The notes beneath the pieces are model-generated. The model was given only the letters and a program-made list of their open reading frames with translations. It was not told the origin of the DNA and made no database searches. DNA of 63,395 nt, counting the filler, from Craspedostauros australis (taxonomy: Eukaryota): NCBI GenBank assembly GCA_030167865.1. It is 5 parts of 5 records of this genome, joined end to end, with 100 filler letters (N's around TTAATTAATTAA, not from the genome) between each part and the next. Parts side by side here need not be neighbours in the genome. Positions count along the whole stretch, not along the records: positions 9,202 to 19,598 come from JALAGF010006570.1; 4 more parts are not named here. One strand, 5' to 3'. Below, piece after piece: positions 1-63,395 of this stretch (positions within the stretch are counted from its first letter, which is position 1; each line of letters starts with the position of its first letter). Position numbers and translations under genes: made by a program.

Positions 1-833
1 ATGCCAAACTTCGTCACCGCAGCTGCGTGCATCTTCTTCACAATGTCCTGCCCTTTCTTCTCCCATTCCATTCGGTTGCCCTCTGCGTATCGGAGGTACT
101 CATGGTGCGATACTCCAAATACGCCACACTCCTTGAGCTTCTTCGCCAGCGGGATGATGTAGAAGTCGAAGAACCCGATCTCGCCCTTGTACCAACCGAT
201 GGATGGATCTTCGTTCTCGTGACCATCCAGATAGGCCTTGTAGCGCTCGAAGAAGAGGCGCTCGTTCCACTTCTGGTATGTGTGCCAGTGCTGCATGGTG
301 TGCGCGACATCCGAGGCCTGGATGATGTACTCCAGCACGATCGTCGCACGGCGGTCCATGTTGCTTGTGTCGCCGCCATCGCTATCGCTGCCATTGCCAC
401 CTCCAAATCCACCTGTGGCATTCCTGGTGACGGTCGCGACGTGCTCCGGGATGCTGGTGGGCGACCCGCTGTCAAATGCAACAGCCCAACGCTTGCGACG
501 CAATGCTTGCAGCTCCTTGTCAGCGATGTCGGTTGCCATCACGATGTTCACCACGAGCTGGCGGAAGTGCTTCAGCTCGTCCACGGTGGTGTAGATGCAT
601 CGTCGCAAGCCTGCGAACTCTGGCAGCATCAGCGTGTTCCACGCCACGTCCACCGAGTTCTGCTCAGCAACGGACTTGCCACGGTAGGCCACGGAGGCAG
701 GTGTCTGCATCCGTACGAGCTCCGCATTCGGGAGGCCGGTGTGGTCCACGTCATGGATGACGGCCGCGAAGACGATGGCGAACTGCATCAACGGGTTCGA
801 GCTGATGCCGTATGTCACGTCGTGCACCTTGTG
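1..833 (-). pseudogene. 3',5'-cyclic nucleotide phosphodiesterase (PDEase_I) catalytic domain, C-terminal part; cut at 834 by an LTR and running off the window start
   Basis: Hand translation of the minus strand (not in the ORF track): HKVHDVTYGISSNPLMQFAIVFAAVIHDVDHTGLPN...AEQNSV...VMATDI...IIQASDVAHTMQHW...WYKGEIGFFDFYIIPLAKKLKECGVFGV. It contains the class I PDE motifs HDVDH, ATDI and ASD. Confidence 0.85.
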
Positions 834-2654
834 TGTCGAGATGTACATGTGAGTATATGTCGAGATGTACGAGTATATGTGCATCGTTCACCCGTTATTC
901 TCTCACACGCACTTGGACGGTATAACTACACTCATGTCGATAGTATGCTGTGATTCGTCAGAATTACAGGGGAAATGGAACACATGAAAAGGGGCACGAT
1001 TTCTGGAGGAAATCTGCAAATAACGATTTCTGGGAGAATTGGAAAATCGTCCGTCCATCCATCAATGGTACCTGTTGGAAATCCGGGGTGGTGTGATAGT
1101 AGAAAACTAATCGTTTGTTAGAATCTACTTCTCTGAACTGTAAGCTCTTCATTGCTCGCAATCTCAAAGTCCGATCTCCTTCTGAGATCACCATGGGTCC
1201 CTTCATTGGTCTAGCAGGCATTCATCTTGCATTCATTGCAAATTCACCATGGACATGCGTGCACCACCGAGTACCCCATGTTCGTGCACAAAAGCACGTT
1301 GTCCTCCACCGATAGTTTCGATGCTTTAGACATCGCCGAGTCGTAGGCATCACACAGGTCGGTTCATTCAACCAGATCACGGTCTCCCATTCGTCACGGG
1401 AACACCTCGGTTGGGAGCTCATTCAGCTCCTCGACCGTCACACATCTCCGATCATCTCCGATCATCTCCGATGTTTCGCCTGTCGTTTCTCCGCTTACTT
1501 CGCCGATCACTTCACCGGCTTCCTGGAGGTTCCTCATACCTGGTTCGTTCACAGGCCATCTCACACTTCGTGACATTGGCCTTCCTCCAGTACTCTTTTC
1601 TCATTGGTTGCGACATGGGGGCCGTAGTCGCTCGTATCGTGATGTTGGTCACGATTCCAACATCCTTGCCCCCTGCGACATTCACGTGTGATTGGCATTC
1701 CTGTATTGAGATCACGAACGCCAAGGTACGGTTCGCATTCGGCACGTGTCGTTCTCCATCGTCAGAACACGTGCAGCTCACATTTTTCTGTCACAAAGAT
1801 CCAAAGGTGGGAGTTGCGGTAATGTAGCATATCATGACATTCGGCTCCTTACTCCTGGGAGGTGCGGCAATTCGGTGTTTCAGAACACCCGATTCCTGAC
1901 AGGTACCAAGAGAATCTCGAGGTACTTCCCAACTAAACCTCAGATGACGATATCATCTGACAGGCTGCTTCATCACCAATGGAACATGACATCTGGAGAG
2001 CAGAAGGACGCCTACTGACGTCGACAGGATGTCAACATGTCACCACGTCGACAGNNNNNNNNNNNNNNNNNNNNNNNNNNNNNNNNNNNNNNNNNNNNNN
2101 NNNNTACCAAGAGAATCTCAAGGCACTTCCCAACTAAACCTCAGATGACGATATCATCTGAGAGACCATCGCATCACCAATGGAACGTATCATCTGGAGA
2201 GCAGAAGGACGCCTACTGACGTCGACAGGATGTCAACATGTCACCACGTCGACAGCTGTCTCCAAGTCAGAGCAGGAGGCGAAGATCCGATGACCCATGA
2301 AGATCATGGATACTGAAGGTGAACTTCAAATGGTAAGTACTCATGGAGTAGGAACCAGTACTGAACGAACGGAGTGTCGAATGCGGAGTACACATCGAAC
2401 ACGGAGTATCGTGTGGCATGAGCACACGATGTTGAGAGAGAGAATACGAAGAGCAGGGAGAGAGCATCTCGCACACTGACTCATAGTTGGAGACCGAATC
2501 TACGAAACAGATTGAAGCGCCGAGAGCATCGGGCAAGAGAATGAACGGACACCGAGAGGATTGGAGTAGCCAACTAATGAAATAGCAAACAAACGACAAT
2601 CAACCAATACCATCTTCCACGATCGTAGGCTTCCGTGAGCGGAACTTGCCAACA
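834..2654 (+). mobile_element. LTR family A (TGTC...CCAACA, ~810 bp), interrupted by solo LTR B1 and an assembly gap
   Basis: Collinear with the reverse complement of 60679-61485 once 1073-1907 is removed. TG...CA ends. The segment ~1904-2054 is repeated at ~2105-2255 across the N gap. Flanks do not form a TSD. Confidence 0.85.
1073..1901 (-). mobile_element. Solo LTR, family B, copy 1 (829 bp)
   Basis: TGTTGG...CTGACA ends, flanked by GGTACC at 1067-1072 and 1902-1907. The empty site AATGGTACCAAG is present in the intact family A LTR near 61250. Orientation is inferred by analogy with family A. Confidence 0.9.
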
Positions 2655-2715
2655 AGGTAAGGTGAAGTGAAGTAAGGTGAAGTGAAGTGAGGTAAGGTGA
2701 AGTGAAGTGAGGTGA
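2655..2715 (+). repeat. (GTGAA/GTAAG/GTGAG)n pentanucleotide microsatellite
   Basis: About 12 imperfect 5-bp units, seen directly. Confidence 0.85.
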
Positions 2716-2716
2716 T

Positions 2717-3926
2717 TGTGATGACACTCCGGTATTCACAGAACAAGACCAAGATAAAAAACGAGAGCAAGAGCAAAGGCAAAGGCACAGGCGGAATAGC
2801 ATGAACAGTGCTGTTGGAAATCCGGGGTGGTGTGATAGTAGAAAGCTAATCGTTTGTTAGAATCTACTTCTCTGAACTGTGAGCTCTTTATTGCTCTCAA
2901 TTGCAAAGTCCAATCTCCTCCTGAGATTGCCATGGGTCCCTCTGTTGGTCTAACATGCATCCATCTTGCATTCATTGCAAATTCATCATGGACATGCATG
3001 CTCCACCGAGTACCCCATGTTCGTGCACAAAAGCACGTTGTCCTCCGCTGATAGTTTCGATGCTTTAGACATCGCCGATTCGTAGGCATCACACAGGTCG
3101 GTCCATTCAACCAGATCACGGTCTCCCATTCGTCACGGGAACACCTCGGTTGGGAGCTCATTCAGCTCCTCGACCATCACACATCTCCGATCATCTCCGA
3201 TCATCTCCGATGTTTCGCCTGTCGTTTCTCCACTTACTTCACCGATCACTTCACTGGCTTCTTGGAGGTTCCTCATACCAGGTTCGTTCATAGGCCATCT
3301 CACACTTCGTGACATCGGCCTTCCTCCAGTGCTCTTTTCTCATTGGTTGCGACATGGGGGCCGTAGTCGCTCGTATCGTGATGTTGGTCACGATTCCAAC
3401 ATCCCTGCCCCCTGCGACATTCACGTGTGATTGGCATTCCTGNATTGAGGTCACGAACGCCAAGGTACGGTTCGCATTCGGCACGTGTCGTTCTCCATCA
3501 TCAGAACACGTGCAGCTCACATTTTTCTATCACAAAGATCCAACGGTGGGAGTTGCGGTAATGTATCATATCATGACGTTCGGCTCCTTACTCCTGGGAG
3601 GTGCGGCAATATAGTGTTTCAGAACACCTGATTCCTGACACAGTGCAGCAATACACACGAAATCAAACATGCGCTCTCCAACTCCAACAGCTGAAGCCCC
3701 TTGCTCTTGGCGTTGCCTGAGGGAGAAACAGGAAGCAAAAGGATCATCATCAGCAGTGACAATTCTCACAGAATTCTTTACTTCTTACTTCTTTACTAAT
3801 CCTATTAGTCAAATACTGGTCGGGGGCTGTCTTCGGACAGCACTCACAAATAAACAACAAGAGCTCCGACCAGGGCACGCAACAACGGGCCAATACGTTT
3901 TTCGTAGTTACTTGCACTGTTTGACA
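2717..3926 (+). mobile_element. Probable 5' LTR (family C) of the downstream Copia element, interrupted by solo LTR B2
   Basis: Ends TTTGACA immediately before a PBS-like sequence and gag. The TG start at 2717 is a guess because no second LTR is available for comparison. Confidence 0.55.
2812..3640 (-). mobile_element. Solo LTR, family B, copy 2 (829 bp)
   Basis: Near-identical to 1073-1901. Flanked by CAGTGC at 2806-2811 and 3641-3646. Confidence 0.9.
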
Positions 3927-3941
3927 GATTAAGAGTCGTGC
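3927..3941 (+). promoter_or_regulatory. Primer-binding site complementary to a tRNA-Lys(CUU) anticodon arm
   Basis: GATTAAGAGTCGTGC directly follows ...TTTGACA. Its reverse complement GCACGA-CTCTTAA-TC reads as an anticodon stem, a CU-CUU-AA loop and the start of the 3' stem strand. Confidence 0.7.
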
Positions 3942-4002
3942 TTACCAACACTGAGCAACACCCAACACCACACCACCTTTTACCGTCTTACGAGCTATCA
4001 CC

Positions 4003-5400
4003 ATGGACCGACCAACCAACATCAACACCTTCAACAAGATCATCCAAGAGCTGGTTCAGCTCGATGATGAAGAGATGGAGTTCCTCGGTGAGAAGCTCGG
4101 GAGACTCGATCGCGCGATCCGCAACTCGGACGCGACCATCGTGGCGGCGTTGACGCTTTCGCCAACGCTGTCGGCAATCAGCATCACCAACATCCTCCGC
4201 ATCTTCGTGTACGCAAGAGCCAACACGATCACTGCGCGCACGGATTGGGCAGCAATTGACCTGTTCAACGACGCGAACAACTACGTGCCACCAGAAGTCA
4301 ACACGCCAGTCGCGAACGCAGCAGCTCAAGTCCGATCGGAAATCGCAATCAGAGAGGCAGCCGCAGCAGCGGATGCCGCTGGCACAACAGGTCGCGAGAT
4401 CACAGCCAGCTCCCCAAGCCGCGCGACACGTACATCGCGATCGCCACGGACCCCGCGGACTCCATCAGGATGGAAGTTTGACAAGGTCAGCATGCCGGAA
4501 GCACCCGAATTCACTGGAATGAACTGCAACTGGTATGACTGGAAGATCGCATTCAAGCGCCAGCTGGTCACATCCAGATACGCGGCATATCTCAGCGCTG
4601 ACAAACCGTCGCACTTCGAACCAGAGATCGACCAGCAGCTGTACACGGTGCTGCACACAAAGACAGCGGATGGATGCGCAGCGTTCATTGTGGAAGCCCA
4701 CGAACCAAACGGACACGATGCGTTCCAGGCACTCGTACGAACATACGAGTCACCTGAACACAAAGCTGAAGCCATCGTCGAAGAAGAACAGAAGATTGCC
4801 AAGCTCCGTTACGACGGATCCGAGCCCTTCCCAGTATTTGTCAATGCTTTCTCCAAATGCATCCGCGTCATGGAGCAGAACAGGAAGCAGATGACAGACC
4901 AACAGAAGATTGCAAAATTCTTCCGCAACATCACGGACGATCGCTTCACAAGCGAGATGTCCAGGTTCCGTCACACGGAACAGTCCTTTTCCGCAATCCG
5001 GAAGGCATTCATGCAACATGATGCGCTCCTCGCGAAGTCGGAAGGACACTACTCTCCTAAGCGCAACCGTCGCTACCAGCAGAAGGACGCCAAGGACGAC
5101 CGCAAGAGGCCACGCGAATCCTCCAAGTGGGATCGCAAGGGCGCTGCATCATTTTGGTTGCCGGACTCCGTCTTCCGTCGCATGCCGGCGAGCACTCAAG
5201 TGCTCCTCGTCGAGGCGTCTCGTCACTTCCGCACCACCGGAAAACCAATCGATGAAGACACACTCAAGCGCAACAAGCCAACAGAGTACGCGCGCAACCT
5301 CGAGTTGCCACTGACCCAGCGAGGGCCCAAGCGGCCTTGCACGGGCGACCACAAGACCGGACGACCCAGCACCCAAGGATCATGGAACGCCGGTTCTTGA
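4003..5400 (+). CDS. gag: Gag-like protein of a Ty1/Copia (CoDi-type) retrotransposon
   Basis: 465-aa ORF between the PBS and pol. Gag-like segments FTGMNCNWYDWKIAF, NGHDAFQALVRTYE and LRYDGSEPFPVFVNAF. The C-terminus may be affected by a frameshift. Confidence 0.8.
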   Translation: MDRPTNINTFNKIIQELVQLDDEEMEFLGEKLGRLDRAIRNSDATIVAALTLSPTLSAISITNILRIFVYARANTITARTDWAAIDLFNDANNYVPPEVNTPVANAAAQVRSEIAIREAAAAADAAGTTGREITASSPSRATRTSRSPRTPRTPSGWKFDKVSMPEAPEFTGMNCNWYDWKIAFKRQLVTSRYAAYLSADKPSHFEPEIDQQLYTVLHTKTADGCAAFIVEAHEPNGHDAFQALVRTYESPEHKAEAIVEEEQKIAKLRYDGSEPFPVFVNAFSKCIRVMEQNRKQMTDQQKIAKFFRNITDDRFTSEMSRFRHTEQSFSAIRKAFMQHDALLAKSEGHYSPKRNRRYQQKDAKDDRKRPRESSKWDRKGAASFWLPDSVFRRMPASTQVLLVEASRHFRTTGKPIDEDTLKRNKPTEYARNLELPLTQRGPKRPCTGDHKTGRPSTQGSWNAGS

Positions 5401-5477
5401 CAATCAAAGACGGGCACAACTCGCCGTCAGTCGGAGATTGTCATCCACCTCAAACCCCGCGACTGTAGGGGGCGAGC

Positions 5478-8400
5478 GTGACGACCGCAGCGGGAATGCC
5501 CGGACGTGCACGTCCGGTGGCACCACAAGAGTCCTGTCCGTGTACAACCCACCCGACAGTGGAGCATTGCATCCGAAGGGCAAGAGTAACGACCAATAGC
5601 CAAGGCTTTATCATCCTAGACTCAGGGGCAGACGGAGACATCGTTCATGCATCGGGCTGGGAGGTGACCCACACACACCAACAAGAGTTTCGTGCCCAAG
5701 GGGCGACGATCAACTCACCAATCGAGACATTCCAGATGGTCGACGCGGTGGCAGCATACGAGCCCCCAACAGGCGGCGTGATCCTCATCAAAGCGAACTA
5801 CGTGGCTCTCAACAAGCATCCACAGCAGACGGAATCACTGTTTAACACACATCATATGCGCGCGTCCGGACTGAACGTCTACGATCGCCTAATCGAACAT
5901 CAGGGACAGCAGCGGGTCTCATCGGACGACATCAGCATACCGCTGGAGAACCATGAAGGCAACACGCTCCGAATTCCCATCAGAAAGCCGACATCCCACG
6001 AGATGGCAACGGCGCGGCATATCATCATATGCGACAGACATCAGCGTCTACGACGAAACACAGGTCGGGTCGATTTCACGCGAATCTTCCGACACCTTCC
6101 GCCACACGTGGTGGAGAAGACAATGGCGGCATCCACTCAGCTGGCGGATACTCCGATCGAGGCAGAGTCAAGGCTCATCCCGCGGCAGTATCGCGCTCAG
6201 CGAGCAGGAGTGCTGCAACCCAACAGGATCGACGGCAGAGTTGACACGGACACGTTCTTCTCTACGATTCAGTCCATCCGGCACTACAAGTGTTTCCAAC
6301 TATTCTCGCACCACCAATCGAAGTTCATCTGGGCGAAGCCACTGGGCCGCGAGGCCATGGCGCCAGGGGCGCTCACGGACTTCATCATCCGCATCGGCGC
6401 TCCGGACCTACTCGTATCAGACAATTTGCAGGTGCAGTCGGGCAAGGCATGGAAAGCGGTCACATCCCGCTATCTGATCAAGCACCAATTCACTGTGCCC
6501 ATGAATCAGAACCAGAACCACGCAGAACGGGCAATCGGCAATGTCAAGCGGCATGCATACCAGCTTCTGTGGGCCGCCTCGGCGCCACTCTCATTCTGGT
6601 GCTATGCTGTGCAACACGCGATCGACACATGGAACTACACGGCGAAGGCGAGCCTCCAATGGCGCACTCCAATCGAGATTCTTCGCGGCAACACTCCCAA
6701 CATCTCGATGTTTCGCTTCACGTTCTTCCAACCCGTCTGGTTCTTCGAACCCATGACCAAATTCCCCCACCATCCATTCAAGCCAGGATACTTCCTTGGC
6801 ATCGCGTGGAATCACAGCGATCCATTCACCTATACCATATGGTCACCACGAGGTGATGACGTCACGAAGGGCACCGCGCTTGTGCGCAACATTGTCAAGC
6901 CGCGTGTCGTCGAAGACGCCGTTCCTCCACACATCACCGACGCGGAGATCAATCGCATCGCTCGGCTCGATATCATCCACACCACTACGCGCGGCGAATC
7001 CGGCGAACGCGCCAGAACCAAGACGTTGCCGGCGGAACTCGCTCGACAGGTCCGCGAGGCCATCGACGCGATTGCTGTGCAGTCAGGGGCGGCGGCGGGT
7101 CCACCGGAGCCGGCGACACAGGAGGTCAGGGGCGTATCCGAGAATAACGCAACGCCAGCAGGCACGGCTGACCGATGGTTCGGTCAACCAAACATAATTC
7201 CCAACGACGGCAACAGGCCGGAACATAATGCACACGGCGTCATCTCCGATGACGACGGCGACGCATCCACGGGTAACATCTCTGAGGAGACCAATGACTC
7301 CGAAGTCACGGCGATGCCAGATCCTCCGGAGCACCGCTCTCAGGGGCGTGAGTCCTCTCTCATCGAGAGAGAGCATGACGAGCTGTTCCGAAATCAGGTC
7401 GAAAACGAGAAATCTGACGACTTGGCAATCAACTCCATCCTCAGCCACGCATTCAGAGACGGACATCTACACTTCAACGTGCAATGGTCCAATACTGAAA
7501 CGCAATGGTTTCGATATGACGTGATCCGAGCAGACCATCCCGAAATGGTAGCACGATACATCATTGACAACGAACCACGACGCGACGGCCGACACAATCG
7601 GCAATCGCAAGTCCTACTCAAGTGGGCGAAACATGCACTGCGAGCCATCAGGCGCAGAATCCGAAGAATCGAGCGAACTCGAGCCTTCGCCATGGATGAT
7701 GACGACAACATCATCATCATCAGACGAATCCGTCCAGGCAAGAAGAAGCCGAAACGAGACTACTTCGCCACTGTGTATCAATACGGTGTNGAGGTCCCAC
7801 GCAACATGAAACATGCATTGCAACTGGATGAGGCCAACGGGGATCACCAATGGAGAGACGCAGCGAAGAAAGAGATTGACGCATTGATCGAACTTGACTG
7901 CTTCACATTCCACCCATCAACGTACCAACCACCACCAGACTACCAGAGCACGAAACTCCGACTCATATTCGCGGTCAAGCAAGATCTGCGACGTAAGGGG
8001 CGCTTGGTAGCAGGCGGGCATCTCATCGAGCTGGCGGACAACATCCGAGTCTACTCTTCAACCGTCAAGTCGACAAGCGTCTGCATTCTTGATGCAATAG
8101 CAGACGCAAACAACCTGCAACAGCTATGTGGCGACGTCGGCAATGCATTTGTCAATGCATACACCAATGAGAAGATCTACGCGACAGCAGGAAAGGCATT
8201 CGACGACAAAGAAGGACAAGTCATTGTGCTCAAGAAAGCACTGTACGGTCTTTGGTCGGGCGCTCAACGATTCCATGCGCACTTCGCAAATACTCTCTCA
8301 TCAATGGGATTCACGCCATCAAGGCATGATCAGGATGTATGGATCCAGCGCAGAGACGACTCTGGCTCCGATTACATCTGCACCCACGTGGACGACTTCA

Positions 8401-9101
8401 AGATAGTTGCCAAAGACCCAGATCAGTACATGAAAGCCATCCAACAAGTCTACACAGTCAAAGACATCGGACCACCAAAGTACTATCTTGGCAACGATTA
8501 TTCCAGGAACGCAAAAGGAAAATGGAGCGTCGGATGCAACAAATACATTTCCAATGCTCTGGACAAGATCGAACGGCTCCATGGGGAACTGCATAACCAA
8601 CATGTGCCCATGAAGAGCAAGGATCATCCGGAAACAGATGATACGCCACTACTAACACCTGACGAGCAACAACAGTTCCAGCAGCTCATCGGCATGCTGA
8701 ACTGGGTTGTACAGCTTGGACGTTTCGACGTCGCATTTGCCACCTCTTCTCTCTCACGTTTCACATCGACACCACAACAAGGGCATCTCACGAGAGCACT
8801 TAAGATATGGGGATACCTCAAGAACAAATCAACGCTCAGAACCATGATCGACTCAAAGCCTATCGCATTCGAGAACTTCAATCCAGAATCGCCCAACCCG
8901 GAGATGGTTGCACAGATGAAGGAAGAGTACCCCGAAGCGGCTGAGGACATTGACGATCAGGCACCGGCAGCGATATATCCTGAGATCCAGATGTGCGCAT
9001 TCGTCGATGCGGACCACGCTCACGATCTGGTCACGCGGAGATCGAACACCGGCATCATCATCTTTCTGGGGCGCACCCCAGTGCACTTCTCCAGCAAACG
9101 C
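5478..9101 (+). CDS. pol: Copia Pol (protease-integrase-chromo-like-RT-RNase H), truncated by the scaffold end
   Basis: ILDSGAD (protease); VDTDTF / SDN / QNHAER (integrase DDE); LKKALYGL and YICTHVDD (RT); AFVDADHAHDLVTRRS (RNase H). Integrase precedes RT, the Copia domain order. Confidence 0.95.
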
Positions 9102-9145
9102 NNNNNNNNNNNNNNNNNNNNNNNNNNNNNNNNNNNNNNNNNNNN

Positions 9146-9157
9146 TTAATTAATTAA
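9146..9157. other. Artificial scaffold linker TTAATTAATTAA within N runs (also 19643-19654, 44579-44590, 61578-61589)
   Basis: Identical six-frame-stop palindrome embedded in Ns four times. Confidence 0.95.
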
Positions 9158-9482
9158 NNNNNNNNNNNNNNNNNNNNNNNNNNNNNNNNNNNNNNNNNNN
9201 NTTGTCATTGTGTTCTATGTTTGCTGCAGGTACTTGGCAACTCGGTCTGTTCTTTGTCTATTCTTGGCACAACACATCAAGTAGTTCAATCAGAGAATGC
9301 TTCTTGCTGCTCCTGCATCCGTGGATGGACAAGCTTGCATTTTTGCAACAGTTCGTTCTTCTCGAATGTTTGGGGCAAGCTCTCTNNNNNNNNNNNNNNN
9401 NNNNNNNNNNNNNNNNNNNNNNNNNNNNNNNNNNNNNNNNNNNNNNNNNNNNNNNNNNNNNNNNNNNNNNNNNNNNNNNNNN

Positions 9483-10468
9483 GAATCAACAAGAAAGGAG
9501 TGGTCAAGACATAGCACAAACACCACAGCATACTCCAAACATCCCCACAATGTCAAGAAGAGAGGGTTGTATCAAGTGAAAGGCCAGCAAAGCAAAATTC
9601 ATCATTCTACAGGACTTGCTAGATGGTGTCTTGCCAATGACTGAAGAAGAGCTATCTGCTGCAGAAGTGTGGGACACATGCTGCTTCCACATGGCTGAAT
9701 TTGTTGATGTTGTGCTCAGCCAGTTTGAAGCTCACCTTNNNNNNNNNNNNNNNNNNNNNNNNNNNNNNNNNNNNNNNNNNNNNNNNNNNNNNNNNNNNNN
9801 NNNNNNNNNNNNNNNNNNNNNNCCAAGAGAAGCAATGAATTCTTGTGGAGGCTTGGTGCTCAACATGTCCACTGCAAGTATGCTCCTCCAACAAGACACC
9901 CAAGAAGTTGAACAAACATAGATGACACCATCAGAGTTGCAGCAACCCTGACCANNNNNNNNNNNNNNNNNNNNNNNNNNNNNNNNNNNNNNNNNNNNNN
10001 NNNNTCATTCTACAGGACTTGCTAGATGGTGTCTTGCCAATGACTGAAGAAGAGTTATCTGCCGCAGAAGTGTGGGACACATGCTGCTCCCACATGGCTG
10101 AATGTGTTGATGTTGTGGTCAGCCAGTTTGAAGCTCACCTTCGCGATCATTGGAAACAGTTGGGCAAGAAAGAGTTGCACCCCATGGTGAAATTGGCCTC
10201 ATTGGAACATGATAGATGCATACACCCAAGAGAAGCAATGAATTCTTGTGGAGGCTTGGTGCTCAACATGTCCACTGCAAGTATGCTCCTCCAACAAGAC
10301 ANNNNNNNNNNNNNNNNNNNNNNNNNNNNNNNNNNNNNNNNNNNNNNNNNNNNNNNNNNNNNNNNNNNNNATTTGGAAAACGCAAATTCAAAGAACACAT
10401 CTACCAGGAAGTGCGACAAATCAAGCTTATTTTCTATCTTGAAACCAAGCACAGCAACCCTCAATTGA
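9483..10468 (+). pseudogene. Two overlapping degenerate copies of an unknown repeat-associated ORF (LLDGVLPMTEEELSAAEVW...KFKEHIYQEVRQIK)
   Basis: ~9602-9898 is near-identical to ~10005-10301 and is broken by gaps. No catalytic motif recognised. Confidence 0.4.
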
Positions 10469-10749
10469 GTAGAGTGTATTGAACTTGAGCAGAGTGTCTC
10501 AGAATGGAGTACGAAACATTAAGAACCAGCATCACTCTTCACAGCTTTTGCTATCTACTTTCCACATACAAATCGCATCAACCAAAAATACTGGCCGGAG
10601 GTAGTCCTCCACACTCAACCCAGACACTCGCAATGTTGCTCCCATTTGATCCATCGCGCGGCGCCGTGCCGACCTTCAGTGCTGGTTTGGGTNNNNNNNN
10701 NNNNNNNNNNNNNNNNNNNNNNNNNNNNNNNNNNNNNNNNNNTCGTTAA

Positions 10750-10958
10750 TTTTGTCCGGTCTATCCATTCTGTCCGGCCGTTTTGTCCGGTCTGTCCGGT
10801 CATTTTGTCCGGTTTGTCCGGTCGTTCTGTCCGGTCTGTCCGGTCTGTCCGGTTGTTTTGTCCGGTCTGTCCGGTTGTTTTGTCCGGTCTGTCCGGTTTG
10901 TCCGGTCATTTTGTCCGGTCTGTCCGGTCTGACCTAGTTTCTCCGGTTTTGTCCGGTC
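10750..10958 (+). repeat. Tandem TGTCCGG(T/C)-core minisatellite (9-13 bp units)
   Basis: Roughly 18 copies of GTCCGG separated by short T-rich spacers. Confidence 0.85.
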
Positions 10959-11127
10959 TCTCTTGTTGAGACTGAACCAACTACAATGGAAGCAAAATAG
11001 CGTAACNNNNNNNNNNNNNNNNNNNNNNNNNNNNNNNNNNNNNNNNNNNNNNNNNNCCGTGTATGGAGTCCCGTTAAAGTAAGTCACGAGATAGAAAAGT
11101 GAAAATCGGACAAAATGTTGGGTGTTC

Positions 11128-12092
11128 CTGGACGGTCTTGTGGCCTTGAGCCTGCCTCCAACAACTCGACATCAGTCACAATCAACACCACATCAATTTG
11201 AAGCAAACAACGCGAAAGGCTCCGGAGACAGAGAGACAGAAGGAGAGAGAGAGAGCTGTCATCACCACCACCATGTGCACCATGACCCTTGCTTGCTTGC
11301 GTCATCGTNNNNNNNNNNNNNNNNNNNNNNNNNNNNNNNNNNNNNNNNNNNNNNNNNNTGCACTTCAGCTTCGACTTCGACGTCACCTTGCTGCGCTGAC
11401 GCTGCGAGCATTGCCCGGAGCAACAGAAGGTGACATCATCGATGGCTAGCGCATGCAAATGGAGGCAAATGCAATGGTAAAGAAGACTACTCTACTATCC
11501 TCTACGAGACATGCGAGCGCCTGTGCCATTGCCNNNNNNNNNNNNNNNNNNNNNNNNNNNNNNNNNNNNNNNNNNNNNNNNNNNNNNNNNNNNNNNNNNN
11601 NNNNNNNNNNNNNNNNNNNNNNNNNNNNNNNNNNNNGAAAGATTGATTTGGAGCTCTTTGCCTTCATTGAAACGTAGCGATGTAAGATGAATAAAGAAGT
11701 GGTTCTAATGATGGATTATGACCGAAGTCTGTGTTTTTGTTTTGGACGACTTCCTTTTGTTGTTTGTTTTCTTTGTCAGTCTTTTGGATACGGTTTTCGA
11801 CTCGTTCGACTACACTGTTGCTTCCGTGGCTCCAACAAAAACCACCAAAGAAGATGACACAAAGGTGGTTCGAAATGGTCATTGAGTGTTTCCGTCGGTC
11901 TGGACGGTCTGGTGGCCTTGAGTCTGCCTCCAACAACTCGACATCAGTCACAATCAACACCACATCAATTTGAAGCAAACAACGTGAAAGGCTCCAGAGA
12001 CAGAGAGACAGAGAGACAGAAGGAGAGAGAGAGAGACAGCTGTCATCACCACCACCATGTGCACCATGACCTTTGCTTGCTTGCGTCATCGT
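11128..12092 (+). repeat. Dispersed ~190-bp direct repeat pair (11128-11308 and ~11900-12092) containing a GA microsatellite
   Basis: Direct sequence similarity between the two segments. Confidence 0.7.
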
Positions 12093-13187
12093 GGCATCTG
12101 CAATACCGTTGACCCTCGTCCGCCTGCCATCGCAAGTACCAACTTGAGGTGTGAACCAATGCCTTGAACAAAGATGAAGCCACCAATGAAGCCACCGATG
12201 TGACTGCCTCTGTTGCTTGCGACCCATCTCATTTGGACTTGGCTGGTTGCCATCCCACTGCATTGCAAGCATCACCATCTGCGTGGGCAACAAGAGTCCT
12301 CAACACCAAATCAACATCACATTGCGTGTTGGGATGGGCTGACACGTTCAGCAATCAACAGGCGAAGCGATATCGTGCCGCCTCCACTGTTTCTGCCACA
12401 CGGACCACCAACACACAACACCCATGCGTGTTCTATCCATAGGCATGAGCACCGCCGTCTTGGCTCGTGACTTCCAGAGCATCGATGCTCAACCGAGGTG
12501 ATTGACAGGAACATCCGCCTCACAAATGAAGTTGGGAACACCACAAAGGAGGACATGTGGGNNNNNNNNNNNNNNNNNNNNNNNNNNNNNNNNNNNNNNN
12601 NNNNNNNNNNNNNNNNNNNNNNNNNNNNNNNNNNNNNNNNNNNNNNNNNNNNNNNNNNNNNNNNNNNNNNNNNNNNNNNNNNNNNNNNNNNNNNNNNNNN
12701 NNNNNNNNNNNNNNGTCAAGCTCTCTGGATGCTTGGACTGGGCTGGTTCGTCGGTTCCTGTCTTTCCGCCACACTGGCACTGATCGCTTCGAAGATTGGA
12801 ATGGATGGTGGTGTCAATAAGACGTAGTATGTGAATCAATGTTGTTCGCTAATATTTATGAGAGATTGCATTGATTAGCTGTGGAGTTGCGGTCANNNNN
12901 NNNNNNNNNNNNNNNNNNNNNNNNNNNNNNNNNNNNNNNNNNNNNGCTCATGGGCCATGGATCGCTGACCATGTGCTTCTTCTACCATACGGAAACTCTG
13001 TGTCAACCATGATCCGCAATACTGCGCTCACACTCTGCATGGGGTTGCTGGTTGGTTCGTTGGTTGATTCGTTGGTTTCTTCTGTTGCTCGTCAAGCTCT
13101 CTGGATGCTTGGACTGGGCTGGTTCGTCGGTTCCTGTCTTTCCGCCACACTGGCACTGATCGCTTCGAAGATTGGAATGGATGGTGG

Positions 13188-13375
13188 TGTCAATAAGACG
13201 TAGTATGTGAATCAATGTTGTTCGCTAATATTTATGAGAGATTGCATTGATTAGCTGTGGAGTTGCGGTCAGATCTCCTGCTGGTGTCTTGCTATGCTCT
13301 AGGAGAAAAGTGGGCGCGAGGTGCGCGCTTTGCGTACGCAGGGCAGACGGGTCACGAGTGGGACTAGAATCAATA
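13188..13375 (-). repeat. 3' LTR (TATTGA...TTGACA)
   Basis: Matches 18246-18433 and is bounded by the TSD and PPT. Confidence 0.95.
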
Positions 13376-16300
13376 CACCCTCGCGTAACTCCCAACATGC
13401 TTTGTCTTGCGTGTTTGCTGCTGTCTGGAGTCGGCTTGAGGTAGACTTCTCGCATTTTGCGATGATGGGCGGTCGGGTGATGCTTGGTGAAGTAGTCGGC
13501 GAGATTGTCTGATCCCGGTGCCCAGTATACGATGAACTGGCCCTGTTGGATGCGATCTCGCACCCAGTAGAAGCGCATATCCATTGCTCTGGTGCGTCGT
13601 TGCTTCATGGTCTTGTTCACAATCCCTGATGCGGTGGAATTGTCGGTTTTGATGGGTGTAGGCGGTTGCCGGTGTCCCAGTTCGTCTAGTGTAGTTCGCA
13701 GTGCGGCTGCGGCGGTGCAATTCAGGTAGAGTGCCCCGACTTCGGCCTCCGCGGCTGAGCTCATCACATGCTGCATTTTGTTGCAGACGGTGTGGATTGC
13801 GCCGTTGTTTGGCGGTGGGTGGGCGGGGGCCTTGGTGTTGTCTTTGGATTTGTTGCTGAGGTACATGTGTCCCCCAGCTCGGCTGCGTGCTTTCGGCAAG
13901 CTCAAGTATGAGGCGTCGCTGTCCACGTGCAGGACCATGTCGCTCGCGTTGTAGACGATGGTGGCTTCGGGATGGGATGCGCAGTAGTCGAGTAGCTGGT
14001 GGACTCGTTTCTGTGTGTTCCGTGTTGCATGTGCCTGCTGCGTCGCGATGTCACTGACGGCGGGCAGGATGGTTGGATCCACGGCTCTCGCGTAGTATAG
14101 TAGCGTTCCTACTATCTGTCGAATGCGGATGATTTCTTCGGCGGGGAGGACCGGTGCCGTATCATCCAGCTTGGGTTCTTGTGTTCGCGCGCCGTAGACA
14201 GGTGCTTCACATGGTGCTGGCGCATGCTGCGGTTTGGTGGGGAGGACGTGCTGGAATTTGTGTAGCGCTTTCTTGATGTATCCTGGCATGGACAGCTCGA
14301 CGGTGTGCTGTTCGTAGTTCCATGCCAGACTGACGCCGCAGTAGAGGTCACCGCTCCACTCGATTGTGCACTTGTAGATAGTTTGCAGGGCTGCGATGAG
14401 GTGCTGCGCGTGTTCCTTCCCGACGTATTTGACTCCGAAGTCGTCGACGACGAGTGTGAAGGTGACTGGTCTGTGGTCATGTTTCCACAGTCCTGGCGTG
14501 TGTGGCACCGGGCGGTATCCGAATTTGGCCAAGTGCTTCTGGAGTTTCACGTTGGCGATTTTGCCTGCTTGCGGTAGGCCGTACATTCCCTTGCGGACTT
14601 CGACGTACACATTGCCTTTGTGTTCGAGCTGTCGTAGTTGGTATTGTTCGATGACTTTCGGTGGTAGCATGGCGATCGGCATTCGCATGTACTCGTATCT
14701 GTTCATGTCTGTGTTGAGGTAGAAATCTTTGATGTCGATGGTCATGAATCGTGCACCTTGCGTGGAGACGACGCTGTTGAAGAGACATTTGGCCGTGGTG
14801 AGTTCGGCGGTCGGTGTGTGGACGTCGAAGGGGTAATCGATGAGGTTACCGCCGACGGTGAGTCTCGTCCGATGTGTCTCCGCTTTTTGTGGCCGTACGG
14901 CGCACACAATTCTGCCGTATGTGATGGTTCGGCCGTGCGGCACGGCCGATTTGGGCACGAAGAAAATTGTGTTGGTTGCTGCCGACGCCGGTATTCGCGT
15001 TCCAATGCCTTGTGCTAGCCGGCCGATCTCGTTTGCAAACGACTTGTACCACTGTTCTGGGGTGTGTCCGTGCACTTTGCCTGCAATGAGATGACGATAC
15101 TCATACGCTGTGCCCGTTCTCTCATCGATGACTGCGTTGGCGGTGTGTGCGTCCTGTGCCCACGTGCGTCGCTGGATGGCTCCCGTGCGTAGTCGCGTTC
15201 TCGGCGCTGTTGCTTGTGGCGCTGTTCGTGTGACGTTCGTTGCACTTTCGTCGTCGCTTTCGTCGTCGCCTTCGTCGTCAGATACTACGGGTGTTGCTGT
15301 GGGCACCCTCGGAGGTGGCCGCGTGATGGCTGTGACGGTGGTGTCCCGCGTGCGTGTTGGCACCCTCGGTGGTGTTTGCGTGGGCTTGCCCACCCTCGGA
15401 GGTGGTGCCGTCTCTGTTGATGTTACCGCTGTTTGGAATATCCGTTCAAGCTGTTCAAGGGCTTGGAGTTGTCGGTCTCCGATTGCTTGTACTGGCAGGA
15501 ATGGCGTTTGGAGCGCTGCGGCGAGGTCGCTTGCTGCCTTGATGGCCATGTCTGCATTTGTGGGCATGGGGATGGCGCACTTGCTTGGCGTGAGCTCGAT
15601 TGTGTCTGTGATGCGCGTTTTGCGCGTGCTAGTGCAGTACACTTTGTAGCATCTGTAGTGTTCCATGGCTGGGGACACATACCACCCTGGGGTTCCATGT
15701 GGTGCCCATGTGGCTCGGCTGCTCGGCTTGTCATGTACGATGGCTTTGGTTCCTGGTGGTGCCATTGGCGTTGCGTTGAAGTCGAAGTTGCCGTGCAGTG
15801 CATGATACGCGGAGATGTGTGGGTTGACGCGTGCCGGTCGCATCAGATTGAGGGTGATGTCACACTGGGGCAGGAGCTGGCACCATAGGTGTTGCGGGAA
15901 GGCTTCGTCGGCTGTCGCCAGACCTGCGATGAAGTGGTCTTTCCATGTGGATATAGCTCGTTCGGCTGCGTTGCGCCGGTGTATGCCCGGTGGTACGAGC
16001 TGGTATTCGATGCCTTTTGACTGGATGAGGTGCTTCAATTCGGCTGGCGCTTCGTTATCCAGGCGATGAAAACGTGGTGTCATTCCCCCGCGTAGGAGAA
16101 CCGACAAAAGTTCGTCACACGCCCGCGAGAGTTCCGATGCGTGACGGCTGCGCATTGGCCGTGACAGGATCGCGTTGGAATCTTGGTCATACATCACCAT
16201 GATGTATTGGTACCCGCGACTGGACGTGACGGGGAACCGGCCTGTTTGGTCGGTGTAAATTTTTCCGGTCGGTCGGTATACATCCATGTACACGTCTCGT

Positions 16301-17016
16301 GGTTCGTTGGCGTTCTTGGTGGACTGGGTGACGTTGTTGCAGTGTTTGCGTGTTGACTGCGTGTTCTGATATTTCTGGCGAAGGTGTCCAGTCGCAGTTG
16401 CCGCCGATGGTGGAAGGAACTTTTGCACCAATTGCTCGGTGAGGCCGGGCCACGAGGAGAAGAAACCTTTCTTGATGGCTGCCGTGAAAGTTGATACCGA
16501 GGGACTGAAGCAGCATTGGTGGTAATATTTGGCGAGCTCCATCTTGGTTGATGTGTGGTGGATGTGATTGGCCAAATTCGGCGACGCCGGCGTGGGCGGT
16601 TGTATGTTGATGCGATACATACCGTCAACTTGATGCCGACGTCCCGTGTGAATCGTGTTTCCGTTTTTCCGAATTCTCACGGCTTCTTGGTCGAAGTCCA
16701 CCGTCATGCCGTGGTCACACAGTTGGCCCACTGACACAAGTGCCGCGCTGGAAAGCTGCGGAAACACTCGTGCTGTGCACGCATGCTGCGGTACATTGGC
16801 AATGCTCACCGTGGCTTGGTGAGAGGATTCGATTGCGGATCCGTCGGGCAGGGCAACGGTCAACGGTTTGTCGTCAGGCTTTCGGCCAAGGCACGGATCA
16901 GCAGGGCGCAGGAAGTGACTTGTGCAACCAGAGTCGACTATGGCAAGGGCAGGATCACATGACGTTGTGGTAGTAACGGCGAACGTTACTTGTTTACTGT
17001 GCTCCTGCCGTGTTCG
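13225..17016 (-). CDS. pol: Copia Pol (protease-integrase-RT-RNase H), in frame with gag after one UGA; stop codon lies inside the 3' LTR
   Basis: IVDSGCTSH protease motif upstream of the ORF-track start; YTDQTG / RLDNE / NAAER (integrase); KGMYGLPQAG and LVVDDFGVKY (RT); VDSDASYL, KTDNSTA and NLADYFTK (RNase H). Confidence 0.95.
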   Translation of the reverse strand, partial: RTRQEHSKQVTFAVTTTTSCDPALAIVDSGCTSHFLRPADPCLGRKPDDKPLTVALPDGSAIESSHQATVSIANVPQHACTARVFPQLSSAALVSVGQLCDHGMTVDFDQEAVRIRKNGNTIHTGRRHQVDGMYRINIQPPTPASPNLANHIHHTSTKMELAKYYHQCCFSPSVSTFTAAIKKGFFSSWPGLTEQLVQKFLPPSAATATGHLRQKYQNTQSTRKHCNNVTQSTKNANEPRDVYMDVYRPTGKIYTDQTGRFPVTSSRGYQYIMVMYDQDSNAILSRPMRSRHASELSRACDELLSVLLRGGMTPRFHRLDNEAPAELKHLIQSKGIEYQLVPPGIHRRNAAERAISTWKDHFIAGLATADEAFPQHLWCQLLPQCDITLNLMRPARVNPHISAYHALHGNFDFNATPMAPPGTKAIVHDKPSSRATWAPHGTPGWYVSPAMEHYRCYKVYCTSTRKTRITDTIELTPSKCAIPMPTNADMAIKAASDLAAALQTPFLPVQAIGDRQLQALEQLERIFQTAVTSTETAPPPRVGKPTQTPPRVPTRTRDTTVTAITRPPPRVPTATPVVSDDEGDDESDDESATNVTRTAPQATAPRTRLRTGAIQRRTWAQDAHTANAVIDERTGTAYEYRHLIAGKVHGHTPEQWYKSFANEIGRLAQGIGTRIPASAATNTIFFVPKSAVPHGRTITYGRIVCAVRPQKAETHRTRLTVGGNLIDYPFDVHTPTAELTTAKCLFNSVVSTQGARFMTIDIKDFYLNTDMNRYEYMRMPIAMLPPKVIEQYQLRQLEHKGNVYVEVRKGMYGLPQAGKIANVKLQKHLAKFGYRPVPHTPGLWKHDHRPVTFTLVVDDFGVKYVGKEHAQHLIAALQTIYKCTIEWSGDLYCGVSLAWNYEQHTVELSMPGYIKKALHKFQHVLPTKPQHAPAPCEAPVYGARTQEPKLDDTAPVLPAEEIIRIRQIVGTLLYYARAVDPTILPAVSDIATQQAHATRNTQKRVHQLLDYCASHPEATIVYNASDMVLHVDSDASYLSLPKARSRAGGHMYLSNKSKDNTKAPAHPPPNNGAIHTVCNKMQHVMSSAAEAEVGALYLNCTAAAALRTTLDELGHRQPPTPIKTDNSTASGIVNKTMKQRRTRAMDMRFYWVRDRIQQGQFIVYWAPGSDNLADYFTKHHPTAHHRKMREVYLKPTPDSSKHARQSMLGVTRGCIDSSPTRDPSALRTQSAHLAPTFLLEHSKTPAGDLTATPQLINAISHKY

Positions 17017-18180
17017 TCAAGTGCTCGTGGGTGCCCCGTCGGTAGATCCTCCCATCGTGTTCTCGCGAGTGGCCTCCTGCTTGTGTCCGTGGGCTGGATT
17101 GTTGCATGTCGCGCTGGTGTGCGTCGGTGCTACCTTGTACCCGTGGGTCCAGCAGTAGGAGGTGAACTGCTTCTTGCGTCCCTTCTGCTTGGCGGGGCCG
17201 GTGTTGGCCATGTTGGCGCCGGCTTGGAGCTTCGTCACCATCGCGGTCAGCTCGGTCAGTTGCTGGACGAGGTTTGCGTTGCTGGCTGTGAGTTGGGCCA
17301 CGGAACTGCGGTCTGCTGCTGTGGCAGATGCGAGGTTGGCCAGAGCGTCGGCTGTCTCCTCGGCGGAGACAGCGGCATGCGCGCTTTGGTACCCTCCTGC
17401 GGCTGTGGCGATTTGGGTTTCGCGGTGGTCTTGGTGAGCTGCCGCGAAGTCCGCTTTGAAGCGGGTCCAAGTCTTATCGGCGGCACTGAGAGCGCGGAAA
17501 GATCGGCATGCTTCGGGGAATGCTTGTGTTTGGAAAACCAAGTTGTAGGCGACTGCCACGAGCTGGTGATTGGTGTAGGGCGTTTTGGCGGCAACCGCCA
17601 AATCGCGAGCTGTCTCGATTTGGGCGACCAGGACTTCGAAGGGTTCCGATGGGTTGAACGGAGTCTTCATGGTCTTGTCGTTTTTGTCGAGGTCTTGTGG
17701 GGTGATCTTGCCGTACGTGCTGTACAAGTGGTTCAAGATGTCGAGCGTGGATGCGTTGGCGTATCCGACGATGTTGTGCCGCAACGTTCGCACGTATTGG
17801 TCTTCGACGGCGCTGAGCAACTGCTGCTTGAGCGCGTTGTCCACAGCTCGGTACTCCTTCCAGAGGCGCTCCTGTTCTTTGTGGATGCTGGTGGCTGCGC
17901 TGATCTGGGCCGCGGTGGCTGCGTTCGGGATGTTTGGATGGGGTCCAGGGTTGGCTGGCACGACGAATGCGGTTGCTGATAGGTCTTGGTAGACCTCATC
18001 GGAGACGGTGAGCACCAGGTATCCAAGCTGTCCGTTGCCGAGGGGGCAGTGCACGGATGCTGCATTGGCGTTGAGTACTACGTTGAGCTCTGCGATGGTC
18101 TCGTAGGTTGGCACCCCGATGATGGGTTCGACGACGGCTTGCGGGAAGGTCGCGAGGATTTTCTCGTGGCTGTTGGCCAT
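17017..18180 (-). CDS. gag: Gag (387 aa) with a variant zinc knuckle
   Basis: MANSHEKILATFP...NANAASVHCPLGNGQLGYL...HLYSTYGKI...YCWTHGYKVAPTHTSATC...NTMGGST. Lies between the 5' LTR and pol. Confidence 0.9.
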   Translation of the reverse strand: MANSHEKILATFPQAVVEPIIGVPTYETIAELNVVLNANAASVHCPLGNGQLGYLVLTVSDEVYQDLSATAFVVPANPGPHPNIPNAATAAQISAATSIHKEQERLWKEYRAVDNALKQQLLSAVEDQYVRTLRHNIVGYANASTLDILNHLYSTYGKITPQDLDKNDKTMKTPFNPSEPFEVLVAQIETARDLAVAAKTPYTNHQLVAVAYNLVFQTQAFPEACRSFRALSAADKTWTRFKADFAAAHQDHRETQIATAAGGYQSAHAAVSAEETADALANLASATAADRSSVAQLTASNANLVQQLTELTAMVTKLQAGANMANTGPAKQKGRKKQFTSYCWTHGYKVAPTHTSATCNNPAHGHKQEATRENTMGGSTDGAPTST

Positions 18181-18245
18181 GGTGGCAAGGTTGGTGGTGA
18201 AGTTCTTGGTGGTCAAGATTTCAAATGGTGCTATTAGCGAACAAC

Positions 18246-18433
18246 TGTCAATAAGACGTAGTATGTGAATCAATGTTGTTCGCTAATATTTATGAGAGAT
18301 TGCATTGATTAGCTGTGGAGTTGCGGTCAGATCTCCTGCTGGTGTCTTGCTATGCTCTAGGAGAAAAGTGGGCGCGAGGTGCGCGCTTTGCGTACGCAGG
18401 GCAGACGGGTCACGAGTGGGACTAGAATCAATA
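18246..18433 (-). repeat. 5' LTR (TATTGA...TTGACA)
   Basis: Matches 13188-13375 and is flanked by the TSD. Confidence 0.95.
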
Positions 18434-20428
18434 GGTGGCCCCGGAATTTGTTGCTCCAACAACGAGTGATCGCTCCTCCTGGGGCTTGGCAAGGGGCTTG
18501 ACTGCAGTGTTGGCGCAATGGCGGAAGTGCAACTCCAGGAAAGATGAGAACGATAGCGTGATACGGGACGGTCGATAGAACCGCGCAGCAACTATGCTCC
18601 TCGTGGCTTCTCATCATGTCCCTCTTCCTTGTTCGCCATGTACTCTTCGTGGATGGTCTCTTCCACAAACTTGGATCAGCTGGCATCGGCACTGTCGCTT
18701 TGGATCTGCTTGGCAGTGTGACTTGGAGTAGAGTGCTCTGTGTGCGAATCCGGCGGCACGGTGACGACCGCACCGCGACGACCGCATGGCTTGTGAAAAT
18801 GGTGCTGCCATGTGTCCATTGTCTGCGCAACGAACCAACAACGATGCTCATGGCGGGGCATGGATGGAACCACGGACGTCCAATCTGCTGGTGAATGACA
18901 TCGGCAACATCCCTGTGCGTATGTACTGTAGAGAGCACACCAGAGTAGTCGTAGACAAGGAGGAGGTAGCGTGGAAGCAGTATCCAGCCCTGCAATCTCT
19001 TCAAACATCTGGTCACTTCATCACAGCGTTCCATTGGACACGCAGATATAGTACTGTGCCCTCATCCTCATCCGTAACCTTGTACAGGTCCATCATGAAC
19101 ATACGACTGTACTCGTCATCGATACAATCACTCTTGGCTCTCCCACTGCAAAACACCTGGATCTCCGTCATCAGTTGGGGGTTGTAGAATCAGTTTGCTT
19201 AAATCTAGATGAGTGGACATATCTTTCTCACTTTCAGCTGCCACTCTCATTGCTGTATCGTTCGACACCACGCAGTTGTGTTGATCAGCGAATATCAACG
19301 CATCTATCGTGGTGTCCTCTGTGAGATGCTTGNNGGCCAACTCTGCTTCAAGAACAAGCTTGAGTAGCCAGAAGCCGAACTCGTTGGCCACAAGGATCAG
19401 CTGTTGCCGATCGTCCTGCCCAGTGAGGATGGGAGTTGGCTGGTGAGAGGCATCTGCATCATGGTGAGCGCTGGTGTGAGCGCCAACATGAGTGCCGGTG
19501 TGAGCAGCAGCGTCGTCACGAACGCTGTCATTGAAGGATATCTTGGCTGTGTAGATGCATTGGAGGACGTATCGGATGTGTTTTGGTTGAAGATTGGGNN
19601 NNNNNNNNNNNNNNNNNNNNNNNNNNNNNNNNNNNNNNNNNNTTAATTAATTAANNNNNNNNNNNNNNNNNNNNNNNNNNNNNNNNNNNNNNNNNNNNTC
19701 CATCGGCGCGGCATGAAGTTGAACCCATTGTGGCGAGTGCCTCTCTCTATCTCCTTGTTCGATGCGGGTGAGCGGAAAGATCGGGAGGCATTTTCGATTT
19801 CAACCACAGATCATGATCACCTGAAACGGTGACGATCGTGAAGTCGCCACCTCGTTGGGTCTCTCTCTTCTTGTTGACAAGACCAATTGATACATCAATT
19901 GGTCTGCAGATATACATATTATATCATACATAATAAACGGAACATTGTATTCGATGTCAAGTTGCGATGTTGTATGAGCGTCTATCTGATGTGGGTCATC
20001 TGTAGTCGGAGTGTTGGGCCGATCCGTCCTCTTCCTAACTCTGCCATGTCCGGTTGATACCGAGCAAGTTCTATAATCACCTGTGTTGGCGACATGAAGT
20101 TTATCAATGACTGCGCAAACCACGATTCCGAGCACTCTTTCGCGAACGTCACCGTTTGTGTTCTGTTCTCACCAAAATGGTCACGCGCTGGGCGACATCC
20201 TCAGCTTGAGGCCGATCGCAGCTGCTTTTGTGAGTGACAACATGTTGAGCATGGTGGGAGAGCGGAGGAGGGTGGAGTGAGGATCCCATGTTCCGCTTCC
20301 GTTCGTCTCGTCCAGTTCTCGAGAATGGCATTCTTGTGACGACTGATCCCTCGACGGATACCGGACGTCCGTTATGATCTTGCTTTGTGGTATCTGTTGC
20401 TGCTCCAATCGTGGATGAACCAACAATA

Positions 20429-22000
20429 CCTTCCACCTCACTCACTCGGCAAACCGATAGCACTAGTTGTAGAGTTTTTGCCGTGTTCCTTGTCAGATCG
20501 ACTCGTGTTTGGATGATCCCGGGAGTATCGGTAATGATACCAAAACCGCAGTTTCACAAACCAGCTCGTGTTTAGTGACGTCACTGGTTGTTTGTTTCAC
20601 GGAAAATTACAGTGGACTCACCAGACTCAGGATTCTTGGCGAAGGTTTGGAGGCATTCGTTGGAATTCTGTTGCGATTTCCCACACCCCAACAGCAAGAA
20701 AAGACCGTCACCAAGAAAAGAAACACAACAACATGACAATGGGGAAACAAAACAACACTCTGTGAGAACCGCCAAAAGTCATGGACGGCACTGCATCAAC
20801 CACCAGTCCAATGCCAGATCCAAGCACATCAACGGAAACGCCATATAAATCTTGGTGGATGGGCAAGAGGGAGCTATCAGAGCGGTTCATTTGAATCAGC
20901 GATAGTGAAAAGAGCGAAACGTNNNNNNNNNNNNNNNNNNNNNNNNNNNNNNNNNNNNNNNNNNNNNNNNNNAATGCATGTTGGGTACGGGCTGTGTGTG
21001 GACGATACAAGCCATTTAAACAACCATGGATGGGCAAGATGCATCAAGGGGATCAAGATGAAGGGTCCTACGAAGTTTGAGGCTGAAAGAACGCCTGGAG
21101 GGTGTCGATGGAGGGGAACAAGTGGAGTGCAAGAGTTTTTGGGGTGGTGACAAAGCACCCATCACGTGGCTTTGCTGGTGTGGTGGCGCACGTGAACATC
21201 CGCCACATCGCCAACCCACCCATACAAGATGTGTTCATTATCAAGTCAGGAATGGGGTTGGAGAAGTGGGGATCGATTACATTGAGTGGAAGAGGTTGGA
21301 ACCAACCAAATGCTGCAGTCGCATTTTTTCGATACAAAGAAAAACTGACGATGGCATCAGCGTCGGGATGGATAAAAAACTGGAGATCCATCTTGAGGCG
21401 TTGTGGAATGCATCAGCGTGTACTCAGTTCATCGGGTATCGAGGGAGGCTGTGTGGGGGGAACAGATATGGTTGTGAGCGGGAGATATGATCGGATGAAG
21501 CAGCTGCCTTCGGACTGTCCTTCATTTTCAAAAATGTTGGATTTCAGGTATGGGCTGCCAATGTGTGTTGAAGGGAGATCTGACGGTGCATGCTTGGCAG
21601 GGATGGATACATATGGGGTATATGGAGACAATGAGATGCGCAGGTGGTCGAAACGAGACGGTTATGGGCATCATCTTGGATGGCAAAGTGATGGCACCAT
21701 GGTCCCATCCAGAATTTTGCGCCACACACAATCCCACGTTGACAACAAAAATGATGTTAAATTTGAAGTCAATTTAAATTTAAGTTCAATATTCCTATAC
21801 ATCGCAAGTTATTTGTTCACATGGTACACTTATTTTTAATTATGAATGATGTGGTGTTGCGATATAGCATCATAAGCGTTTATTGGGATGGATTGTAATT
21901 TTGCTCTAGACTGGGCTACGCAACACGACTAATCCCACGTTGGAGGGCAAAAAACTCTACAACTAGTGCTATTGCTTTGCCGAGTGAGTGAGGTGGAAGG
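20429..22000. mobile_element. Non-autonomous DNA transposon with ~55-bp TIRs and a TA target duplication (Tc1/mariner-like ends)
   Basis: CCTTCCACCTCACTCACTCGGCAAA..ATAGCACTAGTTGTAGAGTTTTT at 20429 and its reverse complement ending at 22000. TA on both sides. Confidence 0.85.
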
Positions 22001-23338
22001 TAGAAAGGCCTGATAGTATGTATTACTCGTACAACGTACAAACTACTGGTAAGTATAGCAGGCCATTTGATACCACCTGCGAAGATCTGATCAATCCCCT
22101 GGTTCCTACCGTACCCGTCGTCTGATCTGCCATGTAGTACTACCTACTCCACAAGTGATCATCCAAACCATCACATACCACAGAGCTTGCAGAGTTGGAG
22201 GTGGGGGATCATCGCCGAGGAATGCCCATGCTCTACTCCATTCCAAACGAACGAGATACTATATGCTGCTCCAGTTGGTGATAGGTGATCGGGTATGTGC
22301 CGCGATGACGCTGCGGTTGGCGGTTCCAATGTGCAAATTCAACAAATCGACGATGGAGGAAGGACGAAGCGGGCTCAGAGATTGGTTAGGATTCGTTGGA
22401 TTCGTCTGTGTCAGCTACAACCTGCTCCTACGCTCCTTGCTCCCGTGCACGGGCTATTCGATGCATGGGTGATCGTGGTGGCGCAATCTTGAAGTGTTCC
22501 TTGATGATTCTTGATGCGGTGGTTCTGCCTCTCTCTTCGGAGAAACTACTCTCCTTCACGAACGCAAACAATCTTGGGGAATATCATTTGCACTGTGGAA
22601 CCCCTTCAAATTCTCAACATTTTCTTTGAAGGAACCTGTTTAGGCACCGATGATTAAATGTGGGGACCAATTGGTTGCTGAAAGTGATTTCACGACCGTT
22701 GTTTGACACTTGTTTGGATCAATTATCCTGTTCGAGGCGAAGGGAACAACGGCTGCAGGTCATTCATGACCTGTTGGGGTGCTCCATGATGAAGAGTGAT
22801 GCCTAATTGTGCTCGCGCCATGGGTCGTCGCAGGGCCCATTTATCCCATTGCTTTTGCTCCGATCAAGCACCTGCTCCTTTTCGGCGCCCGAAGGGTGTT
22901 GGCGCCCACCGGCCAACCACACCCACACACCAATCCGTGGTCGCTTTACGATGATAACGCCTCACAGAGACGAATGTTCCGGTTTTGGCGTCTTCGGCTT
23001 GTGAGTGCCACCTGACGGCACATTGAAGTTGCTGGTTGTGCTGCCGACATTGGGCAACCGGCGACTACGAGGGGCATTGTGATCACCAACTTCCATTTCT
23101 CACGCCACCAGCCCTTTGGCGTTCGTTCTTGGAGCGGTCTCCGTGCACAACATCGCCATCGACACCGACACCGACACCGACATCGACCTCGACACCGACA
23201 CCGACACCAGCGTTGCCATAGAACCGCTCGCAATAGCACATCGGAGTACCATACATCTGTGCTCATCTCCGACACAAGGATAGCACCATCACTCGACGCC
23301 ACAATACTTGACGCCATCCACACACTCGCACACCACCA

Positions 23339-26300
23339 ATGCACACTGGTGCAAGCGCATCCACCATGGCATCAATCGGCAAAGCCGTCAGCACGAGCAA
23401 GGCAAACAACTCCACCGCTTCTGTCACATCTGCCTGCACTGGATCCGTCTTCGCCGATGAACACGCACTGGAGAGCGGTCCAGCAATCGAGTCACTCCAA
23501 CCCAACGCAACGGCAGAGAGCAGACATGCTGTCTCGACATCAGCATCGAAGGCGGCGCCCGTATCATCTGCGGAAGCGACTGCACCCAACGACGGCGCCT
23601 CCTTCTTCGGAAGACAGAAGGAAGTGCAACATCTCCGCGACATCTGGCGACACATCAACGATGGTCAGCCCATCATCCCAGCCGCTCTGGTTTGGGGAAC
23701 GAGCGGAACTGGAAAGTCGCAGCTGATCGAACAATTCTTGATCCAAGCAGGTTGCTCGTGCGAAGGCGGCCATGAGCCCAACGCAGGAAGCACGCAGCGT
23801 CCCTGCAACTGCCGCTATGTGCTGCGTGGCAAGTACGATGAGTACACCGGGAGCAACGATCCGTTCTCCGCCATCATTCAAGCGCTGGACGACTTCGCCA
23901 CGCAGCTCAAGCAAGGGTCTTCCGAAGAGCTGCGCCGGATCCAGGAAGCAATGGGAAAAGCGTTCTCTGTGGATGCAGGTGCAGATGCGCACACGAACGA
24001 ACCCAATCGGAGCGATGCCGACCATGGCGAATCCACCAGTCCACCGCAGACCAATTCAGTTCAACAGAGCTATTCTGCCATGTGCGCTTTGATCGCAGTG
24101 GTTCCATCGCTGTCCATCCTATTCTCCAACTCTGCTGGATCGTCTTCCAGCGTCACAACCAACGATGCCAGCAACAACTCCGCTCCAAGGTCCGCAGATG
24201 CGGCCATGGACAACGCATCTGCATCCACCAACAGCGTGCTTGGCCATTCCGTGTCGGACAGCATGCTGGACGCCGGACTTGACGACAGCAGCCAGCAGAA
24301 GAATGCAGCCACAAAGAGCTCGCAGAGCGCGTGGAATCGCCTCTGCTACATCTTCATCCAATTCGTGAAGGCCATCTCCACTCCGCAGCGCCCCGTCTTC
24401 CTCTTCCTTGACGATCTGCAATGGTCATCGGCTGCCGGGCTGGAGCTTCTGGCATCGTTGCTGGCCGATACCGATCTGCACAACTTCATGCTGCTGGGAG
24501 CCATTCGGCAGGAGATTGATCCCCACAATCACCATGCAGTGGAGTTGTCACCAGAGGCGCCCCTGCAGAGATCATTCCTGGACCGATTGGTGAATCAGAA
24601 CACCAGGAGTACCAGCGCCAACGCCGATCGCCAAAATGGAAACCACGACAGCAGTGATCGACTCCTTGAGCAGGTCACGCTCGGTCCCTTGGCGTTGCCG
24701 GAGTGTACCCAATGGATCTCCCATCTCCTCCGTCGCTCCGGCGATGACGACGATCTCAAGATCCTCGCATCCAAGATCCACCAAAAGACGCACGGCAACG
24801 TCTATTTCACGCTCCAGGCCGTGGAAGAGCTCAAGAGGAGCCACATCATCGTCCACAACAGCACTTTGGGTCGATGGGAATGGGATCTCAGCCAATCCAC
24901 GAATGGCGGCAACGACGAGCTCCCCATCGGTGACAACATCGTGGCCATCATCGAGATGCAGCTCAGGAGCCTGCCACAGGATCTGCAGCACGTTCTGTCT
25001 GTCGCCGCCTACATCCGGTCGACATTCGACGTGCATGTCCTGCAGATGGTGTTGCAGCATGTGGATGAACAACCAGGAATTGACGCGGTGTGCTCGCATG
25101 ATAACGAGAGCACGCTCACACAGACAGCACCAACACCGCTATCGGCATCGGCAGAATCAGTGCCATGGACAATCGGCCGATTGTGCGCGCTGTTGGACAA
25201 AGCTGTTCTGGAGGGCCTCGTCACCAACTCAATCGGCGAGAGTCGGTACCACTTTGCTCATGATCGAGTGCAACAGGCAGCGTATGGATTGGTTCCAGGC
25301 GGTGAGGTCCGCGACAAGCTTCGGTTGCAGATCGGGCATCGTCTCTTGGATTTGTATCGAGCATCCAAGGCAACATCAGCACCAAACGAAGATCAAGAGC
25401 AGCAAAATCTGCAGCAGCAGCACCTCATCAGGGACGTCGATAGCCTGCTCTTCATCGCGGCTGACCATCTCAACAGCGTCCCCACCAAGGACCATCTCTT
25501 CCTCGTCTCCTTCAATCTTGAAGTCGGACAAAAGGCACTGCGGATGGTTGCTCGGACATCCGCGTCCACGTATCTCCAGAAGGCGGCGGATGCGCTGCAG
25601 TACGTGCGCGACCCGTGGTCAGAATACTACGAGACCTGCCTCGCGCTGTTCCAATGCCGGTCGGAGGTGGAGCTTTCGTTGGGAAACTTTGAGGTCGGCC
25701 ATTCTATTGGCAACAAGATCCTCGACAAAGCGCAGACGCTCGATGACAAGCTTGCGACATACATCACCATGGCAGTCGCATTGGGACGAGAGAACAAGAG
25801 CGCAGAATCTCTGTCCATGATCACATCAGTCGCGAAGCTTCTGGGCGAGTGTCCCAAGAGGTTCTACCTCTTGCATGCGATGAAAGACCTCATGCACATC
25901 AAGTCATTCTTGAAGAACCACACGGATGAGGACATCGTGAACCTGCCCATCCAGACGGAATATCGCAAAACGATGGCGACGAAGGTGGTCTGCGAAGCGG
26001 CCTACCGTTCCTTCACTTGCGGTGATTGGATACCATGGGTGGTGCACGTGCTGAAGCATGTCCGCATGACGATTCGATACGGCATCGACGAAGACTCTGC
26101 CACGGCATTTGCCGTGTTGGGCCTATTCTTCAACGTCTCGAATCAAGGTCACGCAGCCATCGTGCGGTGCGCGGAGATTTCCCACATGTTGCTGAAGCGC
26201 GTCAGAGGAACGCAGCAGACCTCCGCAGTTCATTGTCTGACGGGCGCTTGGCTTTATCCATACAACGAGCCGTTCTCCAAGTGCATCAGAATCTTGGACA

Positions 26301-27514
26301 CAGGTTATTCGTACGGCATGGAAGCCGGTACTTTCGACATGGCGCTGACAAATTTGCAAAGCCGCAACACCCTGGCGTTGTATTTCGGATACAAGCTGCG
26401 GCCGTTGGTTGACGCGCTCAAGGATGCGCTCCGACAGTTCAAGGTCTACACCGTGACCTTCTGCAACGGTGTGACACTTTCATTGCTGATGATGGCCAAG
26501 TGCTTGGTTGGCATTGATCCCATCGATTGGGAGGCCATCGAACGCAATATGGATCACGATCAAACGGAGACCAAGGAGAATCCCAAAGTAGTACACCGAT
26601 TGGTGGCAACCTACTCCGGCCTCCCATTGCTGGCGGCTCTATTTCGACGATACGAGCTCGCCCAGCACATGACCAAGCTATATGATGGGTTGTCAGCAAA
26701 TGCCAAAACCTACTACTTTGACACGACCGTCATGCTTGTGAAGGGTCTCTCGGCGGCTGCACTGTATCGGGCCACAGGCAAGGCAAAATACAAGAAGGAA
26801 TTGAAGCGACAGATCGACCTCTCCCGAGATCTCGTCACCAACAAGGGTCGCAACACGACGAGTCTGCTGCAGTTGCTGAAGGCCGAACAGCTCTCTCTGA
26901 AGTCAATCAAGGCAAACATTGCCAATGTCCGTCGAACAGAAGAAGCATACGAGGTTGCCATCGCTGTGGCCGAAAAGTCTCTTCTCACACATTACTGCGC
27001 CATCGCATGCGAACAAGCCGCTGAATATTTCATCCGAGTAATGAAAACGGTTTCAAAGCACAGCGGAAGTGAAGACACTCACGCTCTGCGGGCGACGCTT
27101 CGCGAATCGGCTTGCGATTACATGACACGGGCTGTGGAGTTCTATGATGAATGGAACTGTGGTGTCAAGGTAAAGGAGATCCAGGAGCGACGGTCGAAGT
27201 ATCTGGCGGTTCGCGATACTGGCGGCGATGCCGACGGGAGGATCGTCGACATGATCATGCCCAAGAAGATCGGCTTCACTGCCAATTCCATCGGGCCAAG
27301 TGGCGCATCACAGATAGCAAACACCGTCTCTGAAGGCGGAAATAGTGACGCAAAGTGGAGGCAAGGCTCTTCCAAGCAACACAAGATGGAAGGAGAGGGG
27401 GGCGGATCGCGCATCTCCAGCGATCCCAGCAAGGCCAAGAGTACATCCGACGAAGGCGGAGACGACAGTCGTGTTGATGACGACTTGTCGGTGCTGACTG
27501 ATGGGTCAAGATAA
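23339..27514 (+). CDS. STAND-class / AAA_16-type P-loop ATPase with a helical C-terminal region (1391 aa)
   Basis: FFGRQKEV, Walker A GTSGTGKS, KYDE..DPFSAI, Walker B LFLDDLQW, KTHGNVYF and YHFAHDRVQQAAY. One uninterrupted ORF. Confidence 0.88.
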   Translation: MHTGASASTMASIGKAVSTSKANNSTASVTSACTGSVFADEHALESGPAIESLQPNATAESRHAVSTSASKAAPVSSAEATAPNDGASFFGRQKEVQHLRDIWRHINDGQPIIPAALVWGTSGTGKSQLIEQFLIQAGCSCEGGHEPNAGSTQRPCNCRYVLRGKYDEYTGSNDPFSAIIQALDDFATQLKQGSSEELRRIQEAMGKAFSVDAGADAHTNEPNRSDADHGESTSPPQTNSVQQSYSAMCALIAVVPSLSILFSNSAGSSSSVTTNDASNNSAPRSADAAMDNASASTNSVLGHSVSDSMLDAGLDDSSQQKNAATKSSQSAWNRLCYIFIQFVKAISTPQRPVFLFLDDLQWSSAAGLELLASLLADTDLHNFMLLGAIRQEIDPHNHHAVELSPEAPLQRSFLDRLVNQNTRSTSANADRQNGNHDSSDRLLEQVTLGPLALPECTQWISHLLRRSGDDDDLKILASKIHQKTHGNVYFTLQAVEELKRSHIIVHNSTLGRWEWDLSQSTNGGNDELPIGDNIVAIIEMQLRSLPQDLQHVLSVAAYIRSTFDVHVLQMVLQHVDEQPGIDAVCSHDNESTLTQTAPTPLSASAESVPWTIGRLCALLDKAVLEGLVTNSIGESRYHFAHDRVQQAAYGLVPGGEVRDKLRLQIGHRLLDLYRASKATSAPNEDQEQQNLQQQHLIRDVDSLLFIAADHLNSVPTKDHLFLVSFNLEVGQKALRMVARTSASTYLQKAADALQYVRDPWSEYYETCLALFQCRSEVELSLGNFEVGHSIGNKILDKAQTLDDKLATYITMAVALGRENKSAESLSMITSVAKLLGECPKRFYLLHAMKDLMHIKSFLKNHTDEDIVNLPIQTEYRKTMATKVVCEAAYRSFTCGDWIPWVVHVLKHVRMTIRYGIDEDSATAFAVLGLFFNVSNQGHAAIVRCAEISHMLLKRVRGTQQTSAVHCLTGAWLYPYNEPFSKCIRILDTGYSYGMEAGTFDMALTNLQSRNTLALYFGYKLRPLVDALKDALRQFKVYTVTFCNGVTLSLLMMAKCLVGIDPIDWEAIERNMDHDQTETKENPKVVHRLVATYSGLPLLAALFRRYELAQHMTKLYDGLSANAKTYYFDTTVMLVKGLSAAALYRATGKAKYKKELKRQIDLSRDLVTNKGRNTTSLLQLLKAEQLSLKSIKANIANVRRTEEAYEVAIAVAEKSLLTHYCAIACEQAAEYFIRVMKTVSKHSGSEDTHALRATLRESACDYMTRAVEFYDEWNCGVKVKEIQERRSKYLAVRDTGGDADGRIVDMIMPKKIGFTANSIGPSGASQIANTVSEGGNSDAKWRQGSSKQHKMEGEGGGSRISSDPSKAKSTSDEGGDDSRVDDDLSVLTDGSR

Positions 27515-27952
27515 TGAACAATAGCCGATATTTGGAACGATGGAGATATGATGCGGGTCATCACGGAGAGCACTCCAGCACTGAATGCCATACACGTTGA
27601 TGAAGCAATGATTGAGTGTAACGCAAAGTTATATTGAACCTGCAAGATCCCCATCTGCCTGCGTGTGCTTCGGGACCTATGGAAGTGCAAAAGAGTGTTG
27701 CTGCAGCGCCAAATACTACGAAGAGTATGAGTATCGTCCGTCCCCACAACTCAGACCTTCATGGGGGAAATCAGCAAAGCGATGGCAACACGCGAATGAA
27801 AATGCTCTGTGTACATAGTCGCGCCAATGTGCCTCCCCACGGAGAAGAAACTGTGTGGGTGCGAGCTATGCGATAACAAATGCAATTCATTCCAACAGCA
27901 ACTCTGCAGTGCTGCAAGTATCATCCGCTCCCTCGTGATTTCGAGATCGTCC

Positions 27953-28945
27953 TCAAAGCTGCAGCAGCGGCGCCACATGCGTCGGAGTGTGCCCAATCTG
28001 TTGAAACAAATCTTGCAGCTTGGAGGTCGGCGCAAGTTTTCCAAGATCATTCTCCAGGTCCACCCGGTGGACACCACCCAGCACAAGCACGCTGTCGAGA
28101 TCGATGGAATTCGCACCGGCGATGTCATGATGCAACGAATCGCCAATGTGACACATTCGTTCCTTCGTGATGCCGAACTGCTGTTGCAACCGTTCCACCG
28201 CGCGACGGAACGCACGAGCATCAGGTTTGCCAAAGTACAGCGTGGGCCCTCTCAGCGTGCGCTCGTAGTAATTGGCAATCGTTCCGGGCATGTACAATAC
28301 GGTGCCATCCGGATTGACGGAAATGAGATCCGGATCCACGCACAGCACAGGAATGGATCGTTCGGCGCATCGCTTGAGGACTGGCATGACGACCTGCTCC
28401 ATCTTGCCCGTCAATATGTAGTCTCCCAAGGATTGGCCTTCGTCGGGTTTGCCGTGCTTGTCAGCCGGCAAGATGACTTCGTTGCCATGCAGGATGACGA
28501 CGTCGGGTAGATTTGCGTCGTCCTCCATGTTGTCCACCAGGACAATATCATCACAACGTTCCATGAATTCCTGCGGATCTGGTGCCGCCGGATGTTTCCA
28601 CGAAAAGACCAGGGCCTTCTTTCCGCTGTAATTTTCGCGGATGTACGCCGTTGCCAAATCGCCGGATGTGACGGCGCCGCCAGCAAGCGAGGACAGATCG
28701 AATCCCAGCTTGGGCAGACGCGAAAGAGCAGATTCTTCCGAGGAGGATGTGTTGGAAAGAATGATACACTTCTTCCCTTGTCGCGCCAGCTCTTGGACGC
28801 ATTCCGATGCACCTTCCATGGCGACCACGCCATTGTGCATGACTCCCCACTGATCGATGATGAACGCATCATACTTGTCGATGATGGGTCGGAACGAGGG
28901 ATGGACCTCGAATGGCTCCCCGGGAGCGCAGAAGATGTTCCCCAT
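27953..28945 (-). CDS. HAD-superfamily hydrolase, subfamily IIA (start uncertain; an upstream exon is possible)
   Basis: Motif I IIDQWGVMHNG, motif II ILSNT, FGKP, motif IV HIGDSLHHDIAGA. Confidence 0.88.
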   Translation of the reverse strand: MGNIFCAPGEPFEVHPSFRPIIDKYDAFIIDQWGVMHNGVVAMEGASECVQELARQGKKCIILSNTSSSEESALSRLPKLGFDLSSLAGGAVTSGDLATAYIRENYSGKKALVFSWKHPAAPDPQEFMERCDDIVLVDNMEDDANLPDVVILHGNEVILPADKHGKPDEGQSLGDYILTGKMEQVVMPVLKRCAERSIPVLCVDPDLISVNPDGTVLYMPGTIANYYERTLRGPTLYFGKPDARAFRRAVERLQQQFGITKERMCHIGDSLHHDIAGANSIDLDSVLVLGGVHRVDLENDLGKLAPTSKLQDLFQQIGHTPTHVAPLLQL

Positions 28946-30202
28946 GGTGATCTCCAGCGGCTGCTTTTGGCGTGATTGTCCTCGTAGTACGGTATTGGGA
29001 GCTGCCAAAAGAGATAGAGTAGAGGAGTAGATCGCAAAGCTCTTCGTTGGTTGTGCGGGATACCTGCTTTGCGGAACAGCGTCGATGAAGACTTTTGGTT
29101 TATGGAATCACGAGCAGATGTAGTTTGTCCGGAGCTGGACGACTGGTCGACTTGTTGGTTGATGGGTTGATGGGTTGATGGGTTGAGTCGACGACAAATG
29201 TTGAATCGCCTTTGCATTGGAAGCTGTTCGATCACGTTGCCTTCTCGATGCTTGCGAACCTCGCCCCAAAGGACATGCTTCGCAGATGTTCGATCTGATG
29301 CTTTCGCATCGGCAGGAAGGGACGGACGGTGCCCATGCTCGTGGTTCGTGACCTCTTCTTTCTGTGGGCCGCGTATTCTTCGTTCCCGGGTTGTTGTACC
29401 ATCATTCTCTTCGACTCCAACCAACCCACGATCCGATCATTTGGCGGATTCGTGGAACAAAATCGGTGTTCCCCCAAAGATACCTTTTTGCCCAACAATT
29501 GTTTTTGCACCAACCGAAGTTGCATGTGGTCGTATGAGTCACAAGGCGCACTTCGAGAGCATTACTTGTATCAATGGCTGAATACGTATATACCCAACGC
29601 CCACCTCCTCACTTTTTTGTTGATTCTTGCTGCTTGTCCCACCTCACATTATTGGCACCTCGTGATGGTTTGGGTGCACATCCTGTTGTTTGATTCATGT
29701 TGTGTGGTGTGTGCTACGTCTTGCGCCTTGCATCTCGCGTGCTTGTGTGGTGTGTTGTGGGTTGTGTGTGCGCGTGTTGTCCTGAGTGTCATTCCTGGGA
29801 TTGCCGTTCCCAAAACACAGACGAAATAATAGAGGAACGGCCATCACAACGACAACAACAATCCATTGCAGCACCGTCGCCATCGTCATCGCCACGACCA
29901 ACACGTTCAGAATCAATCTTGGTCCCTGTCCGGATCGGAGGCCACAAACACAACTTTCAAGACAGCTCCATAGATAGCAAAAGTAGCACTCCAAGTACCC
30001 CACCTGCACCCTTCTTGGCAATACTCGTCACGGAACGACTTCAGCGTGGAACCTCAGCGCACCCCACTCATACCATACATTCAGTTGGAGCATCTTGCCG
30101 AGGCATCCAGCGAGCAAGAGATAACAGACTGAAGCGCAAGGAGCTTCAAGAAATCCACGAAGCGCAACTTTTCCTCGAACGCAAACATCAAAAGGCGACG
30201 CA

Positions 30203-33080
30203 ATGAAGTGGGGATACGCAACAGCTCTGCCAGCGCTGCTGGCAATCAGCGCTCTGCATTCATCGACTGCATGGTTTGAGAATGATAGTGGCAGCCACAA
30301 GAGCAGAGGCCAGAATGCGGTGACTATCTCAAACGTCGTGGATGTGACATCTCCTGCAACCTTGTCCGAGCGCATCAGCATCTTCCATGAAGCGGCTGAG
30401 CATCGCGTGTTGGAGGGTGACATCCACAGGGTGTTCCAAACCGAATACGGCGCCATGCAGAAAGGGAACTACGCCAAGGCCAGCCATGCGGACGGCGTCG
30501 AGAAAGCACCGGATGACCGCGAGGCTGACGTCTACCCAGAAATCCCAAGCCTGGAAAAGAAACGTACGTGCGACTGCAACGCTTGAGACACCCTCCTTGC
30601 CATCGCTCGTGCTCGTGACGATTGCTTGTGATGTTGCGAGTGTCCTGCTGCTGCCATCAGAACTCCTCGAAAACGGATCACAACTCACCTGCTGCCTCAC
30701 TACATTTTTGCACTCACGACTTGCTACTGTGCTTTCGCCACCGTTGTTCAACGATCGAACAGCGTACATTGTGGATAGAATTGACCGTTTGACACGATCA
30801 GCAACCATCAGCCAGCAAGGATCTGACAAATCACCGCCCGCTGACTCTGACGCCGTAGTCAGCAAAGGGGAGCAGGCCGCAAAGGCGACCAACGAAAAGC
30901 ACAGCAGCTACAATACCGAATCAACCAGGCAGTTCAACAATGGGTATGCCGATACCAGCGATGCCGGCATCAGGAACGAATACAACAAGCACCAGTCGCA
31001 CACGCACGACTATGGCAAGAAAGTTGCCTCGCCAACAAAGAGCCTCGACAACGCAGCCATATTGCAGGGTGAGGGCGCGACGTCATCGGCATCCTACAAC
31101 CGCACGAAGCTCATCACGACATCGCACCAACCCGTGTCCATCAACATTCCGACCGTGTACCGCAAGGTGTACACTGCGCCCATCGAGCTCAAGGCGCACG
31201 GCCCACAGCATCTGGAAACGCACGCGCAGACCATCTTCGACACGATGAAGCCAGTCATGACAGGGTACTGGAAGGCCCAGATCGGATCGGTGTTGCAGGC
31301 CTATAGCCTCCGACTTCAGTACAGTTCCGATGATGTCCTGGATGGCGTTCCCAAATCGGTGAACGATGACCGCGTCGTGACCAACTTCAATGTCTTCGTC
31401 ACGTTGGAGGTGGAGAGCAACAGCATGCACACCTTGACGCATCCGAACCACGCGAGTTCCACCGAAGACTTGGCATTGTTCTTCCGCGGCCAATCCCTGC
31501 TGGAGCTTCTGACCTCCCTGCGAGAGGCAGGCGTGGCGATCAACGAATTGGTGTACACGCACGAAGACTTCCAAGCGCCACCAGCCACCTATGACTCCGC
31601 TGCGCCAACGGCAAGTCCCACCGTGACGCCCCCAACAGGCGTGTCGCAAGTTAACAAGGGCGGAAACGATGAAGGACCCACCCCGGCCGGCGAAGGCGGT
31701 ACCAAGAAGAAGAGCCGACTGGGATTGATGGCTGGTATCGGCGCAGGATGCCTGGCGGTTGGTGCTGTGGCATTGGCCTTCACGAAGAGCGGCTCCAACC
31801 GTGTTCGACTCTTGCGGGAGCGACTGGGCGAGTCCTTCAGCCTCAGCGCCGGAGACGAGGATGAGAGCCAGGAGGATTCCTTGGATCACCACCCACATGC
31901 AGACGTCATGACAACGACGAGCAGCGCATTCGACATGCAACAGAACTCAAACCTGCTGGTCAACGATCCACGCGTTGCCGCAACGTACAACAAGTACCCG
32001 TCCTTGGGGATCCGTCCAGCCGCGATTCAGAAACGACCCGCTTTCTCCAAAGACTACCTCAAGAGCGGGCTGGAGGCGCCAGCCATCCATTCGCCCGGCG
32101 GTCATTCCAAGAGCTCTGGGAACAGCAGCAACGTGAACGGCAGTATCAACTCCGACATGTACACCATCACAACTGCGCAGTTCGGTGCATCGCCGAAGGC
32201 GGACAGAGGCGAGGTTGACACGATCACCAACTCGCCCGTTTCTCAATTCTCCTCGTTCCGTCAGCTGCGTGCTGCCGAGGAGGATGAATTCACCATGCCG
32301 GAGAACTACGACAGCAGCGTCGTCACCGATGCCGTGTCTCCACAGCGCAGCATGCATACCATCACGGAAGAGACAGATGGCGGCATCAACGGCGGCGTCC
32401 ACGTCACCAGCAGCGGCCAGCGGCTCGCCAGCATGAGAAGAGCAACCACGGCACGCAGCGGTCGCTCCATGCTGCTGGAGCAAGGATTGGCAACGCCATC
32501 CTCCTCGGACAGTTCCAACGGAAGGGCAACGCTCGTGGCGTCACCCGCCGCTGTGAATGCGATTGGATCGTCGGCGTATTCACCAGCGTCGTCACCGTCC
32601 GGCTCGTCGTCGTCATCATCTAGCTACCCATCGCCACCCGGTGCGGAACCTTATTCTCCCTTCGGAGGTTCAAGATCCCAGCAGCAGCAGCAGCAGCACC
32701 GCCGACAGCCACAGAGGGCCTACGTCCGCAAGAGCAGCAGCTACGACGACTCGCCGCAAAGCAGCAACAGCTACAGCACGTACCGCCCCAACGGCGTCCC
32801 GATCACGCAGAGCATGATGACGACGTCTCCCAACACGACGTACTCCATCACGAACACGCGCGTCGGTTCGTCGACGCCCCAATCGGTGCGCATGATGGAC
32901 GGCCCCGACATGGTCGCGTACGACAACAGCGACGATTTCTACGACGAATGGTCCTTGGCCGGCATCTCCATGATGAGCAATTCGCCGCATCGTCGGCATC
33001 AGCAGCGCAAGAATCATCAAGATTCGGATTATCACGATGCCTCGCCGGCGGCGGATTTGGATATGCCGCCTTTGGTGTGA
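30203..33080 (+). CDS. Type I single-pass membrane protein, two exons (30203-30563, 30763-33080)
   Basis: Signal peptide MKWGYATALPALLAISALHSSTA. A GTACGT...AACAG intron at 30564-30762 joins the two ORFs in frame. TM segment LGLMAGIGAGCLAVGAVALAFT, then a long Ser-rich tail. Confidence 0.75.
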
Positions 33081-34678
33081 ATAGGTGTGGTGGAAGAGAT
33101 TGGAGGATGGACTGGAACTCACGCATGGAATGCATGAGTGAGTGAATGAACGAGTGAGATGGAGGAAGACAAGTGGGATGCAGGCGGAAGGCAGGTGAAA
33201 GGTGTAGAGTAGAGCAAGATGATGAGTAATGATGTTTGCTCGTAGGTATTGTAAAAGATATAATAGCATCGCAGTAAACATGAACGACACTTGGACATGA
33301 GAGTGCGAGACTGCAGCGCAGCAGAAGCATGCATGCATGAAGTTGATCTTACCGTGGGCATTCCGAGAGAACAGATGTTTCCGATGCGAGTGAACAATGA
33401 TGCAACGACGATGGTGGTGCGCTTTCGGCGCAGGTGCGATCTCGGTGTATTATATTGGAGAGTTGTAATGCCACGACGACGTGCTCTGTTATCTGGTGCG
33501 CAATACTATTGTTATAATGGATGGCCAATGGTTACCATGAACGGTGGCATGTACGCAACGTCCGCAATCCCATGGCGAGAGAGACCATGATCCCGACGCG
33601 CCACGCCCACGCCAAGTACCTCGACGCAATCCACATTCCAATGCAAAGCATCGCACAGAGGTCTCCATCGGCGCCTTTTGGTGTGTTGCGGAAAATCTTT
33701 TGTGTGTTCATTCCCAACATCTTGTGGAACATCCACAAAAAGCGGAGGCACATTGGTTTCGGGTCATGAAGATAGTCATCGAGTCACGATAGGAAACTAC
33801 GATTAGAAGATGCCAGGGCGTCTTGATTGGACGTCGCAATGACTTCCACGATGTCTCGTGGTTATCTATTTTTGTTGATTGACAGATGGGGCTTAGGCCG
33901 ATTTCGGCGGCGTTGGGTACAGGGCGTTGTCGCGTGTGTACGGGTTGTCATCACTGTGACATCCGCGACTGTATGAACAAGAAGGTCGATGTCGCAGTCA
34001 ATGGATTGGGCGCAAAAGCACCTCGTTGTTGGAAGAGTTACCATCTTCATGGCGTGTCCCTTTGTTGTTCGCTGTGGCACCACCAAGACGGACAAAGGAG
34101 GTAAAAAAGCCATAACCACGAGAGTATTTAGCGTACGGGCGGAGAGTACTCTGCGCTCGTGGACAGCGTTTGTGGTGCGAAGAAAGCAGCGCGTATTGGG
34201 ACAGGTACAACTACTCGTAGAGTGGGGAAGAGTCGGAGTCCGCATTGAAGCGCGAAGAGAGAAAGAACCAAAACGGACAGACACACGTCTGCGCTTGGGT
34301 TACCTTTGTCCTTTGTTGCTGTTGTTGTTCGCGCTTTTGCGCTGTGTTGCGTTGTGTGTTGCTGTCTCCGTGTTGGACATCGCACCCAAGACCAACGTCT
34401 CGGCCAAGAGAGCGCACCAGCACTGATACTACTTCAGACAGAGACCATCAACGGCCTGTTGTCTGCCACAACATTCTTGTGTTTGCACTACTATACATGC
34501 ATAGCAGACCATAACAGACATATCACAGCTCTTGCTATACATACATAGGGGGCAAGCTTGATCAGCGACCGTATCGGCATCGTCAGCGTTCTTGTGATTG
34601 TGATTGTGATTGGAGCAGACCAAGAAGGAAGGAGTCAGCAAGAGTCAGCAAGAAATCGAGAGACACAAAACAGCGACC

Positions 34679-37117
34679 ATGGCGGTCATGAAACGGCGGG
34701 CCTCGCCTTACAACAATGTGCTCAGTGCCGGGATTGGCAATGGCACTGCGAGTACGAACGGTGTGGGGACATCCACGGATGACAGCAGCAGCAATGGCAA
34801 CAGCAATGGCAACAGTCATGCTGCAACGCCGGCCATCGGCAATTCTGCTCAGCAACCGCCTTTTCGCTTCAACGCACCTCTGCATCATCAGCTGCTGCAG
34901 TCGCAAGGCCATCTCCAAGCACCACCTGCAGCAGCAGCAACAACAATAGCAGCAACAGCAACAGCAGCAGTGACAACGAGTGCGGCAACATTCCAATATA
35001 GCCACGCACAATCGCAAGGGCGGCCACCATCACATCCCGCTGCTGTGAGCACATCGACAACCACCAAGAACGCAAACAGCAACATCAATACCAACAGCAA
35101 CAGCAACAGCAACAGCAATACCCACAGCAACAGCAACGGACTATTCCTCATGTCACCCACTCGGTTAGCATCGTCAAGGCAGGGCATCGGCGGACTTCAT
35201 GCGCACTCGAGCGCAACCTCGGATCGAGCGACGCCTCATCAGCACAGCGTGGTTATGCGATTTGGCGCCAATGGGAACACTGGTAACGGCATTAGCAACA
35301 GCATTAGCAATGGCATTAGCAACAACAACAACACCAACCACCACAACAACAATGGCAACAGCAATATGAGCAGACGGAGACTGCCCAGCGTCGAAGATGT
35401 GGATGAAACCGCCCTCGCGGATGAAGGTTATCGCTTGCAGCTTGCCACCGAAAACTCCTCAGAGTCTTCCAACACTTCATCACCGCGTTCGACGGCCACT
35501 TCCACAGCAACTCTGCTGTCCACGATGGCGTCCGCATCCTCCCTCCCGTTCATGACCTCGCCGCCGCCGTCCGGACTGAGCGTGCCGCATCTGTCGTCCA
35601 AGTTCCCAGCTCTGCTCAACAAGCAGCCGTCGCGCTACTCGTCAACCAAGAGCATCCTGCAGGCATCCCATCGCACGAGGCCCGCCTCGCTGTCCTCCTC
35701 GCAGTCTTCCTCGCAGCCGCAGAAGCAGCAGAGGCAGCGCAACAGATCCTGGTCCTCCGTCAACAGCAGCAGCAACAGCAGTAGCAACAGCCGCAGCAGT
35801 CTGCGATCCAACAGCGGCAGCGGCATCGGCTCCATGGTCGCCAACGCGAACGCAAGCAACGGCGCCACGCCGCTTTCCATCCTCCTTGCCTCCTCTTCGC
35901 CCAGCAGCACCCACAGCGTTCGCGCCAGCGTCGATGCGACGTCCATCATCACCGAGCTGCAACGACCCGAGCTGCTGTCGCCAATCCCAGACGCTTCCTC
36001 CACGGCCAGCACAGCAGCCACGGAGACACCCGCACAGCACCAGAGCGCCGAGACAGCATCGCCGCAAACCAATGGTCTTCTGCTGCCTCTCTACTCGGTT
36101 CCGCGCCAACTGGCCGGCTACTTCACGTGGCGCAACCCCGTCTCCAACGCATGCGCCAAGCCATCGCGCATCATCCTCCTCCTCTTCACGGCCCTCGTCT
36201 GCTCGTCCGGTTTATGGTTCTACTCGCAATCGCATGCCACGTTATCGCGCGCCATCCTGCAGATGGAGGCCATGATGCTGGAGCGCAGCTCCCTGCACAA
36301 CAAGCTGCAGACGGCGGAACTGGAGCTCAGCACGATACAGAACACATTCCGCGAGCTGCATGCTGCCACGCCTCACCGAAGAACCAGCGCGCTCGACGAC
36401 GAGCAGCAGCAGAAACGCCAGAAGGAGATGGCCAGTCTGCAGCACAAGATCGTGCGCGGCAAAACGAAGATCGACACCTTGCAGCAGCACGTGCAGCGCA
36501 TCTGCAAGCACGATATCCTCGACAAGTACGGCAGCGACGTGCAGCGCGTCGAACTTACCTTGGAATTCCCCAAAACAAAAACGATCGCGCTCAGCGACGG
36601 CGCCAGCAACAACGGCCTGCGACCACAGGCGCAACAAGACCAGAAGCCGCTTCCCACCAAGATCGTCATCGAACTCGCCTCCGTCGACGTCATGCCGCAT
36701 TCCGTCTTCATGTTCCTCGAGATGGTCACGCTGGGTCTCATCGACGGCTGCTCCTTCATCATCCACGCCATGAACGTCGTCAAGGCCGCCGCCTTCCCTT
36801 ACGACGGCAGCTCGCGCACGGCCAAGGTCAGAGCCTTCGCGCACGCCGGTTTGGAAAGCGTCGCCTTTCAGGAGTATTCACCGCAGGTCCCGCACGAGCA
36901 GTACACCGTCGGCTTCTCCGTCAACGAAGGTCCCTCGTTCTACATCAACACGCAGGACAACACCGAGTTCAATCGCGGCGAGCCATGTTTCGGCAAGGTC
37001 ATTCGGGGGTTCGATACGGTCGAGCGGTTGATTCAGGCACCGACGCGCGACGGATTGTTCTATCGGCAGCGTATCGGTATCAAGCAGGCACGGTTGATGG
37101 CACCAGCGGAAGCGTAG
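34679..37117 (+). CDS. Membrane-anchored protein with low-complexity N-terminus, TM helix, coiled coil and C-terminal cyclophilin-like domain
   Basis: TM IILLLFTALVCSSGLWFY. Cyclophilin-like IVIELASVDVMPHSVFMFLEMV...YTVGF...GPSFYINTQDN...PCFGKVIRGFDTV. Confidence 0.8.
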   Translation: MAVMKRRASPYNNVLSAGIGNGTASTNGVGTSTDDSSSNGNSNGNSHAATPAIGNSAQQPPFRFNAPLHHQLLQSQGHLQAPPAAAATTIAATATAAVTTSAATFQYSHAQSQGRPPSHPAAVSTSTTTKNANSNINTNSNSNSNSNTHSNSNGLFLMSPTRLASSRQGIGGLHAHSSATSDRATPHQHSVVMRFGANGNTGNGISNSISNGISNNNNTNHHNNNGNSNMSRRRLPSVEDVDETALADEGYRLQLATENSSESSNTSSPRSTATSTATLLSTMASASSLPFMTSPPPSGLSVPHLSSKFPALLNKQPSRYSSTKSILQASHRTRPASLSSSQSSSQPQKQQRQRNRSWSSVNSSSNSSSNSRSSLRSNSGSGIGSMVANANASNGATPLSILLASSSPSSTHSVRASVDATSIITELQRPELLSPIPDASSTASTAATETPAQHQSAETASPQTNGLLLPLYSVPRQLAGYFTWRNPVSNACAKPSRIILLLFTALVCSSGLWFYSQSHATLSRAILQMEAMMLERSSLHNKLQTAELELSTIQNTFRELHAATPHRRTSALDDEQQQKRQKEMASLQHKIVRGKTKIDTLQQHVQRICKHDILDKYGSDVQRVELTLEFPKTKTIALSDGASNNGLRPQAQQDQKPLPTKIVIELASVDVMPHSVFMFLEMVTLGLIDGCSFIIHAMNVVKAAAFPYDGSSRTAKVRAFAHAGLESVAFQEYSPQVPHEQYTVGFSVNEGPSFYINTQDNTEFNRGEPCFGKVIRGFDTVERLIQAPTRDGLFYRQRIGIKQARLMAPAEA

Positions 37118-37362
37118 TGGGGATTCACGAAGTCTCTCTCTAGAGAGCGAAGTTATTGTCTTCTGCAACAGTTTTGGTCTTTACGTTTGTTGTGTGCTCA
37201 TTCCATTGTGTTCGGACTTGCGCCAGGTGTTTTCTCCTTTGTGCAAGAGGCGGATGCATTCATGGAAACAACGACACTCTAAGGTGCACTCGAATTTACA
37301 GATCATATTCCTACATGGACCAAGGTCTTCCAGAACAATCCATCATCTACCGATCCATTCAT

Positions 37363-38178
37363 TCAACGGCGGCGGGTAAAATAACGAGAGGGACTTTTTG
37401 GTGGCTTCATCCCAAAGAACTTCTCTCCATCCTTGAAGCGACAATCTTTGTAGTCTGCCAGCAGCTGCTCACCGACCTCGATGTCCCGCGTGGCGACTAC
37501 GTCGGTCAAAGTCGAGTTTGGTCGACTCACATCCACCACGTTGGGTTTGTTCGGGTCCCTCCCAGAATTGATCAACGCCGAATCATCCATCACGGCGTAC
37601 AGCGTGGTCCCCAATTCGGCCTCCTTGTCTTCCAAGTAGTACGTCCAATCATACAGCATCTCGCACGCGAACTTCCTCGGCATGTTGATCAGGAATATGC
37701 GATATTGCTCGGGACGCTCGAACGCGCCTTCGTACAGATCCGTCCACACCACCGTGCCCTTCGGTATGCGCTCCTTGGCATAGACGCTGCGCTGCATCAC
37801 GGGATCGATGTCGACGTAGATTGGCACGTGAAAGCCATCGCCGTCGAGGGCACTCGCCGACGTTTCATGCTTCATGACGGCAGCGTACACCTTGCGCATC
37901 GCGACCCAATCGTCATGCGTGGGAATGTCGAGGACGTCCTGTCGGAACTTCTTGTCGCAATGGAACAGGTAGTAAAAGTCGTGACGTGTGCCGTGCGTGG
38001 CGTTGACGACGAAGGTCTCGGTGACCGACGGCGTTGCCAGGCTTTGGCTGGAGATGTAGCACATCACGGCGGCCATGGTGAGGGCCACGATCCATCGCAG
38101 AGAGCGGTGGCTCCTGCATCGCTTGGCCATGGACTGTCCATAGCGCTGCGTTGCGCCGGCTGCGCCTCTCCTCCACAT
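37363..38178 (-). CDS. Signal-anchored SET-domain protein, paralog 1
   Basis: RSVYAKERIPKGTVVW...DDSALINSG..PN...VATRDIEVGEQLLADY. Basic N-terminus followed by hydrophobic WIVALTMAAVMCYI. Confidence 0.85.
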   Translation of the reverse strand: MWRRGAAGATQRYGQSMAKRCRSHRSLRWIVALTMAAVMCYISSQSLATPSVTETFVVNATHGTRHDFYYLFHCDKKFRQDVLDIPTHDDWVAMRKVYAAVMKHETSASALDGDGFHVPIYVDIDPVMQRSVYAKERIPKGTVVWTDLYEGAFERPEQYRIFLINMPRKFACEMLYDWTYYLEDKEAELGTTLYAVMDDSALINSGRDPNKPNVVDVSRPNSTLTDVVATRDIEVGEQLLADYKDCRFKDGEKFFGMKPPKSPSRYFTRRR

Positions 38179-38982
38179 GGCGTCTGCCTTGTCTTGCACA
38201 AGTTGTCCGGGATGCACTAATGCGAGTGCAGCAACGCTGTCTCTCCAGAGTCTCTATTGTGTTGGTATGAACGTCTTCTCCAACGGCCGCGCGGAATGGC
38301 TTCTTTTGTGTTGTTTCCTTGTTTCAATCTGTTCGGTTCTCCATTTGTTGTCGTGTTGTTGTGGTTGTGCGCAAATCCCTCTTTGTACCAGAAAATCTGC
38401 CCGTTGGCGATGCCCGTAAACGTCCAATCACCGGCGCAGATTGGGAACTGTTCATGTACACAGTCGACATACAGACAGGCAAACAGCTCCTCGATTCCTC
38501 CGCTGACCAAATACTACACAAGAAGAGACAAGACCGACCGGAGTATTCAAGCACCATGAATTATCCCATCGCCTACCAAATGGCACAAGGCCTTTATTCC
38601 ATCCCAGACACCAGGCTGATGGCATTCCTTGCCTCCCTTACAATCATCGTTGCGATGCTCAACTCCAACGATCCCTCCCAGCATTTCTTCAACATATACC
38701 TTGCCTTCGTGACATCGGAGGTGTTGGCGCAGCTGCTTGAGTGATTGGTGATTCCGCTGTTTTCTTTCTCAATGGAGCAGCCGACCAGTGTCTCGGATCA
38801 AGCATAATTGTGGAGCATGGTTTGATATGGCATCTATTGCATGGTAGACAAACTGTTTGTGGTAGGTTCATGGCCGCCATCATCGCTCTATTCGTATGTA
38901 CTGTGGCCACACCGACAAGAGCAACCCGTCATGCCACCCTTACCTGTTGCATTTCCGAATCGCCTATCGCGGCCGAGTGCTC

Positions 38983-39822
38983 TCAATCTCTGTTGATGGT
39001 TCGATTCGGAGTCTTCATTCCGAACATGATCTCACCTTCTGGGAACGAGCAGTCGGTGTAGTTCACCAGGATTTGCTCGCCAGCCTCGATGTCACGTGAA
39101 GCGTAGGCCTTCGCAAAGTCTCCGGTTTCGTTGTATATCTCCAGAAGATTCACTCGATTCGGCGCGTTGCCCGCATTCATCAGCGCGGAGTCATCCATCG
39201 TGGCGGTGACTATGGTACCGAATTCGGTTGCATCGGCTTTCGTGTAGTACGACCAATGAAAGAGCATGTCGCATGCAAACTTCGGCGGCATGTTGATCAT
39301 GAAGATCCTGTATTGGTTGGGATGCGTAAAGGAGCCTTCCTTTTCGCTCGACCACACCAGCGTGCCGTTGGGGATGCGCTCCTTGGCATAGAGAGCTCGG
39401 CCCATCTTTGGATGCAGATCGACGTAGGTCGGTACGCGAATTGGATTATCTTCGATGTTTCCCCGTATCGTCGAATTCTCCTTCCCCACCACGGTCACGT
39501 ACAGCTTGCGCATCGCTATCCAATCCTCCTGCGTCGGGATGTCGTTCTTGAATTGCGTGAGGCAACCATGAATGCGGAAGAAGTCATGCCGCGTGCCGTG
39601 CGTCGCGTTGACACGGTACGTGCGCACCTTTTCCAATTTCAGCTCGCTTGTTGCCATCATTGATGGGATTTGCGAAGTGGATGCTGAATTGTAGCGCGCA
39701 GCCATTATGATGAGGATGGCCGCGATCCATTTCACTGGTCGGCGGCCCCGTGGCCGTTTTGGCCCATTTCCTGTTGGGTTCGTGCGCTGTTGTGTCGCGT
39801 TCTTGGTGTTCTTCTTCCACAT
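38983..39822 (-). CDS. Signal-anchored SET-domain protein, paralog 2
   Basis: MGRALYAKERIPNGTLVW...DDSALMNAG...YASRDIEAGEQILVNY. Anchor WIAAILIIMAA. Confidence 0.85.
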   Translation of the reverse strand: MWKKNTKNATQQRTNPTGNGPKRPRGRRPVKWIAAILIIMAARYNSASTSQIPSMMATSELKLEKVRTYRVNATHGTRHDFFRIHGCLTQFKNDIPTQEDWIAMRKLYVTVVGKENSTIRGNIEDNPIRVPTYVDLHPKMGRALYAKERIPNGTLVWSSEKEGSFTHPNQYRIFMINMPPKFACDMLFHWSYYTKADATEFGTIVTATMDDSALMNAGNAPNRVNLLEIYNETGDFAKAYASRDIEAGEQILVNYTDCSFPEGEIMFGMKTPNRTINRD

Positions 39823-40676
39823 GGTGTCTTTGCCTGTGTGTTGGTACTATTGCAGGACTTCGTGAGTGTAGATCTCGCTTTTTTCTGTGCTTTCCACTCC
39901 GTTTCACTATCTCTGCTGCCGTTTGGTCTGTTCTCAGCTGTATTGATGCTACATGTACCATAGTAGTATGCATGGCGCTCGATGGCTCTGTGCTCTGTGC
40001 CCATCGCACTCATGATGACACAAGTTTTGTTCGTGAGAGAGCGAGTTGATCGCCACCACTCTTGCGATCGGAATGGGTGGACATTTGCACAGTCGCCACC
40101 AACAAACTTCGGCGAATTGACACTATTCTTCGTAATTTTGCGGTCGCGAAGGTCGCCACCATGGTCCCACCAGCTTTCTCAATGTTGCATGCACGATGTG
40201 TTCACTTGTGCGGGTATTGGTATGCGGCTACGGATGGGATGAGGTGATACCCTTGGAGCCATTCGTCTAAAAGCCGACCTCTCCACTTGTATGGGGATAT
40301 CGTTGCCAACAACATTAGAAGATTATAGAATAGCAAGTACCACACTTTGTGAAGTCGTCTAAGGCCGAATGGCACTCGCATCTTCCGTCTGCTCCACACT
40401 TACAATAGCTTAGGTAGATGGACTCCACCATCCGATGGTATGTACGTACTCGTCGCACTCTCCACCCCACTCTCTAATCCTCTCATCTTGATCCAAATGG
40501 CGTGCTCTGCTGCAACACGAAGTATCCACACGCAGAGCACTGCGCTACATTCTACCAAATCAACATCCGCACACAGTATCGGAGCGAAATGCGAGACAAT
40601 GACATGGCATACCGCGGTCAGCCGCAGATAGCGCAAGTAGACCTCGTCATCAGTGTCGTCACTGTCACCGTCACCG

Positions 40677-41564
40677 TTACCGTCGCCGTCGCCGCTCCCA
40701 TAGCTGCCTGCGATCCGGTATCCTCATCCCGAATGCGATGTCACCCTCACTGTAGACAAATGCGCTGTAATCGACCAGGAGCTGCTCGCCTGCCTGGATA
40801 TCGCGCGCCGCGAGCAGATGATTGACACTGCGATCGGGACTCTGCTGGTCCATCAGATTGACTTGGGCGGGTGTGAGCGCTGCATTCATCAACGCCGATT
40901 GATCCATCGCGGCATACACCGCAACACCGCTCGTCGTGTTCGCCCTGCAGTAGTAGGTCCACATGGTCAGCACTTCGCACATCAGATGGCGCGGGATGTT
41001 GATCAAGAAGAGACGGTACTGTTCCGGCGTTCGGAACTCGCCCTCGTAGAAATCGCTCCACACGAGCGTGCCGCGCGGGATGAGCTGCTTGGCGAACACG
41101 CCACGGTTCATGAGCGGATGACGATCGATGTAGACCGGCACGTAGAAGGCATCGCCGTCGATGGGACCGATGAGAGTAGAATTGGTCTGTCCCACCGCGC
41201 CGACGTACGTCTTTCGCAATTGGATCCAATCCTGTTGCGTGGGCATCCAGTGCCTTTGTTCCTCCAATACGCGATCACATTCGTTGATTTCGAAAAAATC
41301 GTCGTTGGTGCCATGCGTGAGGTTGACGGAGATTGTCTCGAGCTCGCCGTCACCTTCCTCGCCTTGCAGTTGCTGCGGCTGCGGCGCGCGGTGATCAATG
41401 TGTTCGGATGCGAAGAAGACGATGCCGGTGGCAACCACAGCGAAGGCGACTCTGGCGGAGCACGAGCGTTGCGTTCGCTTCTTTGCTTTGTTGCGGTGCT
41501 GCTTCTTCTTGGATTCCTTCTTCTGCCGTTTCTGTTTCTTCCTCTTCAATGTGTTCATGTTCAT
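40677..41564 (-). CDS. Signal-anchored SET-domain protein, paralog 3
   Basis: RGVFAKQLIPRGTLVW...DQSALMNAA...LAARDIQAGEQLLVDY. Lys-rich N-terminus then VAFAVVATGIVFFA. Confidence 0.85.
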   Translation of the reverse strand: MNMNTLKRKKQKRQKKESKKKQHRNKAKKRTQRSCSARVAFAVVATGIVFFASEHIDHRAPQPQQLQGEEGDGELETISVNLTHGTNDDFFEINECDRVLEEQRHWMPTQQDWIQLRKTYVGAVGQTNSTLIGPIDGDAFYVPVYIDRHPLMNRGVFAKQLIPRGTLVWSDFYEGEFRTPEQYRLFLINIPRHLMCEVLTMWTYYCRANTTSGVAVYAAMDQSALMNAALTPAQVNLMDQQSPDRSVNHLLAARDIQAGEQLLVDYSAFVYSEGDIAFGMRIPDRRQLWERRRRR

Positions 41565-42639
41565 GTCTGTGTTGATGTCTGTGTTGATGTCTGTAATTGT
41601 GGTCAAGTCTGTGATCGTAGTCGTCGTCGTCGTCGTCGTCGTCGTTTGGTGCTGTCTCTTGCGCTGTCTCTTGTGTTGGTTGTGTTGCAGAGTACACGTA
41701 TCTGTGCCATCCCAATAGAATAGTGGATGTCGTATGTATTATGGACGCACTGTTGCTGTTGCCGGTTGGGGCCGAAGGGTGTGCTGTGTTGGTCATTGTG
41801 ATCACCACAGAGAGAGGTCTTCGCGGTCATTGACACGCGCTGGGCGAAAGCGGCGAATTCCTGAAAAGCTCTCTTGGCTCCTTGTTGTCCCACAAGGTTT
41901 CTGCGAAGACGGATGGGAAGAATTTGGCAAGATTGCGAGACTCCAGACAGATTGACAGCAGCGACATCTCTGGAAGGGACCCACCGCAAGGAGAGGGAGT
42001 TGGTGGTATGCAGGAAACGTACGTATAGTGTGGTCAATTGCAATCGCTAGTCTAAAATATAGAATAGTATTAAACTCCACATGGCATGCATGGTATTGCA
42101 CAAGATGCCAGTCGATTTCGCTTCACACTCGGAATTGCAGCAGAGCATGGTACTTTCAACACCACTGTCATGGTGAATGCGCAGAATGCGTTTGTGTTTT
42201 TGTTGCGAGCGAAGTCTTGGAGAGGATTCTCGGAACGTTTTGCTTCGCGGCAACTTTGCCCGCCATCGCGAATTGTCATCACGGCATTCGGCTCATGTCG
42301 AGCTTGGGCCTCCTTCTCGTGCATGCGCAACTGCGATCATGCGCAAGAATCAGTTTGCGTCCACCGCCTGTGCGCCCCTTGCCGCTGTGCAGATTTTCTT
42401 GCTGAGACGTATGTTCGCGCAGTTCGATGTTCGCGCATCTGTAATCGCACTGCACCGTGCCGTACAGTACGTGTATAGCACAGCAGCAACAGCATCTCCA
42501 TCGATTCACACGACGTGGACCACTCCATCCTGTATGCAGCTGTAGCTGTAGCTGTGCGAGTACTCTGTTGCGTTGCGTTGCAGGACATCGCATTGCGGTT
42601 CATGCTTGTATCGCTCAAGTCGTCACAAGGCGTCGCGAT

Positions 42640-43554
42640 TCAAGCAGCAAACCCAAAGACAGAATGATTCCCCCGAAACAGGAACGCGGTGTAATCGATG
42701 AGCAGCTGCTCGCCAGCCTCAATGTCACGCGACGCCACGAGATCGTTGTATGCGCCGTCGGGCCCCACGACGTCGACCAGATTGATGATATTCTTGGCGG
42801 CCGCATTCATGAGGGCCGACGAATCCAACGTCGTCACCATGACCATGCCGAGCACATTGTCCATCTTGCAGTAGTACGACCATATCTGCAACACCTCGCA
42901 GGCGAACTTGCGCGGGATGTTGATGAGGAACATGCGGAACTGTTCGGCTGTCGTGAACTCGGCCTCATAGGTGTCGGTCCACACGCGCGTGCCGTTGGGT
43001 ATGAAGTTCTTGGCGAAGACGCCGCGGTTCATGGTGGGGTGCAGGTCGATGTAGGTGGGGACGTGGAAGGCATCGCCGTCGATGGGACCCGACAGCGAGG
43101 AGTTGCTCTCGCCCATGACTTTGTTGTAGACGCGTCGCAGGTCCACCCAGTCGTCGTGCGTCGGGACCTTGTCCTTGTTCTCTTCGTACTTGCCATCGCA
43201 GCTGAGGGCGTAGTAGAAGTCGCTCTTCGTGCCGTGCGTTCGATTGACCACGACCTCGTAGAACTTCGGTTCATTCCTTTTGCTTTGCGTTGAGTTCGTG
43301 CCATTGTCATTGTCGTCGCCGTAGCTGTTGTCAACGTCTGTTGCTGTTGCTGCCGTTGATGCCGTTGATGCCGCTTGTGTTGGTGCTGTCCTTGTCGCCA
43401 TGGTCACTGACACATCGTCGAGCAGCCATGAGGTGTTGAGCGAGACCACGGCTGTGGCCAACAGGGCCACTTTGATGAAAGTGGCCCACACGCTCCTCCT
43501 CCACTTGTGAGTGCCATCTTTGCGCCGAATTGACTTCTTCGTGGTGATCTTCAT
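42640..43554 (-). CDS. Signal-anchored SET-domain protein, paralog 4
   Basis: RGVFAKNFIPNGTRVW...DSSALMNAA...VASRDIEAGEQLLIDY. Anchor VWATFIKVALLATAVVSL, then a Thr/Ala-rich stem. Confidence 0.85.
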   Translation of the reverse strand: MKITTKKSIRRKDGTHKWRRSVWATFIKVALLATAVVSLNTSWLLDDVSVTMATRTAPTQAASTASTAATATDVDNSYGDDNDNGTNSTQSKRNEPKFYEVVVNRTHGTKSDFYYALSCDGKYEENKDKVPTHDDWVDLRRVYNKVMGESNSSLSGPIDGDAFHVPTYIDLHPTMNRGVFAKNFIPNGTRVWTDTYEAEFTTAEQFRMFLINIPRKFACEVLQIWSYYCKMDNVLGMVMVTTLDSSALMNAAAKNIINLVDVVGPDGAYNDLVASRDIEAGEQLLIDYTAFLFRGNHSVFGFAA

Positions 43555-45756
43555 GTCGGTGGTGTCGCAAATGAAGAGAGGGCGATGATAAATGAGAGCG
43601 TGCCAATTCTCGCTTGGCGGACATGCGGTGCTTGTGCCTTGTCGTTGCAGTCCAGGTTTCCTTTCTTTCTTCCTTCCTTCCTTCCTTTCTTGGTGGGTGT
43701 GGGTTGCACACAGCTGTGTGGCACAGCGGTGCTCTGGGACCTGGTTCGTCCGTTGGATGCGAATGGATGAGAAGGAGAACAATGCTGTGGCTGAAAACTG
43801 CACAGACGATTTGATGGATTACAGCAAACTTGGCGCAATCCCGAGTGCAAATGGCAAGTCCGAAGGGACTCGTCTGCGACATGTGCGGAAAGACCAAGCA
43901 ACGAAGCGATCACATAAGACCCGGGTGAGTGAGTCGACCAACCTTTGGTAAAGTAGAGTGGCAATTTTTCTTGGATTTCAACACAACCAAGCATATAAAC
44001 CAACTCATTATAGTCTCCATAGCAACAGGAAAATTACCCAGAATCTTAAAGTTTATAATTTAAGTTTTATGGACCATCAAATATTTGGAATCGTTTGGGT
44101 CAAACGTAGTGTTCCACAATGTAATTTTGCCGAAAGTTCTTTGCTATTCCGAGTTAATAACGATTGGTGTCCATTCACGTTGGTGTCTCCAGCTTTTTCC
44201 TTCCTCCTCGTTCGTTTGGAACACGTTACACACCGTTAGCTGCTCCGGAATCGATTGACATTTTCCACTTGTGGACATCACACACATCATCACATGCGCA
44301 CGCACACATCGTCGCCACGCCGACACAAAAACCGTCACATTTTTGCTTCATTCCAAAGGTGCCTCCGCCGATGCGATGCTCGTTGTATCTGTTGTGCTGC
44401 GGTTGTAGTACGAGTAGTGAGAGCACTAGTGACATTGGCGGTTGTTGTTCTCGCTGCTGCATCCAACACCTCCATCGGCATCACCTCCTCCACCCGCTTT
44501 CATTCAGCGTTCTACGGTGCGATTCATCAATCAANNNNNNNNNNNNNNNNNNNNNNNNNNNNNNNNNNNNNNNNNNNNTTAATTAATTAANNNNNNNNNN
44601 NNNNNNNNNNNNNNNNNNNNNNNNNNNNNNNNNNGAAGAGTTGAATAGTGGTACACTTCCCAAAGGGAGCGTGTCGTGCGCTTTGGCGCACATGGACTAT
44701 TAGTTCATCGATCACAGCACCTTCGTGAATCAGGAACAGAGAATGTCGGTATCGCGCAACACATACTCGCTCGCTGTAGAACTCCACAAAAGAGGCCCAA
44801 AGCGATTTGTCATTGATCGGCATCGTGATCGATCCGTGAATCCAGCATTGATGGAACAGACGCAGAGAGTGCGCTCATCGAATGGTATTTCACGCTCGCC
44901 CATGCACAACCGACATTCTTGTGGTGATTCAATCGCGTTTGGGCGCTTCACATCACAGCGCAAAGAACTGGTGATTCTTCGTGTCGCGAGCAATCCACGC
45001 ACGATCTCTGATTACAATGCATCAACAATCAGAACCACCCCACTATTCACGTGTCGAATTGCCGATTCGCCTCGAGCATTGCATTCACACCAAACGCCCA
45101 TGGGAAATCAGAATCCAATACTTAGGGCATCGCCGCTTTATATCCTCATCCATGACGGAGGAATCCTATAAATCTGGAGCAAAGCATGCACCCGTTTTCC
45201 AGAAACGCTCCGATCACAGATCGTGAAGTTCCCAAACATTGGCTGCGTACACGGAGATACAGGAAATACCGATGTTGATCTCCCTCAGGTTGGGTGCAGA
45301 CTGGGCTGTAGGGTACCGTAGCGTGGAGTACTGGCTTGTATGTGCCGCGCTCTGTCTGCCCAAAAAGTATGTGGTCTTGGATCAACTCACGACACCTGCC
45401 ACTACTTATGCGCTGGTGGGAACTCATGGTCAACAAACGATCACGTTGCGCTCTGTGGTTGACGCTTGGGGGTCCCACATCGCTGCATATGCAGGGATGT
45501 CGATGCAAGAAATCGTGATTGATCGGTCTTGTTGGGGCAAACAAACCACCCCAAAGGGTTTGTGTGGTGCTCGGCACTAGTGGAAAGGTGACCGTGAGCG
45601 GAAACACCAATTTCTGTTCTTTTGTCTCGTCCACTTCCTCTTTGCTCACAATTTCTTCACTCGACCAAAGTGCAAAACCCACACTCGAGTGGTAAGTTTG
45701 CCGCATTGGAATCCTCGGTTTCCGCCGTGCCTTCGTATTGCGATGCACTCGCACCG

Positions 45757-45812
45757 ACTCTACTCTACGCTGCTCTGCTCTACTCTGCTCTGCTCTGCTC
45801 TACTCTACTCTA
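45757..45812 (+). repeat. (CTCTA/CTCTG)n microsatellite
   Basis: Seen directly. Confidence 0.8.
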
Positions 45813-46059
45813 TGTCACCCCACCTCACCTCACTCACCAGGCATCCACCCTGCTCGTCGCCCAACGCAAAAACAATACGCCTGCCGTTGCTTTCATGATC
45901 AGATCTTCCGCTTAGCGTCTCCAAAGTGCCGCCAAGCCACTTCTCTTCCAACAGACTCATTGCGACTTCGACATACAACGNGTCGACCAACAACAAANCA
46001 AANCAACAGCTACGAACAAGCCAACAAGCCAAACCAAACCAAACCAAACAACCATCACG

Positions 46060-49000
46060 ATGAAGTTTGCAAGGAAGGGTGCTGTCTGGGCGTTGCTCGT
46101 ATCCGCCCTTGCCGCCATTCCCGCTGTGTACGCCCAAGGCGACGCGGTCGCGAACAGCGATGAACCCGCAACTGGCAGCGAGGTCTGTCCGTTGGACTAT
46201 GAGCTCCTCCATTCCACGGAAGGCGCCAGCTACGATCTTCCTCCCATCGAGATCGTCAGCCAAGGAAAGACCTTTGTCGAGTTCAAGGTCTACAACGTGT
46301 TTTCCACGGCTGGATCCATCAAGGAGATCTACACCGAGTACCAGGAGAACAACCTCGATNNNNNNNNNNNNNNNNNNNNNNNNNNNNNNNNNNNNNNNNN
46401 NNNNNNNNNNNNNNNNNNNNNNNNNNNNNNNNNNNNNNNNNNNNNNNNNNNNNNNNNNNNNNNNNNNNNNNNNNNNNNNNNNNNNNNNNNCTCTACGTCC
46501 GAGACCCAACCATCGACGCAACCATTGGTACTGGCAAGACCCCAGAGTGCTGCCATGCCGATTTGACCAACGGATATCCAACCATCAAGTTCACCTTCGT
46601 CCTCGACTGTGTGCCAACCTGTGACCCCACCCCGTTCGCAGTCTGCGGCAACGGAAAGCTCGAAACAGGCGAGCTGTGTGACGACGGCAACGACGTCAAC
46701 GACGACGGGTGCACCAACGAGTGCCTCCTCCCGAAGTGCGGAGATGGCATTGTGCAAGNCGACGAAGAGTGCGACATGGGCGCAGCCAACTCCAACAACG
46801 TGGACGCCGCCTGCACCGAAAGCTGCACAATCCCGAAGTGCGGAGATGGCATCCTCCAAGGCAACGAGGAGTGTGACGATGGCAACACCATCAACGACGA
46901 CAGCTGCTCGAACTCGTGCATCACCGAACGTTGCGGTGACGGCATGAAACAAGAAGGCGAAGAATGCGACGATGGCAACGACATCAACAACGATGATTGC
47001 ACCAACAAATGCAAATTGCCAATCTGCGGCGATGGCATCAAGCAAGAAGACGAAGAATGTGACGATGGNAATTCCGACGACGAGGATGGTTGCACATCTC
47101 AATGCAAGATCCTTGTTTGCGGTGACGGCATCCTGCAGGGAGACGAAGAATGNGACGATGGAAACAAGGTCAACAACGATGGATGCAGCGAAACCTGCAA
47201 ATTGGAGGTGTGCGGCGACGGCATCAAGCAGGACTACGAGGAATGCGATCGCGGATCGCAGAACTCCGACGGCCCCAACGCCCAGTGCACGAAGGATTGC
47301 AAGTTCCCGGTGTGCGGAGACGGCATCCTGCAAGGCGACGAAGAATGCGATGACGGCAACGATGTGAACGACGATGAATGCACCGGCGAATGTAAGTTGC
47401 CACGGTGCGGCGACGGCATCAAGCACAAGGGTGAGGAATGCGACGACGGAAACAACGACAACAGTGACGGCTGCACCAACCAATGCAAGAAGGCAGTCTG
47501 CGGCGATGGAATCATAGGACCAAACGAAGAATGCGATCGCGGATCGCAGAACTCCGACAACCCCAACGCCCAGTGCACGAAGGATTGCAAGCTCCCGGCA
47601 TGCGGAGACGGCATCCGCCAAAATGGAGAGGAGTGCGACGACGGAAACAAGAACAACGGCGACAGCTGCACCAACCAATGCAAGAAGGCACGATGTGGCG
47701 ATGGCATCGTCGGGCCTAATGAACAGTGTGATCTCGGATCCCAGAACTCCAACGGACCTAACGCCCGCTGCACTCTCGAATGTACCCGCCCCAAGTGCGG
47801 CGACGGCATCAAGCAGCAAGGTGAGCAGTGCGATCTCGGACCAAACAACTCCGACGCGACCAACAGCAAGTGCTCCACCACCTGCGAGCTCCCGCGCTGC
47901 GGTGACGAGATCCTCCACCCATCCAGAAACGAGGAATGCGATCTCGGCGAAAACAACTCCAACGGACCGAACACCAGATGCAACGCCAACTGCAAGATCC
48001 CGAAGTGTGGTGACGGCATCATCAACAAGCGACTGGGCGAAGAATGCGACAAGGGCAGCAACAACTCTGATGGTCCCAACGCGCAGTGTACCACCATGTG
48101 CACCCTGCCCACTTGCGGCGATGGTATCGTTCAAGGTGGCGAGGAATGCGACGATGGCAACGACGTCAACAATGACGGCTGCACCAACCAATGCAAGAAA
48201 GCAAACTGCGGTGACGGAATCATTCAGCCAGGTGAGGAATGCGACAAGGGTCCAGGCAATTCGAATGGACCTAACGCCCAGTGCACCACCACATGCAACA
48301 TCCCCAAGTGTGGCGACGGCATCAAGCACAAGAACGAAGAATGTGACGATGGCAACAACGTCAACAATGACAGCTGCACCAACACCTGCAAGAAGCCACG
48401 ATGTGGCGACGGAATCAAGCAGGCCAATGAAGAATGCGACATGGGGCGGCACAACTCGAACGCAGCAAACGCCCAGTGCACCGCAGACTGTACCATCCCC
48501 AAGTGTGGTGACGGCATCAAGCACATCGGTGAACAATGCGACGATGGAGACAAGGTCAACAACGACGAGTGCACTAACAACTGCAAGGTCCCAACTTGCG
48601 GTGACGGCATCAAGCAGAACGGAGAGCAGTGCGACGACGGCAACAAGAACAACGCCGATGGTTGCACCAACAACTGCAGACTCCCACGCTGTGGTGATGG
48701 CATCAAGCAAGCCAACGAGCAGTGCGACGATGGAAACAAGGACAACACCGATGGCTGCACCAACCAATGCAAGCTGGCTCGATGCGGCGATGGCATCAAG
48801 CAAGACAACGAACAGTGCGATCTCGGACCAAACAACAACAACGGCCCAAACACCAGCTGCTACACCGACTGCAAGGTCCCACGCTGTGGTGACAACCGTC
48901 TCAACAACAAAGCAGGCGAGCAGTGCGATCTCGGAGGACAGAACTCCGACGGTGCAAACACCAGATGCAACAAGAACTGCAAGCTCCCGCGCTGCGGCGA

Positions 49001-51749
49001 TGGCCTTGTCAACAAGAGGCTCGGCGAGCAGTGCGATCGTGGAGCACAGAACTCCGACGGCCCCAACGCCCAGTGCACCAAGGATTGCAAGCTCCCGGTG
49101 TGCGGAGACGGTATCCAACACAAGGATGAAGAATGCGACGACGGCAACCAAGTCAACAACGACAACTGCACCAACGAATGCACGAAAGTGCGATGTGGTG
49201 ATGGCATCCGCCAAAATGGAGAGGAGTGCGACGATGGCAACAAGAACAACAACGACAGCTGCACCAACCAATGCAAGAAGGCACGATGTGGCGATGGGTT
49301 CAAAGCACCCAACGAACAGTGCGACGACGGCAACACCAACAACAGCGACGGCTGCACCAACCAATGCAAGAAGGCACGATGTGGTGATGGGTTCAAAGCA
49401 CCCAACGAAGAGTGCGACGATGGCAACAATAACAACAACGACAGCTGCACCAACCAATGCAAGAAGGCACGATGTGGCGACGGCATCGTCGGACCTCATG
49501 AACAGTGTGATCTCGGACCTCACAACTCCAATTCCGCCGGTTCACGGTGCACAACCAAGTGCCAGAAACCAAGATGTGGTGATGGAATCCGCCAAAATGG
49601 AGAGGAGTGCGATGACGGCAACAACATCAACACCGACAGCTGCACCAACCAATGCAAGAAGGCACGATGTGGCGACGGCATCGTCGGACCTCATGAACAG
49701 TGCGATCTCGGACCTCACAACTCCAATTCCCCCGGTTCACGGTGCACAACCAAGTGCCAGAAGCCAAGATGTGGTGATGGCATCCGTCAAAATGGAGAGG
49801 AGTGTGACGATGGCAACAACATCAACAATGACAGCTGCACCAACCAATGCAAGCGCGCAAAATGCGGTGACGGCATCGTCGGACCTCATGAACAGTGTGA
49901 TCTCGGACCTCACAACTCCAATTCCGCCGGTTCACAGTGCACAACCAAGTGCCAGAAGCCAAGATGTGGTGATGGAATCCGCCAAAATGGAGAGGAGTGC
50001 GACGACGGCAACACGAGGAACACCGACAGCTGCACCAACCAATGCAAGAAAGCACGATGTGGCGACGGCATCGTCGGACCTCATGAACAGTGTGATCTCG
50101 GACCTCACAATTCCAATTCCGCCGGTTCACAGTGCACAACCAAGTGCCAGAAACCAAGATGTGGCGATGGTATCCGCCAAAATGGAGAGGAGTGTGACGA
50201 TGGCAACAACGTCAACACCGACAGCTGCACCAACCAATGCAAGAAGGCACGATGTGGCGACGGCATCGTCGGACCTCATGAACAGTGTGATCGCGGCTAT
50301 CACAACTCCAATTCCCCTGGTTCACAGTGCACAACCAAGTGCCAGAAGCCAAGATGTGGTGATGGAATCCGCCAAAATGGAGAGGAGTGTGACGATGGCA
50401 ACACGAGGAACACCGACAGCTGCACCAACCAATGCAAGAAGGCACGATGTGGCGACGGCATCGTCGGACCTCATGAACAGTGTGATCGCGGCTATCACAA
50501 CTCCAATTCCNCCGGTTCACAGTGCACAACCAAGTGCCAGAAACCAAGATGTGGTGATGGTATCCGTCAAAATGGAGAGGAGTGCGACGACGGCAACACG
50601 AGGAACACCGACAGCTGCAGGAACGACTGCAAGAAGGCACGATGTGGTGATGGGATCGTTTCAACTGGCGAAGAGTGCGACGACGGCAACAATAACAACA
50701 ATGACAGCTGCACCAACGAATGCAAGAAGCGTGATACCGTATGCCCGGAGGTGAAGCTCGACTTCAACGACTATCCCAGTACAGGATTCATCTATGACGA
50801 GTGGTGGGGATCCAAGGGTGTCAAGGTGATCGCGAAGGCCAACAACAGGTACGCCGGATACACCCCCCGACCACGATCAGGATGCCGATCTGGATCACTC
50901 ACCTGCTACTGCAAGGACTGGAAGACCAGCCGCCCTACAAGCTGCCCACACTGGCAGAACACCAACAGCGGCGGAGGAGCTGCCCGTGTGTTCGACACAT
51001 GGAAACCAAGAGGATACCACAGCGGTACGTACGAGGAGCGTAAGGGATGGAACAACCCACTCTGCAATCCCAACGACGAGTACGCTGGAGATGACGACTT
51101 GGGCACACCCAACAGATCCTGCGGTGGCCCTGGTGTCGGCGACGGAGGCAAGAAGGGCAGGAAGTACCAGAACTGCCAAAAGCTCGGCAGAGTCCTCATC
51201 ATCCAGGAGGGCAAGAAGACCTGCCCAGACGACGTCGGCTCCCCAGGAGGAACCATCTCTTTCGAATTCGACACCGCCAGGCTCGGCGGAGTCGAGGTCA
51301 CACTGGGCAAGTTCATCGACATCGATGACGGACGCACGAACCCGATCGTCGACTTCACAGAGGTCGGCAGGTCAAGCCCAACTCCCGGGCTCCGGAAGTA
51401 CACCCAGCTCACAGGAGGCAACGGAGTTTTCGACCTCAGGGTCTCCGTCAAGAACGTCAGACGCGTGCAGATCAGCTACAAAGGATCCGGCTGCATCGCC
51501 GAGGTGCGCTTCCGCCCCAGCAAGTGCTCGCGACGTATGCTGCGTGTTGAGGAAGGCGAATCGTTCAACCTTGGCAACTACACCAGCACCGAAGAGTATG
51601 ACGACTTCCAGGACGACTACGAATCGGAATTCATCCAGTTCGGCGGCGCAGCGCAGGGTCATCAGTACGAAGAGACTGAGCCAGCCATTGACACCGACCA
51701 CGTCGTCTACCCCGAGGAGGCTGAGAACATGTTCCCCATGGATGCATAA
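46060..51749 (+). CDS. Large secreted protein (~1,900 aa) with about 40 Myxococcus-type cysteine-rich (DUF4215-like) repeats
   Basis: Signal peptide [25 protein letters not shown]. The frame after the N gap is open from 46491 ([24 protein letters not shown]), so the two ORFs are probably one gene. Repeats are CGDG-x6-CDDGN-x4-D-x-C-x3-C. The C-terminal domain is non-repetitive. Confidence 0.88.
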
Positions 51750-54700
51750 ACACAAAGTATTCTCCAAAGCACGAAGTAATGCGAAACTCATAGTAACCAA
51801 CCAACTAACCAACCAACAAGCAAACGAGAATTGACTCTCGAGAGCCAAGTTCCGTCGTGCGCGCGAGTACTCTACTCCACTTGACTCGACCTTCGTGATC
51901 CTCCCAAATTCATCAGCTGCGGAATTGACGATGGCGACGCTCCAACAAACGTCATGGCATGCCCTCTACGGGTCCAGTGTGGCACTCTACTCTCTAGTGG
52001 CTAGTGGCTAATTTCCACTTTTTTGGCACGTTTTGGTAATTATTGGTAACCATTCGCCCATCGCCGACGGTCCAAGCAACCATTCGATGAGCTGACGACC
52101 GTTGCCTGACATCTTTACATCATTAGAAAGAGGAGAGTGAGAGCTCTCTGTTGATGTGTTCATTGTAGGCAAACGGTCTCCGCTTCCTGTTCATCTTGAT
52201 GCCTGTTAAAACCCTTTATTGGCCCTTTTCATACGGACGACGTACGGACGTGATTTCGGAATTTTTTCGTTGGTAACCATTGGTAACTGCGTAGAGTCTA
52301 CGACGTTCTGGTACAGAAATTCGTTGCTTCTTCGTCCAATCTTGACCGACTGCCTTCCAAAGACCCGCATCCAATTCTGTTTCGTCTATTGCTCAAGTGA
52401 ATGGCATGGCTGAATTCGTCACTTCATTCTGCTTCGGGTGGTGTGCTGGTCAGCGGTCCAGAATGCTTTTGTGTGTTGCTTTGGGTGTTTGAAGTCAGTC
52501 ACTAATTCTCGTGACAGCCATGATCATCAACCCAGCAACAAGCAAAAGTTCGCGCCAAAAATTATGGTGTGGTTTTGCGTGTTGTTGAGTCGAACTGTGC
52601 TGCTCGCGTGAGTCATTTTCCTTTTGCAAGGTTGTGCCTCGCCCTGCCGCCGAATCATCGTGTCGTTGCCTTCAATCAATGCTGTATCCTCTCTTCTACC
52701 TGCCCAGGTAGCCTTGGTCTTCGAATCTCACTTGCTCCAAAGCTATATGCCAACTGCAAGTTCTTTTTCTTGCTTTACCGTGTACTATCATCACAAGAAA
52801 ACTCTGCTTCCTGATCACGCCCACAACTGTCTTCATTGACACCGGTTGCTACACCTTCGCAAAGACTAGTCACTTATCTCACGCTCATGCCATGGGTGGG
52901 GTCATTGGCACAGTCGCTTTTCGTGCTCCACCAAACCGCGTTCGAATCGTTCTGTGGAGGCAGCCTGATGATATTTAATGATCTTCAGCGCCGCTAAGGC
53001 CAATCAAACACTGGCATCTACATTTCGCACGCGATACATGCCAAAATGCGCGCACATTGCATGGAAATTTTGCGCGGCGCAGTTGCACATGCTCAGTGAT
53101 GCGGAAGATCCAAAGAAGAGCGGTCAGAGCATGGCGAGATTGAACTCCTCGGTGTGAAACACTCTACTCTCTTCTATTCTGGACTGTTCTCATGTGCTGC
53201 TGCTAACCAAGAGATCATTGCTCCCCCAAGCAGGATGAATACAACAATATGTATGCAGCCAAGTTGCTGTTGCCAAGATGACTGCTGGTATACGGTATTT
53301 CGGAGTAGAACTGATACGCTATTGTAGAAAGTAGCAACCAGTTAGGATTTGGGCGTAGTCGGCGCGAATCGGTGGAGGATGTCTCTTGGATCTGCCAGCT
53401 TCGGGATAGCCGTGTGATGCAGTTCAAGAGAGATGTGCTGATTGAAGAGTTGTTACTGTAACGATGAGTAGATGGGTGCTTTGTAGCTAACCTTTGTCTG
53501 TGTTTATTATGAGTTAGCTTGTGGTGTTAGTAGGGTGAAGAAACGATGCCACACAACTTGGCGAGACCCTGCACTGATGTACTTGGTTCAGTGCTCAGGG
53601 TAGATGATCATAACAGTGCCTTGCTCTCCACACATGTAGATACACTGTAGTATAGGCCATGACGCATGTTGGTGACAGTCATGAAGCAGTGGTTGTGGCT
53701 GGAGCTGACCCTCGGATTCCATTGCTCAGGTTGAAGCAAGTTGGATACACATGTTGAGACTACGGCAATGATGCAGTAGTCGTCAGCATGAAGGGAATCG
53801 AGGTATGTTGTTGTAAAAGGATCTGAGGAGCATATAGTTCCCAAGGTGAGGTGTGAGTTAGGTCGGTCATGTTTGAGTCATGATGGATTCGTGAATGGAG
53901 GAGAGAAAGGAGGAGAAAAGATTTGGTGGTCGATCAAGTCGGAGGATTTCGCGCCAAAACGAGAATTTCTCCCATCTGGTTGATACCGTGTCCGGTGGTA
54001 GTCTGTCCCTCATTGAATCTCAACTCAACCATATCATCAACTACAATGCTACACGATGAACGAAGTCACAATGGATGATATCAGGATGTACGGGACTGAT
54101 CATATAATAGCATGTGAAGAACACACCGGTTGGCACCACATTGTTTCGTGATCATTTCAACCGCGTGCTACTACACGCTGAGTCACACAAGCATTCGCCA
54201 CGACACATCGCATTGATTGGCATTCGTGAATGGCACAACTGCTCGAGAAGCATCATGAAGAAAAGATAGCAACGAAAATTCACCAACACAACGATGCAAT
54301 CTTCCCTCTCGGCATCGCGACACACCGCAATCGAACGAAGAAGGCCCATCCTCAATCAACAACAAGAACAAGGAAGAAATTCGTGTGTTGGCCTGTCCGG
54401 ATGGAGCTGCGTGAATATGTCAAAACAAAATATTCTGAGAACTTTTATTCACGGCTGAATCGATGAAACAAGTTTATTAAAATACTCCAGTTAGTCCAAC
54501 ATAATTACAATCAGTCTACGTATTGAGTCATTGAAGAACTCGACTCAACTTGACTCGACTCAACTCTGCCTTGCTTTTCTTTCCTTTGCTTTGCACGATC
54601 ACTCCCTCCGCAATGAGAATAGAATAGAGTTCCATAGCTCGTACAGATTTGGCAAGAAGTGCAGTATCAGCTCTTCCAGAACTTCTTCACGAAGATCGCG

Positions 54701-54976
54701 AGAACGGGAGATCTTGTTCGCATGACCTGCCACAAGAGTGACACCAACACTGTATAACCTACGCCTGCTCCTCCGCACAGAAGCCAACTGCCACCTCTCT
54801 TTCTGCTGGTCCCATGACCAATGATGCGCTGTGGTTGAGTTGGGCAGGTTCGTGAGTGTATATTCAACGAGACCGTACTTGCAATTGTAGATCCGAGACC
54901 AACTTCCGGGAGAGGGCAGACTCCAGTATGTCTGTTGACTCATCCTCCCCAAGGAGAAAAAGAACCAATGATTAAG

Positions 54977-56872
54977 GAGGAAATTCATTAACCAGCCCTT
55001 TTGAAGTGCCGATTTGCATCAACCAGCCTGTTTTGTGTTTCTTAGCGACTCAAAACGTCCAAATGTCCATGCGACGTCCCATGGACACAAAATCTCACAT
55101 CGACTCGCAAGTTTAGGTATAAATGTAGACTACCTGTACTACACACGAAAAGTATAAGCCACATCATACATGTTTAGCATAATCACGATAGAATGCAATC
55201 AAATAGTCCATTAGAATTTAATGCATCTAGTAAATGGAATAAGTGCCTATCTTAGTTGTGGATGTGTACATCATCCATCTGTTTGCTCCAATTTCTTGCG
55301 TTGTGGATCGTATTCTGACGACATCTTCAATGGAAAGGACAAAAATATTGCATTTTATCAAGATAAGAGCATGGCGAGCATTCCAATGGGTATGCCATTA
55401 GCTTGTGGGCATCTAAATCCATCTGGAAGAGATGCTGGTATCCAAATCTGTGAATCGCGTGATACTGTGTGGTGCGCATCATGCTGTACAGTCTTCTGCA
55501 TATCTATGCATTCGGCAGGCTGTTTTGAGAGATCCGATCAGCCCCATCACTCCAAGAACACTCCAAAGAGTAAGGACATGAAGTTTGAAGTCCTTGATCC
55601 GTCAGGAAGGGATCCAATTCTACAGATGCTGATATCACGCAGTTCTGAACAGTACGCGTCATGCTGTGCAGCGTTCTGAGAATATGTGCATAGACATTGG
55701 CGGTCATATTCCAATCCAACACTTTGGTTAATCCGAACGCATTCCACAGAGCACGGACATGGAGTTTGAAGCCATGAATCCTCCAGGAAGACGTATCGGT
55801 ATGTGCCCAAGTGATCCACATGTCATGACGCCGCTCAGTGACACTCCACTTCAGCATCTGTAGAAATGGACCCCCTTCCAAACGGATAAAGAACTTCAAA
55901 CTTCATTTTCATACTCTTTGGCGTATGATTGGAGTGGTCGGAGCGTTGGATTGGAATACGATTGCCAGTTCCTATGTACAAACATCCAAATTAATGTACA
56001 GTGCGATGCGTACCAATCACTACTGTGTGATATCTGCATCCATAGAATTGGATCTGTTCCTGACGGATCAAAGACTTCAAGATCCATGTCCGTACTCTCT
56101 GGAGTATGATTGGAGTAGTGAGGTTGGCTGGACCTCTCAAAACGGCCTGCCGAATGCATAGATATGCGGAGTACAGTACAGCCATGCGTACCGCACAGTA
56201 TCACGAGATTCGTAGATTTGGGTGCCAGCACTCCTTCCAGAAGGACCCAGATCCTCGCAAGCCACCCTCATACCCATAGAAGCGCCGTTGCTATGATGGC
56301 ATTGGTGGAATGGTATATGTTGAATCTTTCATATGAAGGTTTGGTCAACACCCTGCACATCGCACACAGCCACCGTGCGGTATCCCGTGACTTGGCAGCG
56401 TACAATCCGCAACACCTTCTAGATGGATCCAGTCATTCACAAGCTAATTGTATACCCATTGGAATGCCTTCGATGCGCTGAATTTGGTATACTGTACTGT
56501 TTTTGTCCTTTGCAATGAAGATGTCGTCAGAATACGATCCACAACGCAAGAAATTGGAGCAAACAGATGGATGATGTACATATCTACAACTAAAGTAGTC
56601 ACGTATTTCCCTCATTGGATGATTTACATTCGTGTGGACTATACTGGCAATATGAAGCTGATGATAAACATGTAAAATATGATGTGGCTTGAACTTTTCC
56701 TGTGTGGTACAGGTAGTCTATATTTATACACTAACCATGGCAGTCGATGCGAAATCCCTGTGTCCATGGGATGTCACATGGACAATTGGACGTTTTGTGC
56801 CACTAAGTGTTGCAAAAACAGGCTGGTTGATGCAAATGGGCACTTCAAAAGGGCTGGTTAATGAATTTCCTC
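54977..56872. mobile_element. Foldback / Mutator-like non-autonomous element, almost entirely palindromic
   Basis: GAGGAAATTCATTAACCAGCCCTTTTGAAGTGCC at the left end and its reverse complement at the right end. Inverted similarity extends about 800 bp. 10-bp TSD AATGATTAAG, with the right copy split by the next element. Confidence 0.88.
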
Positions 56873-56879
56873 AATGATT

Positions 56880-58126
56880 AGAGACTTCCTGAAACCCGAA
56901 ACCAGTTTCCCGAAACGACACGCACTGTGACTATCAATAACGTCTACAAATAACGGCCCGAAATATGACAGACGTCACCGACCGTGAACAAATATTAGAA
57001 TCAAGGGGGTCGTATGCAAGACTAGCAACGAAAATGTAGTTTTCTAAATGGTTCCTGTGCTCCTTCGTCTCATTCATCCAACCTCCTACCACATTTTGTT
57101 CCTCACATCCACATCGGCATCCCTGAGCTGCATCCATCTCATCAGTTTCGTTCATCTGCGCCGGAGGCGTTGCCATTGAGATTGTCGACTTGCTTGTCCC
57201 TTTATGAAGTAGACGATATGATATATTGTACAACATTTTCAGTTTCAGTTATTGTAATTCTTGACGACAACTCTACGTGTACAATGACACTTTATTCACA
57301 TCTTTCGAAAGCCCTTGAGCACAGCTTTCCAACTACATGTTTAAGTGTTATACTTCTTACTGCCATCTTATTGCTTATCGAGCCTGAAGTACTCGTGAAT
57401 TGAATTTGGACTGCGGGACTGGAGTGAAAATGTTCAGTGGCACGTAGATTGTCGCAGCATCACAGCGTTTTTCTGCGCATCAAAGACGGTGAAACTGTCG
57501 TTGTCTTTCGCCTTCGGGGATACATTACTTTCCTCTTCCAGAGGATGCCATCTCCAAGAACGAAGAGGAGGATGAGCGGCACTCAACCAGTGTTGAGCGA
57601 GGAAAGGTTAATGGGCGTGTACGAAGACTGCAAACACATCATCGAGGATGATGGCAAGAAACGACTTTGCCAATATTGCTGCCACTTTAAAGCCACAAAT
57701 AAAATTACTGACCTAGATAGAAACACGCCCAAGAGGGTAAAACAGATCTTCAGCTTGTGAGGAGTCCATATCTGCAAAGAAATTTGGGACATCTACCATG
57801 GAAGGTGATGAAGTAGGGTAAAGCATAAATTTAGTGTTCCAACGATAGCACTAGTACTCAAGGTACAGATCTAGTTTTTGCATAGAACATGGTAGCCTCC
57901 GAATAAGCGTATTTTATTGGTGGATCCTTGGGCTGTGTATGGATTCCGCGTGGAAGTCGATGCTTCACGGGACACAAGGTATTTCGGGATCTTCCTCCAA
58001 CCCGAAAAAAAGAGCCCCAGATGGCCATTTCCCGAAACTNTTTTTGGGCATGGCCGGCTCGAAATGTCGCAGTATTGGGTTATGAGTTGTCCGTACGATT
58101 TAATTTTCGGGTTTCAGGAAGTCTCT
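56880..58126. mobile_element. Non-autonomous TIR element with 3-bp ATT target duplication (PIF/Harbinger-like)
   Basis: Perfect 22-bp TIR AGAGACTTCCTGAAACCCGAAA. ATT at 56877-56879 and 58127-58129. Confidence 0.8.
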
Positions 58127-58351
58127 ATTAAGTCCAATCATTTGCGCGTTTTGGACATGACATCGATGCTGTGCTCGTTTGTCACAACCGATTGGTATCG
58201 AATTCGGAACAATGGAACTAACAAGGCCGTTTTGTGGGCCATTATTCGTTGTTCCATTCCCGCAATCGCACAATGTCAGTACAATCGGGGTACTGAGGAC
58301 GAGATTGATGCGTCGGCTGATGCTGTTGACGCGGATGGACAGGTCAGATAT

Positions 58352-58968
58352 CCCTAATGAGTTTTTTGCTGACAAATTTGGCACATGTGCCAAATTTGTC
58401 ACTTCTTTTGGGTTCGCATCAACAGCGCACGTTGGCCTCCACGTGTAGGTGGAAAGATCGCATGCCAGACCAACATGGTCCTCCAGTGTGGTGGCTTCTC
58501 TCATTGTTTAACTGGAACCTTCTGGCGCAAGCAATTTCCGCTGCAAACAAGCCCACATAAGGAATTCAGAACCCTAAGGACATACCCCATAAATGAATTA
58601 ATTATCAACAAGCTGGAACGCTTCGTGCATAGACACTGTTGAAAGACAATGATTGGATGAAAGTCGCAGACTTCGCTTGGAAATAGCACTGAAACAAGTT
58701 CCGTGAAGCATCGAATAGTCTCACCGTCGTCGGAAACCAACAGAAGCACAAACGCCAATCCTGGAGAAACAACAATCAAGAGTTTTGAGGACACAAAAGC
58801 GCCTCTCCGCGATAACGCTGTGTGGAAGTCAAAAAACATTATCAGTACCACCTCAGCTGGCCGATGCGAACACACAGGATGTGACAAATGTGGCACATCG
58901 ATCCAAATTTGTCACATCGATGTGAAGTGCCAAATTTGTCACATCGGGGGCCCAAAATCTCATTAGGG
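58352..58968. mobile_element. piggyBac-like MITE (617 bp) with ATAT target duplication
   Basis: CCCTAATGAG...CTCATTAGGG ends, ATAT on both sides, and subterminal palindromic GACAAATTTGGCAC-type repeats near both ends. Confidence 0.75.
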
Positions 58969-60678
58969 ATATGCATACATTGACAAAAGGATTGTCCGAC
59001 TGACTCGGGTCGTACATGGAACATGGTATTGATGTGCGAACTGTCACTCACCTCAGCTCACGCTCGCACTCGCACCCACATCTCCACTCCACCAAGTGCG
59101 GACGCGGGGTGCAGCAAAGTAGAGCGGAGCACGTTGGAGTGATCCACTCTCTCCCCAGAGACTGCGACACCGCTAATCTCTCGACTATCTCTGGATTGGA
59201 AGAATCTGTTTGCGGCAGTTGCCGGATTCCCTTGGTTGTTTGGTGCTTGCCCTTACGAGGTGTCACGAACGGAAGTCTCACGCTGGTCGAAGGAGAAGAA
59301 GGCGCGTGGCACACAAATGGACCACTGGGGGGGGGGGACAGGCAGAAAGCTGTATCGCCACAACAAACGGCTTTGTTCTCCTCTTGTTCCAAGAGCCGAC
59401 GAGCACGAGGTGCTGAGCCAGTAATCGTCGGTCCTCCCTTCTCGATGCGAATCTGGTTGTCCATTCAGATGAGATGTACTTAGTCTGGACTTTGTCGAAA
59501 TGTCTCTCCAGGCAAGACACGATCCTTCTACAAGGATAACTGCGGCTATTTTGTCCGCGGAGCCGAAAAGGCAGACCATTACCACCACCCTCCTGTTTCC
59601 GACGCCATCGGCGACCAAGCCTCATGAGAAGCACGATCATCACCGATAACGGAGACATCCAGCGTCGAGAAAGGAGAGAGAGAGACCGCCGTGATCGTTT
59701 CAATACGGCTGTCTGTTTCATCTGGTCTGTGCGTCTTTCTTGCATCCGCTGGTGCTGATCGCCCACGAATCAGCACTTGCTGATGAAGTGCAGCTTGCGT
59801 TCGTTTGGATCTACTATGATCATTAGGGAGGTACGAGTGCAGCGGTAAAGTGGTCACGCACGAGCAAACCGATCACCAGTTGAATGACTCATTGAGTAAT
59901 TGATTGGATGGCACGGATGAATTCTCGCGAATGGGAATGAGATAACGCGACAACACTGCGTGCTCAACGCCGGTTGTTGCTGCGCAAGTTGTATCATGAC
60001 AATGTCAGTTGTCTTTTGTGTACTTTGCTCACCACAACGCCACGTTGGATGTAGTTGTCAAGACAGAAACGGTATCTCCAAGCTGAAGGCATGGCATTAT
60101 GTGGTGTAGGAATCCGATACTGGAGTTCAATAAGACATGCACATCGGCTAAGAGATACTACTCCGCTCGGACGAGTTTGCAGCACCTTGCCGGCTCGCAG
60201 TTCGGTTGGTTGCCGTTCAGTGTTTTGGGAGCCGCGGCAATTTTGGAGAGAGCCCTTCGCAATGACGTTCCCGGCAAGCCTGACAGGTTGTCAAGTTGCT
60301 GGACATGATGACGTTGGTTGAAATGTCTGCGACCTCTGAACTCTCTTCGAGCTCCTCTGTGTATACCATGTATTGAGTACCTTAGTATGATACTACAAAA
60401 TCGATGCGATACCATTCGTATAGAGCATGCGCCTCATCCGGCACACTCAGTATATCTTCGACAGTGAATCGGGTTCTCCACTATTCTCCCGTGCGTGCCC
60501 ACTGTGACGAAGTAGACAAAAATACATAGGCACATCCATGTACACAGCGCACTGCTCATTGCGCACTCCTACCTTCGTCAGACTCAACTGAAAGGCAATG
60601 CGTCACTATGCACCATACTATCATCGTCCATGGCATCCATGTTGGTACCTGCTTCCTGCTCGTGTCATCCTCGTGGTC

Positions 60679-61485
60679 TGTTGGCAAGTTCCGCTCACGG
60701 AAGCCTACGATCATGGAAGACGGTGTTGTTGATAGCCGGTCTGTTTGCAATTTCATTAGTTGAGCACTCCAATCCTCTTGGTGTCTCAGTTGTCTTGCCC
60801 GATGCTCTCGGCGCGTTTGTCAATCTCGTAGATTGGATGGTCCGACTATGAGTCGGCACGCGGGATCCTCTCTCGCTCCTCTCTGTATTCTCTCTCTCTC
60901 TCTCTCTCTGTCTCAGCATCGCGTCCTTCGTGCTACACGATACTACATGTTCGATGCGTGCTCCACATTTGACACTCTGTTCGTTCACTACTGGTTCCTA
61001 CTCCACGAGTACTTACCATTTGAACTTCACCTCCTGTATTCATGATCTTGATGCCCTTCGGTCATCGGATCTTCATCTCCTGCTCTGACATGGAGACAGA
61101 TGTTGACGTGGTGACACAATGACATCCTGTCAACGTCAGTAGGTGTCCTTCTGCTCTCCAGATGTCACGTTCCATTGGTGATGCAGCAGTCTGTCAGATG
61201 ATATCGTTATCTGAGGTTTAGTTGGGAAGTACCTCGAGATTCTCTTGGTACCATTGATGGATGGACAGACGATGTTCCAATTCTCTCAGAAATCGTCATT
61301 TGCAAATTTCCTCCAGAAATCTTGCTCCTTTTTGTGTGTTCCATTTCCCCTGTAATTCTGACGAATCACAGCATACTATTGACACGAGTGTAGTTATACC
61401 GTTCAAGTGCGTATGAGAGAATAACGGGTGAATGATGCACATATACATGTACATCTCGACATATACTCACATGTACATCTTGACA
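60679..61485 (-). mobile_element. LTR family A, uninterrupted copy; probable 3' LTR of an element lost in the gap
   Basis: TGTCAAG...GCCAACA on the minus strand, homologous to 834-2654, preceded by PPT-like AGGAAGGG. No TSD. Confidence 0.85.
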
Positions 61486-61633
61486 CCCTTCCTGTGTGCA
61501 TTCAGTCATTCGAATGTTCTCGATGTGTCAAGGNNNNNNNNNNNNNNNNNNNNNNNNNNNNNNNNNNNNNNNNNNNNTTAATTAATTAANNNNNNNNNNN
61601 NNNNNNNNNNNNNNNNNNNNNNNNNNNNNNNNN

Positions 61634-63395
61634 GTCCCAGATGACTTGAAAGGTGGACTGGCCTTCGTTCTGGCCATGCGGAGTATCCATCAGGGAGAGG
61701 AGTCTGCCAGCTCTTGATGTGGGTGGAACGTTGATTGCCATTGCACCAAAGAGTTGGTCAGTGATGTCACGCTCATGTCCCAGGACGAAGAAGCTCCGAA
61801 GCATACTGATGAGCCTGATGGCTTGCTCAGAGACGGCTTTTGGGATTGNNNNNNNNNNNNNNNNNNNNNNNNNNNNNNNNNNNNNNNNNNNNNNNNNNNN
61901 NNNNNNNNNNNNNNNNNNNNNNNNNNNNNNNNNNNNNNNNNNNNNNNNNNNNNNNNNNNNNNNNNNNNNNNNNNNNNNNNNNNNNNNNNNNNNNNNNNNN
62001 NNNNNNNNNTACAGTCCGGATGGATTGCGTGTGAAGCGATTGTCGTTGCGAAGGCGCATCGGATAATGCGGATCCACATACGCTGGTCTCTTGTTGTGGC
62101 GTCCATGCTTCTTCCAAGCCTTGTTCCAACGAGCCTTTGCATGTCGAAGATGTGCTCGTGGTGGGCGCTTGGGATCTTCCGATGGTCTGCCATGTAAGTA
62201 GCCAAGGACGGTTGCTGTCCCTAACCACAAGAAGATGGCCACTGTTTTCCNNNNNNNNNNNNNNNNNNNNNNNNNNNNNNNNNNNNNNNNNNNNNNNNNN
62301 TCTCCTGGGTCAAAATCCTCTCGGGCTTGTTCTGATGTGGGAGTGGAAGATCCGTGATGGCCATTGTGTTGGTGTTCGCGGTCTCGGTCGCGAAGAAAAC
62401 GTTGGAAGGATCCATCTGCGAAGAGCTCCTCGTACAGTCCGGATGGATTGCGTGTGAAGCGATTGTCGTTGCGAAGGCGCATCGGATAATGCGGATCCAC
62501 ATACGCTGGTCTCTTGTTGTGGCGTCCACGCTTCTTCCGAGCCTTGTTCCAACGAGCCTTTGCATGTCGAAGATGTGCTCGTGGTGGGTGCTTGGGATCG
62601 TCCGATGGTCTACCATGTAAGTAGCCAAGGACGGTTGCTGTCCCTAACCACAAGAAGATGGCCACTGTTTTCCATTCATGGAGGAGTCCGAGGAGGATGA
62701 TCTGGACCAGGCCGAAGATGAGGGATGGGTTGGTCGTGAGGACAAACTGCAGGATCCATGTAAGCATGTGTTGCAGATGTTTCCAGAATCCAATTTGGTT
62801 GGTTGGTTCTGTCTCCATCATGCACATCCATGCCGAAGGGTCGATTGCAAGATTGCCTTGGGCCTCCTTCCTGCCCCCAAAGTTCTCTTGGTGCTCCGAT
62901 GTACCATGAGAGATGCGCCAGTGCTTGCACTTGGCACACCAGTGATACGTCTTGTTGTCCATGAGCTTTTTCTGGGGCTCTCCTTTGCGAGGTGGTGTGG
63001 TCTTCCACGAGTTCTTTCGCGATTGGCCACGATCAATCTTCTTGTTCGTCTTCCTCCCTTGGTTGGGCTTCCGATTTCCAAGCAGTGGACAGTTGGCCTT
63101 GATGTGACCAGGCTTGCCGCAGTTGTAGCAGCTGACAGCGACTTGGGAGTTGCCTTTGCTGGACTGGATGAGCGTCCAGGCTTGGCTGATGTCTTGGTCC
63201 AAGGTTGNNNNNNCATGAGCGCCATGGCGAGGAATGGATCGGTCCTTTGTGCGTTGGTGGGCATGCCAGCGTCCGTCTTCCACCTCGATGTTGTAGAGCA
63301 ACACAGCCTTACGGCAAATGTTGCGCCATGTCATCTTGTGTTGGAGGAGGAGACGCTTTGCTGGTTCTCGGTCCATCAGCCTGGTCTTCATCAGG
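61634..63395 (-). CDS. gag: Partial Copia Gag-protease polyprotein (gapped)
   Basis: Zinc knuckle CYNCGKPGHIKANC, second Cys/His motif WCAKCKHWRISHGTSEH, and FQVIWD (start of the aspartic protease motif) at the gap. Confidence 0.8.

Follow-up and report, generated by a model that had tools for sequence, protein, structure and literature searches.

Organization of the element

The window, by which we mean the whole 63,395-nucleotide stretch of Craspedostauros australis DNA that was analysed, filler included, contains a single copy of an LTR retrotransposon, which lies on the minus strand (Table 1). In a repeat search of the window the two LTRs (18433..18246 and 13375..13188) proved to be 188 nt each and 100% identical, and the CCACC found on both flanks of the element constitutes a 5-bp target-site duplication. 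The leader between the LTR and the gag ATG is 65 nt long. Gag matched no Pfam family. In pol, Pfam models matched SH3_retrovirus at residues 369-419 and RVT_2 at residues 664-870, the latter with 30.8 bits against a curated cut-off of 31.6 (E 2.8e-7), a score below the cut-off that suggests a distant Copia branch. Many pol relatives carry precomputed PF07727, and the Atlas neighbours of pol are RVT_2 / 'Ty1/Copia family' clusters (0.98). The protease motif, the integrase-type SH3 and RVT_2 stand in the Copia order of protease, integrase, RT and RNase H, with integrase before RT, and the two LTRs and 5-bp target-site duplication of Ty1/Copia elements (Pseudoviridae) are present. An earlier note on this DNA had called the element an intact Copia, a description borne out by the identical 188-nt LTRs, the CCACC duplication, and gag and pol in one frame. 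We consider it probable that this is a recently inserted, apparently autonomous retrotransposon of the Ty1/Copia type that supplies its own minus-strand primer.

Table 1. Features of the retrotransposon and their positions in the window
Feature	Position	Strand	Remarks
Target-site duplication CCACC, 5 bp, upstream copy	18434..18438	-	matches copy at 13183-13187
LTR retrotransposon, LTR to LTR	13188..18433	-	LTR pair and target-site duplications
5' LTR, 188 nt	18246..18433	-	starts TATTG, ends TTGACA
CTCAT, portion of conserved CTCAT(A/T)A	18292..18296	-	candidate initiator or poly(A)-signal-like hexamer
Arm1, TATTAGCGAACAAC	18275..18288	-	proposed self-primer within LTR
Loop, last 29 nt of 5' LTR	18246..18274	-	terminal CA
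Arm2, GTTGTTCGCTAATA	18232..18245	-	candidate primer-binding site, first base is LTR+1
Remaining leader as far as gag ATG	18181..18231	-	without TGG
gag ORF, 387 aa	17017..18180	-	ATG at 18180; in-frame TGA at 17019-17017
pol, frame shared with gag, continues into 3' LTR	13225..17016	-	DSG protease motif, integrase-type SH3, RVT_2
Polypurine-tract-like GCGAGGGTG	13376..13384	-	directly before 3' LTR
3' LTR	13188..13375	-	second arm1 copy at 13217-13230, without arm2
Target-site duplication CCACC, downstream copy	13183..13187	-	

Several features of the coding region and termini deserve mention in their own right. The LTRs begin with the dinucleotide TA, not TG (18429-18433 and 13371-13375, minus strand), and relatives start TGTTG or TGTTA; the two TA-starting LTRs are identical, and the target duplication around them is intact. 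The frame of pol crosses the polypurine tract GCGAGGGTG, which encodes RGC, into the 3' LTR (13225-13384, minus strand) and ends at a TAG inside the arm1 copy of that LTR (TAT TAG CGA). The motif G(C/A)(G/A)AGGGTG precedes the 3' LTR in six of the related loci introduced below (L006, L008, L053, L059, L074 and L062). Gag and pol share one frame with a single in-frame stop between them, which in the window is TGA (17017-17019, minus strand), and of 18 elements inspected for this layout of gag, stop and pol, 13 have it, the window's included (the others being L001, L006, L008, L013, L018, L021, L023, L029, L030, L031, L032 and L066). In these elements a protease D(S/T)G motif lies 30-90 codons past the gag stop. 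This recurrence suggests that Gag-Pol may be produced by stop-codon readthrough, and the in-frame stop fits the description of the diatom CoDi elements, in which gag and pol are said to be separated by one stop or frameshift or by none (PMC2806351).

Other repeats were also observed in the window. A 181-nt block at 12715-12895, which is flanked by runs of N (12562-12714 and 12896-12945), is identical to 13091-13271, a segment that takes in 84 nt of the 3' LTR, and was probably duplicated during assembly next to the gaps. At 10750-10952 there is a tandem array of short period, in which spacings of 9 and 13 nt alternate and the unit resembles GTCCGGTCT. Large arrays of diverged repeats, with spacings of 93, 195 and 288 nt, extend over 46671-50796 and are possibly a repetitive coding region.

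A perfect stem between the LTR and the sequence that follows it

On the minus strand, the 14 nt past the 5' LTR (18245..18232) are the perfect complement of 18288..18275 within the LTR, so that the element strand reads, in order, CTCATAAA, TATTAGCGAACAAC, 29 nt ending in TTGACA at the LTR end, GTTGTTCGCTAATA and GCACC. The stem is exactly 14 bp long, as the next pair outward is A opposite G. The earlier note had reported a 14-nt perfect complement with a 29-nt loop closing at the terminal CA, the lack of a TGG-type primer site, and a TCAT initiator-like motif upstream; all of these were recovered, the complement at 18245..18232 / 18288..18275, the 65-nt leader containing no TGG, and the motif as CTCAT at 18296..18292, 3 nt before arm1. 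Its figure of at most 29 nt for R-U5 was loose, since arm1 and the rest of the LTR after it together make up 43 nt, and 29 nt is the length of the template for strong-stop DNA.

When up to one mismatch was allowed, the 14-mer occurred four times in the window, and the element accounts for all four occurrences: each LTR contributes its arm1, a third match is the assembly duplicate at 12841-12854, and the fourth is arm2, which lies on the opposite strand. Shuffled sequences gave a chance expectation of 0.01 matches. Folding of the RNA corresponding to 18296..18170 yielded the hairpin, with an MFE of -27.6 kcal/mol and a z of -5.9, and none of 200 shuffles folded as well. Neumann et al. (PMC6317226) describe an in-silico criterion for self-priming by which at least 10 bp of the 5' LTR should have their complement at a site that starts 0-5 bp past the LTR, and the 14-bp complementarity at offset 0 falls within it.

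A perfect complement in a single element might have arisen as a chance or copy-specific event without function, such as a template-switch scar or an artefact of assembly. The assembly is indeed imperfect beside the 3' LTR, where 12562-12945 contains runs of N and the duplicated 181-nt block; the hairpin, however, belongs to the 5' LTR and is remote from those gaps, and the number of matches expected by chance is far below one. Taken together with the evidence from relatives that follows, this makes an accidental origin extremely improbable.

Relatives in aquatic metagenomes

More than 2000 relatives of pol were found among public metagenome proteins, with 53-74% identity for the best 120. An alignment of 37 pol relatives was used to scan metagenome contigs, and 531 of 603 metagenome stretches encode a pol relative; the best 80 of these 531 form the locus set L001-L080. 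Viral contigs scanned with pol contained no relative. A blind list drawn up over the 80 loci held 69 perfect stems of at least 10 nt with loops of 12-90 nt, the large majority of which showed (C)TCAT(A/T)A, then arm1, then a loop ending in CA or TA, and then arm2.

In order to avoid selecting loci by their stems, we anchored the loci on gag. The window gag matched in 41 loci by tblastn, and its N-terminus with at least 150 nt upstream was located by tblastn at 35 places in 34 loci. Of the 310-nt windows ending at gag, 30 of 35 contained a perfect stem of at least 10 nt with a loop of 12-90 nt, compared with 8 of 509 other 310-nt windows of the same loci, the loci including some close kin (for example L006/L041, L015/L018, L047/L066 and L053/L055). 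Stem length in the 30 was 10 nt in four cases, 11 nt in nine, 12 nt in eleven, 13 nt in five and 14 nt in one. Among these, the best stem of L035 lies outside the canonical context, and L053 and L055 are without the CAT motif and have a fold-back loop of 74 nt. The remaining places comprise three with stems of 8-9 nt in canonical context, under the 10-nt threshold (L014, L033 and L061), one with an 8-nt stem in doubtful context (L003), and one in which the gag-anchored upstream window held no stem (L002). The recurrence of the same architecture with different sequences in the windows of relatives speaks against an event peculiar to the Craspedostauros copy.

One of these contigs, L066 (7.1 kb), carries two hairpins of the family with different arms, at 966-1037 and 6200-6260, each followed by a gag start; these could represent adjacent elements or a chimeric assembly.

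Position of the stem at the LTR end

The site that adjoins the 5' LTR is by definition the site of the minus-strand primer. In the window the LTR ends are set independently of the hairpin, because they are given by the identical 3' LTR and the CCACC duplication. The first base of arm2 is LTR+1 in the window, and the same holds for each of the five loci with an unambiguous LTR end defined by repeats (L006, L059, L074, L021 and L053); target duplications confirm the LTR ends in L006 (CTCCT) and L074 (ATAAG). The long repeats of L001, L016 and L031 were rejected as LTRs, being duplications internal to pol. L062 was set aside as ambiguous, since the repeat there overshoots the expected LTR end by 18 nt and takes in arm2. 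The 3' repeat copy in this locus (L062:5876-6081) holds arm2 and 5 nt further before diverging, an extension that could reflect a tandem element, a recombinant, or a chimeric assembly or assembly path.

Covariation of the two arms

The earlier note had read the complementarity as a candidate case of self-priming and had proposed covariation in relatives as its test; that reading is supported, as both arms change together and none of 500 shuffles equals their pairing. A MAFFT alignment of 16 loci with loops of 36-41 nt (A2), in which the inner arm ends align without manual help, showed 10 of 11 pairs altered on both sides and 87% of cells paired, a value reached by 0 of 500 shuffles. With slid partners, only 27-40% of the cells of A2 were paired.

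A model built from A2 (R1) was used to search the 80 loci and the window, and 29 sites were found at E <=0.01, 13 of them outside the seed. In the alignment of these 29 sites (A5), where fitting to R1 leans towards structure, 11 of 11 pairs were altered on both sides, 98% of cells were paired and there were 112 double changes. The covariation score of A5 was 0.865 versus 0.163 in shuffles, and A5 with slid partners was 23-52% paired; on four of five measures 0 of 500 shuffles equalled the alignment, and on the fifth, pair types, 10 of 500 did so. The window site fell short of E 0.01 in the pooled search. When the window alone was searched unfiltered, its top match was 18298..18227 (21.4 bits, E 0.083), and all 11 model pairs are standard in the window hairpin. 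Two MAFFT alignments that included the window (A3 and A4) were rejected as tests, because the varying offset of arm1 from the CAT motif puts them out of register; in A4 pairing was 45% at slide 0 and 66% at slide -3.

The diversity of the arms is best seen in the canonical set, which is defined by stem and motif, the loci having been picked partly for their stems. Its 40 primer sites (stems of at least 10 nt, the window's included) contain 36 distinct inner 10-mers, so that no one conserved host RNA could fit them all. The arms of one locus pair with each other at 10 of 10 positions, and arms of different loci at 4.4 of 10 on average. The site starts with G in 37 of the 40 and with TGG in none, and the loops are 19-57 nt long with a median of 40. 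We conclude that the complementarity is real, far beyond chance, and kept by covariation across a large Copia family, which also contradicts an origin by accident.

A hairpin of this kind might nevertheless be a structural RNA element close to the primer site, the true primer being a host RNA; it could correspond to the U5-IR/U5-leader stems of avian retroviruses, or to a signal for packaging, dimerisation or translation. Hairpins that assist priming beside primer sites are known, namely the stem-loop of Rous sarcoma virus and the conserved hairpin site of the fungal GalEa elements, as described in PMC5445492. We regard this explanation as unlikely for the present family. Arm2 stands at LTR+1 in six of six cases with an independently defined LTR end, and a hairpin with another role would have no reason to start there every time. 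The sequence of the primer site is unconserved, as the number of distinct 10-mers shows, and a tRNA cannot covary with each element. A tRNA primer site beginning with TGG was sought and found neither in the 65-nt leader nor at any of the 40 family sites. The 14-mer presumably fits neither the 3' end of a tRNA acceptor and T-arm nor an anticodon arm, which counts against a host-RNA primer. No tRNA gene with which the 14-mer could be compared turned up when the window and 20 of the 80 loci were scanned with ARAGORN, and Rfam gave no matches at 18100-18500. Self-priming is favoured instead, because the primer site varies from element to element, is always matched by the element's own LTR, and faces the 3' end of arm1 at U5+1.

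A conserved motif before arm1 and the predicted ends of the RNA

Across 39 relatives, the 50 nt that precede arm1 share a single conserved motif, CTCAT(A/T)A; no conserved TATA box or other upstream promoter motif was found from -50 to -3. The T of the motif precedes arm1 by 1-6 nt, with a mode of 3 nt (14 of 40 canonical stems) and a value of 4 nt in the window, and a weakly conserved TTA.CA is present in the loop. Kadono et al. (PMC4686930) proposed TCAH+1W as an initiator-like motif of diatoms, and since CTCAT(A/T)A fits this motif, transcription is predicted to start 1-6 nt before arm1 and not at its first base. The predicted start would be close to the strict Tf1 arrangement, not identical with it, and under the Tf1 scheme a start upstream of arm1 would leave an unmatched 3' tail on the plus-strand strong-stop DNA.

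CTCAT(A/T)A also resembles what we take to be a poly(A) hexamer, CAUAAA. It is tempting to speculate that the motif serves both ends of the RNA: in the 5' LTR it could work as the initiator and, left out of the RNA at its 5' end, it could provide the poly(A) signal from the 3' LTR. In that case R would be only about 10-25 nt long and strong-stop DNA 19-57 nt. Neither poly(A) nor poly(T) was present at contig ends among the 80 loci, and no contig among the 80 starts at arm1, so that the contig ends are uninformative on the ends of the RNA.

A proposed mechanism of self-priming

From the arrangement of the sequence we think it quite likely that reverse transcription of this element is primed by a tract of its own LTR in a manner similar to Tf1. 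Transcription would start in the 5' LTR at arm1 or a few nt before it, just past CTCAT(A/T)A. The first 14-18 nt or so of the RNA would then fold back across the 29-nt loop and pair with the 14 nt past the LTR, as the observed complementarity permits. The RNA would be cut at the 3' edge of arm1, possibly by the element's own RNase H as in Tf1. In the stem, the last base of arm1 stands opposite the first nucleotide past the LTR, a geometry that fits self-priming. The freed 3'-OH, paired to the first base past U5, would be elongated by copying of the loop, and the product would be a very short strong-stop DNA. A host tRNA would not be required.

In the general retroviral scheme the primer is copied during synthesis of plus-strand strong-stop DNA. 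In the present element this step may copy the primer back into the primer site and so renew the complementarity in each cycle. Such recopying would explain how the arms can differ between elements and always match within one, and why stems would be perfect in young copies.

A possible variation is that the primer is encoded by the element and acts in trans, coming not from the 5' end of the same RNA but from the copy of arm1 that lies in the 3' R, on that RNA or on one packaged with it, or from a short LTR transcript. Arm1 is present in both LTRs, the predicted start leaves an overhang of 1-6 nt that is unexpected in the strict Tf1 scheme, and the CAUAAA-like hexamer followed by the weakly conserved TTA.CA could put the 3' end of an RNA near arm1. 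However, nothing pointed to an RNA 3' end at arm1, none of the 80 contigs carries a poly(A) tail, and fold-back in cis is simpler and has a proven precedent in Tf1. We therefore consider priming in trans unlikely and prefer fold-back of the 5' end of the same RNA.

Significance

Retroelement lineages are defined by, among other traits, the way in which their reverse transcription is primed. To our knowledge, proven self-priming is confined to the Tf1/sushi branch of the Gypsy elements, and among Copia elements we know of self-priming only as an in-silico prediction for one plant lineage. The present family appears to be a second, distant Copia lineage, abundant in aquatic metagenomes, that shows the same architecture with unusually clear covariation; the lineage is apparently not the plant one, and evidence from a whole family is stronger than complementarity in a single element. 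Independence from host tRNA could ease the spread of such elements between hosts. For annotation, the combination of CTCAT(A/T)A, a tract of 10-14 nt, a short loop ending in CA and then the complement of the tract may be used as a marker, and LTR finders that demand a tRNA primer site would miss or misjudge elements of this type.

The observations also bear on whether hairpin priming is ancestral in LTR retrotransposons. That self-priming is general, and possibly ancestral, in a very large and divergent Copia clade of aquatic protists, possibly with a minimal 5' end, is a tentative suggestion on our part that may well prove too broad. The idea that self-priming by a hairpin came before tRNA priming in LTR elements has been raised in PMC3601003, and self-priming throughout such a clade, if true, would be independent support for it.

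Comparison with known systems

Self-priming is established for the Tf1/sushi elements, which are Ty3/Gypsy chromoviruses (Levin 1995; Lin and Levin 1997; cited in PMC6317226 and described in PMC5445492). The window element resembles them in that the primer site directly follows the 5' LTR and forms a perfect complement to part of what is transcribed from that element's LTR, in that the 3' end of the primer pairs with the first base past U5, and in that the sequence of the loop is free to vary. It differs in being of the Copia type, with integrase before RT and an RT matching RVT_2, and with the predicted start there may be 1-6 unpaired nt ahead of the primer tract; the fold-back loop of the family, 19-57 nt in the canonical stems and 74 nt in L053 and L055, is a further point of difference. 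Membership of the Tf1/sushi group itself, in which integrase follows RT-RNase H, was considered and rejected on the grounds of the Copia domain order and the RVT_2 match.

The words 'tRNA', 'priming' and 'hairpin' do not occur in the paper that defined the diatom CoDi elements (PMC2806351), where 'PBS' stands only for the buffer. In a search of freely accessible papers, without their supplements, no account of self-priming was found for Copia elements of diatoms or of the CoDi groups.

Other Copia elements dispense with a primer site that starts with TGG. Half-tRNA priming is reported for copia, Ty5, Osser and Bianca (PMC6317226), and the sites of these elements are likewise not TGG-initiated. 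However, they are described there as matching an internal part of a conserved tRNA and as being conserved within the lineage, whereas the sites of the window family differ between elements and match each element's own LTR. The fungal GalEa elements (Donnart et al. 2017, PMC5445492) are a Copia lineage that has no tRNA primer site. As in the window family, a hairpin stands in the place of the primer site; in GalEa it is conserved and lies past the LTR. According to the account in PMC5445492, both arms of the GalEa hairpin lie past the LTR and are conserved and palindromic, no complementary tract having been found in the LTR; in contrast, the window family has one arm inside the LTR, and its arms vary and covary.

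A parallel is found in plants. The earlier note knew of no described Copia example but could not exclude one, and a precedent is in print as a prediction: self-priming was proposed for the plant Copia elements Houba and Osr-1 and predicted for the TAR lineage (Neumann et al. 2019, PMC6317226). TAR and the window family both belong to the Copia superfamily and both fall within the in-silico criterion of that study (PMC6317226). The relatives of the window element, unlike those of TAR, come from aquatic metagenomes, and for the window family the complementarity of arm1 and arm2 is documented by covariation across the family.
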